Assembly: GCA_034440175.1 (NCBI GenBank)
Contig: JAWXBO010000003.1
Coordinates: 2,285 to 66,284 of the forward strand
Reading direction: 5' to 3'
From: Alphaproteobacteria bacterium
GTDB lineage: Bacteria > Pseudomonadota > Alphaproteobacteria > Micropepsales > Micropepsaceae
Length of the DNA stretch: 64,000 nt
The notes below the pieces were generated by a model. The model was not told where the DNA came from. It saw nothing but the letters and a program-made list of their open reading frames with translations, and did not search any database. The position numbers and the translations under genes were made by a program. Of this stretch, positions 1-64,000 are shown in pieces; position 1 is the stretch's first letter, and each line of letters begins with the position of its first letter.

Positions 1-503
1 TGGAGACGGAGCGGCTGAGGCTTCGCGGGCACCGGCTCGATGACTTCGAGGCTTGCGCGGCGCTGTGGGCGGATCCCGTTGTCACGCGGTTCATTGGGGG
101 CAAGGCTTCGACGCGCGATGAGTCGTGGATGCGGCTGCTGCGCAATGTGGGACATTGGTCGCTGCTTGGGTTTGGCTATTGGCTGGTGGAGGAAAAGGCG
201 TCGGATCGCTTTGTGGGTGAGATCGGATTCTCGGAATTGAAACGCGAGATCGAGCCTGGGTTCGAAGGTGTGCCCGAGGCGGGTTGGGTTTTGCTGCCAA
301 CGGCTCACGGCCGGGGCATTGCGACGGAGGCGGTGAAAGCCGTCCTGGCTTGGGGTGATAAGAAATTCACCGGCGGGCCAACGGTGTGCATCATCAATCC
401 TGAGAATTCAGCGTCGATCGGTGTGGCTGCGAAGTGCGGCTATCGCGAGGTCGCGCGCACGACGTATAAAGGTGCGCCGATTATTCAGTACCGGCGGAAT
501 TGA
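1..503 (+). CDS. GNAT family N-acetyltransferase (RimJ/RimL-like), 5' end cut by window edge
   Basis: Frame 3 is open from nt 3 (ETERLRLRGHRLDDFEACAALWADPVVTRFIGG...) into listed ORF 129..503. Acetyl-CoA-site-like HGRGIATEA. Stop TGA 501-503. Confidence 0.75.
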   Translation, partial: ETERLRLRGHRLDDFEACAALWADPVVTRFIGGKASTRDESWMRLLRNVGHWSLLGFGYWLVEEKASDRFVGEIGFSELKREIEPGFEGVPEAGWVLLPTAHGRGIATEAVKAVLAWGDKKFTGGPTVCIINPENSASIGVAAKCGYREVARTTYKGAPIIQYRRN

Positions 504-728
504 AGAAAGTTAAAACGAGCTTGTCATCCCGCACGCGGTGCAGCACCCTTGTGCTGCTCCGCAGTTGCGGGACCCACCGGGGTTGATACTTAAAAATGCT
601 TGAATTGAGTTACTTTCGAAAGAGTCGAGCCTCGCGTGAGTCCCATGTCTGCGAAGCGGCATAAGGATGCCGCATCGCGCACGGGATGACGAATTTATTT
701 CTGTAGTGGAGTTTTGTGGACTTGCTGA

Positions 729-3700
729 ATGACACTTGATCATGCGCGGGCCGAGATGGCGCGGCTTTACCTGTGCGACGAGACCGAGGTCGTGAGCGCG
801 CTTGTACCGCGCGCGCGCTTGAATGCGGCTGAACGGGCGGGCACGGAGACGTTGGCGCGGGATTTGGTGGCGCGGGTGCGGGCGCAGCGCAAGCGGGGCG
901 GGCTCGATGCTTTCTTGCACCAGTACGCGCTGTCTACCGAGGAAGGCGTCGTGTTGATGTGTCTCGCGGAGGCTTTGTTGCGGGTGCCGGATGCAGAGAC
1001 GGCCGACAGACTGATCAAGGACAAGATCGGTTCGGCGCATTGGGACAAACATCTGGGGCAGTCGTCGTCGGCGTTTGTGAACGCATCGACTTGGGCGCTG
1101 ATGCTGACGGGCCATGTCGTCAGGCTGGGTGAAAAGTCGCAGGACTGGACGGCGATTTTCGGTAAGCTCGTTCATCGCAGTGGCGAGCCGATTATCCGTC
1201 AGGCGATGACAACAGCGATGCGCATCATGGGTGGGCAGTTCGTGCTGGGGCGCACGCTTGAGGAAGCGTTGAAGCGGGGACAGGAGGCGGCCCGGCGCGG
1301 CAATCGCTTTTCGTTCGACATGCTGGGCGAAGCGGCGATGACGCATGAAGATGCGGAGCGCTATGCGCGTTCGTATGCCGATGCAATTGCGTCGATTGCC
1401 AGGCATGAAGACAAGCGCCAAGGCGATATATTCACGCGCAATTCGATCTCGGTGAAATTGTCGGCCATTCATCCGCGGCTAGAGTACCTCAAGCTTGATC
1501 GTGTGAAGCGGGAAATTTTGCCACGCGCTTTGGCGTTGTGTATGGCGGCGCGCGAGGCGGGGATCGGTTTTACCATCGATGCCGAGGAGGCTGACCGGCT
1601 CGAGGTTCAGCTGGAAATATTCGCGGCGCTGGCGGGTGCTCCCGAACTGGCGGGTTGGGACGGTTTGGGTCTTGCGGTGCAAGCTTACCAGAAACGCGCG
1701 CCGGCGGTAATCGATTGGCTGGCGCAGGTTGCGCGGCAAAGCAAGCGGCGCCTTCCGGTGCGGCTGGTTAAGGGCGCCTATTGGGATAGTGAAATCAAAC
1801 GGGCGCAGGAACTGGGCATCGAGGGCTATCCGGTATTTACGCGCAAGGCCTCAACCGATGTCTCGTATATCGCCTGCGCGCGGGCGCTGCTTGAAGACCG
1901 CGCTGCGTTCTTTCCGATGTTTGCGACGCATAACGCGCACACGCTGGCGGCAGTAAAAACGCTTGCGGGTGCGCGCGACGATTATGAGTTCCAACGTCTG
2001 CACGGCATGGGTGAGGAACTCTACGATCAAGCAGATGTTCCTTGCCGTATCTACGCTCCGGTCGGCGCTCATGAGGATTTGCTTGCCTATCTCGTACGCC
2101 GCTTGCTTGAGAACGGCGCCAACACCTCTTTTGTCAACCGGCTTGCCGATGACGAGGCGCCTATCGCCGATATCATTGCCGACCCCGTCGATCAGGTTGA
2201 GCTCATGTCACAAAAGTCGCATCCGCGTATTCCGTTGCCGATGAATCTGTTTGAAGACCGGCAAAACTCAAAGGGGTTTTTGTTGAGCGATCCCGCGCAA
2301 TCGGCGCTGTTGATGAAAGCTATTGACGAGGCCGTATCGCGGCCTTGGGAGGCGGGGCCGCTCGTGGGTGGCGCTTTCCAATCGGGCAAGGCCCGCGATG
2401 TGTTCGATCCGAGCTTGCGTTCGCGCCAGATTGGCCGCGTTGTCGAGGCGACACCTGAGGTGGCGGCTAACGCCGTGGCAATGGCACAAGCCGCGCAATT
2501 CGATTGGGATGCGCTGGGCGGAGGAAAGCGCGCCGATATCTTGCTCAAGGCGGCCGATCTGTTTGAGCGCGATGCGGCGGTGCTCATCGGCCTGTGCGTG
2601 CGTGAAGCGGGCAAGACGGTTGCCAATGGCCTTGCAGACGTGCGCGAGGCGATCGATTTTTTGCGCTACTATGCGGAACTGGCGCGGGCCGACTTTGATC
2701 AGCCAAAGGTTCTTCCCGGACCCACGGGCGAGCGCAATGAATTGTCGATGCATGGGCGCGGGGTGTTTGCTGCGATCAGTCCTTGGAATTTTCCAGTGGC
2801 GATCTTCACCGGGCAAATCGCGGGGGCGCTGGCCGCAGGAAATTGTGTCGTTGCCAAACCTGCCGAGCGAACGGCGATCACCGCCTATGCCGCAACGCGG
2901 TTGCTGCACGAGGCGGGCGTGCCGGGTGACGTGCTTCATCTTCTGCCGGGTGAAGGGCGCGTCATCGGCAGCGCGATGATCCGTAACCCCGGCGTCGCGG
3001 GCGTCGTCTTCACCGGCGGCACGGACACGGGGCACACCATCAATCGCATGCTGGCCGGGCGTGACGGGCCGATCGTGACGTTCATCGCCGAGACGGGCGG
3101 GTTGAATGCGATGATCGCCGACTCAACAGCGCTGCCCGAGCAGTTGGTGCGCGATGCGGTGATGTCGGCGTTCGATAGCGCGGGGCAGCGCTGTTCGGCG
3201 CTGCGCGTGTTGTTTCTGCAGAACGACATCGCCGACAAGGTTCTCAAATTGTTGGCGGGGACGATGGCGGAACTCAAGATAGGCGATCCGATGAAGCTCG
3301 ACACCGATATCGGGCCGGTGATCGACAGCGCGGCGATGGCGATGCTTGAGGCGCACGCCAAGCGAATGGCGGGCGAAGGCAAGCTCATCGCCGAAGCATC
3401 GCTAAGCACGGAGACAAAGGACGGCTATTTCTTCGCTCCGCGCGCTTACGAGATCGACGCGATCTCGCGGCTGGAGCGCGAAGTGTTTGGTCCGATCTTG
3501 CATGTCGTGCGTTATGAGGCCAGCGCGCTCGGCAAAGTCTGCGCGGCGATTAACGCGACGGGGTATGGTCTGACCTTGGGCGTGCACACGCGCATTCAGG
3601 AGACGGCCGATTTCATCCGGGCGCAGGCGCGGGTTGGAAATTTGTATGTCAACCGCAACCAGATCGGCGCGGTGGTGGGCGTGCAGCCGTTCGGCGGCGA

Positions 3701-3836
3701 AGGATTATCGGGGACAGGGCCAAAGGCGGGTGGTCCGCATTATCTGCACCGGTTTGCGGTGGAGCGCACCGCCTGCACCAACACAACGGCGGCGGGCGGG
3801 AATGCGAGTTTGCTGTCACTGGGAGAGGCGGGATGA
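729..3836 (+). CDS. putA: Bifunctional proline dehydrogenase / L-glutamate-gamma-semialdehyde dehydrogenase PutA (no N-terminal RHH domain)
   Basis: 1035-aa ORF. The N-terminal half is proline-dehydrogenase-barrel-like (FSFDMLGEAA, VKGAYWD). The C-terminal half is aldehyde dehydrogenase (FTGGTDTG, ETGGLNAM, GQRCSALR). Confidence 0.95.
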   Translation: MTLDHARAEMARLYLCDETEVVSALVPRARLNAAERAGTETLARDLVARVRAQRKRGGLDAFLHQYALSTEEGVVLMCLAEALLRVPDAETADRLIKDKIGSAHWDKHLGQSSSAFVNASTWALMLTGHVVRLGEKSQDWTAIFGKLVHRSGEPIIRQAMTTAMRIMGGQFVLGRTLEEALKRGQEAARRGNRFSFDMLGEAAMTHEDAERYARSYADAIASIARHEDKRQGDIFTRNSISVKLSAIHPRLEYLKLDRVKREILPRALALCMAAREAGIGFTIDAEEADRLEVQLEIFAALAGAPELAGWDGLGLAVQAYQKRAPAVIDWLAQVARQSKRRLPVRLVKGAYWDSEIKRAQELGIEGYPVFTRKASTDVSYIACARALLEDRAAFFPMFATHNAHTLAAVKTLAGARDDYEFQRLHGMGEELYDQADVPCRIYAPVGAHEDLLAYLVRRLLENGANTSFVNRLADDEAPIADIIADPVDQVELMSQKSHPRIPLPMNLFEDRQNSKGFLLSDPAQSALLMKAIDEAVSRPWEAGPLVGGAFQSGKARDVFDPSLRSRQIGRVVEATPEVAANAVAMAQAAQFDWDALGGGKRADILLKAADLFERDAAVLIGLCVREAGKTVANGLADVREAIDFLRYYAELARADFDQPKVLPGPTGERNELSMHGRGVFAAISPWNFPVAIFTGQIAGALAAGNCVVAKPAERTAITAYAATRLLHEAGVPGDVLHLLPGEGRVIGSAMIRNPGVAGVVFTGGTDTGHTINRMLAGRDGPIVTFIAETGGLNAMIADSTALPEQLVRDAVMSAFDSAGQRCSALRVLFLQNDIADKVLKLLAGTMAELKIGDPMKLDTDIGPVIDSAAMAMLEAHAKRMAGEGKLIAEASLSTETKDGYFFAPRAYEIDAISRLEREVFGPILHVVRYEASALGKVCAAINATGYGLTLGVHTRIQETADFIRAQARVGNLYVNRNQIGAVVGVQPFGGEGLSGTGPKAGGPHYLHRFAVERTACTNTTAAGGNASLLSLGEAG

Positions 3837-3843
3837 GGCTGAA

Positions 3844-4251
3844 CTAAGCGGAGAAGATTTTGCCGGCAACAAAGAAGGTGCAGGCGACGGCTGCGGCGGA
3901 TGCGAAAGTGCCCCAGGCCATGTCGATCAGGGCGAGTTTGAGGCTGAAACCGTTAAGCACGGAGAGATTGGTCAAGTCGTAGGTCGCGTAGGCGATAAGG
4001 CCGAATGCGGCGCCCAGCGCAATGGCTTGAATGGCGGAGTCCGCCTTGAGTCCCGGCAGGACGGCGAATAACGTCAGGCCTGCGGCATACAGAAGGTAAA
4101 ATGCGGCGGCCGCGACAAGGTTGGGGTCCTTGCGCATCAGGTCACCCATTTCCGCGACGTACGTGCTCTTGGCGATCCACCCCAGCCAAAAGAAATCGAT
4201 CGCCAGAAATGCGATCAACGTCACGCCATAGCTTACCAGTACCTTGGTCAT
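3844..4251 (-). CDS. DUF2177-like small integral membrane protein
   Basis: Start taken at internal ATG 4249-4251 (MTKVLVSYGVTLIAFLAIDFFWLGW...), which overlaps the chrR stop as ATGA. About four hydrophobic helices. The upstream part of listed ORF 3844..4335 overlaps chrR. Confidence 0.7.
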   Translation of the reverse strand: MTKVLVSYGVTLIAFLAIDFFWLGWIAKSTYVAEMGDLMRKDPNLVAAAAFYLLYAAGLTLFAVLPGLKADSAIQAIALGAAFGLIAYATYDLTNLSVLNGFSLKLALIDMAWGTFASAAAVACTFFVAGKIFSA

Positions 4252-4904
4252 CAAATGCCAATGAACGGTTGCATGAGGCGGGCGGCCCAGTGTTTGAAGC
4301 GTGTCGGCGCCTCGGTCGCTACGAGGCAGATGCACGGCGCATCGCGTTCGACGATAGGCTGATGTTCGATATCGACGTCGAGATCGGCCACGTCGCCTTG
4401 AGCGAACCGCCCGAGGCGATCATTGTAAGCACCGGACAAGATCAGCGTGATTTCTTCTCCGCCATGGCCGTGTTCGGGCATTGCCGTCCCTGCCGCGACG
4501 CGGACGAGAAACAGCTTGCTGCGGGATGAAGCGGGGACCGGAAGGTCGACCATTGCCCAACCGGGCGCCCTGGTTTTCCATTTGAGATCCGCGAGCTTTT
4601 GGCCGGCCAATACATGCGCGAGCGGCAAAGGGACCTCGCCGCGTGAAGCCGGGCTTCTGGGAAAGCGATGCAGCGTTGCCCGGTCGAGACGATCAAGGGT
4701 CCGGGTACGGCAGTTGTCCGACACCGATGTTCCATCAAGTCCTTCAAGCAGCGCGCCACCCACCTGTTCTGCATCGCGCATGGTGCTGCGGCAGACGGGG
4801 CACCAGTCGATGTGGGCTGCCGCAACGACGCTTAACACCGGATCGAGGGTTCCCGCCGCAAACGCCAGGATGGTTGCTGGGTCCAAATGTTGGTGGATAT
4901 TCAA
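4251..4904 (-). CDS. chrR: ChrR-family anti-sigma-E factor (zinc anti-sigma domain + C-terminal cupin)
   Basis: N-terminal HxxxCxxC motif (AAHIDWCPVCR) and a C-terminal cupin-like segment (PEHGHGGEEITLILSG). 4-nt overlap with the upstream ECF sigma gene. Confidence 0.9.
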   Translation of the reverse strand: MNIHQHLDPATILAFAAGTLDPVLSVVAAAHIDWCPVCRSTMRDAEQVGGALLEGLDGTSVSDNCRTRTLDRLDRATLHRFPRSPASRGEVPLPLAHVLAGQKLADLKWKTRAPGWAMVDLPVPASSRSKLFLVRVAAGTAMPEHGHGGEEITLILSGAYNDRLGRFAQGDVADLDVDIEHQPIVERDAPCICLVATEAPTRFKHWAARLMQPFIGI

Positions 4905-5503
4905 TTGAGGTTCTCCAAAGTCTTACGCAAACGTCCATAGGCCAGCCGCATGCGCGACTTAACGGTGCCGAGCGGCAAGTTAAGCCGCAATGCTATTTCG
5001 CTTTGTGGCAAGTCATCGACGAATGAGAGCATCAGCGCCTCTTTTTGCTCGGCTGGAATTTCTGCCAGTGCCTGGGCCACTAGACCGGCCTCCTGCTTGC
5101 GCGTCAGAAGTTCATCGCTTCCCGGTTCCCCAGATGGAGCATCGTAATCACCCAAGTCCGACAGCGGCATGAGCGATACGCGTCTGCCGCGGTCAAACCA
5201 CAGATTGCGGGCGATAGTGTAGACCCAGGCCGATACCGAACCCTTGGCCGGATCATAGAGGCCGGCTTTGGTCCACACGAGGATCAACGTTTCCTGCAGC
5301 ATATCTTCGGCCAGATCGGGCGCGGCTCCTTTGCGCATCATGAAGCTTTTGAGGCGAGGCGCAAAATTATCGAACAACTCACTGAAGGCTTCCCGGTCGA
5401 GATTTTGCGCAACGCTTTGCAACAAACGCCGGGCGGCCCGATCTTCCAACTGCCGGGCGGTCAGTTTATCTGTTGTCGACATGCCCGAGGCCATTGCGTG
5501 CAC
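4901..5503 (-). CDS. rpoE: ECF RNA polymerase sigma factor (RpoE, ChrR-partnered group)
   Basis: Sigma-70 region 2 (LILVWTKAGLYDP..SAWVYTIARN) and region 4 (LPQSEIALRLNLPLGTVKSRMRLA). GTG start at 5503 with AAAGGA 7 nt upstream. Confidence 0.9.
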   Translation of the reverse strand: MHAMASGMSTTDKLTARQLEDRAARRLLQSVAQNLDREAFSELFDNFAPRLKSFMMRKGAAPDLAEDMLQETLILVWTKAGLYDPAKGSVSAWVYTIARNLWFDRGRRVSLMPLSDLGDYDAPSGEPGSDELLTRKQEAGLVAQALAEIPAEQKEALMLSFVDDLPQSEIALRLNLPLGTVKSRMRLAYGRLRKTLENLN

Positions 5504-5530
5504 AGATGAATCCTTTCATCGAATACTACT

Positions 5531-5558
5531 CCTACGCTTTGCGCCCGGCACCGGATCA
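5531..5558 (-). promoter_or_regulatory. Candidate sigma-E-type promoter of rpoE-chrR (TGATCC-N16-CGTAGG)
   Basis: Minus strand reads TGATCC (5558-5553), 16 nt, then CGTAGG (5536-5531), about 28 nt upstream of the rpoE start. Confidence 0.6.
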
Positions 5559-5587
5559 CCGGTTTGCAAGTTAATCATACTGGCGAT

Positions 5588-5614
5588 TGATCCAACTGCC
5601 TTCCCGGTACGTTA
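5588..5614 (+). promoter_or_regulatory. Candidate sigma-E-type promoter of the oxidoreductase/DUF1365/cfa operon (TGATCC-N16-CGTTA)
   Basis: TGATCC 5588-5593, 16 nt, CGTTA 5610-5614, 30 nt upstream of the TTG start at 5645. Same architecture as the divergent rpoE promoter. Confidence 0.6.
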
Positions 5615-5644
5615 TACAGCCCGGACACTGAAAGGCATGAATCG

Positions 5645-6985
5645 TTGGATCCCCTCAAAATTGCCGTCGTCGGCTCCGGAATCTCAGGCCTTTCTGCTGC
5701 CTGGCTGCTGTCGCAACGCCACACAGTGACGCTGATTGAGTCGGATGATCGCCTTGGGGGCCATTCGCACACTGTTGATTGCCTTATGGACGGCGTCCCG
5801 GTCGCGATCGATACCGGCTTTATCGTTTATAACCAAGGCACCTACCCTAATCTTACGGCTTTGTTCGAGCATCTGAAGTTGCCGACCACGGGCACGTCCA
5901 TGGGGTTTGGCGTGTCGCTCGACGGTGGGCGATACGAATATTCCGGCAACGGCGCATTGCAGATGCTGGGTCATCTGAGCAATCTGTCTGATCTCGGCCA
6001 TTGGCGGATGTTGCGTGATGTTGCCCGATTTTTCCGCACGGCGCGGATCCAGGCGCTTGGCGTTGGTGGTGATGTCTCGCTTGGACAATTCATGGCGGAG
6101 CAGGGATATTCCAGCGACTTTGTCCGGCGTCATCTGTTGCCAATGGCCGGGGCTATTTGGTCTTGCGAACCACAGCGGATGCTCGCCTACCCGGCCCGCT
6201 CGTTCCTGAAGTTTTTCGACAATCACGGCTTGCTGAAGTTCGTCAACCGGCCGCAATGGCGAACGGTCACGGGCGGGTCGCGCGAGTATGTGCACAGGTT
6301 GATGGCCGGCAAACGCATACGCACGCTGACCGGCTGCCAGGTTACGTCGATCAAGCGCCGTAACGCCCAAATCCACCTACACGCCAAAAACGATTTTCAC
6401 GAGACGTTCGATCATGTGGTGCTTGGCGCCCATGCCGATCAGGCGCTGGCAATGCTCGGCGATCCGACGCCGGAGGAGCAGCGCTGCCTGTCTGCCTTTC
6501 CGTATGTACGCAACCGCGTGGTGCTGCACCGGGACGCGTCGTTCATGCCACGCCGCCGCCGGCTTTGGTCGAGCTGGAATTATCAGTCGAGCGGGGAGGA
6601 AAGTACCGGCGCCGTCACCTATTGGATGAATGCACTTCAACCCTTGCCGGCCAGCACCAACTTCTTTGTGACTGTCAATCCACCCAGAGAGCCGCTTGCC
6701 GGAACAGTCGAGCGCGAGTTCGTCTATGAACACCCGGTCTTTACTGTTGAGACGGCGCAGGAGCAGCAACGATTGTGGGCGCTGCAGGGCAAGCGAGGTA
6801 CGTGGTTTTGCGGTGCTTACTTCGGCGCGGGCTTTCATGAGGATGGACTTCAGGCCGGTCTGGCAGTCGCGGAACAACTCGGGGACTTGAAACGGCCATG
6901 GAGCGTTTCCAATCCGTCGGGGCGCATTCACGTTCATCAGCGGACTCTCGCATCACCTCCGTTGCAATTCGAGGCCGCGGAGTGA
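5645..6985 (+). CDS. NAD(P)/FAD-dependent oxidoreductase (amine-oxidase-like)
   Basis: Dinucleotide-binding N-terminus IAVVGSGISGLSAAWLL...ESDDRLGGHSHT. TTG start with GAAAGG upstream. First gene of a three-gene overlapping operon. Confidence 0.85.
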   Translation: MDPLKIAVVGSGISGLSAAWLLSQRHTVTLIESDDRLGGHSHTVDCLMDGVPVAIDTGFIVYNQGTYPNLTALFEHLKLPTTGTSMGFGVSLDGGRYEYSGNGALQMLGHLSNLSDLGHWRMLRDVARFFRTARIQALGVGGDVSLGQFMAEQGYSSDFVRRHLLPMAGAIWSCEPQRMLAYPARSFLKFFDNHGLLKFVNRPQWRTVTGGSREYVHRLMAGKRIRTLTGCQVTSIKRRNAQIHLHAKNDFHETFDHVVLGAHADQALAMLGDPTPEEQRCLSAFPYVRNRVVLHRDASFMPRRRRLWSSWNYQSSGEESTGAVTYWMNALQPLPASTNFFVTVNPPREPLAGTVEREFVYEHPVFTVETAQEQQRLWALQGKRGTWFCGAYFGAGFHEDGLQAGLAVAEQLGDLKRPWSVSNPSGRIHVHQRTLASPPLQFEAAE

Positions 6986-7761
6986 GCGCACCGGGTTCAT
7001 GTCTGTATCATGGCGACGTCGTCCACCGGCGGCGGGTGCCCGTGCGACACAAATTGCGTTACCGTGTTTACAATCTGTATGCCGACATCGACGAGCTGGA
7101 GCATCTCGGCCGCAGGCTGCGCCTGTTCAGTTATAACCGGTTCAATCTCTTCAGCATCGACGACCGGGATCACGGACCGGGCACCGGGACTTCGATCCGC
7201 GACCATGTTTGGCGGCTGGTCAAGGCTGCGGAGAACGGCACCGAGGTCGCGCGCGTTTTCATGCTTTGCTATCCGCGCGTTCTGGGTTTCGTGTTCAATC
7301 CGATCACAGTCTATTATGGGTTCGATGGCGGCGGCGGGCTCCGGCTTACGATCTACGAGGTCAACAACACTTTCGGCGAACGGCATTCTTACGTCATTCC
7401 CGCCGGCGGCAACTTGCATCAATCCTGTTCCAAGGCGTTGTATGTTTCGCCGTTCAACTCGGTTGAGGGACACTATGATTTCGCCCTTGGGGTGCCTGGC
7501 GATAAGTTGACTCTTGGCATAACGCTGACGACGCCTGATGGTCCGCGGATGACGGCCTGGTTCTCGGGATCGCGTATGGCGCTCACCGATCGAAAACTCT
7601 TGCGTTCCTTCCTCGGTCTGCCGCTGCTGCCGTTGAAGATTATCGGCGCCATTCATTGGGAGGCTTTCAAGCTATGGCTCAAGGGCTTGCGGTTGGAGAA
7701 ACGCCCCACCCCGCCGAGGACACAAGTGTCATTCTCCACGACAGCAAAAGGCCGCAAATGA
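6982..7761 (+). CDS. DUF1365 family protein
   Basis: GTG 6982 overlaps the upstream stop (GTGA). N-terminus (LYHGDVVHRRRVPVRHKLRYRVYNLYADIDEL) is typical of DUF1365 proteins encoded next to CFA synthases. Confidence 0.8.
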   Translation: MSAPGSCLYHGDVVHRRRVPVRHKLRYRVYNLYADIDELEHLGRRLRLFSYNRFNLFSIDDRDHGPGTGTSIRDHVWRLVKAAENGTEVARVFMLCYPRVLGFVFNPITVYYGFDGGGGLRLTIYEVNNTFGERHSYVIPAGGNLHQSCSKALYVSPFNSVEGHYDFALGVPGDKLTLGITLTTPDGPRMTAWFSGSRMALTDRKLLRSFLGLPLLPLKIIGAIHWEAFKLWLKGLRLEKRPTPPRTQVSFSTTAKGRK

Positions 7762-8948
7762 CAAGTGACTCCCTGGAGACGCGCAGGCCTGTGCTTGAGC
7801 GATTGCTGGCCGCTATCGGCCTGCGCGCTTGGGGTGTGGTTGCAGGCCATCTTGTCCTGACATTGCCATCGGGACGCAAAATCGAATTCGGGCACGCATC
7901 GCAAGGGCCGGCCGCCGAGCTTCGTCTAACGTCATACAGGGCCATTTGGGCATCGATCCGCCGTGGGTCCCTGGGCCTTTGCGAGGCTTACGTCGATGGC
8001 CATTGGCAAAGCCCTGACCCCGCACTGGTGTTTTCTTTCTGCCTGGCGAACGGAAAAATTCTGGACCGCGCGACCAGTTTCGCCAGCCTCAGACGCTTGA
8101 TCGACCGGATTTGGCACTTGCGGCGCAACAACAGCCGCCGCGGTTCGAAGCGCAATATCGAAGCGCACTACGACCTCGGCAACACTTTCTACAGTTTGTG
8201 GCTCGACGGCACGATGACGTATTCATCCGCCCGGTACAGGGATGGTGCCCAGAGTCTTGAAGCGGCACAGGCAGCGAAATACCAGTTGGTGCTTGAAGAG
8301 CTTGGACTGCAGCCGGGGCATACGCTGCTTGAAACAGGGTGCGGCTGGGGCGGGTTGGCGGAGGCAGCGGCCGGCGCCGGTGCTGCGGTGACGGGCATCA
8401 CGCTCTCGGAGGAACAGCTTGCGTATGCCAAGCTGCGTCTCAATGGCAGAGCCGATCTTCGATTGCAGGACTATCGCGACGTCGGCGGCATCTTCGACCG
8501 GATCGCATCCATTGAAATGGTCGAGGCCGTGGGTGAGGCCTATTGGCCGGAGTACTTCCGCATGCTGCGAGACCGGCTCAAACCGGGTGGCGTTGCCGTG
8601 ATCCAGGCTATCACGATCAATCCGCGCCTGTTTCCCGCTTACCGGCGCGGCGTGGATTTTATTCAGCGCCACATTTTTCCGGGTGGATTGTTGCCCACGA
8701 CGGAAATTCTCAAGAGCCAGGCGGAGGCGGTGGGGCTTGTGTATCAGCCGGTGCTGAGCTTCGGTTTGGACTATGCGCGCACACTTGTTGTGTGGCGCGA
8801 GCGGTTCGACAGTGCCTGGCCCCAGATCGTGGCACTTGGGTTTGACGAGCGCTTCCGCCGCAAGTGGCAGCTTTATCTTGCCTACTGCGAGGCCGGATTT
8901 CGCGCCCGCACTATCGACGTGGGGCTTTACCGTTTTGTGAAGCCGTAG
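7758..8948 (+). CDS. cfa: Cyclopropane-fatty-acyl-phospholipid synthase family SAM-dependent methyltransferase
   Basis: ATG 7758 overlaps the DUF1365 stop (ATGA). SAM motif LLETGCGWGGLA. C-terminal YLAYCEAGF is typical of CFA synthases. Confidence 0.9.
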   Translation: MTSDSLETRRPVLERLLAAIGLRAWGVVAGHLVLTLPSGRKIEFGHASQGPAAELRLTSYRAIWASIRRGSLGLCEAYVDGHWQSPDPALVFSFCLANGKILDRATSFASLRRLIDRIWHLRRNNSRRGSKRNIEAHYDLGNTFYSLWLDGTMTYSSARYRDGAQSLEAAQAAKYQLVLEELGLQPGHTLLETGCGWGGLAEAAAGAGAAVTGITLSEEQLAYAKLRLNGRADLRLQDYRDVGGIFDRIASIEMVEAVGEAYWPEYFRMLRDRLKPGGVAVIQAITINPRLFPAYRRGVDFIQRHIFPGGLLPTTEILKSQAEAVGLVYQPVLSFGLDYARTLVVWRERFDSAWPQIVALGFDERFRRKWQLYLAYCEAGFRARTIDVGLYRFVKP

Positions 8949-8971
8949 CGATCAGTTGTGGTTGTTGGAGA

Positions 8972-9409
8972 CTATTCCGGCAGCGTGGTGAAGGGATCGT
9001 GCAAGGCAACGCCCAGCGGTTGGAAGTGCTTCACGTTGCGCGTGAGCAAGGTGAGGCGGTGATGGGTTGCGGTTGCAGCTATGATGATATCCGCGAAGCC
9101 GGGTGGGCGGCCGAGTGCGCGGGCCTTGTCTGAAATGTTTCCGGCGATGCGCGCGACACTTGCGTCAAAAGCAAGCACGCGGTCGCCATAGAGGTGGAGT
9201 AGCGTCTCGAGCCAAGCGTCCAGGGCGGTTGCTTTGCGGGTTTCGCCCACACGGCGCGCCTTGGCTATTCCGTTCTGGATTTCCGCAATACTGACCGCCG
9301 ACAGAAATAGTGCGTCGGAGTTCGCGTCCATCCATGCAACGAGGTTTCGCTGCAGTGGCGCTTTCGAAGGCGCCGCCATCGAAATTACATTCGTATCGAC
9401 GAGATACAC
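8972..9409 (-). CDS. vapC: Type II toxin VapC (PIN domain)
   Basis: MYLVDTNVIS... N-terminal PIN acidic motif, 145 aa, located directly downstream of a Phd/YefM-type antitoxin gene. Confidence 0.85.
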   Translation of the reverse strand: MYLVDTNVISMAAPSKAPLQRNLVAWMDANSDALFLSAVSIAEIQNGIAKARRVGETRKATALDAWLETLLHLYGDRVLAFDASVARIAGNISDKARALGRPPGFADIIIAATATHHRLTLLTRNVKHFQPLGVALHDPFTTLPE

Positions 9410-9410
9410 T

Positions 9411-9653
9411 TTACAAGTCTGCGATGCGGACCGGCGAGGGGTTTCGCGCGGCTAATTTCTCTACATTGGCCGGCGCCGACATCAGCAAGCGGCCGAAGGA
9501 CGGTACGTGTGAAAGGCGTTCCCATTCCTTAAAGCTCAAGATCACGGCTTGGGGCTTTCCGTGCCGCGTAATCACTGAGGGCTTACCTTCCACCGCGCGA
9601 TCAACTACGGCGGAGAGGTTCGTTTTGGCGTCGCGAAGCTGAATTTTTCGCAT
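9411..9653 (-). CDS. Type II antitoxin, Phd/YefM family
   Basis: Internal ATG 9653 gives MRKIQLRDAKTNLSAVVDRAVEGKPSVITRHGKPQAVILSFKEWERL. The stop lies 1 nt from the vapC start. Confidence 0.85.
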   Translation of the reverse strand: MRKIQLRDAKTNLSAVVDRAVEGKPSVITRHGKPQAVILSFKEWERLSHVPSFGRLLMSAPANVEKLAARNPSPVRIADL

Positions 9654-9783
9654 GAGGAAATCTCCGTTTATGACTACAGTAGTCATATATGAGTTAAGGA
9701 GCGGTTTCAACTGGGATTTGGTCAGCTTTTTGACCGGGGCTCGAATTGTGTAAACTCGTGCGCCAAATCAGGAGTGCGCCCAT

Positions 9784-10368
9784 ATGTTGCCGGTTGCTGT
9801 CAGGACTGTCACAAAGGACGAGCGCGAGAGGGCGCTTGATATTTTTACGCTGGCGTTTGTCGACGATCCGGTGTTGCGCTGGATCATGGCGGATGGGAGC
9901 GTTTATCTGCAAAATCTGGGTGCGGCGCAGTTTGCGCTGGGCGGGCGGGCGCTGGAGCATGGCACGGCGCATTGCCTGGATGATTTTTCTGCCGCCGCAT
10001 TCTGGTTGCCGCCGGGCGTAGGTGTCGATGAAGAGGCTATGGGTGGGCTGATTGAGCGGGTGGCGACCGAGAAAGTGAGCGGCGACCTTGTCGGCATCGT
10101 GGAGCAGATGGGGCAGTTTCATCCGCAAGAACCGCATTGGTATCTGGCCGTGCTAGGAGTCGATGTGCACCGGCAAGGCAAGGGCTTGGGCGCACTATTG
10201 ATGAAGCATGCGCTGGCGCGTATCGACGGCGAGGGACTGCCCGCCTATCTCGAATCGTCGAACCCGCGCAACATTCCATTTTACGAGCGGCATGGCTTCG
10301 AGGTGATGGGGCGGATTCAATCGGGCAAGTCACCGGTGGTAACGCCGATGTTACGCCGGGCGCGCTGA
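9784..10368 (+). CDS. GNAT family N-acetyltransferase
   Basis: 194 aa. Motif-A-like RQGKGLGALLMKH followed by NIPFYERHGFEV. Confidence 0.8.
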   Translation: MLPVAVRTVTKDERERALDIFTLAFVDDPVLRWIMADGSVYLQNLGAAQFALGGRALEHGTAHCLDDFSAAAFWLPPGVGVDEEAMGGLIERVATEKVSGDLVGIVEQMGQFHPQEPHWYLAVLGVDVHRQGKGLGALLMKHALARIDGEGLPAYLESSNPRNIPFYERHGFEVMGRIQSGKSPVVTPMLRRAR

Positions 10369-10411
10369 GGCTTGCGGCTTGCGCATTCCAGGCCGGCCAT
10401 CGCGCAATGTC

Positions 10412-11176
10412 TCAGCCGCGAAATTTCCGGTTCAGTTTGCGCATGCCGGCGATCCAGCGGTTGTAGTCGCCAGTTTTGCGGCGCATGTATTCAAGCACTT
10501 CGGGGTGGGGCAGGATCAGGAAGTCTTCGGCCTCGATTGCGCGCACGCAGGCTTCGGCCACGGTATCGGGCTCCATCATGCCGTCGATCGAGGCGACGCC
10601 ATCGGGGTTGCCTGCGGTCATCGCCGTGCGCACGGCCTGGGGACATAATACAGAGACTTTGATGCCTTGATCGCCGTGCGTGATGGCGAGCCATTCGGCG
10701 AGTCCCACGGCTGCGTGCTTTGTCACCGCATAAGGTGCCGAGCCGATTTGCGAGAGGAGGCCTGCGGCGGAGGCGGTGTTGAGCAGGTAACCGCCGCCGC
10801 GTGCGATCATGCGAGGCACCAGGTGGCGCGCCGCCCAGACATGCGCCATGACGTTGATGTCCCAGATGCGATCCCAATTTTCGTTCGACGCTTCCGCCCC
10901 GCCGGGGACGCCGATGCCGGCGTTCGAGCAGAAAAGACCGATGGGGCCGTGATCGGTCTCGACGCGTTCGATCAGATGGCGGATGTCGTCTTCCCTGGCG
11001 ACGTTGGTTTCGAACGCAACGCCGCCGATTTCGTCTGCCACTGCCCTGGCACCCGCGCCGTTGAGGTCGGCACAAACGACGAGTTTGGCACCTTCCCTGG
11101 CGAAGCGCACGGCCATGGCGCGGCCGATGCCGCTGGCGGCACCGGTTATGACAATGATCCGGTCTTTCAGCTGCAT
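10412..11176 (-). CDS. SDR family oxidoreductase
   Basis: TGAASGIGRA Rossmann motif, NAG motif, catalytic YxxxK (YAVTKHA). Confidence 0.9.
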   Translation of the reverse strand: MQLKDRIIVITGAASGIGRAMAVRFAREGAKLVVCADLNGAGARAVADEIGGVAFETNVAREDDIRHLIERVETDHGPIGLFCSNAGIGVPGGAEASNENWDRIWDINVMAHVWAARHLVPRMIARGGGYLLNTASAAGLLSQIGSAPYAVTKHAAVGLAEWLAITHGDQGIKVSVLCPQAVRTAMTAGNPDGVASIDGMMEPDTVAEACVRAIEAEDFLILPHPEVLEYMRRKTGDYNRWIAGMRKLNRKFRG

Positions 11177-11381
11177 GGCGCGTTGTCCTCCGAGTTTGTT
11201 GATGTCAGCGAGTAATACGGAGACATGACATATTTCTCAACGGTTATCGCAGGTTCCCGCACGCGGGCGAAGGGCAATGATTTCTGTGGATCTGGCGGGG
11301 GGAGCTGTAATGGGTTATGTGGTAGGGAGTATCCGGGACGACCGCCCGTGCCAATCAACCCTGCGCAGGAATCCCTGGCGA

Positions 11382-13397
11382 ATGTCAAGTCGTAAAGTGT
11401 CCCCTGATAAAATGATCAATAGATTTGTGGCGTGCATTTTCGTCGTAATGATGCTGGCATCCCCGGTTGCTGTTTCTTCTCCTGCCACCGGCGCACGGGA
11501 TAGTGACGCGCTCGCCAAGGCCTTTGCGGCGCAGGACGCCAAAGACTGGGCGGGCGCCAAAACGCTAACCGCAGGACAATCGCCGATCATGCGCGACCTC
11601 GTGCAATGGCGCTATGTTTCTACTTCCGGGTCCGGTGCGACCTTCGACGAGATCAATGAGTTTCTGACAGCGCATGCCACCTGGCCCGGTCGAGGCACTA
11701 TCGTGCAGCGCGGCGAGGAAGCAATTCTGGCCGAAAACCTCATCGAAACCAAGGGCACTGACTGGTTCAAAGCCCGCCCGCCCCGCACCAGTGGTGGCTG
11801 TCTTGCGTATGCAAAATTCCTGTTCGCGCATGATCGCAATATTGATGCACTTGCCAGCGTCAGGCGATGCTGGCTCGCACTGGTGCTGAACTTCTCGGAT
11901 TACCAGGACTGGGCAGGCGCCTCGCTTATGCCGCTTTCCGCAGACGACCATCTCGCGCGTGCCGACGCTTTGTTGTGGAACCGGAATGGGCAGGGCGCCA
12001 ACGAGCTGCTGCCCTTGCTGTCGCCCAAGGCGCAAGGTGCGGCCGGTGCAAGGATCAAGATCCAGTCTGGAAGTGCTGTTGAACTGGAAGACGCCGTGGA
12101 AGGCGCTCCAAGCCCGTCCTGGGCCGCCAGCCTCATTTATGACCAAGGCGTGGCGCTCAGAAAATCTGGCAAGAGCACGGAGTCCTGGCCACTGCTCATG
12201 CGAGCTGATGAAACCGGCGCCCTGCCTTCACAGTATGCGCGCGTGTGGTGGCCGGAACACAATCTCGCCGCACGTACTGCGCTTGACACACCGGACTACG
12301 GCGCCGCCTACAGGCTGGCGTCGGGGACACAGTTGTCAGCCGGCACCGAAATCGCACTCTATCTGGAGGCGGAATTTCTGTCCGGCTGGATTGCGCTGCG
12401 CAAACTCGACAAGGCCAAGGCGGCCTTGGTGCATTTCCAGAACCTGGAACGGGCTGCAAAGTCGCCGGTGTCTCGCGCCCGCGCTCACTATTGGAAAGCG
12501 CAGGCGTTCAAGGCCCTAGATGATGAGGCGAGTGCGCAGCAATCGCTGGCGATCGCTGCCGCGGAGCCCACGACTTTTTACGGCCGTCTCGCGCTCGAGA
12601 TGAAAACAGGGTCCAAACCCGGCGCAAGTCCGTCGGTGAAACCTTCCGCCGCGCCCGCGACCGAAGGCATCGAAGAGCTCGTGCTGGCCTCCAACACGCT
12701 CTTTCTCATCGGCGATGCTCGCCGCGCCAACGTCTTTGCCAATGCCGCCATTGATGTCTGCCAGACGGCGGGCTGTGCTGCCGCGCTCAGCGCGCGGCTT
12801 GCAGGAAAAGGCAACTCCTATGCCGCCTTGCGCAGTGCCAAGAAAGCGCAAACCCTTGGTGTCACCAGATTGGATGAGCTCTACCCGCTGGCCGAGCTGC
12901 CAGCCAGTTGTGCCGTGGCGGGCGTGCCGCCTTCACTGATCCTTGCGCTTGCCAGGCAGGAGAGCGAGTTCGATCCAGGGGCCGCCAGCACCGCAAACGC
13001 GCGTGGGCTTTTGCAGATCCTGCCCTCTACGGCGCAGGATGTGGCGCGCCGTTACAAACTGCCCTACGCCGGTGCCGGCGATCTGTTTCTGCCCCAGACG
13101 AACCTCGCCATCGGTTGCTATCATGTGAAAGACCTCCTCGAGGCGTTTGGCGGCTCGTACGTGCTGACGATTGCTGCCTATAACGCCGGCCGTTCGCGCA
13201 TCCAGGGCTGGATCACCCTGCGTGGCGATCCTCGCGACCCAGAAATCGATGCCGTGGACTGGATCGAAACCATCCCGTTCGACGAAACGCGCAACTATGT
13301 GATGCGCGTATTCGAGAACGAACTTGCGTACAAGTCCCGCCTCGACGAACCGCTCCAGGTGCAGGAACTGAACCAGGACCTGCGCCGCAGGTTGTGA
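11382..13397 (+). CDS. Soluble lytic murein transglycosylase (Slt70-like)
   Basis: Signal-peptide-like N-terminus (start 11382 or 11412 is uncertain), long helical superhelix region, C-terminal SLT catalytic motifs (ARQESEFDPGAASTANARGLLQILPSTA, AYNAG). Confidence 0.85.
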   Translation: MSSRKVSPDKMINRFVACIFVVMMLASPVAVSSPATGARDSDALAKAFAAQDAKDWAGAKTLTAGQSPIMRDLVQWRYVSTSGSGATFDEINEFLTAHATWPGRGTIVQRGEEAILAENLIETKGTDWFKARPPRTSGGCLAYAKFLFAHDRNIDALASVRRCWLALVLNFSDYQDWAGASLMPLSADDHLARADALLWNRNGQGANELLPLLSPKAQGAAGARIKIQSGSAVELEDAVEGAPSPSWAASLIYDQGVALRKSGKSTESWPLLMRADETGALPSQYARVWWPEHNLAARTALDTPDYGAAYRLASGTQLSAGTEIALYLEAEFLSGWIALRKLDKAKAALVHFQNLERAAKSPVSRARAHYWKAQAFKALDDEASAQQSLAIAAAEPTTFYGRLALEMKTGSKPGASPSVKPSAAPATEGIEELVLASNTLFLIGDARRANVFANAAIDVCQTAGCAAALSARLAGKGNSYAALRSAKKAQTLGVTRLDELYPLAELPASCAVAGVPPSLILALARQESEFDPGAASTANARGLLQILPSTAQDVARRYKLPYAGAGDLFLPQTNLAIGCYHVKDLLEAFGGSYVLTIAAYNAGRSRIQGWITLRGDPRDPEIDAVDWIETIPFDETRNYVMRVFENELAYKSRLDEPLQVQELNQDLRRRL

Positions 13398-13639
13398 GTT
13401 TTATCATGTCCCTTTAATAGTGGCAGGCTGTTTCGCGCGTGAGGCGAGCAGGAGGGCGTTGGCTTGCTTGTTTGGAGAGTGCGAACACTTCCCGGGCGAG
13501 TGGGTAGCGTCGCCCACTTCCCTCGCGTGTGTGCAACCCTGCGGCACCTCATTTGTTGGGCATTTGTCGCCCGGATACACTTGTCAGGTTAGGCCATAGA
13601 CCACATGGTTTGCCCGTCTGCCTTGGGGGGCAGAAGGGG

Positions 13640-16033
13640 ATGAACGCAATCAGGAGCGTCGGGCACGCAGTAGGGGAATTCGTTGTGCTGGTGATCTTCA
13701 CTGTCGTCGCGGCGGTGTTGATTTACTGGGCTATCGAGTGTGCGCGCGCTATCGATTTCCTCTCCGTGTTGGCGCCCGAGTGGGCCTCGTGGGCGGGTGC
13801 CAATGCCGCCGAAGTATGGGGCTGGCTGTCGGCGGGCGCATCTTACGTCTGGGGCATCTTGTTTCAACACTGGTCAACCCTGGTCAGGCAGTGGTCTGAA
13901 ACCGGAACCCTGGTTTCGCAAATCCTGGACGCGATCGCTATGCAATTGGCCACACAGCCCGCGAGTTGCAGTGAATGTTGCGCCCAGTGCTGTGCACAGT
14001 TGTGCGAGAAACCTTCCGACTGGAGCAAAATTCTGGGCTCTTTCGCATTGTTGGGTCGGAGCTTGCTCTACAGCGTGTGTCTCACTTTTTACGCGATTTT
14101 GTCGCTGACATTCTATTACATCGTCGCATGGGCCGCAGACAGGATTGCACCTTTGCTCGTAGGCGGTTTGTTCAAGGCAACAGGCTGGATCGCGTTCCTT
14201 TGGCTGATGCACATGATCGGGGCTTGCGTTGTCGAGCCGTTCGTACCGCTTTTCAACGAATTCGGCACGCTCGTGGCGCATGCGTTCGCGGGGAGCGGCG
14301 GACAGCAACGGTCGGTACAGGCTGTTTTGATTTTGATCGCGTTTTCATTTGCGGTGACCGTTTTATTTCCCCTCATGATGATGATGACGCGGATATTCGA
14401 GTTGTTGAGATGGCTCCCGACCGTTCGGCAACGAATACTTTCGCTTTTCATCGATAAAGTGCACCCGCTGTTTCTCCGGCAGTCGATCGGTGTGGCTCGG
14501 GCGAGTGCGAAGGCGCGGCGCGATGCCATTTCGAAGTTTCTCAAAGACGGAACGCTCCCGGTCTTGCGCACGGAGTACCGCATGGCAGCGGGGGACCGGC
14601 GCAAGTATCGAGAGCATGTTGTACGCCGGGAGGAGGAAGAGGAGGGGCCCGCCAAACTGGTTCCTGCGTTCCTCGAGTTTCCTAAACCTTGGGGCAAGAG
14701 CCCGATGGTGCTGGAGCAACCGTGTTTGCCGGAAGGACCGGAGGAGGCGGTCGGGCAGTTCGTGCGGCTGAAATTCGAAAGTCAGCCGGAGACAAAGCGA
14801 AGCTGGTGGCTGAGATTGTGGAGTCACGAACGGAACGAGGAAATCGTTGTGCCCTTGTTGGCGCGGGTCGTGGACGCAGCGATCCTTGCCGACCGTTATG
14901 GCGACACTTTGCGACGCGAGAAAGATTGGAACGCGATGCCGTTCTACGAACGCATCTATGCGGAGTACACACCGCTTTGGTTTCCGCTCAATTATCTTCT
15001 GCGTCCTATCATTGGTCCCAGCCTGCCCGCTCGCGTGGTGATAGAGACGCGCTATCCAGAAGTGTTCCTCGGAGCTTTATTCGGGAGTGTGAGGGATCGC
15101 AAGTCGAGCACTTATGGATCGTGGTTCGGGATCGGGATTGAAATTAAAACGCCGGACGGGCCGCGCAGCAACCGGCAGGCGTGGCGCGGCGCGGAGCAGG
15201 AGCCTTTGTGCAGGCGACTGAAGTCGCAAGCCGCGAGCACGCTGAGCGGGCCCATCGATGTCAGCTTTGTCAACAACCCGCCGTTGGGACAACCCACGCA
15301 GACGCGGGAGGACACTTACTACGTCATGCCAAGCGGCCCATTAGCTGACGGCTGTCCCAGCGTGGTGCGGCCGGGCGAGTTTCCAGTGGGCGAGCCAGAG
15401 CGCGTGCATCGGCCGCTGGCGCCGAGCGGGTCGGTTTCAAATGCGCCGCCGGCGTGGCTGTTTCCGCTCCATGGCCGGCTCTTTTCCGATTGCCGCGGGA
15501 ATTGCCTGAAGGCCCAAAAGGTCAAGCCTGGACAGGTGATGGAGATCGAGCAATCGGCGCCAGGTACGATCTCACAACCCTCGGGCTTGATCGCGCGCCG
15601 CTTTCGGGGGCCGGACCGGCGCCGGTTGTACCGGCGCGTATGGTCGGGTGCATTCTTCGACCGCGAACTGGGTGTCGCCAACCGGTTCCCACTTTTTGGT
15701 TGCTCGTATACTTTTAGGGAGCCCCGGATGGTGGCGGGGACATGGTCGCGTGCGGACTTGCGCGGTGGATTTGCTACGACACTGAGGATCCCTGGCGCTG
15801 CGGCGGCGTGGTTGCGAGGGCTCGGCTGGAATGGGTGGCGGGAGTGGCAAACCTTCGGGGGTGTCTTCGTCTCGACGCAAGGCCCCGAGCATGCCGGAAA
15901 CCTGCTGATGCCCGAGCCTTTGTTCTACGACTATCTCAATCACCTGGCACAACGCAGCGCGCTGATCGACGGGATGAAGGCCTGTAAAGCTCCAGCCTTC
16001 GTGCCAGTGCCGCATGAAACAGAGGCGCGGTGA
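13640..16033 (+). CDS. Orphan large membrane protein (N-terminal multi-TM region with Cys-rich loop, about 500-aa C-terminal domain of unknown function)
   Basis: 2.4 kb open frame. ATG 13640 preceded by GAAGGGG. Several hydrophobic helices. CSECCAQCCAQLC motif. I recognise no family motif. Third-position GC looks lower than in neighbouring genes. Confidence 0.6.
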   Translation: MNAIRSVGHAVGEFVVLVIFTVVAAVLIYWAIECARAIDFLSVLAPEWASWAGANAAEVWGWLSAGASYVWGILFQHWSTLVRQWSETGTLVSQILDAIAMQLATQPASCSECCAQCCAQLCEKPSDWSKILGSFALLGRSLLYSVCLTFYAILSLTFYYIVAWAADRIAPLLVGGLFKATGWIAFLWLMHMIGACVVEPFVPLFNEFGTLVAHAFAGSGGQQRSVQAVLILIAFSFAVTVLFPLMMMMTRIFELLRWLPTVRQRILSLFIDKVHPLFLRQSIGVARASAKARRDAISKFLKDGTLPVLRTEYRMAAGDRRKYREHVVRREEEEEGPAKLVPAFLEFPKPWGKSPMVLEQPCLPEGPEEAVGQFVRLKFESQPETKRSWWLRLWSHERNEEIVVPLLARVVDAAILADRYGDTLRREKDWNAMPFYERIYAEYTPLWFPLNYLLRPIIGPSLPARVVIETRYPEVFLGALFGSVRDRKSSTYGSWFGIGIEIKTPDGPRSNRQAWRGAEQEPLCRRLKSQAASTLSGPIDVSFVNNPPLGQPTQTREDTYYVMPSGPLADGCPSVVRPGEFPVGEPERVHRPLAPSGSVSNAPPAWLFPLHGRLFSDCRGNCLKAQKVKPGQVMEIEQSAPGTISQPSGLIARRFRGPDRRRLYRRVWSGAFFDRELGVANRFPLFGCSYTFREPRMVAGTWSRADLRGGFATTLRIPGAAAAWLRGLGWNGWREWQTFGGVFVSTQGPEHAGNLLMPEPLFYDYLNHLAQRSALIDGMKACKAPAFVPVPHETEAR

Positions 16034-16043
16034 GGGGCGTTTG

Positions 16044-16958
16044 TTACGGCAGTGCTCGAATAGCGGCCTCGGCGCCGGGGAGCAGGGTGTCGTCGTCCGC
16101 GCTCTTGTTGAGCCGCGCATTGAGATAGAGTGTTTGCATGAAGGCATCAACGTTGTGGAGGCGTGCCAGGTTGGCCGTCGACGCGTAGGCATCGTTCCAT
16201 GAGGCGAGCGGTGCGGGGGCGGCCACTTGTTCGAGCCATGCGCTCCATTCGGCCTGGCTGAAAAGATTTCGCTGGGCGATTTGGAGAATGGGGGCGGCGA
16301 GACGCTGGGGTTCGCCGAAAATGTAGGAGTGACTGGGCGGTGAAATCTGCAATGCTATCGCGTCACAAATGCGTTGAAGGTCGGGCTTGGCAAACGCCGG
16401 GTTGAGCGCCAGCTGCAGCATCAGATCGGCGCCGTGCGCGATGCCGTGGCGCCAGCCCTCGCGATCATCGAAGCCGCGATAGTCGCGCACGCCAGTGAGA
16501 TAGGTCACGCCGGCCGTGAGCAGGCGGGCGCGGCGTTGCGGGGTAAGAAATGTCTTGATGCGGTCGGCGCGGGCGATTTCGGCGAGCGCCAGTGCAGCGA
16601 AGGGGCGTTCGAAGCCGGCGCCTTCGGGGGCGGTGAGGCGTACTTCGAGATCGTCTTGCAGGGACAGCATGGTGCCGTCCGTGAGCAGGCGGGCGCGCAG
16701 GAAATGGAACAATGCTTCGTAGGCGATCCCGTCACGCAGTGCGGGGTCGGGTGAAGTGAGGCAATCGGTGAGGGCGCGGGCGAGGGCGTTGCGCGCGGAG
16801 TCATCGGCGATGAGCCATTTTGCCGCCTTGAGCCCATCGAGTTGGGCGCGGCTATAGTTCGCGGGCGGGCACGTGGCGTGGGCGATGGAGCTGTTGGCGC
16901 CAAGCGCGGAAAGCGCCGTGGCTGCCACAGCAAGCACTCGCATGATCTGCATGGTCAA
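16044..16958 (-). CDS. Secreted DUF2785-like helical-repeat protein
   Basis: Signal peptide MRVLAVAATALSALGANSSIAHA. Segments SPDPALRDGIAYEAL and DYRGFDDREGWRHGIAHGADL resemble DUF2785 as I recall it. Confidence 0.5.
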   Translation of the reverse strand: MTMQIMRVLAVAATALSALGANSSIAHATCPPANYSRAQLDGLKAAKWLIADDSARNALARALTDCLTSPDPALRDGIAYEALFHFLRARLLTDGTMLSLQDDLEVRLTAPEGAGFERPFAALALAEIARADRIKTFLTPQRRARLLTAGVTYLTGVRDYRGFDDREGWRHGIAHGADLMLQLALNPAFAKPDLQRICDAIALQISPPSHSYIFGEPQRLAAPILQIAQRNLFSQAEWSAWLEQVAAPAPLASWNDAYASTANLARLHNVDAFMQTLYLNARLNKSADDDTLLPGAEAAIRALP

Positions 16959-17208
16959 TTCCCTGTTGGTGTCAGATTATCGGGGCGGATGCGTCTGGTC
17001 GATCACAAGGCCGTGATGCGGCCGTTTGGCAGGGGGCTTGACAGGAGCGTGTTTGTTCCCTATATGTCCCTTTAGCGGGTGGCCTATATATTTCGGTGAT
17101 TATTTTCGTCCGGCAGGTGGTCTGCCGGGCGCTGCGACTTGACAATTGAATAGGGTTCTTTCGGGCGGTAGTGGTTGCGTGGGGAGAATTGTGTCTCGTT
17201 GGTCGATC

Positions 17209-17318
17209 GGACAATTGAGACAGGACAAACAGGACAGTGTTTTAGGACAGTGTCCGATGTTCTGTTCGCCCAGAGTTTCGTGGCGGAAGTCTCCCGGTTT
17301 TTCTCGAGATTAGGACAG
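17209..17318 (+). repeat. GGACA-rich conserved upstream element, copy A (upstream of mipZ)
   Basis: Aligns over about 110 nt with the reverse complement of 51051..51163. The first 31 nt differ at 2 positions, and both copies share the palindrome GGACAGTGTCC. Ends 65 nt before the mipZ ATG. Confidence 0.8.
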
Positions 17319-17383
17319 GCACCGGTGCTAAATTGGGGCGATCCAGGCGAATCAGCGCCTTTTGGCATTCGGTGTAACGGGGC

Positions 17384-18178
17384 ATGGGTGGGATAACGCC
17401 TCCAGTGATTGTGGTTGGAAACGAGAAAGGCGGGTCGGGGAAATCGACCGTCGCCTTGCATCTGGTTGCGGGCTTGATGTCGGCGGGTCTCAGGGCCGGT
17501 GCGATCGACCTCGACCACCGCCAGCAGAGCCTTTCGCACTTCTTTGCCAACCGGGCGCAGTGGGCCGAGCGGCAGGGGCGGCCGGTCGCACTGCCAAAGC
17601 TGATCACGCTGGCGCCGGAGCGGGCAAGTTTTGAGTTTGCGGTTTCTGAATTGGGTCAGGAATGCGATGTCATCGTTGTCGATTGTCCGGGTGCGGATAC
17701 GGCATTGGGCCGGGTGGCGCATGCGAGTGCCACGATCATCGTGTCACCGCTGAACGACAGTTTCGTCGACTTCGCGTTGCTGGCCAGCGTCGATCCTGAA
17801 ACGTACGAGGCCAAAACGCCCAGCATCTACGCGGAGTTCGTTTGGGAGAGCCGCAAGCGCCAGATGATAGAGCGGCGGCGGACGATTGACTGGCTGGTGG
17901 TGCGCAACCGGATGTCCGCCATGGAGACGCACAACAAGAGGCGGGTAACCCAGGCATTGACAAAGCTGTCGCAGCGCATCGGGTTTCGCCTGGCGCCGGG
18001 CCTGAGCGAGCGGGTGGTGTATCGCGAACTGTTTCCCAAAGGGCTGACGGTGCTGGATCTGATGGAAGGCAAGACACGCGGGATCACGATGAGCCAGATC
18101 GCTGCACGGGCCGAAGTGCGCGGGTTGATTGCAGCGCTACGCTTGCCGCAGTTTGCGAAGGTCGCTGCTGCCGGTTAG
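17384..18178 (+). CDS. mipZ: Division-plane-positioning ParA-like ATPase MipZ
   Basis: VIVVGNEKGGSGKSTVALHLVAGL...IDLDHRQQSLSHFFANR closely matches the Caulobacter MipZ N-terminus as I recall it. 264 aa. Confidence 0.85.
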   Translation: MGGITPPVIVVGNEKGGSGKSTVALHLVAGLMSAGLRAGAIDLDHRQQSLSHFFANRAQWAERQGRPVALPKLITLAPERASFEFAVSELGQECDVIVVDCPGADTALGRVAHASATIIVSPLNDSFVDFALLASVDPETYEAKTPSIYAEFVWESRKRQMIERRRTIDWLVVRNRMSAMETHNKRRVTQALTKLSQRIGFRLAPGLSERVVYRELFPKGLTVLDLMEGKTRGITMSQIAARAEVRGLIAALRLPQFAKVAAAG

Positions 18179-19587
18179 CGGACGGCGATCGGCAGGCTGG
18201 CGCGCGACGTCGCTTGATCCCAGGCGCCGTCGGTGACCACCAGGCAGCTGACGCCGCGTTTCTGGATTTGGTCGCAGAGGGTCTCGGCTTTCTTTGGCGT
18301 GAAAGCTCCGAAGCGCACACGGAAAAACGTGTCGCCGTTGACGTCGAGCGCTACAACAGCACTGGCGGCGCCGGACAACAGATCCCGCATTTGCGTTCGT
18401 ACACTTTGTAACTGGTTCTCGGCATTGTCACGAGAGGAGTGGGCGCCAACCTGGATGCCCCATTTGCCGCCAGTCACAGGTATGCCGCGGCGCGCCTGAT
18501 CTGCGGTGTCGCCTTGTCCGTATTCACGCGGTGACGAGGCAAGCGATGCCACGACTGCGGGCTGGGCGTTAGCCGCAGAAATGATGCCGGATGACCCGGA
18601 TGATGCGGATTGCGGCTGGGGCCTGGATTCGCTGGCGCGCTCGGTGGCTTCCGCGGCTGCAGCTTCGTCGTCATCCAGAACCAGAGGTGACATGGCTATG
18701 ACCACCGGCGCGAGGCGTCCGAGGCCCAGTTTTGTAAACTCGGTCTCGAGCAATTGGGCGGTCATGACGTCGCGTTCGCGGGCCGAGCGTCCGCCCATGA
18801 CAATGGAAATCAGACGCGTGCCTTGACGGGTGGCCGAGCTTGCCAAATTGAATCCCGACATGCGGGTGTAGCCGGTTTTCAAGCCGTCAGCGCCGTCGAA
18901 GAAGCGCAAAAGGTTGTTGTGGCCAGCGTAACTGCGGCCGCCCCAGACGAAGCTCTGCAGGCGGAAATAGGGATAGAATTCGGAATAATCTCCGATCAAC
19001 CGCCGGCTTAGAATGACGAGGTCGTTGGCGGTGGAGCGCTGGTTTGTGTCTGGCAGGCCGGAGGCGTTGACGAAGGTGGTGCGCGTCATGCCAAGTTCGC
19101 GCGCCTTTTGCGTCATCTTGGTAGCGAATTGATACTCGCTGCCACCGATGTGCTCGGCGACGATAACGGCGACATCGTTGGCGGAGCGTACGATTAGGGC
19201 TTTGATGGCATCTTCGACGGTCAGCGTTTCGCCCGCATCTATGCCAAGTTTGGTCGGGTCTTGCGAGGCGGCATATGCCGAGGCCGTCAACCTTGTGGAG
19301 AGGGAAATGTTACCGCGGTTGATCTGCTCAAACAGCATGTACAGCGTCATCATTTTTGTGAGCGAAGCTGGATAGCGGGTATCGTTCGACATGCGCTCGT
19401 GCAGAACGCGGCCACTGTTGGCATCGACGACGACGGCGGCGAATTTTTCGACATAAGGTTCGGGCGCGCGATAATGGCGCACGCGCTTCTTTTTGCGCGC
19501 GGCATCGGCGGTTGCAATCGACAACACAATGCCGAGCATCACCAGCACTGATATCAAAAGTCTGAGTGGCCGCACGCGCCCTACCAT
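18175..19587 (-). CDS. D-alanyl-D-alanine carboxypeptidase (PBP5/6 class, S11) with C-terminal SPOR domain
   Basis: Signal/TM N-terminus, SxxK (PASLTKMM), SxN (RSANDV), KTG (LKTGYT), Ala/Ser-rich linker, C-terminal SPOR-like WGIQVGAHSSRDNAE...FFRVRFGAF. Confidence 0.85.
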   Translation of the reverse strand: MVGRVRPLRLLISVLVMLGIVLSIATADAARKKKRVRHYRAPEPYVEKFAAVVVDANSGRVLHERMSNDTRYPASLTKMMTLYMLFEQINRGNISLSTRLTASAYAASQDPTKLGIDAGETLTVEDAIKALIVRSANDVAVIVAEHIGGSEYQFATKMTQKARELGMTRTTFVNASGLPDTNQRSTANDLVILSRRLIGDYSEFYPYFRLQSFVWGGRSYAGHNNLLRFFDGADGLKTGYTRMSGFNLASSATRQGTRLISIVMGGRSARERDVMTAQLLETEFTKLGLGRLAPVVIAMSPLVLDDDEAAAAEATERASESRPQPQSASSGSSGIISAANAQPAVVASLASSPREYGQGDTADQARRGIPVTGGKWGIQVGAHSSRDNAENQLQSVRTQMRDLLSGAASAVVALDVNGDTFFRVRFGAFTPKKAETLCDQIQKRGVSCLVVTDGAWDQATSRASLPIAVR

Positions 19588-19798
19588 TTTCCGTACTCAG
19601 TCCTACAACAAAGTGCAGACCAGAACTTTCACCGATGCCACCGTGGCCGACAGCTAGTTCGCAGTTTGTCAGATTTTTCCGGTTTGGAAAGTGTTAACAT
19701 GGACAAGAATTCCGCCTCAAGGGTTAAGCACTCTGTCAATCGACTCCTGCTAGCCAATCTTGAACACATTTCCAGTTGCTGTTTGGTTAACAAAGAGT

Positions 19799-19833
19799 TT
19801 GTGCAGTCGCACAATTTTTTGTGCGACGCACAA
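19799..19833 (+). promoter_or_regulatory. Two tandem palindromes TTGTGC-N4-GCACAA / TTGTGC-N3-GCACAA (candidate PhaR-type operators)
   Basis: 19799-19814 ttgtgcagtcgcacaa and 19819-19833 ttgtgcgacgcacaa, immediately upstream of the -35 of the phasin promoter. Confidence 0.45.
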
Positions 19834-19840
19834 ATTTTAC

Positions 19841-19871
19841 TTGACATTCGTGGCACTATACCTCATATAAC
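19841..19871 (+). promoter_or_regulatory. Sigma-70-like promoter of the phasin gene
   Basis: TTGACA 19841-19846, then 17-19 nt, then cATATAAc 19864-19871. About 95 nt upstream of the phasin ATG in an AT-rich intergenic region. Confidence 0.5.
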
Positions 19872-19963
19872 TCGTATGTTGCAGTGCAGCATTTGGTATT
19901 GCCGCTTAGAATTGACGGTTAATTCAAATATGCGGCGAAGCGATCTGATCAGGGAACCTTAAA

Positions 19964-20431
19964 ATGGCCCGCAAGAGCACTCAAAAGCCGGCAAGCGAGG
20001 CCAAGGAGCACGTCATGAAAAACGGGAACGAGGCAATGAAAAACGGATTTGAAACGATGACCAAGTCATTCGAGAAGTTCTCGGGCTTTGGAAAAGAAAA
20101 TGTTGAAGCCTACATGCAGGCCTCGACTGCCTTCGCCAAAGTCTTTGAGCGCATCAACGGAGAGATCTTCAATTTCTCCAAACAGCAAGTTGAAGACGGC
20201 GTCGCCGCTTTCAAGGCTGTGTCGGGTGCCAAGAGTGTCCACGAAGCGTGGGAAGTCCAAAGCGATTTCGCCAAGTCTGCGCTTGACGCCTATGTCGCGC
20301 AGACCACGAAGATGAACGATCTTTGGATGGGTGCGGCCAAGCAGGCGGCTGAGCCGTTCAGCGCGCGCTTCGCGGAATTCACCGAGAAAATGCAGGATAT
20401 TCGTACGCCGTTCGCCCGCGCTGCCGAGTAA
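19964..20431 (+). CDS. phaP: Phasin family protein (PHA granule-associated)
   Basis: 155-aa Ala/Lys/Glu-rich helical protein (FEKFSGFGKENVEAYMQASTAFAKVFERINGEIFNFSKQQVEDGVAA), typical of alphaproteobacterial phasins. Confidence 0.8.
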   Translation: MARKSTQKPASEAKEHVMKNGNEAMKNGFETMTKSFEKFSGFGKENVEAYMQASTAFAKVFERINGEIFNFSKQQVEDGVAAFKAVSGAKSVHEAWEVQSDFAKSALDAYVAQTTKMNDLWMGAAKQAAEPFSARFAEFTEKMQDIRTPFARAAE

Positions 20432-20455
20432 TTTGCAGACATCAGAGTTGGTTGA

Positions 20456-20492
20456 AAGGGCTTGGAGGCTGTTGTCTCTGAGCCCTTTTGCT
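20456..20492 (+). terminator. Rho-independent terminator of phaP
   Basis: AAGGGCTTGGAG-gctgttgt-CTCTGAGCCCTT stem (12 bp including two G-U pairs) followed by TTGCTTTC, 25 nt after the stop. Confidence 0.7.
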
Positions 20493-20521
20493 TTCGGTGC
20501 CAGGTGGGTAGACTGACGTGC

Positions 20522-20941
20522 ATGACAGCACAGCAACGTATCGATTTTGCGACACTCAAGCGCCCGCGCACGCCCAATACATTTCTGATGGCCCCTGAGG
20601 GCTTTTGCCCATTCGCGAAAGCCGACGTTGTGTCAGCGGTGTATAGCGTTGGGGCGAAAAAGTTGCGGCAGGAATTCCTGAGCGCCGCCATTGCTCAGAA
20701 ACGGGTATCGCATTCCTTCGCGGACGACGCGGGACTTTATGATGATTTTATAGTGCGATCGGCCCTGTTTGGATTTCCAGACCATGTGGCGGTAAAATTT
20801 CTGGACGTGAAGGGCGGTAAATCGACCCTCGCCATATATTCGCGGTCGGTCTATGGCCGGTCGGACCTAGGGGTTAACCGGGCCCGCACTTTGGCGTGGA
20901 TGGCGCTTGTCAACAGTAGCGTTAAGCCGTTGGCTCGCTAA
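20522..20941 (+). CDS. DUF1499 domain protein
   Basis: Internal ATG 20522 (MTAQQRIDFATLKRPRTPNTFLMAPEG...). C-terminal YSRSVYGRSDLGVNRAR is typical of DUF1499. Confidence 0.65.
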   Translation: MTAQQRIDFATLKRPRTPNTFLMAPEGFCPFAKADVVSAVYSVGAKKLRQEFLSAAIAQKRVSHSFADDAGLYDDFIVRSALFGFPDHVAVKFLDVKGGKSTLAIYSRSVYGRSDLGVNRARTLAWMALVNSSVKPLAR

Positions 20942-21045
20942 ATTCCGTAACCCAGGCTCAACTTGGTGCTTTCAATCCGGCGGGGGCATCATATTTAATG
21001 AACTCCACAGAATGACGTCAAACATGGGAAGATTTTGCGGCTAGC

Positions 21046-21375
21046 ATGACGAAGCAAAACGGTGATCGCGATGGGCAGGGACCCTCGACCGGTCTTGTCA
21101 CAAAGACGCGACCCAAGACCAAAAAGCCCAGCCTTTACAAGGTGCTTATGCTAAATGACGACTACACGCCGATGGAGTTCGTCGTTCATGTGCTTGAGCG
21201 GTTTTTCAATAAGGGGCGCGAGGATGCAGAAGTCATCATGCTGGCGGTGCACCGGCAAGGGGTCGGCATTTGCGGGGTCTACACCTACGAAGTTGCAGAA
21301 ACCAAGGTTGCACAAGTGATCGATTTCGCCCGGCGGCATCAGCATCCATTACAGTGCACACTTGAAAAGGAATGA
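21046..21375 (+). CDS. clpS: ATP-dependent Clp protease adaptor ClpS
   Basis: [27 protein letters not shown]...[27 protein letters not shown]. Confidence 0.95.
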
Positions 21376-21423
21376 TAGACTGGTCCGGTTCTAGGGGCGC
21401 GCAGTTTACGAAAGGCAGAGCGA

Positions 21424-23778
21424 GTGGCGAGTTTTTCCAAATCCCTGCAGAGCACGCTCCATCGTGCGATGGCGCTCGCCAATGAGCGCAATCACGAATA
21501 TGCGACGCTTGAGCATTTGCTCCTGTCGCTGATCGAAGACCAGGACGCCATCGCCGTGATGCGGGCGTGCAGCGTGGATGTCGATGCGCTCAAGCGCACG
21601 CTTGCGTCTTATGTCGATACGGATTTGTCGACACTTGTCGTCGATGACGGCGAAGATGCCAAACCGACGGCGGGCTTTCAACGGGTTGTCCAGCGCGCGG
21701 TCATTCATGTTCAATCGTCGGGACGCGAAGAGGTGACGGGCGCGAATATTCTTGTCGCCATTTTTGCCGAGCGCGAAAGTCATGCCGCCTATTTTCTGGG
21801 TGAGCAGAACATGACGCGCTATGATGCCGTCAGTTACATCAGTCACGGTATCGCCAAGCGCCCGGGGGCCACGGAGGCGCGGCCGGTGCGGGGTGCCGAT
21901 GAAGAAGAAGACGGCGAGAAAGCGGTCAAGCAGGGCACCGAAGCGCTTGAAGCGTATTGCGTCAATCTCAATGCCAAGGCGCGGCAGGGCAAGATCGATC
22001 CCCTGATCGGGCGTGAGGCCGAAGTGGACCGCACCATCCAGATACTTTGCCGCCGGCAAAAGAACAATCCTTTGCTGGTCGGCGATCCGGGCGTGGGCAA
22101 GACGGCGATCGCCGAAGGCCTGGCGCGCAAGATCATCAACAATGAAGTGCCGGAAGTTTTGCGCGACTGCACAATCTTTTCGCTGGACATGGGATCTCTG
22201 ATTGCAGGGACACGCTATCGCGGGGATTTTGAAGAGCGTCTGAAGAATGTGCTGAAGGAGCTGGAGAACTTCAAAGGCGCGATTTTGTTCATCGATGAAA
22301 TTCATACGGTGATTGGCGCCGGGGCGACGAGCGGCGGGGCGATGGATGCGTCGAACCTGCTGAAGCCCGCCTTGCAGTCGGGGACTTTGCGCTGTGTCGG
22401 TTCGACGACCTATAAGGAATTCCGCCAGCACTTCGAAAAAGATCGCGCTCTGGCGCGGCGCTTTCAGAAAATTGATGTGGGTGAGCCCTCCATTCCCGAT
22501 GCGATCAAGATCCTGAAGGGTCTGAAGCCGTATTACGAGAGCTATCACAAGGTCCGCTATACCAGCGACGCGGTGAAAGCGGCGGTCGAGCTTTCGGCGA
22601 AATACATCAATGACCGCAAGCTGCCCGACAAGGCAATTGACGTGATTGACGAGACCGGCGCGTCGCAGATGCTGCTGCCGGAAGGCAAGCGCAAGAAAGT
22701 GATCGGCGTCAAAGAGATCGAAGATGTGATCGCACGGATGGCGCGCATACCACCGAAATCCGTATCGAAGAACGACGCGGAGTCGCTGCGCGATCTTGAA
22801 ATGAATATGAGCCATGTGGTCTTTGGTCAGGCTGAAGCCATCACGGCGCTGACGGCGGCGATCAAGATGGCGCGGGCGGGCTTGCGTGATCCCGAGAAGC
22901 CGATCGGATGTTATTTGTTCTCGGGCCCCACGGGTGTCGGCAAAACGGAAGTCGCCAAGCAGCTGGCCAAAATCATGGGCGTTGAACTGTTACGCTTTGA
23001 TATGTCGGAGTATATGGAGCGCCATTCCGTGAGCCGACTGATTGGCGCGCCGCCGGGCTATGTGGGTTTTGACCAGGGCGGCCTGCTGACGGACGGTGTC
23101 GATCAGCATCCGCATTGCGTGTTACTGCTGGATGAAATCGAGAAGGCGCATCCGGACATCTTCAACATTCTGCTGCAAGTGATGGACCACGGCAAGCTGA
23201 CCGATCACAACGGCAAAAAGATCGACTTCCGCAATGTGGTGCTGATCATGACCACGAATGCGGGCGCCTCGGACGCGGCGAAAGAATCGATCGGCTTCGG
23301 ACGCGGCAAGCGTGAGGGCGAGGATTCCGAAGCGATCAAGCGGCTGTTTACGCCGGAGTTCCGCAACAGGCTTGATGCGGTGGTGCCGTTCAAGGCCTTG
23401 ACCGCTGAAACCGTTGGACGAGTGGTTGAGAAGTTTGTGCTGCAGCTTGAGGCGCAGCTGAGTGACCGGAATGTGACGTTCGAGCTGTCAACGGAGGCGA
23501 CGCGCTGGCTGGCCGAGCGGGGCTATGACGAAGCGTTTGGGGCGCGGCCACTGGCGCGGCTTATCCAGGATCAAATCAAGAAACCGCTGGCTGACGAAAT
23601 TTTGTTTGGCAGGCTGTTGCGCGGTGGCACTGTGCGCGTGTTGCTCAAGGACGACCAATCCGGCCTGACCTTCGACATCATTGAAGCGCCGCATTTGCCG
23701 GTTAAAGTGAAGACCAAGGGTGAAGACACAGACAGTGACGAAGAATCCGAACCTCAAGAGCCCGAATTGGTGAAATGA
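21424..23778 (+). CDS. clpA: ATP-dependent Clp protease ATP-binding subunit ClpA
   Basis: GTG start. Clp_N repeats, two AAA+ modules ([15 protein letters not shown]; [15 protein letters not shown]). 784 aa, downstream of clpS. Confidence 0.95.
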
Positions 23779-24413
23779 CGCGCGTTTGTTTTATCGTTTT
23801 TGCTTTTCTGCTCTTTGCCGGTCCGGTGTGGGCGGACGAAGACATCAGTATTCGTGGAAACTTCCCGCAGTTGCTGGCGCGGGGGGAGACGACGCCGCAA
23901 ATGGCCAATCGCATTGCGGTGGCCCTGATCAGTCTCGACCGTTTGATCGCGCCGCCTTGCGGCAGGAAGCGGGTATTTGTGTTCTCTGGCGCCGACTATG
24001 TCGATGTCGATGATTTGTCGGTGCGCGTCGATCCCGCGAAGCCCGGTGTGTGGCGTTTCGTGATTTTGGGCAAAGGGTGTTGGGCGACGCGCGTTCACAA
24101 TGTCTTTGTCTTTCCGCGGGGCACCCGCCCGGCAGAGATTCGCGCCGCCGCTCCGGGGCGCACGGTCGCCGGTCTCAAGTATCAACAGCAAGCCATGCAG
24201 CTGGTGTTTCGTGAGGCCAATGGTATCGCCATCAGATCAAATTGCGATGAAGCGGCGTACCTCACCGATACGGCGGTGACGAAGGTTCGCCGCCGTGGCC
24301 AGCCCTGGGAAGAAAATTGGTTGGCCACTGCCTGCGATATTACGCGCAAATTTCTGGTCATGTTCACGCCGGACGGCGGCAAGATGCGGGTTGCGGTGGT
24401 GTTGAACGATTGA
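23775..24413 (+). CDS. Secreted hypothetical protein
   Basis: ATG overlaps the clpA stop (ATGA). Signal peptide [20 protein letters not shown]. No family recognised. Confidence 0.55.
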   Translation: MTRVCFIVFAFLLFAGPVWADEDISIRGNFPQLLARGETTPQMANRIAVALISLDRLIAPPCGRKRVFVFSGADYVDVDDLSVRVDPAKPGVWRFVILGKGCWATRVHNVFVFPRGTRPAEIRAAAPGRTVAGLKYQQQAMQLVFREANGIAIRSNCDEAAYLTDTAVTKVRRRGQPWEENWLATACDITRKFLVMFTPDGGKMRVAVVLND

Positions 24414-24424
24414 GCCGGGATGGC

Positions 24425-25057
24425 TCAGGAAATCAACACCGGGGTTTCGTGGATGTTGAGATTGTTGTGAATGCAGTCACAAATGTAGTTGCCGACGTCG
24501 GCGCGGCTGATCGAGCCGTTGCGGTAATCGCCGGGCTTCGACAAGACTTTTACGTGACCCCGTTTCTTGCGGTTGGTCAACAGGCCGGGACGCAGAATCG
24601 TCCAGTCTTTGTGGCTTTTCATAATGAGCGATTCAGCGCGGTCTTTGTCTTCGTAGTTCCGTTTCAACATAAACGGATAGAAGATTTTCTCATACAAGAA
24701 CCCGCCTTTTCCCTTGCTGTCGCCCGCGCCGATGCCGCTCAGAAAAATCAAACGTTTCACGCCCTGCCGGTTCATCACGGTCAGGATGGTTGAGATGGCA
24801 TCGGAAAACACTGTTACCGTCTCGCGACCAGTGCGGGCTGCCAAAGTGACAGCTACGGCGTCACAGCCTTTGATCGCCTGCTCAAGCAAGAGTTCATTGC
24901 GCGCGTCGCCTTTGTACCAGGCCAGCCGCGCGTCGGTGAGGGCTGATTGACCGGGGTTGCGCGCGACGGCTGTGACCGACCATCCGCGCACCAGCGCATC
25001 CTTGACGGTTTCCAGTCCACAACCTTTACTTGCGCCAATGACAGCGATTTTAGTCAT
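24425..25057 (-). CDS. NAD(P)H-binding protein (atypical SDR / NmrA-BVR-B-like)
   Basis: KIAVIGASKGCGLE Rossmann motif, 210 aa. Confidence 0.7.
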   Translation of the reverse strand: MTKIAVIGASKGCGLETVKDALVRGWSVTAVARNPGQSALTDARLAWYKGDARNELLLEQAIKGCDAVAVTLAARTGRETVTVFSDAISTILTVMNRQGVKRLIFLSGIGAGDSKGKGGFLYEKIFYPFMLKRNYEDKDRAESLIMKSHKDWTILRPGLLTNRKKRGHVKVLSKPGDYRNGSISRADVGNYICDCIHNNLNIHETPVLIS

Positions 25058-25067
25058 ACCTAAGGCC

Positions 25068-25487
25068 CTATTGCAGCGCGGCCGATATTTTGGCGGCCAG
25101 AGATTTCAACTTGTCGAAGTCAGCTTTGTCGCGCGCGTGCAGGTTCAGGTCAATGCCGCCCGAGCGCGGAATAATGTGAAAGTGGATATGAAACACGCTT
25201 TGCCCTGCGGCGGCGCCATTCAATTGTGCCAGCATTATGCCGGGCGGTTTGGTTACTTGCTTGACGGCTGCTGCCACTTTTTGTGTTGTGGTGATCAAGG
25301 CGGCGGCGCTGTCGGGGCTCAAGTCAAAGATGGTTTCTGCGTGTTCCTTCGGGATGACCAAGGTGTGGCCTTCGGCCTGAGGCATGATGTCCAGGAAGGC
25401 GATGGTAGAGTTGTCTTCGTAGACCTTGAAGCACGGCACCTCACCGCGAATGATCTTGGCGAATATGTTGTCGGGATCGTAGGCCAT
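25068..25487 (-). CDS. HIT family protein (histidine triad nucleotide hydrolase)
   Basis: Internal ATG 25487 gives MAYDPDNIFAKIIRGEVPC.... Histidine triad HIHFHIIP. The upstream part of listed ORF 25068..25682 overlaps the neighbouring gene. Confidence 0.9.
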   Translation of the reverse strand: MAYDPDNIFAKIIRGEVPCFKVYEDNSTIAFLDIMPQAEGHTLVIPKEHAETIFDLSPDSAAALITTTQKVAAAVKQVTKPPGIMLAQLNGAAAGQSVFHIHFHIIPRSGGIDLNLHARDKADFDKLKSLAAKISAALQ

Positions 25488-25491
25488 GGTG

Positions 25492-26646
25492 TTACTCCGG
25501 TTTCCTGAAGGGAGAATGTTCGCCCAATTCTTCGATCGCTTCGCCGACAGCGCGGCGTTCCTCTTTGAGGTAGCGGGCGACGGCATCGCGCAGACCGGGA
25601 TGGGCGATCCAGTGGGACGAGTACGTGCGTACGGGCAGGTAGCCACGCGCCAGCTTGTGTTCGCCCTGGGCGCCGGCCTCAACGGTTTTCAGACCTTTTG
25701 AAATCGCGAATTCAATCGCCTGATAGTAGCACAATTCGAAATGCAGGAAGGGGTGGTGCTCTATGGCCCCCCAATTGCGGCCATAGAGCGTATCTGAGCC
25801 GATGAAGTTTAGCGCGCCTGCGATAGTGCGGCCTTGGCGTTTGGCCATGATCAGCAAGGTTTGGTCAGCCATGCTTTGTGAGATCAGGCTGAAGAAATTG
25901 CGCGTGAGATAGGGTGAACCCCATTTGCGCGAGCCCGTGTCGGTGTAGAATTCGAAGAAGGCGTCCCAGTGCGCTTCTCTTAAATCGCTGCCGGTCAGGA
26001 GTTCGATCTCGATCCCGGCGCTGAGCGCTTCTTTGCGTTCGCGGCGGAGATTTTTGCGCTTGATCGCGGACAGGGCTGAGAGAAACTCGTCAAAGGTCCG
26101 GTAGCCCGCATTTTGCCAATGAAACTGCTGATCATGGCGCGGCAAAAAGCCGAGTTGGGTCAGCGCTTCGGCTTCGTCCTGTTGTTGAAATGTGATGTGT
26201 ACGGATGAAAGTACAAGTTTTTGCGCGAAGGCCATGACGGCGCGCGCCAAGGCCTGACGGTGTTGGGAATTTCCGCCGGTCAAAAGGCGTGGGCCGCTTG
26301 CCGGGGTGAAGGGTACGGTAATCTGAAGTTTGGGATAATACGCGCCACCTGCGCGCTCGAACGCCTGAGCCCAGCCATGGTCGAAAACGTATTCGCCATA
26401 AGAATGGCTTTTGATGTACATCGGCGCGGCGCCCACGAGAGCGCCTGGTTGTTCCAGTAAGAGGTGAGCGGGTTGCCAGCCGGATTGCCGTGTTGCCGAT
26501 CCGCTTTGCTCAAGCGCAAAAAGGAACGCGTGCGAGACGAATGGGTTGAACGGCGCACCATGCGGGTTTGCCAGCGCATCCCATGAGGCAGGTGACACCG
26601 CCGAGATTGATTCAATCAGGCGTGCGCTTGGTTGAAGCTTGGTCAA
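25492..26646 (-). CDS. FemAB-like / DUF482 GNAT-fold protein
   Basis: NPFVSHAFLFALEQSGSA...YIKSHSYGEYVFDHGWA...YPKLQITVPFTP is characteristic of the DUF482 family. Confidence 0.7.
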   Translation of the reverse strand: MTKLQPSARLIESISAVSPASWDALANPHGAPFNPFVSHAFLFALEQSGSATRQSGWQPAHLLLEQPGALVGAAPMYIKSHSYGEYVFDHGWAQAFERAGGAYYPKLQITVPFTPASGPRLLTGGNSQHRQALARAVMAFAQKLVLSSVHITFQQQDEAEALTQLGFLPRHDQQFHWQNAGYRTFDEFLSALSAIKRKNLRRERKEALSAGIEIELLTGSDLREAHWDAFFEFYTDTGSRKWGSPYLTRNFFSLISQSMADQTLLIMAKRQGRTIAGALNFIGSDTLYGRNWGAIEHHPFLHFELCYYQAIEFAISKGLKTVEAGAQGEHKLARGYLPVRTYSSHWIAHPGLRDAVARYLKEERRAVGEAIEELGEHSPFRKPE

Positions 26647-26685
26647 GGTAGAAATTCACCGCGGTGAAAATATCAGTGTCACAAC

Positions 26686-27153
26686 TCAATCAATTTCGAA
26701 AATGGCTTCTACCTCGACCGCCACGTTTCGCGGCAGGGAGCCGGCACCGACGGCGGCGCGGGCGTGTTTGCCCCGGTCACCAAAGACCTGGACGATCGTG
26801 TCGGAAGCGCCGTTGACGACTTCGGGATGTTGAGCAAAGCCCGGTACGGCGTTGACGAAACCGGTGAGTTTCACGCAGCGTTTGACGCGGTCGAGATTTC
26901 CGGCGCAGGCTTCGCGGACCTGGGCTATGATGTTCAAGGCGCAAAGCCTGGCTGCGGCTTGACCTTGTTCGACGGTGAAGTCTTTGCCGACCTGGCCCAC
27001 ATATTCCAATCCGTTCGGACCCAAGGTCACCTGGCCTGAGACAAACACCAGGTTTCCGCTGACGACGAAGGGCACATAATTTGCGACCGGCGCGACGGCT
27101 TTGGGTAGAGTGATTCCAAGGTCTTTGAGGTGCGCGTCGATGCGTCCGGTCAT
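26686..27153 (-). CDS. RidA/YjgF family protein
   Basis: Internal ATG 27153 (MTGRIDAHLKDLGITLP...), 155 aa. C-terminal RAAVGAGSLPRNVAVEVEAIFEI. Confidence 0.8.
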   Translation of the reverse strand: MTGRIDAHLKDLGITLPKAVAPVANYVPFVVSGNLVFVSGQVTLGPNGLEYVGQVGKDFTVEQGQAAARLCALNIIAQVREACAGNLDRVKRCVKLTGFVNAVPGFAQHPEVVNGASDTIVQVFGDRGKHARAAVGAGSLPRNVAVEVEAIFEID

Positions 27154-27247
27154 GATGCAGTCCCTTTGCGAATTCCGGTTGGCCATGCAAGAAACGTGAG
27201 CCTCGCAAATTGCCAAGACCCTTGCAACTGACAGATAGTGAGATTCG

Positions 27248-28324
27248 ATGACAAAACGACTTGATGCCGATGATCGCTGCCCGGTGCGTGACGGTTTGTA
27301 CATGCCGGCGGAATGGGCACCCCACGCGCGGACCTGGATGGCGTGGCCGTGCCGGTTGGAGCCGTGGGGATCGGCGGAGGGTCTGTTGCGGGCGCAGGTG
27401 GGCCTTGCGGGCGTGGCACGTGCCATATCGGGGTTCGAGAAAGTAACGATGGCCGTGCGTCCTCAAGACAAGGACGAAGCGCGGATGGCGCTGGGCAAGG
27501 GCATTGAATTTCTTGAAGTCGACATCGATGATTCGTGGACGCGCGATATCGGCCCGGTGTTTGTAACCGATGGCCGCGACGGCGTTGCCGGTGTGCATTG
27601 GCGCTTTAACGGTTGGGGGAACAAATATCATCCCTATGAAAATGACGCGGCCCTGAGTGGGCGGATCATCGAGGCGCTGGATATGCGGCGCTATGAAGGG
27701 CCGATGGTGCTGGAGGGCGGCTCGCTTTCGGTCGACGGCGAAGGGACGTTGATGACGACGGAGCAGTGCTTGCTCAATGCCAATCGCAATCCGAACTTGA
27801 GCTTACAGCAGATCGAAGAGCGCTTGGCACTTTATCTTGGCGCTACCAAAATCATCTGGTTGGGAGAAGGTCTAGAAGATGATGAAACCGATGGCCATGT
27901 CGATAACATCGCGTGCTTTGCGGGGCCCGGCCGCGTGATGGTGTATGCACCTCAATCGAAGGGCGATTTGAATGACCGGGTGATGCGGGATAATCTGGCG
28001 CGTCTGAAATCGGCGCGGGATGCGAAGGGCCGCGCGCTGGAGATTATCGAAATTCCCGAGCCCGCGCCCCGAGAGCGCCATGACGGGCGGCGGCTTGATA
28101 TGAGTTACATCAATTTCTACTATACGAATTACGGGGTGGTGATGCCGTCGTTCGACGATCCCAAGGATGGTGAGGCGCTCAGGATTGTGCAGAAGGCGTT
28201 TCCTGACCGGCGGGTTGTTCAGGTGCCCAGCCTTGATCTTGTGCAAGGCGGTGGTGGTATTCACTGCATCACGCAGCAGCAACCGGCGGGCGAGGCGTTG
28301 AAAGCGGAAAGGTTCGAGCGATGA
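27248..28324 (+). CDS. aguA: Agmatine deiminase
   Basis: MPAEWAPHARTWMAWP, DDSWTRDIGP, C-terminal GGGIHCITQQQP active-site Cys motif. Confidence 0.9.
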   Translation: MTKRLDADDRCPVRDGLYMPAEWAPHARTWMAWPCRLEPWGSAEGLLRAQVGLAGVARAISGFEKVTMAVRPQDKDEARMALGKGIEFLEVDIDDSWTRDIGPVFVTDGRDGVAGVHWRFNGWGNKYHPYENDAALSGRIIEALDMRRYEGPMVLEGGSLSVDGEGTLMTTEQCLLNANRNPNLSLQQIEERLALYLGATKIIWLGEGLEDDETDGHVDNIACFAGPGRVMVYAPQSKGDLNDRVMRDNLARLKSARDAKGRALEIIEIPEPAPRERHDGRRLDMSYINFYYTNYGVVMPSFDDPKDGEALRIVQKAFPDRRVVQVPSLDLVQGGGGIHCITQQQPAGEALKAERFER

Positions 28325-29196
28325 GACAGGTCACAATTGCCGCCACGCAAATGGCTTGCGGGCCAGACCGGGCGGCCAATGTCGCGAATGCGAAACGCCT
28401 GGTGCGTGAAGCGAAGGCGAAAGGCGCGCAGGTCGTTTTGATTCAGGAACTGTTCGATACGCCCTATTTTTGCAAGGACCAGTTCGCGAAACATTTCGCA
28501 TTGGCGGAGCCGTTTGAAGGCAATGGGCTGATCAAGGAGTTTTCGGCTTTGGCACGAGAACTGAACGTCGTGTTGCCGCTGTCGTTTTTTGAGCGGGCGA
28601 ACAATGCTCACTTTAACTCTTTGGCGATGATCGACGCGGATGGGTCGGTGCTGGGACTTTATCGCAAGTCGCATATTCCGGACGGGCCCGGGTACCAGGA
28701 GAAGTATTACTTCAATCCCGGGGACACTGGTTTTAAGGTTTGGGAGACGCGGTATGGCAAGATCGGCGCGGGGATATGTTGGGACCAGTGGTTTCCCGAA
28801 GGCGCGCGCGCCATGGCGCTGATGGGGGCGGAGATTTTGTGCTATCCGACGGCGATCGGCAGCGAACCGCCGCCTGCGCCGGTAGTCGATTCTTCGGCGC
28901 ATTGGCGGCGTGTGATGCAGGGGCATGCGGGCGCGAACTATCTGCCGCTGATCGCCTCGAACCGCATCGGGCGCGAGGTGGGCGATACGTGTGAGATTAA
29001 TTTCTACGGCACGTCGTTTATTGCAGGACCCACCGGCGAAATTTTGGCCGATGCGGGGCGCGACAAGGAAGCGGTGGTGACGGCGACGGTCGATCTCGAC
29101 GCGATTGCGGTTGCGCGCAATTCATGGGGAATGTTCCGGGATCGGAGGCCGGAGTTGTATGGCGCGGTGATGACGCTGGATGGGGTGAGGGGGTAG
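28321..29196 (+). CDS. aguB: N-carbamoylputrescine amidase (nitrilase superfamily)
   Basis: ATGA overlap with aguA. Catalytic triad context (QELF, YRKSHIP, GAGICWDQWFPE). 291 aa. Confidence 0.9.
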   Translation: MRQVTIAATQMACGPDRAANVANAKRLVREAKAKGAQVVLIQELFDTPYFCKDQFAKHFALAEPFEGNGLIKEFSALARELNVVLPLSFFERANNAHFNSLAMIDADGSVLGLYRKSHIPDGPGYQEKYYFNPGDTGFKVWETRYGKIGAGICWDQWFPEGARAMALMGAEILCYPTAIGSEPPPAPVVDSSAHWRRVMQGHAGANYLPLIASNRIGREVGDTCEINFYGTSFIAGPTGEILADAGRDKEAVVTATVDLDAIAVARNSWGMFRDRRPELYGAVMTLDGVRG

Positions 29197-29626
29197 GGGG
29201 CTTAAATCTTTTTCCGGGAAAAGTTTACACTGACCCCACTTCTAATCACTCCTGCGGGTCACTAATCTACTATTAGTCGAGGCGCCCGTCAATTAAGTAT
29301 AGCGTCCCCCTAATTCTATTGCGGGGGCGACCGGCGAAATTTTGGCCGATGCGGGGCGCGACAAAGAGGCGGTGGTGACAGCGACGGTCGACCTTGATGC
29401 GATTGCGGTGGCACGCAATTCCTGGGGAATGTTTCGCGACCGGAGGCCGGAGTTGTATGGCGCGGTGATGACGCTGGATGGGGTGAGGGGGTAGGGGGCT
29501 CAAATCTTTTTCCGGGAAAAGTTTACACTGACCCCACTTCTAATCACTCCTGTAATCACTCCTGCGGGTCACTAATCTACTCTTAGTCGAGGCGTCCGTC
29601 AATTAAGTATAGCGTCCCCCTAATTC
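29020..29626 (+). repeat. Head-to-tail diverged duplication (units 29020-29317 and 29318-29626) of the aguB 3' end plus about 120 nt downstream
   Basis: Direct comparison of the two units, period 298 nt. The second unit carries a 12-nt internal duplication (tgtaatcactcc). Confidence 0.95.
29330..29494 (+). pseudogene. Detached second copy of the last 54 codons of aguB
   Basis: Encodes the identical peptide TGEILADAGRDKEAVVTATVDLDAIAVARNSWGMFRDRRPELYGAVMTLDGVRG*, with 12 third-position differences from 29032-29196. No start codon and no upstream coding part. Confidence 0.9.
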
Positions 29627-29762
29627 CGTCAACCGAACGCCATGATGTGACGGTCTTCAGAACCGATCACGGAGAGAACCATGGTCCAGGCTGGACAGTG
29701 ACGACAACGCAGAACAAGATGGAGTTGACTTATGTGCCGCGATTAGAGAATCCCAATACTTT

Positions 29763-32051
29763 TTAGTTGTCTAATGTTGAAAACATCGAACGAAGTCCGG
29801 CATCTTCAAGCGCGCCCGGCCGATCTGAATCCGCGCCTTCGTACCCATCGTAACCGTCCTCATGCGCCTCCTTTTCATCGAGCTCTATGCGTCGCTCCAA
29901 GATCAGGTTACTTAGGTGGCGAGAACTCGAGCCGCTCCATGATGTCAATTCGTCAAGCTCTGATTCAAATTGATCAAGATCCATCGACGAGCCAATTTCG
30001 TTGATAACGTCAGATGCATTCCCAATCAGACCATCGATAAGCGCATTGACGATCTCTATCGCCCTCTCGGATCCGAGACTGGGATTTTTGTCCAAGAACA
30101 CCGTGAGCATATTCAGTTCGGGTGCATCAAGATATTCGTAATCGCTAGCGAGCCTCTCGAACATTCGATGCCTCAAGGCTTCCAGCACCTCGTTGTAGTT
30201 CGGCAAATCCTGATACGCGATTCCACTGACGGTGGAGTAAAGATCGATTGCCGTCTCGACCTCCGGCTCGTGCAGCGGCTCAATGCGTATCCGGCGAGAT
30301 AAGGCATTGGCACAGATCGCAATTTGGCTAGACTTGGTCACGAGCCACCAACGTAGCACCAGATCCAGTCGAGCGAGCAGCGAGAGCCCCTCCTTCGATT
30401 GCAATTTTCGATTTTGCGCATCCAAACGAGTGTGCTGTTCTGGTAGCTCCACTAGCGAAGTGGCGGCTTTTGCCAAGCCCGAGGTCATGTTGCCATCGAG
30501 CACTGGATGCTTCGCAGCGTGGACAGCAAGATAGTCCCACACTAACGCAGCTTGCCGAGACTCCGACAGGTTCTGCAAAACGTAGTGGGGAAAGCTGGTC
30601 CCAATCAGGGCGTTGTCAAGAAAGTCCCGTATGGACGGGTTAACGAAACTAACGGTCGCATTTGCTACATAGATGAACGAATTGGAAGTCTCGCGCATCG
30701 CACGAGTAAAATCATCGTGGTCAGTTGAAAACCTGTGATCCTGTGCTTCTGCACGGTACACCAACCAAAAACCCCGCTCCAAATCGGTGACGCTGGTTCT
30801 TTCTGGAAGAAAGAACAACGTTGCCACCAGCGACCTCCCCTTGCGCGACAAGTGCTCCCGAAAAGCATAGCTCCAGATCAGTTGTGGGTAGTCGAGATTG
30901 TTTACAATCCAATCGCGGTAGCGATCTGCTGCAACTTTACCAATGTCCGGACTCGTAATGAGAAATTCGATCAGTCGAGGGCTGAAATTCTTGTGATCAA
31001 TTATCTTTATGAAAAAATCGTCGCTAAGCAACGCTCCACGATGCGCCGAACTCAAGCCCGAGAAATAAATGTGGTTGTAGAGTATTTTTGCCTTCACCTC
31101 CCGAGTATACGTTGAAATATCAAGAATGTACTTCCGAACTTCCACGAAGTTGTTACTGATTTTCTCCGAAGCGATACTTGCTTGATTCAGAATGTACTCC
31201 CGACTAGTGAGGACGAACCGCGAGTTTGGCGATCCTTGCACACGAGAAATGAACCCCATTAGCTTTGCATCGTCTCGCTGGAGCGACTCTGGCGTGAGAC
31301 GAATCTGCCCGAGAAAATCGTCGAAGAAAAAAATCTGACGCTTGGTCACATCGTACACATCCAGCGCTTCGTCGAAGCTTTCGACCGCAAACAACTCCCA
31401 ACTGTCCTGCATGTGCAGCCACGCGATCAATCGCGCCAACGTTGTCTTTCCCACGCCAGGACCGCCGGATACAATTAGAAGGCGATGCTTGTCCAACACG
31501 CCCAACGCTTGCGACACACTTCGGTTCATTGCGAAGATGCGAACTGCCCGTTCTATCCTCTGCGCCTCGTCCGTTGATCGAACATATGTTGCATTGTGAA
31601 GTATACGTTGCAGCACCGGTGTGCTGCTCATCCAAAGCTTGAAGTGCTGTTGCTCTACCTTGGGATGACGGCCAAGCAGGTTGTTCAGTTGCTCCGCACC
31701 CAAGATGTCTGCTTGATCTAGATGCGGCGCGAACAGTTGCGCGATTTCGGCTTTGTTGTCAGGGGTCAAGCTCACCGTCGTTGCCAAAATATATCGCTGC
31801 GGTTTTAGTCGATCAACCTTCGGACGTTCGTTGCTGAGGTTTGAAAGCAGTTTTCTATAGCCACTGTCACGATAGTGCTTCGCCTGGACAATGATCTTGC
31901 CGATTTGCGCACTTGAATGTCGAAGGTCTATTCCCCCGTCTCGACCTCGTGCGAAACTCTCGAATACAAGGTTCAATTCGCCTTGCAGCAAGTCTCGAAC
32001 AAGATCCTCCAGGTCCGTCGGTGAGAGGCTTCTGAAATCGTACGAACTCAT
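29763..32051 (-). CDS. Mrr-like PD-(D/E)xK nuclease fused to a STAND-type P-loop NTPase with a long helical C-terminal region (Avs/nSTAND-like)
   Basis: ATG 32051 with GGAGG 7 nt upstream. Nuclease head GRDGGIDL...IIVQAKHY. Walker A VSGGPGVGKTT. Walker B IFFFDDF. About 450-aa C-terminal region ending in an acidic tail. Low GC relative to flanks. Confidence 0.8.
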   Translation of the reverse strand: MSSYDFRSLSPTDLEDLVRDLLQGELNLVFESFARGRDGGIDLRHSSAQIGKIIVQAKHYRDSGYRKLLSNLSNERPKVDRLKPQRYILATTVSLTPDNKAEIAQLFAPHLDQADILGAEQLNNLLGRHPKVEQQHFKLWMSSTPVLQRILHNATYVRSTDEAQRIERAVRIFAMNRSVSQALGVLDKHRLLIVSGGPGVGKTTLARLIAWLHMQDSWELFAVESFDEALDVYDVTKRQIFFFDDFLGQIRLTPESLQRDDAKLMGFISRVQGSPNSRFVLTSREYILNQASIASEKISNNFVEVRKYILDISTYTREVKAKILYNHIYFSGLSSAHRGALLSDDFFIKIIDHKNFSPRLIEFLITSPDIGKVAADRYRDWIVNNLDYPQLIWSYAFREHLSRKGRSLVATLFFLPERTSVTDLERGFWLVYRAEAQDHRFSTDHDDFTRAMRETSNSFIYVANATVSFVNPSIRDFLDNALIGTSFPHYVLQNLSESRQAALVWDYLAVHAAKHPVLDGNMTSGLAKAATSLVELPEQHTRLDAQNRKLQSKEGLSLLARLDLVLRWWLVTKSSQIAICANALSRRIRIEPLHEPEVETAIDLYSTVSGIAYQDLPNYNEVLEALRHRMFERLASDYEYLDAPELNMLTVFLDKNPSLGSERAIEIVNALIDGLIGNASDVINEIGSSMDLDQFESELDELTSWSGSSSRHLSNLILERRIELDEKEAHEDGYDGYEGADSDRPGALEDAGLRSMFSTLDN

Positions 32052-32160
32052 AAACTGCCTCCAGAATACGGCGACCGACAATCGCGTCCGCACGGGTCTT
32101 TCTGAAACCGCACCTGAGGCGCACCCCCGAATCGTTCGAGAGGTTTCTTCGGCGCCACCT

Positions 32161-33609
32161 TCACCTTTTGCGCACTGAGTAGCCGATCGGGAAAAGCAAC
32201 TTGCCGCCTGCAGCCTCCGCAGGTGTAACGGTAATTCGGAGATTGCGAGCAGGAACCAAGAGTTGCTTCGACAGCAGTCGCTCCAAACGCTCACTCGAGT
32301 AATCGCCATAAGTCCTCTTGTCCGGATGGTCTGCTGCTAGTTCGTCATCGACGGAATGAAGAACGTCAGCGCCACCGATGTACACGGACTCCACACGATA
32401 CTGTGCCCCCACGCTCTTCGCACCCACAGAAACCGCCAGGTTGTGATTTCGGCCTGGGACGGAATGGAAATCGCCCCCCGCCGCAACTAGGGCTTCCGAT
32501 AAGAAATTGAAACTGTCCTTAAACTCTGTAAGTTTCTGCAGGTCGAACAATTCTTCGAAGAACTTCCCCTTGATCTCGTTGCGAAGCCTGGCATGCTTAT
32601 CAAAGAAGACTTCGAACAACATGCCATCTAGGATTGCCTTGCGTCCCCCCTTTGGGTATCCGGCGGTTGCTGAAAGAAAGTCCTTCACGCATCCTTCGGC
32701 CGAATACGCACCACCGCATGCTGCCTGATAGACGTTTCTGCCAACGACGAAAAGATTGTGCGGATTCATCTTCAATACGGTTGTCGCGGTGAGTCCCTCA
32801 AGCGCCTTATTCTGCGCGGTGAAATTGTAGGTTTTCAGGCCCTGCACGACCAAGTGCGAAGCCTTGGCCGTATCGACGACGAAGAGCGCATCAGCGAGCG
32901 AAGCATCAGGGTAGTCTTGAAGCACTCGGCCAAGGCTCATGTTGAAAAAGAAGTTTCCGGAGAGCGATGTGTGCTCCCATGAAATTTGTTTCCCCGTCGT
33001 CTCAGCCGCAACTGTATTCCGCACCTGCTTGAACATGGTCTCGATGGGCAAATCCGGTTCATCGATGTGCTGCAGAAGCGCCGCCGTATATGAACCGTTC
33101 TTACCACCACCATCATATGCATATTGCCCTGGCGAAGTGGCGAAGCCAATAATGGTTCCCTTCGGCGCATAAACTGAGGCAAGGCCGCGAACATATTGAG
33201 ACCGCTTCCAGGCGCGCTCCCACGGGTTGTCGCGACATGCGTCGAGCACCACGATCTTTGTGCTAGCGGGAGACTTATCCAATACTTCGATAACGTGATC
33301 GAGTGATAGTGATGAGTGTTTCGCATCGGTCTCATCATCAATATCTGTATCCAACGCCATCAGATAATTGCTGCCGTCAATTTGCATCCCATGGCCCGCA
33401 AAGAAAAACAGGCCGACTTCCTTGTCTTTGAGCTGATCTCGAAACACCTTCAGAGCTTTGCCCATATCGCCCCGAGAAGCCTCGGTGATAAGAATCACGT
33501 CAAACCCGTACTTGCGCAGCTTGGCGCCAATGTCTTTTGCATCGTTTGCAGCATTTTTCAGTGCCGCACTGCCGGGATAGGCCGCGTTGCCAATCACAAG
33601 GGCGGTCAT
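32161..33609 (-). CDS. Caspase-like (peptidase C14) protease with uncharacterised roughly 250-aa C-terminal domain
   Basis: MTALVIGNAAYPG... with His-Cys dyad contexts FFFAGHGMQ and VVLDACRDNP. Start is ATG 33609 or GTG 33621. Low GC. Confidence 0.8.
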   Translation of the reverse strand: MTALVIGNAAYPGSAALKNAANDAKDIGAKLRKYGFDVILITEASRGDMGKALKVFRDQLKDKEVGLFFFAGHGMQIDGSNYLMALDTDIDDETDAKHSSLSLDHVIEVLDKSPASTKIVVLDACRDNPWERAWKRSQYVRGLASVYAPKGTIIGFATSPGQYAYDGGGKNGSYTAALLQHIDEPDLPIETMFKQVRNTVAAETTGKQISWEHTSLSGNFFFNMSLGRVLQDYPDASLADALFVVDTAKASHLVVQGLKTYNFTAQNKALEGLTATTVLKMNPHNLFVVGRNVYQAACGGAYSAEGCVKDFLSATAGYPKGGRKAILDGMLFEVFFDKHARLRNEIKGKFFEELFDLQKLTEFKDSFNFLSEALVAAGGDFHSVPGRNHNLAVSVGAKSVGAQYRVESVYIGGADVLHSVDDELAADHPDKRTYGDYSSERLERLLSKQLLVPARNLRITVTPAEAAGGKLLFPIGYSVRKR

Positions 33610-33892
33610 TTTGCACGTCACTATTCTAGACCTTGAAAGTTATTGCGATAACGAACTACTCCCACTCGATCGTTTACGAGGACTCTAACATCTTGAATTG
33701 TCCTGACATTTTTATGCGGTAAAATGTCCATACCGTCACAGATACCGTCAGAAAATCACGCTTTTGAAATTGCTCACTTTATTCCTCGATTTTCGCGGCA
33801 TGCACTCTGACGGTTCCATCGTATCAAAGACCGATCGGAACTAGCGTAGACGGATCCGCGAAATTAACAAATTCCGATATTTTAGGGCGCGC

Positions 33893-34171
33893 ATGGTGAG
33901 CTCGCTCACTCTGCTCCGCGCAGACGAAAGTCCGCAATCACGCGAGCGCTGGTCCTACATCCTGCTGGCCGAGGAACTGCGTCGCGTCAGCGCCGACCCG
34001 AAACGCGATGCGGCCGAGCTCTTCCGGCGCATGTGCTTCGACGCTCTGATCTCAAGCATCGACGATCATCCGCGCAACCATGCGGTTATCGCCCCTGATC
34101 GCGATTGGCGACTGTCGCCGGCCTATGACATGACCCCGTCTTCGCCCGTCAGTATCGAGCGCCGAAAGTGA
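33893..34171 (+). pseudogene. HipA C-terminal fragment (kinase toxin remnant)
   Basis: 92 aa, with LFRRMCFDALISSIDDHPRNHAVI...WRLSPAYDMTPS matching the HipA_C catalytic region. The N-terminal roughly 350 aa and hipB are absent. Confidence 0.75.
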
Positions 34172-34181
34172 TTCCAAATTT

Positions 34182-34697
34182 GTGGGTGTAAATCTTCGCG
34201 CTGCTACCGTTTGCGGTTGGTCGCCTCGCACGCGTCTTGATCTGACGGTAAACATTTTCGCTGCCAACGCATACGCAAACGGAGTCGTCCGCGTTCACGG
34301 CGGTCAACAGAAACGACCAAATGTCGTGATCAACGACCTGGTGCGGGCGTATCTTTTGTTGCTCAGCGCGCCGAAGGAGTTGGTTCAGGGAGAAAGCTTT
34401 AACGTGGTCGCGTCAAACCACAACGTGCTGGAGATCGCTCGTCGAGTAGCGGACGCTGTAAGGCCCGACTGCAAAATCGTCGTAGAGCCGGTTCTGGACC
34501 GTCGATCGTACCACGTGACAGCAGCGAAAATTGCTGAGCGGCTCGGTTTTCGTTGCCGCCTGAGAATCGAGGATGGCGCCCGTCAGATCAGCAACGCCAT
34601 TCGTGACACCCGCATCGGCGATCCTTCCGCCTCTGAGTACTTCAATCTCCGCCATCTAGTGGAGATTGGCGCTGTTCGGAAACTTGGGCCATCATGA
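34182..34697 (+). pseudogene. 5'-truncated NAD-dependent epimerase/dehydratase fragment
   Basis: Only the C-terminal substrate-binding half is present (RAATVCGWSPRTRLDLTVNIF...RPNVVINDLVRAY). No Rossmann GxxGxxG. Begins 10 nt after the hipA fragment. Confidence 0.65.
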
Positions 34698-37000
34698 CCT
34701 CGCAACGTGATCCATGCCCGTCCGATAATGGATGGAGGCTTGTCCGCCGAGCGCGCGATCCGCGCGAGGACAAATACTACGAGACCCTGTTCGCCCTGAC
34801 CAACGGGCGCATTGGTCTGCGCGCAACGGTCGACTTCGAGGAAACCGAGAGTCAACCAGGTTTCTTTCACTTCGACGCGTACGGACCAGGTCTGACCGTT
34901 CCCAGTCATGTCATCAACTTGTTCAATCCGGGGTGGTGGCGACTCTACGTAGGCGGCGCACCGTTGGTGCCAACGCGCTGCGGCGTGGTCGAGTTTAGCC
35001 AAAGCTTAGACCTTTATCGGGCCACAACCCAGTGGTCTGCCGTGCTCACTGACGTTGAAGGGCGGCGCACGCGCGTTTCCCGACAATGGTTCCTCCCGGG
35101 CTCGCGGGCAGAGACCATTGCGACCCGGACCATCTTGGAACCGCTGAATCACGATGCGCCAATCGCATTTGCTGCGGGCTTCGACTGGCGCGACGGAAAT
35201 GGCGATTTCGGTGGCATGCACCCCAACGTCAGACTCAAATGTCTCGTAGTCGACGAGGCCCACGCGGAGGGGAAAAGGATTGGCGTTAGTGGCGCAATCA
35301 ATGGTGCAGACCGGCGGGTCTGGGGAACAATGGCGCTTAGGTCAGACGGCGTAGCCTCGGAACTCGTCGAGAGGGACATCGCCGGCATCATGGTTCGGCT
35401 CGACGGGCCCGGCGTCATCGACACGCTGGCGACGGTTTCATGCGAGCCCATTTCGAACCGTCTTGCGTCTGCGGCATTCGACGATTTGCAGCAGGACCAC
35501 GAAGCGATCTGGGCAGGGCGGTGGGCATGCGCAACAACACTCAGGGGCCCCATGCGGGACGTTGTCGGCCTTCGTTTTGCTCAGTTTCAAATGCTGCAAT
35601 GCCTAGATCGTCAACGGCCTTCAACGAACGTCGCCGCACGCGGATTGACTTCCGAGTATCATTCCGGACATTTTTTCTTCAACACCGAATTGTATCTCGG
35701 TCCGTGGCTGGCCCTGGTTGAACCTCGCACGGCTAAGGCGCTCTTGCGTTTTCGCATCGAGACTCTAGGCGAGGCCGAACAGTTTGCGCGCCGCTCGGGG
35801 TTCGTGGGCGCGCGTTTTCCTGAAGAGGCGGATCGTCAAGGTCGTCCAGCTGCGCCGTCGACAATCCGCGATCCGTTCACTGGTGAAACGAGCCGAGAAT
35901 GGAGCGGCGAGTTGGTCTTTCACCTCTCGGCCTGCGTGCTTTATTCCTTGGCGGTTTATCTCAGGATGACCGGGGACGCTGAATTTTTCGCGCGCGAATG
36001 CATTCCGCTCGTTGCCCGCACTTCCACGTATCTCGCCGACCTCGTTCGGCTAGATCCGAAAGTGGGCGCGCGCGGTGCTAGAAGTGTTATGTGCTTTGAC
36101 GAGTTTCACTACCCCGTCGACCACCATGTCGGTACGAACGGATTGGCGAAATGGGCGCTGGGGTGGAGCGCCGGTGCGCTCGACCGCCTCGAACAAACGG
36201 ATCCGAGTCGTGCCTCGGAAATGGATGCCTTGGGCGCCGGATCGGCGGCACGAGCACTGTGGCGCCAGCGCTCCTCGGAGATCTATTTGCCGGCGGCGGA
36301 TTCACAAGGCGTTTTCCCCGTCTTTGAGGGCTACTTCGACCTGCCTGATCGTGTTCGCCTCGACGATCCAAGCGGGGGCCTTCCGCGCCTGAGCGATGAG
36401 CAAGAGGAGAGCGCCAATCGGTTGGAGCCTTTCACCACGAGGCTGACCAAGCAGGCCGATGTCCTGATGCTGCTGACGTTGCTACCCCAGTTCGCTGGTC
36501 CAGCGGCGATTGGGACCAATCTGGCTTACTACGAGCCAAGAACGGTGCACGGCTCATCCCTCAGTCTTGCACCCCATGCCGTTGCGGCCGGATGGTCCGG
36601 CCAGGCTGAACTGCTTCGGACGCTGCTCGTGCAATCCGCTCGGTACGATTTGGATTTTTCTCCGAGATTGGATTACCGCAACGGAATCCATTTCGGGGCT
36701 TGCGCAGGCGCTCTCATCGCGCTGGTCTATGGAGCGTGCGGGCTGTCCGGCAAGGGACGAGTGCTGGAAATCCGGCCGTGTATGCCCGCCGCGTGGGAAG
36801 AGATCGAAGTGCACCTGTTCTGGAAGGATTGTGATCTTAAGCTCATCGTCGGTCGGGACTCCGTTGTGATCGAGCACCGCGGAGGCGGAGAGTTGCAAGT
36901 TTCGTTTGACGGAGCTCTCACCAAAATTCAATCGGGCTCAACTACAAGGTTACCCTTACGCCCCGTTCCCGCGACTGCGCAGCACCGAGAGTCGACATGA
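34694..37000 (+). CDS. Glycoside hydrolase family 65 protein (kojibiose/trehalose phosphorylase-like)
   Basis: 768 aa. N-terminal ETLFALTNGRIGLRATVDFEE is typical of GH65. A central (alpha/alpha)6 region of the expected length. ATGA overlap with the preceding fragment. Confidence 0.75.
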   Translation: MTSQRDPCPSDNGWRLVRRARDPREDKYYETLFALTNGRIGLRATVDFEETESQPGFFHFDAYGPGLTVPSHVINLFNPGWWRLYVGGAPLVPTRCGVVEFSQSLDLYRATTQWSAVLTDVEGRRTRVSRQWFLPGSRAETIATRTILEPLNHDAPIAFAAGFDWRDGNGDFGGMHPNVRLKCLVVDEAHAEGKRIGVSGAINGADRRVWGTMALRSDGVASELVERDIAGIMVRLDGPGVIDTLATVSCEPISNRLASAAFDDLQQDHEAIWAGRWACATTLRGPMRDVVGLRFAQFQMLQCLDRQRPSTNVAARGLTSEYHSGHFFFNTELYLGPWLALVEPRTAKALLRFRIETLGEAEQFARRSGFVGARFPEEADRQGRPAAPSTIRDPFTGETSREWSGELVFHLSACVLYSLAVYLRMTGDAEFFARECIPLVARTSTYLADLVRLDPKVGARGARSVMCFDEFHYPVDHHVGTNGLAKWALGWSAGALDRLEQTDPSRASEMDALGAGSAARALWRQRSSEIYLPAADSQGVFPVFEGYFDLPDRVRLDDPSGGLPRLSDEQEESANRLEPFTTRLTKQADVLMLLTLLPQFAGPAAIGTNLAYYEPRTVHGSSLSLAPHAVAAGWSGQAELLRTLLVQSARYDLDFSPRLDYRNGIHFGACAGALIALVYGACGLSGKGRVLEIRPCMPAAWEEIEVHLFWKDCDLKLIVGRDSVVIEHRGGGELQVSFDGALTKIQSGSTTRLPLRPVPATAQHREST

Positions 37001-37137
37001 CACATGTTGAGGCATTTTTTCCGGCGCAATGGGAGGCGTTGACACGAATCTTGCACGCCCATCCCCAGCGCCATCCGCCAGTTTTGGCAGGGGCGACGTT
37101 TCGAAGACCCACGTATGGCTGAGGAAGGGGAGCGAGA

Positions 37138-37227
37138 ATGCTCATTCTAGGTGCGCACACATCTCACGACGCCTCCGCCTGCCTAATGCGTGACGGCGAA
37201 ATCTTGGTTGCCATCGAGAAGGAACGG
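37138..37227 (+). pseudogene. Carbamoyltransferase (NodU/CmcH family) N-terminal 30-codon stub
   Basis: MLILGAHTSHDASACLMRDGEILVAIEKER with GAGGAAGGGG upstream. The reading frame runs straight into the IS left end. Confidence 0.6.
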
Positions 37228-37231
37228 CTAG

Positions 37232-38860
37232 CCCTTCCTATTCACCAAGAATAGCGTAGTTGGGGCGCGCGGCGCGACTTTTGATTGCCGGGCGCGTCGC
37301 GGTGATCGCGCCGGATGATGGCGACGCGGCGTTTCACGATTTATTTTTCTTGGTTGAGGTTTCGACGAAGGGCTCGAAGCGGCGACAGCGCCGCGGCGTT
37401 CAAGGTCCCGCGGCGCAGAGGCGTCCGGCGAGCGCGCGGAAGATGTCGCGCTCGGGACAGGCGGTGGGCAGGAAGACGCGGATGCGCGCCGCGCCTTCCA
37501 CCACGCGCGCGGCGATCTTGATCAGGCGAAGGCGTAGCGTTTTGAACTCCGCGCGGCGCAACGGCGAATGCGCCGGCGCGACGGCGCGCATCGTCAGCAA
37601 GAGCCAATAGGCGGCGGTGTGAAGGACCAGGCGGAACTGGTTGGCCTTGGGATCGCGGCACGAGGTGCGGTCGGAGGCGAGCTGGCTCTTGTGCAACTTG
37701 ATGAAGTTCTCGGCGTTGCCCCGCGCGCAATAGAGGGTTTCGTAAAGATGCTTGGCCCCGGCTCTGAGCGAGGTGACGACATAGCGCACGTCGAGGCCCT
37801 TGGGCGTCGCCTCGATGCGCGCCACAAAGCGCCGCTCCTTGTCCCAGCTCTTGGCGCCGTAGCGAAAGGCCTTGAAGCCGCGGCGTTTGTCTTGGCCCCA
37901 GAGCGCGCGTTGCACGGACACCGCCTCGGCCGCCTCGCGCGTCAGCGCATGAAGCACATCGTTGCCGGCAAAGCCAAAAACGTAGTCGACGCCTTGGTTC
38001 TCGCACCATTGCATCGCCTCGACCCGGCCGTAATGGCTGTCGCCGCGCACCACGATGTGGACCCTGGGCCAGTGCTTGCGGATGCGTCCGATGACATGCT
38101 TCAGGACGGTGCGAACCTCCGCGCCCGACGGCGTCTTGCCCTCGCGCAGGATCATCGCCACCGGCTTGCCGCTCCCCGCTTCGTAGATATGGATCGGCAG
38201 GAAACAGCGCTCGTCGTAATGGGCGTTGAACAGCGAGAGCTGTTGCTGGCCGTGCACCACGTCGACCGTATCGTCGATGTCGAGCGTGATCGAGGACGGC
38301 GCGCGCCGGTAACTGTCGCAAAACAGATCCACCAGCGCCGCCGCCAGCCGCGCGATCTCGATCTTGGACGGCGCATTCTCCAGCCGCGACATGGTGGGCT
38401 GCGAGCACAACGGATCGCCGCTTTCCGGCGCGCGGCCCACCGCCATCTTGAAGAGCGGATCGTGGCGCAACGAATCGCAGTCGTCGGCGTCCTCGTAGCC
38501 CGCCGCAATCGCGAACATCCGCAGCCGAAGCATCTCCTCAAGTGTGTGCTCGATGCGCTCGGGCATGCGCCGGTCGCGAATGCACGATGCAAGGCGGGCG
38601 GCAAGACCAAGCTTCTTCTCGACGCCGCGCAGCACAAGAACGCCGGCATCCGAGGAAAGCTGGCCGCCGTCGAAGCCCACGCTGACTTTTTTGCGCGCAA
38701 CCGATGGAAGATCGAACGGCAATACGATATCTTCGCTCATGACGGGTGTGGCGCTCCTCGATCGACCGATGAATCTGCGTCGCAAACAGAATCATGAATC
38801 GAATTGCGGCTTTCCGCTACACCCGTCGCTCAATTCCGTAACTTGGGTGAATAAGAAGGG
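37232..38860 (-). mobile_element. IS1380-family insertion sequence (1629 bp) with 15-bp terminal inverted repeats and CTAG on both flanks
   Basis: Left IR CCCTTCCTATTCACC (37232-37246) and right IR GGTGAATAAGAAGGG (38846-38860) match at 14/15. CTAG at 37228-37231 and 38861-38864. A single transposase ORF fills the element. Confidence 0.85.
37400..38740 (-). CDS. IS1380-family DDE transposase
   Basis: ATG 38740 (MSEDIVLPFDLPSVARKKVSVGFDGGQLSSDAGVLVLRGVEKKLGL...). About 446 aa, the typical N-terminus and size of IS1380/IS4-clade transposases. Confidence 0.8.
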   Translation of the reverse strand: MSEDIVLPFDLPSVARKKVSVGFDGGQLSSDAGVLVLRGVEKKLGLAARLASCIRDRRMPERIEHTLEEMLRLRMFAIAAGYEDADDCDSLRHDPLFKMAVGRAPESGDPLCSQPTMSRLENAPSKIEIARLAAALVDLFCDSYRRAPSSITLDIDDTVDVVHGQQQLSLFNAHYDERCFLPIHIYEAGSGKPVAMILREGKTPSGAEVRTVLKHVIGRIRKHWPRVHIVVRGDSHYGRVEAMQWCENQGVDYVFGFAGNDVLHALTREAAEAVSVQRALWGQDKRRGFKAFRYGAKSWDKERRFVARIEATPKGLDVRYVVTSLRAGAKHLYETLYCARGNAENFIKLHKSQLASDRTSCRDPKANQFRLVLHTAAYWLLLTMRAVAPAHSPLRRAEFKTLRLRLIKIAARVVEGAARIRVFLPTACPERDIFRALAGRLCAAGP

Positions 38861-39094
38861 CTAGTCGTCCCAGCTCGGCCGCTCGGTCAGATACTCGCAC
38901 GCATAGTTCGCGTCTGCTTCGTTGGGCAGCAGGTCGGCCTTGCACGCATCCTCATCGGCATACGGCCCGCGCTCCACGACCGGCCCGTAGATCGTGTCGG
39001 CGATCTGATACCAGCCGGGCGACGTGAACGCCGGGGCGGCGAGCGCGGCGGTGGCTGTGAGGAGGAGGGACGAGAGGGCGAGGAGGATGCGCAT
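38861..39094 (-). CDS. Small secreted protein (77 aa)
   Basis: Signal peptide MRILLALSSLLLTATAALA. Mature part has two Cys. The stop codon coincides with the CTAG flanking the IS. Confidence 0.5.
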   Translation of the reverse strand: MRILLALSSLLLTATAALAAPAFTSPGWYQIADTIYGPVVERGPYADEDACKADLLPNEADANYACEYLTERPSWDD

Positions 39095-39156
39095 GGGGGT
39101 GGGCTCGGCGAGGGCGCGGTAGTCTATCGCGGCTCCCTCCGCCTTGCCATGTCGGC

Positions 39157-39729
39157 CTATGACCGGTGGTGCCGGCGGCGAACCAGCTTCCTGTAAGTGT
39201 CGTCGATGTGCTTGTTGAACTCGGTCGGGTAGCGGATGCCCGACTTGAAGTCCTTAAGGTTGCCTTGGTCCCATTGCGCGATGACGGCGTCGAGCGTGCT
39301 GACATGCGCGAAGTAGTCGAGAACCGCCTGCGGGATCTCGTTGTCTTCGATCAGGTCGCCGTGTTCGAGAAGCAGGCGTTCGATCTGTTTGTTGATCGGC
39401 ATCAGCGTGTGTTTCAACCAGACGCGCCAGGCGGCGTAGACCTCCTCCGTCGGTTCGACGCCTTTCCAGAACAGTTCCGGGCGATCGGGGAAGTACTTTT
39501 CTTTGAACGTACGGAAACTGGTTTGGCCGGCGAAGCGCAGCATCCGCAACGGCCCGTAGAGATCGCCGAGTTGGCGGTTCAAGCGGTCGACCGCTTGGTT
39601 GTGGCGCGCCGTGTTCACGCTCGAGCGGTAGGTGGACCAGTAGTTGACAATGCCGGCAGCGGCCGTCGTGCCGACAATCAAAAAGATGCTGTTGAGGTTT
39701 GTCAGGATGAAGTCGTAGACGCTTTGCAT
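39157..39729 (-). CDS. Hypothetical single-pass membrane protein (190 aa)
   Basis: N-terminal TM helix (IFLIVGTTAAAGIVNYW) followed by a helical soluble domain. No family recognised. Lies 84 nt downstream of the DUF3422-like gene on the same strand. Confidence 0.55.
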   Translation of the reverse strand: MQSVYDFILTNLNSIFLIVGTTAAAGIVNYWSTYRSSVNTARHNQAVDRLNRQLGDLYGPLRMLRFAGQTSFRTFKEKYFPDRPELFWKGVEPTEEVYAAWRVWLKHTLMPINKQIERLLLEHGDLIEDNEIPQAVLDYFAHVSTLDAVIAQWDQGNLKDFKSGIRYPTEFNKHIDDTYRKLVRRRHHRS

Positions 39730-39813
39730 TCAGTCCCCCTGCAGTCATGGCGCGGCGCCGGTGGGGCGCCGATGTTTTGAGCGCGGTCGAGGGGGCGACC
39801 GGATGTCGTCGGG

Positions 39814-41973
39814 CTATTCGTTCAATTTTCTCTTTCGCTTGAGCCACGGCCGGATGATCGACCGCCAAATCAGCAATGCGGAAAAAATTGTCAGAAACGG
39901 AACCAGCGCGATCGCGATCCAATCCTTCCACGTGGCAGTGCTGATGTCGGCTGGCAGTGTCGCAACGATCTGAACAAGCAGAGTGAACACGGTGACGGCC
40001 AGCCCCATGTCGATACCTTGCCAATTGTAGGCAAGCTGCTTCAGTGTTTGCGTGTTATTTTCAGTGGCTTCCGTCTCGACGATCAGGGCGCTGGTTTGGA
40101 TCATGTCGGTGACCGATTGCAGGCGTTCGCGCAACGAGCGCAGGCGATCGCCGGTGCTGTGGATCGATTCAAAGGTGGGCGCGAGGCCGCGGTCGACGAA
40201 TTGATCGTACGTCGTCCATGTCGGGATGTTGTCGATGTTCATCGTGCCGAGCAGGCGGCGAAACTCGCCGATGAAATGCTTGGCGCGGTTGATGGCATAG
40301 AGCAGACGCCCCGATCCGCCCTGGCCGATACCGTCGAGGTCAGCGCCGAGCTCGATCAGCTTGAACTCGGTGTGGTGGATCAGTTTGTTGAGCGCGCGGA
40401 TGCGGCGGTCCTTGATGATTTGTGTTTCGCGGTCGTCGTACTCTTCCTCGCTAATCGGGTGGAGGCTGTCGATCACGCGCCGCTCTTTGCTCCACTTCGT
40501 GAGGATGCCGTCCAGTTGGTCGCCGATGAGGCGGATGTGGATACCGGCGTTGCGGACTGTGGCCCAATTCCTGAGCGCATAAAGGCGCATCGTTCCGACG
40601 GCGTTGGTGCGCTCGACGAGGCGGCCGATTTGTTGGCGGTGCGGTTTTCCTTTGGTGAGGAAAAGCTGTTGTACGGGCGCGTGCAGGCCGCGCGGCGAGT
40701 TGTCGATCGGCGGGACAGCACCGCCGGGAACGATGGCGGCAGGGTTGTCGGCTTCGTCGCGTTCGGCGGTTTCGATACGCGAGCCCAGCGAGGTGACGAA
40801 CAGCGCGCGCCAGCCGAACACGCCGCAGGCGACGAAGTCGCGATCGTCGGCGCCGGGTGAGATGCGGCGGATGAAGGGCCAGTGCGCCTTCAGAACCGTG
40901 TTGGGTTCGCCGCTTTTGTGATCGAAGGTCTCGAACAAGCCGATGCCGGTGCTTGCCGTTCCGTGAGGCGCGGCCGCGAGCCCGATCTTGCGCCTCAAGT
41001 TTGCGGCAGCGAGGCTGCGCTCTTCGCCGGCGGGTGTCGGCAGGCCGTCGGTCGCGATCACGAGCGTGCGGAAGCTTGCGAAGACTTCGCTGACTGTGGA
41101 CTGCGCGTGCGCGTCGAGCGAGATCAAGGCGCCGAAGCCGAACGCGGCGGCGAAGTCCTGCCAGATCTCGTCGTAGCAGTAGTTCGCGGCGGCAAGCAGG
41201 CGCCGGCCATCCTCGGCGGTGACGCCCGCTTCGGGGATGCGATCGAGCTCGACCTGGCCGCCGGCGACTTGCCGGTCGCAAATCGACTTGACGGACTCGA
41301 CGTGTTCGAAGATCGCGCGCCGGCGCTTGCCGGGCGCGTTTTGCGCGCTCGTAACGCGCCGTTCGTCCCACGGTTTGCCCGCGTCGAGGTAGAACAAAAG
41401 CGTGGCGTGGTCGAGATGGGTCTGCGCCTGTACGCGGATCCGCAAGTCGCCGGGCGCGGGGGACGCTTGCGAGGTGTTCAATGTGGTGCGCCCGGCCGAG
41501 TCCTGCCACCATATCGTGAAAGTCAGCGATTGGGGCTCGCAGATCTCGAAAGCGTGCACGTTGGCGGCCGCTAGTTTCGGGCGATCGACGATCAGCTTGC
41601 GCAACGTCGTTCCGGCCACGCGGCCGTGTTGTTGCAACGCGGCCAGGACGGTTCCGAGTTCATTGAAGAACTCGCGGTTGTTGGCTTCGTAGATTTCGCG
41701 GCGGCGATCGAGCTTCAGGTTCGGGTCGTCGGTGCGCGGATCGAGATCGCCGCCGATCGCCTTGGGCCAGATGCCGAGATGCCAAACGAGCGTCGGCGTG
41801 CCGAATGACGGCGGCGGGCGCTGGTGGCCTTCGTCGAGAATTTCGGAATAGGAGCCCGAATAGGGCCAAACCGCATCCCGCGCGGACGACGGCGTGCCGG
41901 CGCGCGCGGCGGCACGCTGCGGTGCAGCGGGAGCAGGCGCGTTGCGCGCGAAGACGCTGAAGGGGGAGCGCAT
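39814..41973 (-). CDS. Large DUF3422-like membrane-anchored protein (719 aa, two C-terminal TM helices)
   Basis: Segments QTHLDHATLLFYL and QIGRLVERTNAVGTMRLYAL, plus a long coiled segment before two terminal TM helices, resemble DUF3422 as I recall it. Much longer than the typical family member (about 430 aa). Confidence 0.4.
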   Translation of the reverse strand: MRSPFSVFARNAPAPAAPQRAAARAGTPSSARDAVWPYSGSYSEILDEGHQRPPPSFGTPTLVWHLGIWPKAIGGDLDPRTDDPNLKLDRRREIYEANNREFFNELGTVLAALQQHGRVAGTTLRKLIVDRPKLAAANVHAFEICEPQSLTFTIWWQDSAGRTTLNTSQASPAPGDLRIRVQAQTHLDHATLLFYLDAGKPWDERRVTSAQNAPGKRRRAIFEHVESVKSICDRQVAGGQVELDRIPEAGVTAEDGRRLLAAANYCYDEIWQDFAAAFGFGALISLDAHAQSTVSEVFASFRTLVIATDGLPTPAGEERSLAAANLRRKIGLAAAPHGTASTGIGLFETFDHKSGEPNTVLKAHWPFIRRISPGADDRDFVACGVFGWRALFVTSLGSRIETAERDEADNPAAIVPGGAVPPIDNSPRGLHAPVQQLFLTKGKPHRQQIGRLVERTNAVGTMRLYALRNWATVRNAGIHIRLIGDQLDGILTKWSKERRVIDSLHPISEEEYDDRETQIIKDRRIRALNKLIHHTEFKLIELGADLDGIGQGGSGRLLYAINRAKHFIGEFRRLLGTMNIDNIPTWTTYDQFVDRGLAPTFESIHSTGDRLRSLRERLQSVTDMIQTSALIVETEATENNTQTLKQLAYNWQGIDMGLAVTVFTLLVQIVATLPADISTATWKDWIAIALVPFLTIFSALLIWRSIIRPWLKRKRKLNE

Positions 41974-42354
41974 GTGTATTCAATCCAATCGCGATCGGAT
42001 TGTGCACATCGTTGCGTGCCGATCACGTGTGCGCGCGCACGGCAGGGGCGAATTAGGCTTCGTGTGGCACGGGAGCGACGGTTCGCTACATGTGTTTTCC
42101 CGTGTATCCGCTGGAGTTGTGCACCGTGCCACAGGACTCTCCTAAAAGAGGTAACCTCGTGGGAGCGAGATTATTTTGCATTGCAGCGGATCGTCTTTGT
42201 TTCGTAGTTGTTCGAGAGTGAACCATGCGGCGTTGCGCTATTCATGCAATCGCCGTCGGCAAAATCATTGCACGACCTTTCACTCGTGTGCTTCCTGGTC
42301 CAGTATCTGGAAAATTGAACGACGCAGAGGTCCGGTCCAGGGCGAGCGGGCTTC

Positions 42355-43776
42355 GTGCGCGGCAGGCGGTGCGCGCGTAATGTTGCGTGTGCGCCGCGGG
42401 TGGGGGCTCGATCAGTGCTTTACTATAGGACACCGCGAGAGCGCCGAGAGAAAGAGGCGTTCGTCAAGGCAAACACCGCGAAGGTTGGGTTCTGGTACCG
42501 CATTTGGTTGCGCGTCGCGGTGCGGCGCTCGATTAGAACGGGCGGCGAGTCCCATTCGAAGTTCAAGCGGGTGTATGGGTTGGTGAGTCCCGAGTTCAAA
42601 CTGGGTCCAAGATTCAGCAAGACCTTCGGCAAACACCCGAGCCGGTTCGGCGACGATGTCGCTCATTTCGGGTTGCAAGGTAAGTTGGGCGAGCGGTTGA
42701 CGCAGTTCAAAGAGGGTTTGACGAGCGCGCCGTTTTTGGTGATCCGCGATCTTTTGCCGATCTGTCATTTGCCGACGATTTATTCGGCGAAGATGACCAG
42801 TCCGAAATTCAATCACGGCAAGCCGCGGATGACCCGTCAGAAGTGGTATCTGAAGAAGTCATACTACGACCTGATCGGATCGGGCCTTCTGTCGGAGTTG
42901 GGCGCTCATCATAGGTCGCGGACGTTCACGGAAGAGGCCGCCTACCGCGACTATTTCACGGCGCCGGGCGCGGAGGTCGACCAGTTCGCGCGCGACGAAG
43001 ACGTGCCGCGGCGCTGGCGGCAAGCGGTCCCCGAGTTCGCGCTCGTCGACGAGCCGTCGGCGACGTCGGGCGCGGTGACGGCGCGCTATGCCGTCTATTT
43101 TTGCGTCGAGAATCCGATCCAAGATCCGTTTTGGGTCTTGCCGGTGCATCATGTGATCGATGCGCTGAGCGAGAGCGAGCGCGCCATGTTGCGCCACGTT
43201 GCCTACGAGTTTTTCGATCACTGGAACGACGATCTGTCGTCGCGCGGGCTTTCATCGATCCAAAAGATCCTCGGCGGCGAGAAGGTGAAACTGACGCCGG
43301 GCCAGAACCAGCACTACAACAAATGGATGTCGTTCGACGCGAACCGGCTCAATCTGGAAAGCGGCAAAACGCAACAGGAAGAGCGCGCCGCCGTCGGATC
43401 TCTGCACCGCACGCTCATGGCGGTGGCCGAAGAGCATGCTGTCCCGATCATGTTGAAGGCGGGCGACGTTCTTGTGGTGGACAATTACCGCACGTTGATC
43501 CGTCGGACCGAACTCGGATTCCGATCGTTCAACGCGTGGACGTTGGGGCGCCCCGCGGTGCGTTGGCTGCGCATGTATTGCGGATTCCCGCCGACGCCGA
43601 CAAGCGCGCGCGCAAGCGCCGGCGGAGAGACCGTGCATCTGGCGGCGGGCGGTGCGGGCGGTGATGTGCTTTATGTTGGCAAGGCCGCCAATCTGAAGAA
43701 AAGGGTTCAGGCCTATACGAAACCTTTTGATCAGCCGGGGACGATTGAGTGGGGTCGGGAGAGAAATCGAACCTGA
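42355..43776 (+). CDS. Hypothetical protein; start uncertain (42355-42793); C-terminus carries a UvrC-type GIY-YIG fragment
   Basis: The frame has high third-position GC from about 42450 on. The first in-frame ATG is at 42793. AGDVLVVDNYRTLIRR resembles the TauD/clavaminate-synthase strand but lacks the His. The end reads GGDVLYVGKAANLKKRVQAY. Confidence 0.5.
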   Translation: MRGRRCARNVACAPRVGARSVLYYRTPRERREKEAFVKANTAKVGFWYRIWLRVAVRRSIRTGGESHSKFKRVYGLVSPEFKLGPRFSKTFGKHPSRFGDDVAHFGLQGKLGERLTQFKEGLTSAPFLVIRDLLPICHLPTIYSAKMTSPKFNHGKPRMTRQKWYLKKSYYDLIGSGLLSELGAHHRSRTFTEEAAYRDYFTAPGAEVDQFARDEDVPRRWRQAVPEFALVDEPSATSGAVTARYAVYFCVENPIQDPFWVLPVHHVIDALSESERAMLRHVAYEFFDHWNDDLSSRGLSSIQKILGGEKVKLTPGQNQHYNKWMSFDANRLNLESGKTQQEERAAVGSLHRTLMAVAEEHAVPIMLKAGDVLVVDNYRTLIRRTELGFRSFNAWTLGRPAVRWLRMYCGFPPTPTSARASAGGETVHLAAGGAGGDVLYVGKAANLKKRVQAYTKPFDQPGTIEWGRERNRT

Positions 43777-43962
43777 CCCCAAATACCACAAGGCGAGTAC
43801 CAAAAAAAGCCGACTGAAAAACATATAGCGTCCGTATCACCTGTCCGTTCAAAAAAGTGAAGCTTTCCGCGCAGAAAATTGGAAATTCGACCTGGAATCT
43901 GTCACCTAAAAAATGGTCTGTGTCACATTGAGTGTCACGCGAGTCTGAGTTCCGGCACGTCT

Positions 43963-45216
43963 TCAGAGCGAGCGGCCTTTTTTGATCGCGGTCGAGCCGA
44001 ATTTGGCGCGGACTTTGTCCATGGCGTGTTCGGCGGCGTCGCGGCGGGTGCCCTGGGTGTCGATGAGGTCGGCCTCGTCGCACTGAGATGCGGGAACGAT
44101 GTCGGCGAGGCCGACACCGATCAGGCGGTAGCGGTTGCCGTGGGTTTCGGCTGCGAGAAGGCTCGAACCTGTTTCGAAGAGGCGGCGGGCCAGTTGCGTG
44201 GGACGGTCAAGGGTGTGACGGCGGGTTAAGATTTTGAAGTCTGAAGTTTTTAGTTTGAGTTGAACTACTTTGCCGCCGAGTTCTGACGCCTTGGCGCGGG
44301 AGGACACTTTCTCGCACAGGCGCCAGAGAATTTCGGAGAGTATGCCGGCGGCGGCGGTGTCGGTTTCAAGTGTGGTTTCGGCGGAGATGCCTTTGGCGGG
44401 CGTGCCAAGCTCGATGGCTCTGGTGTCGTCGGCATTTGACAGGCGCCAGATCCGGAGGCCGCTGGCGCCGAAGCGGGCGGTGAGGTCGTTTGGGTTGCGG
44501 CGGCGGGCATCGCCGATGGTGAATATCCCCTCGCGGGCCAGGGATTGGGCGAAAGCTTTGCCGACGCCGGGCAGGAGAGTGACGGGGCGTGGCGCTAAAA
44601 AGTCCAGGGCTTCGGCGCGGCCGATAACTTTGAAGCCACGGGGCTTGTCGAGGTCGGAGGCGATTTTGGCGAGGAATTTGTTGAAGCTGAGGCCAACAGA
44701 GACGGTGATGTGGAGTTCGTCTTCGATGCGTTTCGCGAGGCGAGCGAGAGTTTGGGCGGGTGTGGATTTATGCAAGCGCTCGGTGCCGGTGAGGTCCAGG
44801 AAGGCTTCGTCGAGCGAAAGGGATTCAACGAGCGGTGTGGTCTCTTGCATCAGGCGTTTGACGTCGCGGCTGACGGTTGCGTATTTGTGCATGTCGGGGC
44901 GCACGACGACTGCGTCCGGGCAGGCGGCCAAGGCTTTGAACATCGGCATCGCGGACTTCACACCGAAAGTGCGGGCGATGTAGCAGGCGGTGGAGACGAC
45001 ACCGCGTTTGCCGCCACCGATGATGACCGGCTTGTCGGCGATCGAAGGGTCGTCGCGCTTTTCGATGGAGGCATAAAAGGCATCGCAATCGATGTGAGCG
45101 ATGGCGAGGTGGTTGAGTTCCGGGTGGTTCGTCAGGCGCGGGCTTCTGCAGGCGGGGCAGCGTTTCGGTGATGCCTCATCGAAGAGTTTCATGCACTCGC
45201 GGCAGAGCACGCCCAT
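43963..45216 (-). CDS. dinB: DNA polymerase IV (Y-family) with N-terminal CxxC...CxxC extension
   Basis: IAHIDCDAFYASIEKRDDP, VIIGGGKRGVVSTACYIARTFGVKSAMP. N-terminal CRECMKLFDEASPKRCPACR. Confidence 0.9.
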   Translation of the reverse strand: MGVLCRECMKLFDEASPKRCPACRSPRLTNHPELNHLAIAHIDCDAFYASIEKRDDPSIADKPVIIGGGKRGVVSTACYIARTFGVKSAMPMFKALAACPDAVVVRPDMHKYATVSRDVKRLMQETTPLVESLSLDEAFLDLTGTERLHKSTPAQTLARLAKRIEDELHITVSVGLSFNKFLAKIASDLDKPRGFKVIGRAEALDFLAPRPVTLLPGVGKAFAQSLAREGIFTIGDARRRNPNDLTARFGASGLRIWRLSNADDTRAIELGTPAKGISAETTLETDTAAAGILSEILWRLCEKVSSRAKASELGGKVVQLKLKTSDFKILTRRHTLDRPTQLARRLFETGSSLLAAETHGNRYRLIGVGLADIVPASQCDEADLIDTQGTRRDAAEHAMDKVRAKFGSTAIKKGRSL

Positions 45217-45217
45217 G

Positions 45218-45841
45218 TCAGCCCGTTCGAATTACTGAGGTGATCCAATCCTGCGCTGTGGGCCAATCGTCAATCCGGCGATGTGCATCCGGACAGTGTG
45301 GGACCAGTTTGGCCAGACGCGGATCGGCGACAAAGTGCAGGCGGTGGACGTGCGGGGTTTCGGTGGCGACTGAGGTCAAGTGCGGCGGCAGGTCGTCGAT
45401 GAAGACTACCGGTTGGTGAAAGCCTTCGATGAGGTCTTTGATGACGATGCCTTTGGGTCCACGGCCCGCAATCACCGGGTAGGGCATGTTGTGGCGCGTG
45501 AGGTTTTCGATGCGGGCGTTGCGCGATGTTTCGGGCAGGTTGGAGAGGACCAGGATTTGCGCCTCCCTGCTCAAATTCGCAAGTGCGGCTGGGGCTCCCG
45601 CAACCGGTTGAAGGTGCGGGGTTTGCGTCGCGAAGAACTGGCCGAAGAGTTCGGTCACGCGCTCGTCGGCGATACGCTCTTTCGTGATCTGGTCGCGGAC
45701 GTTGCCGTGGATTCGATATGACGAGAAGTCGTGGAAGTAACCGAGCGTATGCAAAAAGTCTTCGAGGCCTGTCATGAACTGCAGCAGAACTTCATCGGCA
45801 TCACAAATGATGAGGGGTCTGGCGGGATCGAGTATTACCAT
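45218..45841 (-). CDS. HAD-like hydrolase
   Basis: Motif I ICDADEVLL and C-terminal FIDDLPPH. 207 aa. The stop is 1 nt from the dinB start. Confidence 0.6.
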   Translation of the reverse strand: MVILDPARPLIICDADEVLLQFMTGLEDFLHTLGYFHDFSSYRIHGNVRDQITKERIADERVTELFGQFFATQTPHLQPVAGAPAALANLSREAQILVLSNLPETSRNARIENLTRHNMPYPVIAGRGPKGIVIKDLIEGFHQPVVFIDDLPPHLTSVATETPHVHRLHFVADPRLAKLVPHCPDAHRRIDDWPTAQDWITSVIRTG

Positions 45842-46110
45842 GAGGATGAGCCGTGCGGGTCGAGCGCGGTGCAGGCCTGCAGGAGGGTGCCGGGCTTCAG
45901 TTTTTCTTCTTCGGAGAATTCTTTGGCGAGCGATTCTTCGCTGGCGAGGTGGTTCAAGACGGCTGAGAGAATCGCTGAGTCGCCGGTTCCTTCCAGCAAA
46001 TCGATGCCGTCAAGTCCGCTGGCGGTTAAGAAACGCTGAAGGTCTTCGGGGCGGTTGGCCAGGAATATCAGGGCGCGTTCAGAGATTTCGATGGCAAACT
46101 CTCGCTTCAT
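45835..46110 (-). CDS. DUF3572 domain protein
   Basis: Internal ATG 46110 (MKREFAIEISERALIFLANRPEDLQRFLTASGL...). This family is commonly divergent from divK-pleD in alphaproteobacteria. Confidence 0.65.
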   Translation of the reverse strand: MKREFAIEISERALIFLANRPEDLQRFLTASGLDGIDLLEGTGDSAILSAVLNHLASEESLAKEFSEEEKLKPGTLLQACTALDPHGSSSW

Positions 46111-46285
46111 GGCCGTCAGTGTTCCATATTGAGAAAACTGTGTTGTAAAACTTGTTGGTCTTTCTGGTATTCCGAAAAGCTTATTTAACATTGTTCAGGT
46201 GAAATATGGTGCGAAAAAAATGTACCCCATATTGGGGGCGCAGATGACAGAGACAGGGCCGAAAAGACCTCGTCTGGAGAACACC

Positions 46286-46660
46286 ATGGATGCCAGTGCC
46301 AAGACTGTTCTGATCGTGGAAGACAATGAGCTCAATATGAAGCTCTTCCACGACCTGCTTGATGCGCATGGCTACCGGACGATCCAAACCAGGGACGGTT
46401 TGGAGGCGCTGGATCTGGCCCGCAAGCATGTTCCGGACCTTATCCTGATGGATATCCAGTTGCCGGAAGTGTCGGGGCTGGAGGTGACGAAGTGGCTCAA
46501 GGAAGATGAAAAGCTGAAAGCAATTCCCGTGATCGCGGTCACTGCATTTGCCATGAAAGGCGATGAAGAGAAGATCCGGCAGGGTGGGTGTGAGGCGTAT
46601 ATTTCCAAGCCCATATCAGTGATGCATTTTCTCGAGACGATCCGCAAGTTTCTGCACTAA
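46286..46660 (+). CDS. divK: Single-domain response regulator DivK
   Basis: ATG 46286 with GGAG 6 nt upstream. [23 protein letters not shown]...[24 protein letters not shown]...[12 protein letters not shown] is near-identical in pattern to Caulobacter DivK. Confidence 0.9.
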
Positions 46661-46672
46661 CGAGTTTCTTCC

Positions 46673-48037
46673 ATGACCGCGCGCGTTCTCGTCGTCGATG
46701 ACATTCCAGCCAACGTCAAGCTGCTCGAGGCCAAACTCGGTGCGGAGTATTTTGACGTTGTGACTGCACATTCAGGCGAGCAGGCGCTGACACTGATCGG
46801 CAAAGAGCTGCCGGATATCGTCCTGTTGGACGTGATGATGCCGGGCATGGACGGTTTTGAAGTCTGCAGGCGTATCAAGGCAAACCCTGCGACGGCGCAT
46901 TTGCCGGTCGTCATGGTGACGGCGCTGGATCAGCTTGCCGATCGCGTTCAGGGGCTTGAGGCGGGTGCGGATGATTTTCTGACCAAGCCGGTCAACGATG
47001 TTGCTCTGTTTGCGCGCGTGCGAAGCCTGGTTCGCCTGAAGACGATGGTGGACGAACTTCGTTTGCGTCAGGCCACCGGCGAGAGCATGGGTTTGGCGGA
47101 GGCGGAGGGCCCGGCGTTTATCGCGCAGCCCGGGCGGGGGCGTATTCTGATCGTTGAAGATCGCGACCAAAGTGCGCAGCGGATTGCTAACGCGCTGAGT
47201 GGCGAGCACGACATCGATCTGGTTCCGCAAACGACGGAAGCCATCATTCGGGCCAAGGGCGGTGATTACGACCTCGTGATTTCGAGTCTGTCGCTGGACA
47301 AGCAGGACGGGTTGCGGTTTTGCGCGACGCTGCGCAGTCTCGATACGACCAGGCAAACGCCCATCCTGACGATTGTGGATGAGGGCGACGTGAAGCGTCT
47401 GGTGCGGGCGCTGGATATCGGCGTCAACGACTATTTGATGCGGCCTATCGAGCACAACGAGCTGATTGCGAGGGTTCGTACGCAACTCAGGCGCAAACGC
47501 TATTCGGACCGGCTGCGCCAATCGTTGCAGCTAAGTCTGGAAATGGCGGTGACCGATCAGCTGACGGGCTTGTTCAACCGGCGTTATATGTCCCGGCATT
47601 TAAATACTCTGATGTCGGACAACGCGGGCAAGCAGGTTTCGTTCCTGTTGCTGGACGTGGATTTCTTCAAGCAGATCAATGACACCTATGGCCACGATGT
47701 CGGTGATGAAGTTCTGCGCGAGTTCGCGGCCCGGATCTCGGCGAATGTCCGTGGCATCGATCTGGCGTGCCGGTACGGTGGCGAAGAATTCGTGGTGGTA
47801 ATGCCTGATACTGATCTGAGCTTTGCCTATATGGTGGCCGAGCGGTTGCGGCAGTCAGTGGCTGACTTTCCGTTTGCCATCAGCGCGGCGGCGCGCCAGG
47901 TGCCTGTGACGATCTCGATCGGTGTGGCGGCAAGCGGTGGCGGTGATACGCCGGAGGTGTTGCTCAAGCGCGCCGACCAGGCACTCTACCGGGCCAAGCG
48001 TGACGGCCGCAATCGCGTGGTCGCAGACGCGGCCTAG
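46673..48037 (+). CDS. pleD: Response regulator diguanylate cyclase PleD (REC-REC-GGDEF)
   Basis: Two receiver domains, I-site RGID and active site RYGGEEF. 454 aa, directly downstream of divK. Confidence 0.9.
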   Translation: MTARVLVVDDIPANVKLLEAKLGAEYFDVVTAHSGEQALTLIGKELPDIVLLDVMMPGMDGFEVCRRIKANPATAHLPVVMVTALDQLADRVQGLEAGADDFLTKPVNDVALFARVRSLVRLKTMVDELRLRQATGESMGLAEAEGPAFIAQPGRGRILIVEDRDQSAQRIANALSGEHDIDLVPQTTEAIIRAKGGDYDLVISSLSLDKQDGLRFCATLRSLDTTRQTPILTIVDEGDVKRLVRALDIGVNDYLMRPIEHNELIARVRTQLRRKRYSDRLRQSLQLSLEMAVTDQLTGLFNRRYMSRHLNTLMSDNAGKQVSFLLLDVDFFKQINDTYGHDVGDEVLREFAARISANVRGIDLACRYGGEEFVVVMPDTDLSFAYMVAERLRQSVADFPFAISAAARQVPVTISIGVAASGGGDTPEVLLKRADQALYRAKRDGRNRVVADAA

Positions 48038-48045
48038 GCCCAATC

Positions 48046-48213
48046 CTACTTGATTTTGCCTTCGGTATATTCGACGTGCTTGCGCACGACGGGATCGTAT
48101 TTGCGGCATTTGAATTTGTCGGTCATCGTGCGCGAGTTCTTCTTGGCGACGTAGAAATGGCCGGTGCCCGCAGAAGAATTCAGACGGATTTTTATGGTTG
48201 TTGGTTTGGCCAT
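48046..48213 (-). CDS. rpmG: 50S ribosomal protein L33
   Basis: Internal ATG 48213 gives [55 protein letters not shown] (55 aa). Confidence 0.95.
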
Positions 48214-48267
48214 GATGGTCTCGGTTCGGACTTCTTGCACAATAGAATTGGGAGGGGTGCAAACTAC

Positions 48268-49467
48268 TCATCCGGCGTTTGAAGTCAATTGCTTGTTGGG
48301 GCGTGGAAAGGTCGCGGTGCGATAGGTGACGACGCCCAGGAAAACCGCAGAAATGAGGCCCAAAACAACGGGTAAACCGTGCGGGTTCCACAGGTCGATG
48401 GCGATGCCACCCAGGCCTGGACCTGCCAAAGTGCCGAGGGCGTAGAGAATTGAGAAGGCGGCATTGGCTGCTGCAAGCTGGCCGCCGCGGAAATTTGAGC
48501 CCAGATGCGTCAGGCCAAGCGCATAGATCGCGGCGACGAATCCTCCCCAGATGAACACAAGCGCGAGGGCCCAATAGCTGACGCCACCGGCGAACGGAAG
48601 CAGGGCCGCGCCAACGACGCCAACACTGGCACACAGCATCATGACGTGGCGGCGATCGGTCTTGTCGGCGAGCCAGCCCAGCAGCGGGACCAGCAACATG
48701 TTGCCGAGGCCCCAGGCGGTGATCAGCAAAGTCGCGGCATCTTCCTTTGAGCCTAGGCGCACGGCGTAAACGGTGAGGAAGCTTGCAGCACACATTTCTA
48801 TTGCGCCGTAGGCGAGGCCGGCTGCGGCTGCAGACGGTGAACTCCAGACGAATGAGAACATGGCGCCGGCGCTGGCATGCTCGACGGGCGGGACAACGCG
48901 GTGAGCCGCGATCAGGGGCAGCATGGCCAGAAGCATCAACACAGCACCGGCGATGAAGGGTTCCCATCCGGTGGTTCCGAGTGATTGAATGATGATGGGA
49001 CCAAGGGCGAATCCGGCGGAGACGATTGAGGCGTAGATGGCGATCAAGCGGCCGCGCATGGCGTCCGTCGCGATCTGGTTAATCCAGACTTCGCTGACCA
49101 GGAACAGGCCCTGAAGGGCACCGTTCAACGTGAAGCGGAGCAGGAACCACAGAGCCAAATCGTTGGAGGCGCGAAAGCCGAGCAGCGATATCGCTGCTAC
49201 AACATAGCAGGCGATGAGAAAGCGCACGGTGCCCAGACGCGCGGCGAATGCCGGAATGAAAGGCGTGAAGGCAAGCATAGCGACGGCGCCAAACATGGCG
49301 TTGGCGCCGTTCAGCGTGGCGGAGATGCCGTTGCGTTCCAGGATCAGCGAAAGAAGCGGCAGTGACAATCCCATGCCCAGGCCGTTGGCGAAGATGCAGG
49401 CATAGACGGCCGAGAGACTGAGCGCGCGGTCGCGGCGAGACAGGCTTGCCGGTTCAGCGGGGTTCAT
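48268..49467 (-). CDS. MFS transporter
   Basis: About 12 predicted hydrophobic helices. Start taken at ATG 49467 (MNPAEPASLSRRDRALSL...). Confidence 0.8.
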   Translation of the reverse strand: MNPAEPASLSRRDRALSLSAVYACIFANGLGMGLSLPLLSLILERNGISATLNGANAMFGAVAMLAFTPFIPAFAARLGTVRFLIACYVVAAISLLGFRASNDLALWFLLRFTLNGALQGLFLVSEVWINQIATDAMRGRLIAIYASIVSAGFALGPIIIQSLGTTGWEPFIAGAVLMLLAMLPLIAAHRVVPPVEHASAGAMFSFVWSSPSAAAAGLAYGAIEMCAASFLTVYAVRLGSKEDAATLLITAWGLGNMLLVPLLGWLADKTDRRHVMMLCASVGVVGAALLPFAGGVSYWALALVFIWGGFVAAIYALGLTHLGSNFRGGQLAAANAAFSILYALGTLAGPGLGGIAIDLWNPHGLPVVLGLISAVFLGVVTYRTATFPRPNKQLTSNAG

Positions 49468-50125
49468 GCTTGGCGCTTTGCAGCGGCTTGTTGCGCCGGT
49501 AGCGGAAGAACGGCGTGGCGCGCGTAATGCCCTGTTCGGCCTGTACAAGCTCAGTGAGGATGAATTTCGTCACGTCGATAACTGGCAGGGACAGGGTGTT
49601 GGCGAGGGCGTACCAATCGAGATCAAGTAACTCGCCGTTGCTTTTCAGGTCACCCGTCAAACTGTCACCGTCGGCTAGAAAGAAACGGGCATGAAAGCGG
49701 ACCGGCGCCGATGCCGGGGTGATGGCGCGGCCGAGAAAGCGCAAGCGGTCGTGCGCCGGGGCGATGCCTTGCTTGGCAAACTCGGTCCAGGCGCTTTCGC
49801 TGGAGCCGGTTTGTCCGGGTGAGGCCAACAGGAGACCGGTTTCCTCGAAGGTCTCGCGGATCGCTGCGGTGGCCAGGCCCTGGGCCAATCTGGGGGTGCA
49901 GCCGCCACGGGCGCAGAGCTCGTTGAGCGTGCGTTCGGTCAAAGGGGCGCCGGGCGCGATTGTCTCGTCGCTTTTGTCCAGGCGTCCTCCGGGAAAAACA
50001 TAGGCGGCTGGAAAGACGGCGCGTGCAGGCCTTCGCCCCATGAGGATTTGCGTGACGCCGCTGCGTTGGCGCGTGAGCACAAGTGAAGCGGCGTGGCGCG
50101 GGCGGACAGGGCGCGGGGGTATCAT
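49454..50125 (-). CDS. NUDIX hydrolase
   Basis: Nudix box remnant FPGGRLD...AAIRETFEETGLLL. 223 aa. Confidence 0.75.
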   Translation of the reverse strand: MIPPRPVRPRHAASLVLTRQRSGVTQILMGRRPARAVFPAAYVFPGGRLDKSDETIAPGAPLTERTLNELCARGGCTPRLAQGLATAAIRETFEETGLLLASPGQTGSSESAWTEFAKQGIAPAHDRLRFLGRAITPASAPVRFHARFFLADGDSLTGDLKSNGELLDLDWYALANTLSLPVIDVTKFILTELVQAEQGITRATPFFRYRRNKPLQSAKHEPR

Positions 50126-50995
50126 GCGGTGGCGGCCGGGATGACGGGTTGGGCACCCTCGTCGCTGAGCAGGACCAGCATCATGTTGGAAACCAGCACC
50201 GCTTTCTGGGCCGAAGTCATGTCGGTGATGCCTTCACTGTGAAAGCGGTCGAGCGCCATTTTGACCATGCCGATGGCGCCGTCGACCATTTTTTCGCGCG
50301 CCTGGATCAGGGCTTCGGCCTGCTGGCGGCGCAGCATGATCGAGGCGATTTCCGGTGCGTAGGCCAGATGGGTGATGCGCATTTCCAGGATCTGCAGACC
50401 CGCGATGTTGACGGAGCGTTGCAGCGATTCCTGCAAGAGATCCGAGACAGCGGCGGTGTTGCCGCGCAGCGAGACGTGCTCGTCTTTCTTTTCGTCGTAG
50501 GGGTGGGTTGAGACGACATCACGCAACGCCATTTCGCATTGGGTCTTGATGTAGCTTTCGAAGTCGTCGACGTCGAAGGCGGCCTGGGCCGTGTCGCGCA
50601 CGGCCCAGCCGACGACGGCTGCGACGTCGACCGGGTTGCCGATCTTGTCGTTCACTTTCAGTGTTGGGGTGGTGAAGTTGCGGACGCGCAGGGAAAGTTT
50701 TTGCTTGGAGAAAAACGGATTGACCCAGTTGAAGCCTTCGCGGCGCACGGTGCCTGTGTAGCGTCCGAAAAGTGTCAGGACCGTCGCCTCGTTGGGTTTG
50801 AGGATCAGGAAACCGATCGACAGAATCCCTGAGATCACGATCAACGGCACGCCCAAAACCGGGCGGCTGACGAGGGCGAGGCCTGCCAGAAACAGGGCCA
50901 GGGTTATGAGCAGCATCATCCAGCCTGAGGCCGGGTTGGCGATGAGATTTTCCTTTGAAGGCAGAGCGAGCTTGGTGTCGGTCATCTTGGGTCCT
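50122..50995 (-). CDS. SPFH/Band 7 domain membrane protein
   Basis: ATG 50995 (MTDTKLALPSKENL...). N-terminal TM helices then an SPFH core (VLTLFGRYTGTVRREGFNWVNPFF...LQILEMRITHLAYAPEIA). The upstream extension of the listed ORF is rejected. Confidence 0.8.
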
Positions 50996-51050
50996 TGGTG
51001 CCGGGATTTGGGCGTATCTGCATGGATATTCGTGCTCAAGTCGAGTGATG

Positions 51051-51163
51051 GTGTCCTGTTTTTCGTGAAAAACGGCAGATTTCCGGCGCTTTTTTCAAGA
51101 CAAACAGGACAGCGGACACTGTCCCAAGTGCACTGTCCTCTTTGTCCTGTCTCATTTGTCCTA
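51051..51163 (-). repeat. GGACA-rich conserved upstream element, copy B (upstream of the SPFH gene)
   Basis: Its reverse complement aligns with 17209..17318. Ends 55 nt before the SPFH ATG, in the same orientation relative to the gene as copy A. Confidence 0.8.
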
Positions 51164-51523
51164 TTCCAGGTTTGGACGCAATTTCCCGCGAGGGCTGCAA
51201 AGCCTTTCTGAAAAACACATTCACTTGTCAAGTCGCAGCGCCCGGCAGAACCTCCGCCGGGCGAAACAGGAAACACAAAAATATGCACAATCCACGCCCA
51301 AGAACATAAGTGGAACTTTCTGACGCCTTTGTCAAGTGGGCTGGAATGATGAGCATATTTTGACGCATGGCGAGGTTCGGGCGCGTGAACATGGACATCC
51401 ACACCAGCGAAAAGATCCGGGAGTTTTCGCGGCGCGGAAATTGGGCCGGCAGGCTCGGGCTGCCGCCGGGCGCAAAAGCGTCCGCTCCGCATTCGCTGCA
51501 GGGCGCGAAGCTCCGAGCGCTTT

Positions 51524-51646
51524 CCTGGGAGCGCCGGCATCCTGCCGGCACTTACTTTTTCACTTCAACAAAGAGCCGGCAAGATGCCGGGGCTCCCGGG
51601 AAAAAGGGCCGGCAGGATGCCGGCGCTCCCAGGACGCGCTCCCAGG
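51524..51646. repeat. REP-like hairpin cluster (three copies of GCCGGCA(A/G)GATGCCGG(C/G)GCTCCC(A/G)GG)
   Basis: 51524-51549 is the exact reverse complement of 51608-51633 (26 nt). A third, forward copy lies at 51575-51600, and a partial GCGCTCCCAGG at 51636-51646. Each unit contains the hairpin GCCGGCA-GGA-TGCCGGC. Confidence 0.85.
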
Positions 51647-51709
51647 AAGTTTGCTCTCAGCCTCCCGGCGGGCGCGGTGGTTTTCCGGTTGGGACCGGCT
51701 GCGTCTCGA

Positions 51710-51850
51710 TCAGGCATCACCCGGATCGATGCGATTGTCGGCGTTCGGCTTGCTGCTCGAGATGGTGGTCGCAGCCAACGCGCCGTCGGCGACCAGCGCC
51801 AATGCGCCCAAGGCAAGGACGCTGGTGCAGACAAGTGACGTGAGTTTCAT
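51710..51850 (-). CDS. Small secreted peptide (46 aa), not in the ORF track
   Basis: ATG 51850 with AGGAG 8 nt upstream. MKLTSLVCTSVLALGALALVADGALA|ATTISSSKPNADNRIDPGDA*. Stop TGA 51710-51712. Confidence 0.5.
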   Translation of the reverse strand: MKLTSLVCTSVLALGALALVADGALAATTISSSKPNADNRIDPGDA

Positions 51851-52141
51851 GGGAGTGCTCCTGTTATGGGCAGATCATGCACAAACTGGCCGCCCGCGCA
51901 TATAGTCGCGCCGGCATGCGCGGCGGGCGCGTTCGACAACCGCCGGGCGAAGGGGGGGCTCGTCGCGGGGATAGCTGCATCGCCTGGTTTCTACCGCTCT
52001 GGCGGTGCACACGGCCTCTTGAATTCCTCGAAGTCAGGCACTTTATGTGCCGGCGGTGTTGGATTTTATCGACAAATTCTGCCAATCTGTCGATGGCTGC
52101 AACGCAGTGTTCCAGCGGGTTCGCTCTAGCAAGGTGTGACA

Positions 52142-53188
52142 ATGTTTCGGGTGGTTCTCAGCATCCTGGCGGTTCTCATTTTGGGCATTGTTGGGCCGAT
52201 CGTTGCGGGGGCGATGCGCCACTATGAACCCCTGCCCGCTGCGCCTTTGGCGCAAGTTGATGCAGCATCAACCGGGCTGGCTGCCCGTTCGGATCATCGG
52301 TTCCGCTGCGGCGATACATGGTGCGCGGGCACGCTTTATTTGCCGCGCGGTGGAGCGATACCCCCGGCGGTCATCATGGGCGGCGGCTTTGCCGGGACGC
52401 AAGATGTTGCGCTTCCCGAATTTGCAGCGCATCTGGCGGAGGCGGGAATTGCTGTCTTTACTTTCGACTACAGATTTTTTGGCGCCTCGGGTGGTGCTCC
52501 CCGGCAGTTGGTGGACCCAAAGGCTCAACTTGCGGATTGGCACGCGGCGATCGCGTATGTGTCGCGTGAAGCTTCGGTCGATGGGCGCAGGCTTGCACTG
52601 CTGGGTGCGTCTCTCGGCGGAGGACACGCGCTGATCGCCGCGAGCAAATCCGAAAATGTGACGGCGGTTGTCGCAATGGTACCGTTGGTCGACACGCGCG
52701 TTGAAGCGCAAGCCGGCTATTTTGGTGCGGCGTGGCTCGCGCGATTGCTGGCGTCTGCGTGGGGCGATTTGTGGCTCGCGGGGCTTGGCGGGGACGCTTT
52801 GACGATCCCGGTTATGGTGCCCCATGGCCAATTCGGAATGATTGTTGACGACGCGGCCTTTGCTGCCCAGAAACAACTTGCCGGATCAAGCCCCACTTAC
52901 AAAAACGAAGTTGCCGCCCGCTCGATATTCACATTCGATGATTTCAACCCTGCGATACAAGCAGCCGGTTTGGACAAGCCCGCCCTTTTGATCGCGTCGA
53001 AGACGGACCGGTTTGCACCGTTTTCCGCATCGGCGGCATTCGCGAGCAAACAGCGCAACCGTCAACTCATTGAAATTTCATGCGATCATTTTGAGGTCTA
53101 CACGCCGCCATGTTCGGACAAAGCACGCGGGGCAGTGTTGGCGTTTTTGCGGACGCATTGGTCGCTCGAGCCGGTGTCGCCGCGGTAG
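52142..53188 (+). CDS. Alpha/beta hydrolase with N-terminal membrane anchor
   Basis: ATG 52142 with AAGGTG upstream. Nucleophile elbow GASLGGGHA. About 348 aa. Confidence 0.75.
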   Translation: MFRVVLSILAVLILGIVGPIVAGAMRHYEPLPAAPLAQVDAASTGLAARSDHRFRCGDTWCAGTLYLPRGGAIPPAVIMGGGFAGTQDVALPEFAAHLAEAGIAVFTFDYRFFGASGGAPRQLVDPKAQLADWHAAIAYVSREASVDGRRLALLGASLGGGHALIAASKSENVTAVVAMVPLVDTRVEAQAGYFGAAWLARLLASAWGDLWLAGLGGDALTIPVMVPHGQFGMIVDDAAFAAQKQLAGSSPTYKNEVAARSIFTFDDFNPAIQAAGLDKPALLIASKTDRFAPFSASAAFASKQRNRQLIEISCDHFEVYTPPCSDKARGAVLAFLRTHWSLEPVSPR

Positions 53189-53491
53189 TGCCATTTTTCT
53201 CGCGCCTGAAAAAGAAGACCTTGTCGCCGGCACCCGGCGCGCCGCATTTGTTCAGGCTGAAATTCGCCCCAAAGCAGCCGGTCGATGGCCAACCGCAGTA
53301 CAGGGGACCCCGGTTGCCCAGTTGCCATCGAAGAGAAAAAATTGTTCCGGCCGAAGCCGTGACCCGTGCCCCATTTCTCGCCGATAGAGCTTGCCACACC
53401 ATTGGAAGCATTGCTGCACCAAGCCGCTGGCAGGTCCTATAATAGTGCAATTGAATGATACTTCCACGTATGAGGACCAAAGGGCCACGCC

Positions 53492-53986
53492 ATGACAAAG
53501 CAAATGAAGAGGGTCGCCACATTTGCGACTGCACTGGCAGGAGTTGTCTCGTTGACCTCGCTGTCGTGGGCGCAATCATTCTGCGATCAAATGAAAACAA
53601 TCGTCGCAGCGGCACCGCAATTTGTTTCGCTCAGGGGAGAAGCAGAAGGCATGCAATTCCACGGCTCGCTCAGACTTGAAGGCACCACGCAGTGTGAAAT
53701 TCGCAACAAGTCCGACCTGGACGAGAACTGGCAGCCGCTCAACGAGAAATGGGCCTACGAATGCCTGTGGGAGAAGATGGCCCCAGGCGCGCTTCCCGCA
53801 CTCAAACGTCTCGTCGAGGTGTGCCTGCCGGAAGCCCGATACAGCGACAGCTCTCCGCTTGGCGAGAAATTTGCCAATTTTACCGGTGGAGTTTTTCGTT
53901 TCGGCGAAAACTCAATCGTGACGGACTATAACAAAGACACTAACCAACTCTGGCTTACGGTCCTTCCCGCAGGCGTGGAACAATAG
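53492..53986 (+). CDS. Secreted hypothetical protein
   Basis: Signal peptide MKRVATFATALAGVVSLTSLSWA. Four Cys. No family recognised. Confidence 0.55.
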   Translation: MTKQMKRVATFATALAGVVSLTSLSWAQSFCDQMKTIVAAAPQFVSLRGEAEGMQFHGSLRLEGTTQCEIRNKSDLDENWQPLNEKWAYECLWEKMAPGALPALKRLVEVCLPEARYSDSSPLGEKFANFTGGVFRFGENSIVTDYNKDTNQLWLTVLPAGVEQ

Positions 53987-54012
53987 CGGCAACTGGTTAC
54001 GGCCCCACCGGG

Positions 54013-55353
54013 CTATTTCGCTGGCGCAATTCCAAGCTTCGCTTCTATCGTCGCAAGATCGGCCTGGAGCTTTTGCGCCGCCTGCATGTCGGCCCGCCCC
54101 TCCGCCACATTGCCAAGCTGGGTTTTTGCAGCGCCCCGTCCGTAGAGCGCTACTGGATACTCAGGCCATAGTTCTAGTGCACGATCGTAGTCGCTGATGG
54201 CATTGCGCCAATCGCGGAGATGGAAATACGCATCGCCGCGCGTGTTGTAGCTCGCCGTAACACCGTTCTCGGGCGAAAGCTTGATCGCTTGGTCGCAGTC
54301 CGCGATGGCGCGGCGGTAGTCGCCCTTGCCGATAAAGGAGCGGGCGCGGTCCACGAGTGTTTCGGCGCTTTTCGGTTGCAGCTTGATGGCGTGATCGAAG
54401 TCTGAAATCGCGGCAGCCCATTGGCCCTTCGCATGACGCGCCTGGCCGCGATAGCTGAAATAAAGAACCTTGCCCGGCCTCTGTCTAATCGCACGGTCGA
54501 AGTCGGCGATGGCTTGATCATGTTGGGCCGCAAGATAATAAAGCGTGCCGCGGCTGAAATAAGCCTCGGCGTGGTTGGGCTTCAGCTTGATCGCCTGGCC
54601 GTAGTCCGCGATGGCCCGGTCGCGATTGCTTCCGCTGAAATCATAGGCTTTCGCACGCTTGAAGTAGTCCTCAGCCAAGTCGCTGCGAGTCTCACGGCCG
54701 GATTGGATCAATTTCGTGCAACCAGAAATCTGTAGATCCTGGGCATATCCCTCCTCAACGAGCGCTTTGCCGTCGCACCATGCGCGCGGATCGCCTGGTT
54801 TTTGTCCGCCTGTCAGGCGTGCTTTCGACTCCCGTGCTTCAGTCAGCCCGCCCTCGGCCATGCCAAATCCCGGGTAGAGCTGCAGTGCTTTCGTGTAGTC
54901 GGCGATCGCGCGATCATAGTCACCCTTGCGCGCATAGGTCATGCCGCGAAGAGTGACCGCGCCGAACGCCTTGGGTTCGAGCCGGATCGTTTGGCTGAAG
55001 TCCCCTATCGCTTGATCATAGTCGTGCTTGTGGAAGTAAATCTTGGCGCGGCTGAAATAAGCATCCGAGTAGTCCGGATTGAGTTCGATCGCCCGATCAC
55101 AATCGCGGATAGCTGAATCAAACTCTTCTTGCTGTTTGTAGAGCCAACAACGGTTCTGGAACGCCTCGGCGAGCGTTTCGCCGGTTGCACGCCCGGCTTG
55201 TATGACCGCTGTGCAGCCGGCCAATTTGACATCGCCGGTTACTCCGGGACCACCCTTGCATTGAGCCCACTCCGTCGACGTGTCTGGCGTCGTACACCCC
55301 GCCACAGCCAACAATGCCACCGTAACAACGACCCATGCGATATGGTTTGCCAT
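54013..55353 (-). CDS. TPR-repeat lipoprotein
   Basis: Lipobox LLAVAGC. At least 8 tandem TPR units (repeated DYDRAIADY..AI.L.P....A...RG pattern). Confidence 0.85.
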   Translation of the reverse strand: MANHIAWVVVTVALLAVAGCTTPDTSTEWAQCKGGPGVTGDVKLAGCTAVIQAGRATGETLAEAFQNRCWLYKQQEEFDSAIRDCDRAIELNPDYSDAYFSRAKIYFHKHDYDQAIGDFSQTIRLEPKAFGAVTLRGMTYARKGDYDRAIADYTKALQLYPGFGMAEGGLTEARESKARLTGGQKPGDPRAWCDGKALVEEGYAQDLQISGCTKLIQSGRETRSDLAEDYFKRAKAYDFSGSNRDRAIADYGQAIKLKPNHAEAYFSRGTLYYLAAQHDQAIADFDRAIRQRPGKVLYFSYRGQARHAKGQWAAAISDFDHAIKLQPKSAETLVDRARSFIGKGDYRRAIADCDQAIKLSPENGVTASYNTRGDAYFHLRDWRNAISDYDRALELWPEYPVALYGRGAAKTQLGNVAEGRADMQAAQKLQADLATIEAKLGIAPAK

Positions 55354-55600
55354 CTGTCCTCACACGTGCGTTCGGAGCGCCCGTTTCTTCCGACGGTCCA
55401 TCTTAGCCCAGTCTCAGCTATGATGCCACCTCTTCCTGGTGCCGACTTGGCGAGAGTTATGGGCATTGTGCACCCGTTGCTGATATTCGCAGGGACCGTG
55501 CAGTCGATCGCCGCGAATCGTGAGCGCGCGCGCCGGGCCCGATTTTCGAGGACTGGACGGCGTAATCCTTCAAACTGCAAACTGTTATTACGGGGACTAT

Positions 55601-56863
55601 TTAAATACACACGCTCGCCAGCGGCGGCATGCCGTTGAAGGCTATGCTGGAATAGGTGGTGGTGTAGGCGCCGGTTGACAGGATCAGGACTTTGTCGCCC
55701 GCCTTCAATGCGGTGGGCAGGCGGTAGTCTGACTTCTCGTAGAGAATATCGGCGCTGTCGCAGGTGGGGCCGGCCAGGATCACCGGTGTGGTTGGGCCGC
55801 CGTCGAAAGCGGTCGTGATGCGATACTTGATTGCTTCATCCATGGTTTCGGCGAGGCCGTGGAATTTGCCGACGTCGAGATAGACCCAACGCCGCTCGTC
55901 TGTGCCGCCTTTATGAGAGACCAGCACGACTTCGCTTTGGATGACGCCGGCGTCGCCTACTATGTAGCGGCCGGGTTCGACGATGAGTTCGGGTTGTTGG
56001 CCTGGAAAATGTTGCGCCAGCGAGGCGCGAATGGCAGTGGCATAGGCCTCGATTGTGGGGACATCACGGTTGTAGCGTGTGGGAAAGCCGCCGCCGATAT
56101 TGATCATGCGCAAGTGCACGCCGCGGGCCGCCACATCGGCGAAGAGGGCGCTGGCTTGCGTGATGGCTTTGTCGAACTGGCGCAGGTCGGTCTGTTGCGA
56201 GCCAACGTGGAATGAAATGCCGTAAGCGTCGAGGCCAAGTTCGTTGGCGCGGGCGAGCAGGTCGGCTGCCATGGCGACTTCGCAACCGAACTTACGCGAA
56301 AGCGGCCACTCGGCGCCTTCGCAATCGACGAGGATGCGGCAGAAGACTTTTGCGCCGGGCGCGCTTTCGGCGAGTTTCTCCAGCTCGGCCTCACTGTCGA
56401 AAGCAAACAAGCGCACGCCGCGTGAGAACGCTGCGGCAATGTCGTGCTGTTTCTTGATGGTGTTGCCGAAGGAGAGGCGATGCGGCTCTATGCCTTGTGC
56501 GAGGCACAGATCGATTTCACCCATGCTGGCGGTGTCGAAGTGGGAGCCCAGGCTTGCGAGGCGCGCGATGATTTCGCAGGCCGGGTTGGCTTTGACGGCG
56601 TAGTAGACGCTGGCTTCTGGCAGGGCGCGGATGAGGTCAAGGTAATTGTATTCGACCAGCTCGACGTCGATGATCAGGCAGGGTGAGGGCAGCGTTGCCG
56701 TTTGCAGATACTGTGCGATGCGGGGCGGCAGACCGCCGCGTTCGGCCGGCAATTCGCCTGCGCGGGCGATGGCACGCAATGTCTGGAGCGCGTTGGGCGC
56801 TTTGTTGATGGCAGAGTCGGATTGGCGCTTGGAGGCGCTTGCGCCCCGCTTCATGGTCAGCAT
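55601..56863 (-). CDS. Ornithine decarboxylase (type III PLP-dependent, Orn/DAP/Arg decarboxylase family 2)
   Basis: PLP lysine context YYAVKANP, FHVGSQ, GGGFP, C-terminal CDSADIL. Start ambiguous (GTG 56872, ATG 56863 or ATG 56854). Confidence 0.85.
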   Translation of the reverse strand: MLTMKRGASASKRQSDSAINKAPNALQTLRAIARAGELPAERGGLPPRIAQYLQTATLPSPCLIIDVELVEYNYLDLIRALPEASVYYAVKANPACEIIARLASLGSHFDTASMGEIDLCLAQGIEPHRLSFGNTIKKQHDIAAAFSRGVRLFAFDSEAELEKLAESAPGAKVFCRILVDCEGAEWPLSRKFGCEVAMAADLLARANELGLDAYGISFHVGSQQTDLRQFDKAITQASALFADVAARGVHLRMINIGGGFPTRYNRDVPTIEAYATAIRASLAQHFPGQQPELIVEPGRYIVGDAGVIQSEVVLVSHKGGTDERRWVYLDVGKFHGLAETMDEAIKYRITTAFDGGPTTPVILAGPTCDSADILYEKSDYRLPTALKAGDKVLILSTGAYTTTYSSIAFNGMPPLASVCI

Positions 56864-57056
56864 CGTCAACACCCTTTAAGACCCGGCATTCAGCCGGCGT
56901 GATCGAAAAGGACGCTTCCGTCGTTGCTAGTACCACGAGGGGCCAGGGGCACGTGCGTTTCGCGTCTTAAGAGACGGTAGCAAATAATGGTTGCTGAACC
57001 GTAGTGCAAGGGTTTGTTTACGAACCTTAATGAATTGGTCACAAACTATTTAATCC

Positions 57057-57117
57057 ACGCGGAGGTCGCGGAGGGGTGCGCTCCGTTGAGTATGAAATCG
57101 ACTCCGCGTCTCCGCGT
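57057..57117 (-). terminator. Nested GC-rich hairpin immediately downstream of rnr (terminator or leader structure)
   Basis: CACGCGGAG (57057-57065) pairs perfectly with CTCCGCGTG (57109-57117). An inner CGCGGAG/CTCCGCG pair lies inside. On the transcribed strand it is followed by the AU-rich AUUAAAUAGUUU. Confidence 0.4.
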
Positions 57118-57131
57118 GCTAATTTTTACTG

Positions 57132-59261
57132 TTAGCGGCGGCGGTTGCTGCGTTTGAAGGGCTTCTTCGGCGTTTCGGTTCGTGCCGGGGTTCCGGCTTT
57201 TCCGCCTTCGAGCAAATGGAAGCGCAGGCCGCCGGTTAGTGGGGTTGCTTCCTCGAGGCGCACGCGCACCGTGTCACCGAGACGGAAGGTGATGCCGGTT
57301 TTCTCGCCCACCAGTGCATGGCTGCGTTCGTTGTGGTTGAAGAACTCGCGGCCGAGCGAGCGCACCGGGATGAGACCGTCGGCACCGGTTTCGGCGAGGC
57401 GGACGAACAGGCCAAAGCGGGTGACGCCGGAGATTCTGGCCTGGAACTCGGCGCCGACACGGTCTGACATGAAGGCCGCGATATAGCGGTCGGTGGAGTC
57501 GCGTTCGGCGGCCATGGCGCGGCGTTCGAAGCCCGAGATGTCTTGCGCAATCCGGGTCAGGTGCCCGATTTCGCCGTCGGTCAGGCCATCGGGTCCCAAT
57601 TTGTAGGCGCGGATCAAGGCGCGGTGGACGATGAGATCGGCGTAGCGGCGGATGGGTGAGGTGAAATGCGCATAGCGGTGCAACGCCAGGCCAAAGTGGC
57701 CGATGTTGTCAGGGTTATACTCGGCTTGGCTCTGCGAGCGCAGCATGACGATGTTGATGAGTTCGGTGTTGGCGGTGTTCTTCGCTGCTTGCAGGATCTG
57801 GTTGAGCATCGCGGTTGTGACGGTCTGGCCCTTGGGAACGGTGATGTTCATCGTGCCCAGAAAATCGCTGAGGGCGTGGAGTTTCTCGGTCGACGGCGGG
57901 GCGTGAATGCGGAAGACAAGGGGTACGCGTTTTGCCTCGAGCGCTTCGGCGGCTGCCACGTTGGCCTGGATCATGAACTCTTCGATGAGCTTGTGGGCGT
58001 CGTAGCGTTCGCGTGTGTTGATCGATTTGACGCGGCCATCGGGGCCCAATTCTATTTTCTGTTCGGGCAGGTCGAGATCGAGCGGGCTGCGTTTAGTGCG
58101 GGCTTTGATGAGGGCGCGGTAGCAGGCTTCGAGTGGCTTCAAAATCGGCTGCAGCAGCGGAGCGGTTTTATCGTTGGGATTGCCGTCGAGTGCTTCCTGG
58201 ACTTCGTTGTAGCTCAGCCGCGCCGCAGAGCGCATGAGGGCGCGCTCGAAGCGATGGCTCTTGAGTTTGCCGTTGGCGTCGAATTTCAGATGACAGGCGA
58301 GAATGGCGCGATCCTGCTTTTCCATTAGCGAGCAGAGATCAGCCGACAGTGATTCAGGCAGCATCGGCACCACGCGGTCGGGGAAGTAGCAGGAATTGCC
58401 ACGCGTGATGGCCTCGCGATCAATGGCGCTGCCGGAGCGCACATACCAGGCGACATCGGCGATGGCAACGATGGCCTTGAAGCCGCCTTTGTTGTGCGGG
58501 TCGTCGTCAGGGGCGGCCCATACCGCGTCGTCGTGGTCGCGTGCGTCGGGGGGATCTATGGTGATAAGCGGTGTGTTGCGAAGGTCGGTGCGCCCTTCGA
58601 GCGTCGCTGGCTTTGCCTGCTCTACTTCATCGATGACGCTTTGGGGAAACTGATCGGGGATGGCGTGGGTGTGAATGGCGATCAGGCTGATCGATTTGGG
58701 TTCGGATGATTTTCCCAGACGCTCGCGTACGCGGGCGCGTGGCAGGCCCATCTGGCGCTCGGTCATGGGTTCGACGACAACGAGCTCGCCGTCGACTGCG
58801 CCGCCCATGTCGGCTTCAGCGACGATGAAGTCGTGACGGGCTTTTTTGTCGACGGGCTCAACACGGCCGTGGCGGCCAAGTTTGCGGAAGACGCCGACGG
58901 CTCTGGTTGGACTGGCGCCCAGACGTTTGATGATTTTCGCTTCGTAGATCTGGCCGTTATGGCTCAGGCGGGCGAGGAAGCGTTCGCCGATGCCCAGAGC
59001 GGGCGTTGTGGTGTCCGCGCCCGGGGCCAAGATGATGCGCGGCGGTTTGGCATCACCGTCCCAATTGGCGGGGCGGCAAATCAGTTCGCCGTCGGTGTCG
59101 AGTTCGATGACTTCGACGACAGTGACTTCTGGCAAATCGCTCTGCCGGGAGCGCTTGCGGACATGGTGGCGGTTGAAGGTGGCAGGTTGTTTTGCGATCT
59201 TATCGCGCGTGAGGCCTTCGCGTTTCTTCGGACCTTTGGGATCGCGCTTCTTTTTGTTCAC
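57132..59261 (-). CDS. rnr: Ribonuclease R
   Basis: GTG start overlapping the topA stop (GTGA). RNB-domain motifs (DPPDARDHDDAV, HFGLALHRYAHFTSPIRRYADL). C-terminal S1 domain and basic tail. Confidence 0.95.
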   Translation of the reverse strand: MNKKKRDPKGPKKREGLTRDKIAKQPATFNRHHVRKRSRQSDLPEVTVVEVIELDTDGELICRPANWDGDAKPPRIILAPGADTTTPALGIGERFLARLSHNGQIYEAKIIKRLGASPTRAVGVFRKLGRHGRVEPVDKKARHDFIVAEADMGGAVDGELVVVEPMTERQMGLPRARVRERLGKSSEPKSISLIAIHTHAIPDQFPQSVIDEVEQAKPATLEGRTDLRNTPLITIDPPDARDHDDAVWAAPDDDPHNKGGFKAIVAIADVAWYVRSGSAIDREAITRGNSCYFPDRVVPMLPESLSADLCSLMEKQDRAILACHLKFDANGKLKSHRFERALMRSAARLSYNEVQEALDGNPNDKTAPLLQPILKPLEACYRALIKARTKRSPLDLDLPEQKIELGPDGRVKSINTRERYDAHKLIEEFMIQANVAAAEALEAKRVPLVFRIHAPPSTEKLHALSDFLGTMNITVPKGQTVTTAMLNQILQAAKNTANTELINIVMLRSQSQAEYNPDNIGHFGLALHRYAHFTSPIRRYADLIVHRALIRAYKLGPDGLTDGEIGHLTRIAQDISGFERRAMAAERDSTDRYIAAFMSDRVGAEFQARISGVTRFGLFVRLAETGADGLIPVRSLGREFFNHNERSHALVGEKTGITFRLGDTVRVRLEEATPLTGGLRFHLLEGGKAGTPARTETPKKPFKRSNRRR

Positions 59262-61948
59262 GTCGTTTCAAGTACTTTCTTTTTGAGCGCAGGCTTTTTG
59301 GCCGACGCGGCTGGTTTGGTTTTGGCTTTAGTTTCGGCCTTTGCGGGCTTGGCTGTTGCCTTGTCGGTTTTCTTTTCCGGCTTTGCCTTGGCTGGCTTCT
59401 TCTTTTTCTTTTTGCCACCGCCACTGGCCGCGCGTTCTCTGAGCAACTCGACGGCGGCTTCCATCGTGTAGGTCTGCGGGTCGGCGCCTTTGGGCAGCGT
59501 GGCGTTGGTTTCGCCGTCGGTGACGTATTCGCCGTAACGCCCGCTCATGATTTTGACGTTGGCTTTGGATTCAGGGTGGGGCCCCAGTTCCTTCAGAGCT
59601 TTGGCTTCGTTAAAGCGGCGGCGTGGATTGGCTTTCTTTTCGGCGAGTACGGTGACGGCGCGATTGATGCCGATGGTGAAAACTTCGTCGTCGCTCTCAA
59701 GGTTGGCGTAGGCGCCATCGTGCAAAATATAGGGTCCGAAGCGGCCGAAATTGGCGACGATCGGATTTCCTGATTCAGGGTGGAGCCCTACTTCGCGCGG
59801 GAGCGACAAAAGCTTCAACGCGGTTTCGAGATCGAGGTTGGTGCGGTCAACGCCTTTGGGAATGCTGGAGCGCTTGGGGTTGATTTTTTCTTCCTTCGAG
59901 CCTTCGCCGAGTTGGAGATAGGGACCGAAGCGGCCGACGCGCATGGTGACGCTGAGACCGGAATCGGGATCGACCCCCAAGGTGCGGGTTTCGGCGGCGC
60001 CGTCACCGCCGGAGGCTGCGAGCTGGCGGGTGTAACTGCATTTTTCGCCGGTCTCGACTTTATAGTTCGAGCAGCCGATGAAGGCGCCGAACTTGCCCAG
60101 GCGCAGACCGAGTTCGCCGGAGGCGCACATCTTGCACTTACGCGGATCGCTGCCGTCAGTGGTGGCCGGAAAAATGTGCGAGCCCAGCACTTCGTTAAGT
60201 GTGTCCAGGACCTGGGTGATGCGCAGTTCGGCGGTGCCCTTGATGGCGGCGTCAAAGCCGGTCCAGAAATCGCGCAGCAGAACCTTGTATTTCAGTTTGC
60301 CTTCAGAGACTTGGTCGAGCTGATCTTCGAGGTCGGCGGTAAAGGCGTATTGCACATAGTGTTCAAAGAAATTGGTGAGGAAGGCGGTGACAAGCAGGCC
60401 GCGGTCTTCCGAGACGAAGCGCGATTTCTCCATGCGAACGTATTTGCGGTCTCGCAGGACCTGCAACGTCGAGGCGTAGGTCGAAGGGCGGCCGATGCCG
60501 AGCTCTTCCATTTTCTTGACCAGAGACGCTTCAGAAAAACGCGGCGGCGGTTCAGTGAAATGCTGTTCCGGTTTGACTTCTTTGACACCCAAGGCATCGC
60601 CCTGGGATACTTTCGGCAGGCGGTCGCCGTCTTCGTCGTCCGCGCTGTCGTCACGGCCCTCCTGATACAGGACAAGAAAGCCATCGAAGATCTGCACCGA
60701 GCCATTGGCGCGCAAGCCTGTGCGTCCGTCCGGAGTTTCGATGTCGACGGTGGTGCGTTCGAATTCGGCTGATTCCATCTGGCTTGCGACCATGCGCTTC
60801 CAGGCGAGGTCGTAGAGCCTCAGCATGTCGGGCTCAAGCGACTTCAGAGATTCCGGCGTGCGATCGACGTCGGCGGGACGAATGGCTTCGTGCGCTTCCT
60901 GGGCGTTGCGGGTTTTTGACTTGTAGACGCGCGGGCTTGCTGGCAAATGTTTGGCGCTGAAATTTTTGGCAATCAGTTTGCGCGTTTGGGCGAGCGCTTC
61001 GGGTGCCACATCGACGCCATCGGTACGCATATAGGTGATGAGGCCGACGGTTTCGCCGCCGATGTCGACACCTTCATAGAGACGCTGGGCGACACGCATG
61101 GTGTGGCTGGCGGAAAAGCCGAGCTTGCGCGAGGCTTCTTGTTGCAGTGTCGAGGTTGTGAATGGGGGGTAGGGATTACGGCGCGCCGGTTTGGTTTCGA
61201 CACTGACGACCGAGAATTTACCCTGCTCGATGATCGTGCGAGCGGCGAATGCCGAGGCTTCGTTGGGCAGAGAGAATTTTTCGATCTTCTCGCCGTTGAG
61301 TTTGATCAGCCTTGCAGTCAGCTGGTCGCTCTTAGGCGTGTTGAGAAGTGTGTCGACGGTCCAGTATTCTTCGGCGCGGAATTTCTCGATGTCGAGTTCG
61401 CGCTCGCAAATCAGGCGCAAGGCCACCGACTGAACGCGCCCGGCCGACTTTGAGCCCGGAAGTTTGCGCCACAGGACGGGCGAGAGATTGTAGCCCACGA
61501 GATAATCAAGGGCACGGCGAGCCAAATAAGCATCGACCAGTTCGTTGTCGACCTGCCGCGGATTGGCCATGCCTTCGAGCACGGCGTTCTTGGTGATCGC
61601 ATTAAAGACGACGCGTTCGACGGCGACGTCTTTGAGGAGTTTCTTTTGTTTGAGCACTTCGAGCAGGTGCCAGGATATGGCTTCGCCTTCGCGGTCAGGG
61701 TCGGTGGCGAGGATCAGCTTTTTCGCGCCTTTCATGGCGGCGGTAATTTCGTTCAGGTGCTTGGCGGCGCGTTCGGCGATCTCCCACGACATAGCGAAAT
61801 CTTCGTCAGGCTTGACCGAGCCGTCCTCTTCCGCGAGGTCGCGGACATGGCCGTAAGAGGCGAGCACTTTGAAGTCCGTGCCGAGGTATTTGTTGATCGT
61901 TTTTGCCTTGGCTGGCGACTCAACGATCACGACATTGCTTGCGGCCAC
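59258..61948 (-). CDS. topA: DNA topoisomerase I
   Basis: TOPRIM N-terminus (VVIVESPAKAKTINKYLG). Active-site region (YEGVDIGGETVGLITYMRTD). C-terminal zinc-ribbon-like repeats and Lys-rich tail. Confidence 0.95.
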   Translation of the reverse strand: MAASNVVIVESPAKAKTINKYLGTDFKVLASYGHVRDLAEEDGSVKPDEDFAMSWEIAERAAKHLNEITAAMKGAKKLILATDPDREGEAISWHLLEVLKQKKLLKDVAVERVVFNAITKNAVLEGMANPRQVDNELVDAYLARRALDYLVGYNLSPVLWRKLPGSKSAGRVQSVALRLICERELDIEKFRAEEYWTVDTLLNTPKSDQLTARLIKLNGEKIEKFSLPNEASAFAARTIIEQGKFSVVSVETKPARRNPYPPFTTSTLQQEASRKLGFSASHTMRVAQRLYEGVDIGGETVGLITYMRTDGVDVAPEALAQTRKLIAKNFSAKHLPASPRVYKSKTRNAQEAHEAIRPADVDRTPESLKSLEPDMLRLYDLAWKRMVASQMESAEFERTTVDIETPDGRTGLRANGSVQIFDGFLVLYQEGRDDSADDEDGDRLPKVSQGDALGVKEVKPEQHFTEPPPRFSEASLVKKMEELGIGRPSTYASTLQVLRDRKYVRMEKSRFVSEDRGLLVTAFLTNFFEHYVQYAFTADLEDQLDQVSEGKLKYKVLLRDFWTGFDAAIKGTAELRITQVLDTLNEVLGSHIFPATTDGSDPRKCKMCASGELGLRLGKFGAFIGCSNYKVETGEKCSYTRQLAASGGDGAAETRTLGVDPDSGLSVTMRVGRFGPYLQLGEGSKEEKINPKRSSIPKGVDRTNLDLETALKLLSLPREVGLHPESGNPIVANFGRFGPYILHDGAYANLESDDEVFTIGINRAVTVLAEKKANPRRRFNEAKALKELGPHPESKANVKIMSGRYGEYVTDGETNATLPKGADPQTYTMEAAVELLRERAASGGGKKKKKKPAKAKPEKKTDKATAKPAKAETKAKTKPAASAKKPALKKKVLETT

Positions 61949-62085
61949 TCGGTTGTTGTTCCTTTTGGGTGGACCCTGTTTTAGGGCGCGGACAGTGGTC
62001 TAATTTTTGTTGCCAAGTCAACCAGCGGGTGCGTCATCGCGGGCCAGCGTGTCTAAAAATGCTTTAGATTCAATAAATTAGTTGG

Positions 62086-63195
62086 TTACCCGGCGGCTGC
62101 CAGGGAGACTTTCTGGCCAGCGTGTCGGGTTAACAGACCGGCGAATTCCAGGTCCAGAAGGGCCGTTGCAACCGCTGCGGGTGTAACGCCGAGGAGACGG
62201 ACCAGCTCGTCCGACTCGATGGGTGCGGCCCCTAAATGACGTAGAATTTCGGCCTCTAGCCTGTCGTCACCGGGGAGGGGTTGGGCGGTGTAGCTCTCAG
62301 GGGATTTGGGCGCGGGCTGTTGCCATTCGGCGGGGCGCAGGGTCGCGAATATATCTTCGGCGCTTTCGGTGAGGATGGCGCCCTGGCGCAGCAGACTGTT
62401 GGTGCCCCTGGCGCGCGGATCGAGCGGGGAACCCGGAACGGCGAAGACCTCGCGGCCCTGTTCGCCCGCCAGCCTTGCGGTGATGAGAGAGCCGGAGTTG
62501 AGGGTCGCCTCAACCACAAGCACACCGCGCGCAAGGCCTGAGATGATGCGGTTGCGGCGCGGGAAGTGTTGAGCAGTCGGCTGAAAGGCGAAGGGCATTT
62601 CGGCAATGATCGCGCCCTTGGCTGCGATCTCGTCGAAGAGCCTGGCGTTCTCAGGCGGGTAGATGACGTTGATCCCCCCGGCCATTACGGCCACGGTTCC
62701 GGTTTCGAGGCTGCCTTTGTGGGCGGCGGTGTCGATGCCGCGGGCGAGGCCTGAGGTAATGACGAATCCCGCTTCACCCAGATCGCGCGCGATCCCGCGT
62801 GCAAAGCGATGGCCGAGGGCGGAGGCGTTGCGGGCGCCAACAATGGCGATGGCGTCGCGGTTGAGAATTTGCGCGTCGCCTTTCACCGTAATGAGGGGCG
62901 GTGGTTGGTCGAGCGCTGCCAGGGTTGCGGGGTAGGCGTTGTCGCCGGGGGTGAGAAGTTGGGCGCCGAAGTCCGAGAGGGCTTCGAGTTCTTTTTGTGC
63001 CTCGAGTGTGGAGATGATGGTGATCGGGCGCGCCTTGCCGGATTTTCGCGAGAGAGCGGGCAGCGCGTCGATCGCGGCGTACGCCGAGCCGAAACGCTCG
63101 ATGGCGGCCCAGAACGTGACCGGGCCCACGCTGTCGCTGCGGATGAGCCGCAGACGCGCGAGGCGTTCGGGCTGTGAGATGGTGGTGTCGCTCAT
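62086..63195 (-). CDS. dprA: DNA-processing protein DprA
   Basis: Rossmann-like DprA core (IAIVGARNASALGHRFA...GLARGIDTAAHKGSL...GSLITARLAGEQGREVFAVPGSPLDPR). Confidence 0.9.
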   Translation of the reverse strand: MSDTTISQPERLARLRLIRSDSVGPVTFWAAIERFGSAYAAIDALPALSRKSGKARPITIISTLEAQKELEALSDFGAQLLTPGDNAYPATLAALDQPPPLITVKGDAQILNRDAIAIVGARNASALGHRFARGIARDLGEAGFVITSGLARGIDTAAHKGSLETGTVAVMAGGINVIYPPENARLFDEIAAKGAIIAEMPFAFQPTAQHFPRRNRIISGLARGVLVVEATLNSGSLITARLAGEQGREVFAVPGSPLDPRARGTNSLLRQGAILTESAEDIFATLRPAEWQQPAPKSPESYTAQPLPGDDRLEAEILRHLGAAPIESDELVRLLGVTPAAVATALLDLEFAGLLTRHAGQKVSLAAAG

Positions 63196-63280
63196 GGCGG
63201 GAGGGTTTGAGCGGAATGGGGCGGAATGATGGCGGGATGAGAGTCAATTGTCGCAAATCCCTTTGGCTTCACTACAAATT

Positions 63281-63670
63281 CTAATTCAGTTTCAACGCCA
63301 AGGGATGTACGGCCAATGCACGGTCGATTGTAAGGAGTTGCATGGATTCGATTTTGCATTGCGCGATGAGCAGACGGTCGAATGGATCACGGGTGAGTGG
63401 TTCGGGCGCGACGGATGCCAGCGCGTGGTTGGCGTTGATGACCAATAGACCCATGCCGATCTCTGAGATCAGTTCCGGTAAATTTTCGGGCGGCTGCGCG
63501 AGATCGAGTTTTTTCAGCCGCCACTTTATTGCGATCTCCCAGAGGCTGGCCACGCTGACGTAGATGTCAGCCTCCGGTGACACGAGGATGCGCTTCACCT
63601 GCGTGCTAAGTGCCCGGTTTCCTTTCTCGATCGCGGCGAGGAGGATCTGTGTGTCGAGCAGAACCTTCAT
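63281..63670 (-). CDS. vapC: Type II toxin, PIN domain (VapC family)
   Basis: MKVLLDTQILL...SLWEIAIK...DPFDRLLIAQ. 129 aa. 4-nt overlap with the upstream antitoxin gene. Confidence 0.85.
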   Translation of the reverse strand: MKVLLDTQILLAAIEKGNRALSTQVKRILVSPEADIYVSVASLWEIAIKWRLKKLDLAQPPENLPELISEIGMGLLVINANHALASVAPEPLTRDPFDRLLIAQCKIESMQLLTIDRALAVHPLALKLN

Positions 63671-63933
63671 TTCCCAGGCAGCGGTCGAAGCAAGAAGTTC
63701 TCAGGTAAAGGTGCATCGAAATCGTCAGCGATGCGCAAAACGAGCTTCTTGATCTTGTATTTGCGCTTGAACTCGCCAATCGCTTGCCAGCGTAAACCGC
63801 CTTTGGGTTTGTGCGGCACCAAGTCGAGCACCGGTGTGCCGTTGCGCGTGACAATAATAGTCTCGCCATCCTCCACCTCGCGGGCGAGTTCGGTCAGGCG
63901 GTTTTTCGCATCGCGAATTGAAACGGTTTTCAT
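63667..63933 (-). CDS. Type II antitoxin, Phd/YefM family
   Basis: MKTVSIRDAKNRLTELAREVEDGETIIVTRNGTPVLDLVP. 88 aa. Confidence 0.85.
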   Translation of the reverse strand: MKTVSIRDAKNRLTELAREVEDGETIIVTRNGTPVLDLVPHKPKGGLRWQAIGEFKRKYKIKKLVLRIADDFDAPLPENFLLRPLPGK

Positions 63934-64000
63934 AACTGAATGGTAGCTACATGTGGCTACAAAGTCAAGCCATAGCTTAAGGCTGCTTCTTCTCGCCGAT

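Follow-up and report, generated by a model that had tools for sequence, protein, structure and literature searches.

Two probably autonomous defence candidates, a caspase-like protease with an unassigned C-terminal domain and an Mrr-nSTAND3 protein, in a low-GC islet

The low-GC tract described here is probably a small variable islet, in which two single-gene defence candidates, each autonomous and acquired horizontally, became neighbours by chance. One gene encodes a caspase-like protease with a C-terminal domain (CTD), and the other a STAND protein with an Mrr-like nuclease head (Mrr-nSTAND3). The caspase-CTD family looks like the new part of this locus, while the Mrr-nSTAND3 protein is, by analogy, a candidate phage sensor of the Avs type combining sensor and effector. 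The features are listed in Table 1; the whole stretch of 64 kb that was analysed is referred to as the window.

Table 1 Features of the two-gene tract and its edges. Residue numbers of the caspase-CTD protein refer to the 482-aa form (ATG 33609)
Feature	Coordinates	Strand	Basis and remarks
Tandem duplication, unit ~298–310 nt	29019..29626	+	Left tract edge; repeats 91–93% identical (families D1, D2)
Mrr-nSTAND3 gene, 762 aa	29763..32051	-	Member of PADLOC candidate family PDC-S73
STAND C-terminal part, residues 331–762	29766..31061	-	Alignment A5
nSTAND3 P-loop NTPase core, residues 173–330	31062..31535	-	Pfam nSTAND3, 1.7e-45
Walker B D244-D245	31317-31322	-	DD
Walker A K202	31446-31448	-	GPGVGKT
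Mrr-like PD-(D/E)xK nuclease domain, residues 7–105	31737..32033	-	Pfam Mrr_cat, 4e-8
Nuclease Q56-A-K58	31878-31886	-	Coordinates checked
Nuclease D38	31938-31940	-	Coordinates checked
Spacer, 109 nt	32052..32160	-	GC 0.61, higher than either gene; contains the GGAGG ribosome binding site of the STAND gene
Caspase-CTD gene	32161..33621	-	486 aa from GTG 33621, or 482 aa from ATG 33609
CTD, residues 226–482 (257 aa)	32164..32934	-	AlphaFold2 model and HMM
Peptidase C14 (caspase/paracaspase-like) domain, residues 3–221	32947..33603	-	Pfam Peptidase_C14, 1.5e-38
Catalytic Cys125 (LDACR)	33235-33237	-	Coordinates checked
Catalytic His73 (FFFAGHG)	33391-33393	-	Coordinates checked
Non-coding AT-rich stretch (GC 0.435)	33622..33892	.	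5' of the caspase gene; composition and sequence
HipA C-terminal fragment, 92 aa	33893-34171	+	Right tract edge; ORF; Pfam HipA_C on identical contig L081
Truncated epimerase fragment	34182-34697	+	Right tract edge; ORF; weak Pfam Epimerase match on identical contig L081
Both right-edge gene remnants together	33893..34697	+	ORFs

An earlier note on this DNA had placed two minus-strand genes of the same direction 109 nt apart, and two intact open reading frames (ORFs) are present at exactly these positions. A scan of the spacer found neither a terminator-like nor a promoter-like site. The 3.85-kb tract has a GC content of 0.520, which is the minimum among all segments of this length across the 64 kb (mean 0.590, sd 0.025). 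The caspase gene (GC 0.530, GC3 0.594) and the STAND gene (GC 0.509, GC3 0.577) are both poorer in GC than the genes flanking the tract (GC 0.57–0.60, GC3 0.65–0.71). Thus the low GC claimed before holds in direction and significance, but the hand counts given for it, 43–52% against 62–67%, exaggerate the difference; the impression that both genes look foreign and defence-related stands. The AT-rich stretch 5' of the caspase gene presumably comprises its promoter region and the right end of the low-GC tract. At the left edge the duplicated unit consists of the final ~178 nt of an aguB-like gene and ~120 nt beyond it. On a contig that is 99% identical (L101) only a single copy of this unit is present, so the duplication is polymorphic.

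The caspase-CTD protein has about 1190 homologues with a full-length identity of 55–64% in Alpha- and Betaproteobacteria, Myxococcus, Acidobacteriota and others, many of them 486 aa long. A protein of about 482 aa with a C14 fold and an intact His/Cys dyad had been read from the sequence, and this is borne out by the Pfam match as well as by His73 and Cys125, which are invariant in 28–30 homologues. The paracaspase MALT1 is the top match in the PDB both by sequence (phmmer 9e-8) and by fold (Foldseek 2e-10), and the MALT1 matches end with the caspase domain. PADLOC returned a weak generic caspase match for this protein and nothing more.

The ~250 aa behind the caspase domain, in which no motif could be placed before, indeed match no Pfam family (residues 226–482). 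The AlphaFold2 model of this CTD is of high confidence (pLDDT 90.9, pTM 0.87) and predicts a helical bundle with a small alpha/beta subdomain, and the motifs LFVxGRNxYQAACG, LDGxLFExFFD and SFxF are invariant. A Foldseek comparison with PDB folds gave a best E value of 0.43 and none at E ≤ 0.001; a profile search against the PDB and a comparison with BFVD gave no match. An HMM of the CTD matched 853 cluster representatives. Among the best 150 matches the domain is combined with a caspase in 66 and with PIN_8 in 30; furthermore, one protein carries TIR_2 (P0301) and one RelA_SpoT (P0378) together with the CTD, so that four different effector domains precede it. Judged from these fusions, a CTD behind varied effectors is the apparent signature of a one-protein effector-plus-sensor module, and we propose that this portable module acts as the sensor or regulatory part of the caspase protein. 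Since it is also fused to PIN, TIR and RelA/SpoT domains, the caspase would possess a regulatory or sensor part of its own and would not need a partner.

For the STAND gene, translation from ATG 32051 with a GGAGG 6–7 nt upstream, as read earlier, agrees with the homologues, which begin at the same MSxYDF; a longer ORF of 848 aa was rejected for this reason. The Mrr-like head and the STAND NTPase named in the earlier note were both recovered by Pfam, nSTAND3 with 154.9 bits (cutoff 27.2). In the nuclease domain E31, D38, D42, Q56 and K58 are invariant (alignment A5), and D38, Q56-A-K58, the Walker A motif (G196..K202-T) and the Walker B residues D244-D245 are retained in all 18 STAND homologues compared. 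In the C-terminal part, presumably the sensor, conservation extends to about residue 480 and gives way to a variable region, and the protein ends with a conserved acidic linker followed by an S-(L/M)-F-S-x-L tail. Many of the ~2175 homologues are 42–45% identical over the first 63–67% of the query only. PADLOC assigns the protein to PDC-S73 (PDLC05079) with an E value of 1.1e-147 and 492 bits; the match covers residues 1–483 and profile positions 1–488 of 752, while the C-terminus diverges. Six of six homologues tested also match this family (1e-128 to 1e-155). PDC-S73 is a single-gene phage defence candidate in PADLOC-DB v2, of computational origin only, and no paper naming the family was found in the literature. 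Nor was an experimentally shown defence phenotype found for PDC-S73 or the caspase-CTD family.

By analogy with Avs proteins, a phage-derived ligand would bind to the variable C-terminal region of the STAND protein, whereupon the nSTAND3 NTPase would mediate an ATP-dependent oligomerisation. The oligomers would gather the Mrr-like PD-(D/E)xK domains, and the resulting DNA cleavage would abort the infection. In the caspase protein the 257-aa CTD may keep the MALT1-like protease inactive until a trigger appears, which might be a phage protein or else a small molecule. Dimerisation driven by the CTD might then activate the enzyme, perhaps together with autoprocessing at the invariant R141-G142, and the active protease would degrade host or phage proteins, with arrest of growth as the outcome.

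The two genes could instead form a lineage-specific two-gene system, in which the STAND protein would sense infection and recruit or activate the caspase in trans, like an apoptosome, or the caspase would process the STAND nuclease, as in the pro-nuclease activation of Canu. The same direction, the spacing of 109 nt, the lack of a predicted terminator and the similarly low GC and GC3 count against autonomous genes and make a lineage-specific coupling or co-transcription possible; moreover, real caspase-nuclease (Canu) and protease-pro-nuclease pairs exist elsewhere (PMC12799240). Other PDC-S73 genes often have a coupled partner upstream: at 4 of ~13 loci an ATPase gene (PDC-S06/AAA_13 or Old/AriA-like) is tightly coupled to the STAND homologue. 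Thus not every member of this family stands alone, and the upstream slot, here taken by the caspase gene, can accommodate a partner. However, among 119 fetched loci, 62 with a full-length caspase-CTD gene and 22 with a STAND gene, both genes occur together only in two (L081 and L099), which are 99.97–99.98% identical to the window. A STAND gene was found within 6–8 kb at none of the 60 other full-length caspase-CTD loci, and a caspase at none of the ~13 independent STAND loci, a small sample; tblastn of the STAND protein against 80 caspase loci (±8 kb) matched the identical contig L081 only. The similar composition of the two genes would suit their joint arrival, as suggested in the earlier note, but neither an empty site nor another carrier of the pair was found, and all contigs repeating it share at least 99.1% identity with the window. 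The closest homologues of either gene are unpaired; the two nearest to the STAND gene have no caspase and adjoin SLFN_AlbA_2 or Abi_C genes. The divergence from the nearest relatives is unequal as well (64% identity for the caspase, 45% for the STAND protein). Further points against this system are the portable CTD of the caspase, the effector already fused to the STAND protein, the lack of a detectable shared adaptor domain in the two proteins, and the PD-(D/E)xK type of the nuclease in place of the gated MBL fold of Canu. We therefore regard such a system as very unlikely. The earlier note had seen an undescribed functional pair here and had set beforehand that homologues should adjoin in unrelated genomes, which they do not; of the two outcomes it had named as speaking against the pair, absent synteny and an already catalogued system, both occurred at least in part. 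The STAND gene was already a PADLOC candidate, whereas the caspase CTD is unassigned and looks new.

The changing neighbourhoods of the caspase homologues, which speak for autonomous genes, also bear on a further alternative. Of 50 caspase loci, at most 6 share any one neighbour family. The defence and mobile genes found there comprise integrases (four times), AbiJ_NTD3, Peptidase_M78/capP, RES, HEPN, Abi_2, HipA_C, LmuA, GajB, QatD, a type I REase and a DrmMI-like methylase. Copies in plasmid-borne contexts are accompanied by QatA, IS5 and an integrase, and there are seven full-length copies on viral contigs of IMG/VR. As a point against autonomy, the caspase-CTD gene is followed at one locus (L053) by a REase-like P-loop NTPase that is not homologous to the STAND protein. 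A module serving mobile elements in addiction or competition (fused toxin-antitoxin-like) would also account for copies that sit on plasmids or on contigs predicted to be viral or prophage, beside integrases and RES, PemK-like and HipA-type toxin genes; or else the protein may be a regulated cellular protease in stress or development. Only the STAND protein would then have a role in immunity. The identity of 55–64% across phyla, unusually high and unlike that of fast-evolving sensors, and the generic PADLOC match fit this as well. Nevertheless, bona fide defence genes (LmuA, GajB, QatA/D, Abi, R-M) are also abundant nearby, immune proteins typically exchange toxic effectors while keeping a constant domain, and toxin-antitoxin-like and abortive-infection roles are compatible with each other; we consider a role of the caspase outside phage defence unlikely. 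That one or both genes are decayed, non-functional passengers of a degraded island might be suspected from the hipA and epimerase remnants and the polymorphic duplication flanking the islet. But compared with their homologues both ORFs are full length, no invariant or catalytic residue has been lost, and four independent metagenome contigs carry identical or nearly identical sequences, which renders decay extremely improbable. Two autonomous defence candidates, adjacent by chance, are thus the preferred explanation.

Nuclease-headed Avs families were reportedly described by Gao et al. in 2022. Like Avs/AVAST proteins, the STAND protein combines an N-terminal toxic effector (Mrr_cat) fused to a STAND NTPase with intact Walker A (GPGVGKT) and Walker B (DD) motifs and a variable C-terminal part, and Mrr-type heads are a recognised effector class of Avs. 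Avs/AVAST proteins carry a C-terminal repeat (TPR-like) sensor that differs among homologues; in the family described here, the putative sensor varies past about residue 480. Nuclease-headed Avs families are among the nearest known systems (PMC13581612). The NTPase clade (Pfam nSTAND3) is shared with Avs5, an experimentally studied SIR2-nSTAND3-repeat protein (10.1101/2025.07.08.663546). However, the protein described here is headed by Mrr_cat, has no SIR2 match and stays below the cutoff of the NCBIfam equivalog NF041814 (15.9 bits, cutoff 1000).

Among caspase systems, the protein stays below the EACC1-type family (NCBIfam NF047832; 65.3 bits, cutoff 140). Gasdermin-caspase systems differ in that no gasdermin gene adjoins here, the neighbours being only the STAND gene and the hipA fragment. 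CapRel-type fused toxin-antitoxin defence proteins, reportedly described by Zhang et al. in 2022, are likewise single polypeptides whose C-terminal domain would keep an N-terminal toxic domain in check, an auto-inhibition that may also apply here, and the CTD protein P0378 has a RelA/SpoT N-terminus, too; the CTD itself is unrelated by every test run. With regard to TRADD-N/Death-like adaptor proteins (PMC8195603), Peptidase_C14 is the sole Pfam match of the caspase protein at E ≤ 0.1 and the CTD has no PDB fold match, though a very remote homology to TRADD-N/bDLD is possible. Canu (CanABC; PMC12799240) resembles the locus in that the gene of a MALT1-like caspase directly precedes a gene with a nuclease domain, among defence or mobile genes. 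In contrast, the C-terminus of CanA is Ig-like, while the CTD is a predicted helical bundle with an alpha/beta subdomain and no Ig match; CanC is a gated MBL-fold pro-nuclease, while the nuclease here is a PD-(D/E)xK head on a STAND protein (no Pfam match to Lactamase_B); CanB is absent, and the adjacency of caspase and STAND gene is not conserved. Although no TIR gene was found in the tract or immediately beside the caspase homologues, the caspase-like effector of type IV Thoeris (10.1101/2024.10.24.620036) offers a plausible working analogy for an activation controlled by the CTD.

On the minus strand of the window, the ORF list contains two intact genes at the positions where an earlier note had placed a stand-alone caspase-like protease and an Mrr-nuclease/STAND NTPase. 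Residues 3–221 of the protease match Pfam Peptidase_C14 (1.5e-38), the sole Pfam match in this protein, and are followed by a C-terminal domain (CTD, residues 226–482). Numbering follows the 482-aa form, but 486 aa is the length of many caspase-CTD homologues. The second protein, hereafter STAND, combines an Mrr-like head with an nSTAND3 NTPase. Its start codon ATG 32051 is preceded by GGAGG at 6–7 nt and the resulting MSxYDF start is common to the homologues; therefore an 848-aa ORF overlapping the caspase gene is not the STAND gene. The motif residues of both proteins are invariant, His73 and Cys125 in 28–30 aligned caspase homologues, and D38, Q56-A-K58, Walker A K202 and Walker B D244-D245 in 18 aligned STAND homologues.

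Features of the low-GC islet and of homologous loci (positions refer to the window, or to the fetched locus where an L-number is given)
Feature	Position	Strand	Description
Caspase-CTD gene	32161..33609 or to 33621	-	482 aa from ATG or 486 aa from GTG; Pfam Peptidase_C14
Segment after catalytic Cys	33100-33231		caspase residues 126-170
STAND gene	29763..32051	-	762 aa; Pfam nSTAND3 1.7e-45, Mrr_cat 4e-8
Mrr-like N-terminal ~150 aa	31590-32040		STAND residues 4-155
STAND end	29766-29800		residues ~750-762
Tandem duplication, left edge	29019-29626		unit ~298-310 nt, 91-93% identity; last ~178 nt of aguB-like gene + ~120 nt downstream
Right-edge remnants	33893-34697		92-aa HipA C-terminal fragment and truncated epimerase fragment, back to back, between caspase and GH65 genes
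DDE transposase gene	37400-38785		IS ~3 kb from islet
ATPase gene upstream of PDC-S73 homologue	L093 4379-5992; L096 3729-5996; L097 4013-5959; L098 3732-5996		5-42 nt gap; four unrelated genomes
RES-domain toxin gene before caspase-CTD gene	L020 6747-7985; L022 5155-5808; L030 7326-7982		16 nt gap; three betaproteobacterial loci
Second caspase-family gene, Agrobacterium	L013 9462-11582; L103 7462-9582		706 aa; convergent, overlaps caspase-CTD gene end

With a GC content of 0.52 the tract holding both genes is the minimum among the 3.85-kb windows across the 64-kb stretch, for which the mean is 0.590 and the sd 0.025, and GC3 is about 0.58–0.59 in both genes versus 0.65–0.71 in the flanking genes. 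The low-GC tract of the earlier note is thus confirmed as the lowest-GC stretch of this length, but the counts of single lines given there overstate the contrast. The tandem duplication at the left edge stands exactly at the GC drop. In the ENA contig L101, which is 99% identical, the aguB-end unit is present only once; its copy number therefore varies within the population. The hipA and epimerase remnants at the right edge mark a site prone to recombination, and elsewhere one caspase-CTD homologue has a HipA_C gene as its direct neighbour. The nearby transposase gene (DDE_Tnp_1_4/DDE_Tnp_1 on the identical contig L099) has a GC content of 0.654 and a GC3 of 0.83, far above its surroundings. 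The 64-kb window contains no tRNA, and looking for an empty site, or for a second carrier of both genes, by way of the exact AguB protein led back to the same population only.

The neighbourhood of the homologues was compared from both sides. On the caspase side one genome per GTDB species was scanned, resulting in 80 loci (50 full length, 39–62% identity). The only STAND match that tblastn gave within ±8 kb of these loci was in L081, which comes from a metagenome and is identical to the window. When the flanking ORFs were clustered, no neighbour family went beyond 6 of the 50 full-length loci; downstream of many caspase-CTD copies there is a long gap, or a gene in convergent orientation. The STAND-side sample comprised the two closest homologues (45% identity), more distant ones in named genomes, and loci from metagenomes and viral contigs, the metagenome scan giving 8 loci only; a caspase gene was found next to a STAND homologue in none of about 13 independent places. 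With plasmid and IMG/VR loci added, the final tally reached 119 loci, among them 62 with a full-length caspase-CTD gene and 22 with STAND. L081 and L099 are the only loci with both genes; they are 99.97–99.98% identical to the window (the aguB-STAND part in L101: 99.1–99.4%), and therefore the adjacency is confined to one population. The homologues are not syntenic, and the reading of the earlier note as a new, undescribed two-gene system of caspase and STAND is not supported. A check for an already named system gave a divided answer: STAND is a catalogued PADLOC phage defence candidate (PDC-S73), whereas the caspase, like related CTD proteins, gets a weak generic caspase match only in PADLOC v2.

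The best match of the protease domain, by sequence (9e-8) as well as by fold (2e-10), is the MALT1 paracaspase. Full-length members of the caspase-CTD family are unusually conserved, with 55–64% identity from Alphaproteobacteria to Myxococcus and 39–43% in Nitrospirales, Planctomycetota and Chitinophaga. Their distribution is patchy, and copies exist on plasmids and on seven predicted viral contigs. The immediate neighbours in 46 non-redundant loci include integrases, AbiJ-like, Peptidase_M78/capP, RES, HEPN and Abi_2 genes, and further HipA_C, LmuA, GajB, QatD, type I REase and DrmMI-like methylase genes. Annotated plasmids carry, close to caspase-CTD, QatA with an integrase and a second caspase, GajA/B-like genes with IS5, or DUF4145 and NADAR with a transposon. 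Caspase-CTD is a resident of defence islands or mobile elements and has no fixed partner.

Several single loci show tight packing of other kinds. RES-domain toxin genes precede the caspase-CTD gene in three cases (see table), a QatD/TatD gene in L019 and a PemK-like gene in L015 lie 9 nt upstream of it, and a further caspase-family gene of another kind, in Agrobacterium, runs convergently into its end. Within the protein, the segment after the catalytic Cys (RNNPWERAWxR....RGLASVYAPKGTIIGFATSPG) is very strongly conserved and has an AlphaFold pLDDT below 50. R136 and G142-L143-A144 are invariant and R141 is near-invariant; R141-G142 could be a candidate autoprocessing site that separates the large from the small subunit.

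The CTD is the novel element of the caspase. Modelled alone, it is predicted with high confidence (pLDDT 90.9, pTM 0.87) as a helical bundle with a small alpha/beta subdomain after it. Foldseek found no relative of this fold in the PDB (best E 0.43) or BFVD, a profile search of PDB sequences gave no significant match, and Pfam has no model for it. An HMM of the CTD, run on 1.84 billion cluster representatives (50% identity clusters), detected 853 proteins, 290 of them at E <= 1e-30. Among the best 150 of the 853, 66 have a caspase N-terminus and 30 a PIN_8 domain (Pfam 1e-27 to 1e-34; proteins of about 600–665 aa), and the other 54, mostly fragments, have neither head. In addition, TIR_2 is joined to the CTD in a complete gene of 415 aa (P0301) and RelA_SpoT in P0378. 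The TIR-CTD gene and one PIN-CTD gene are on contigs too short to inform on neighbours. The invariant CTD motifs (GRNxYQAACG and others) are retained in the PIN proteins. The caspase is a member of an uncatalogued, modular single-protein family.

STAND matches PDC-S73, a single-gene entry, over residues 1–483 (1.1e-147), and so do all six STAND homologues tested. The homologues are alike over the first 480–500 or so residues and divergent beyond, a conserved front and variable C-terminal half as expected of a diversifying sensor, judging by the alignments. Because of the PDC-S73 match, the nSTAND3 clade and the divergent C-terminal half, STAND is read as a probable Avs-type protein with an Mrr nuclease head, which by the family paradigm would bind a ligand, oligomerise and cleave DNA. 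It adds a new member to an Avs-like candidate family that is already catalogued. The neighbours of its homologues are defence or mobile genes (SLFN_AlbA_2, Abi_C, resolvase, Eco57I/ResIII, a SIR2_2 protein). The C-terminus of STAND consists of an acidic linker and the tail D-x-x-(I/L)-x-S-(L/M)-F-S-x-L, both conserved, with F757 invariant in 18 homologues. The head shares about 50% identity with the N-termini of rhizobial-plasmid TIR-domain proteins (H57–H60) and also matches the PADLOC Argonaute-associated 'Aga_TIR-PNTD' models (1e-46); hence it seems to be shuffled as an independent module.

Upstream of four STAND homologues lies an ABC-type ATPase gene (PDC-S06/AAA_13 in Burkholderia gladioli and Limnohabitans, Old/AriA-like in Zestomonas and Ruegeria), and together with PDC-S73 it may form a two-gene arrangement out of two PADLOC single-gene candidates. 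In some cases, therefore, a member of the STAND family acts together with an upstream partner gene, or at any rate moves with it, which lends some weight to a functional pair in this lineage, that is a caspase wired in trans and apoptosome-like to the Mrr-nSTAND3 protein. The short spacer of 109 nt, in which no terminator-like site was found, points the same way, although the scan for promoters and terminators says nothing either way; in L053 the caspase gene is likewise followed by a REase-like P-loop protein, non-homologous to STAND. Nevertheless, the occurrence of the CTD behind four different toxic heads argues that the caspase needs no STAND, and a functional pair is very improbable.

One constant domain joined to four toxic heads is typical of self-contained proteins that unite effector and sensor. 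A more far-reaching reading, at rather less than even chances, is that the CTD defines an undescribed family of immune or abortive-infection switches made of a single protein and spread over at least 853 clusters (50% identity). In this family a constant sensor or regulator of a fold class without known relative would drive interchangeable caspase, PIN_8, TIR and RelA/SpoT heads. In such a switch the CTD would keep the protease inactive until a trigger leads to CTD-mediated dimerisation or opening, and the active caspase would then cleave cellular or phage proteins and cause growth arrest.

Tight, co-oriented packing in defence islets can mimic operons, and this islet is a clean example. The CTD is a conserved, confidently folded domain without relative in Pfam, PDB, BFVD or PADLOC and common to four toxic N-terminal domains. 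Should it act as sensor or auto-inhibitor, it would give new access to the partner-free switching of bacterial caspase-like proteases as well as to what this module detects.

A literature search on PDC-S73, PIN_8/PF18476 and shared-sensor families brought nothing relevant. Several known identities were considered and rejected. A Canu-like caspase-nuclease pair has no counterpart in Ig-like domain, MBL nuclease, CanB or synteny, and the CTD is not the Ig-like domain of MALT1 and CanA. Type IV Thoeris was dismissed since no TIR gene was found next to the caspase gene here or next to its homologues. The score for an EACC1 caspase is under the cutoff, a TRADD-N or Death-like adaptor in the CTD has no Pfam or fold support, and the L053 downstream protein as a hidden STAND homologue is aligned by hhalign at the P-loop only (probability 1.6%). 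From Avs5 proper STAND differs by a score far under the cutoff (15.9 bits vs 1000) and by the missing SIR2 domain. What it has in common with Avs5, a SIR2-nSTAND3-repeats protein with demonstrated phage sensing and defence (10.1101/2025.07.08.663546), is the nSTAND3 NTPase clade.
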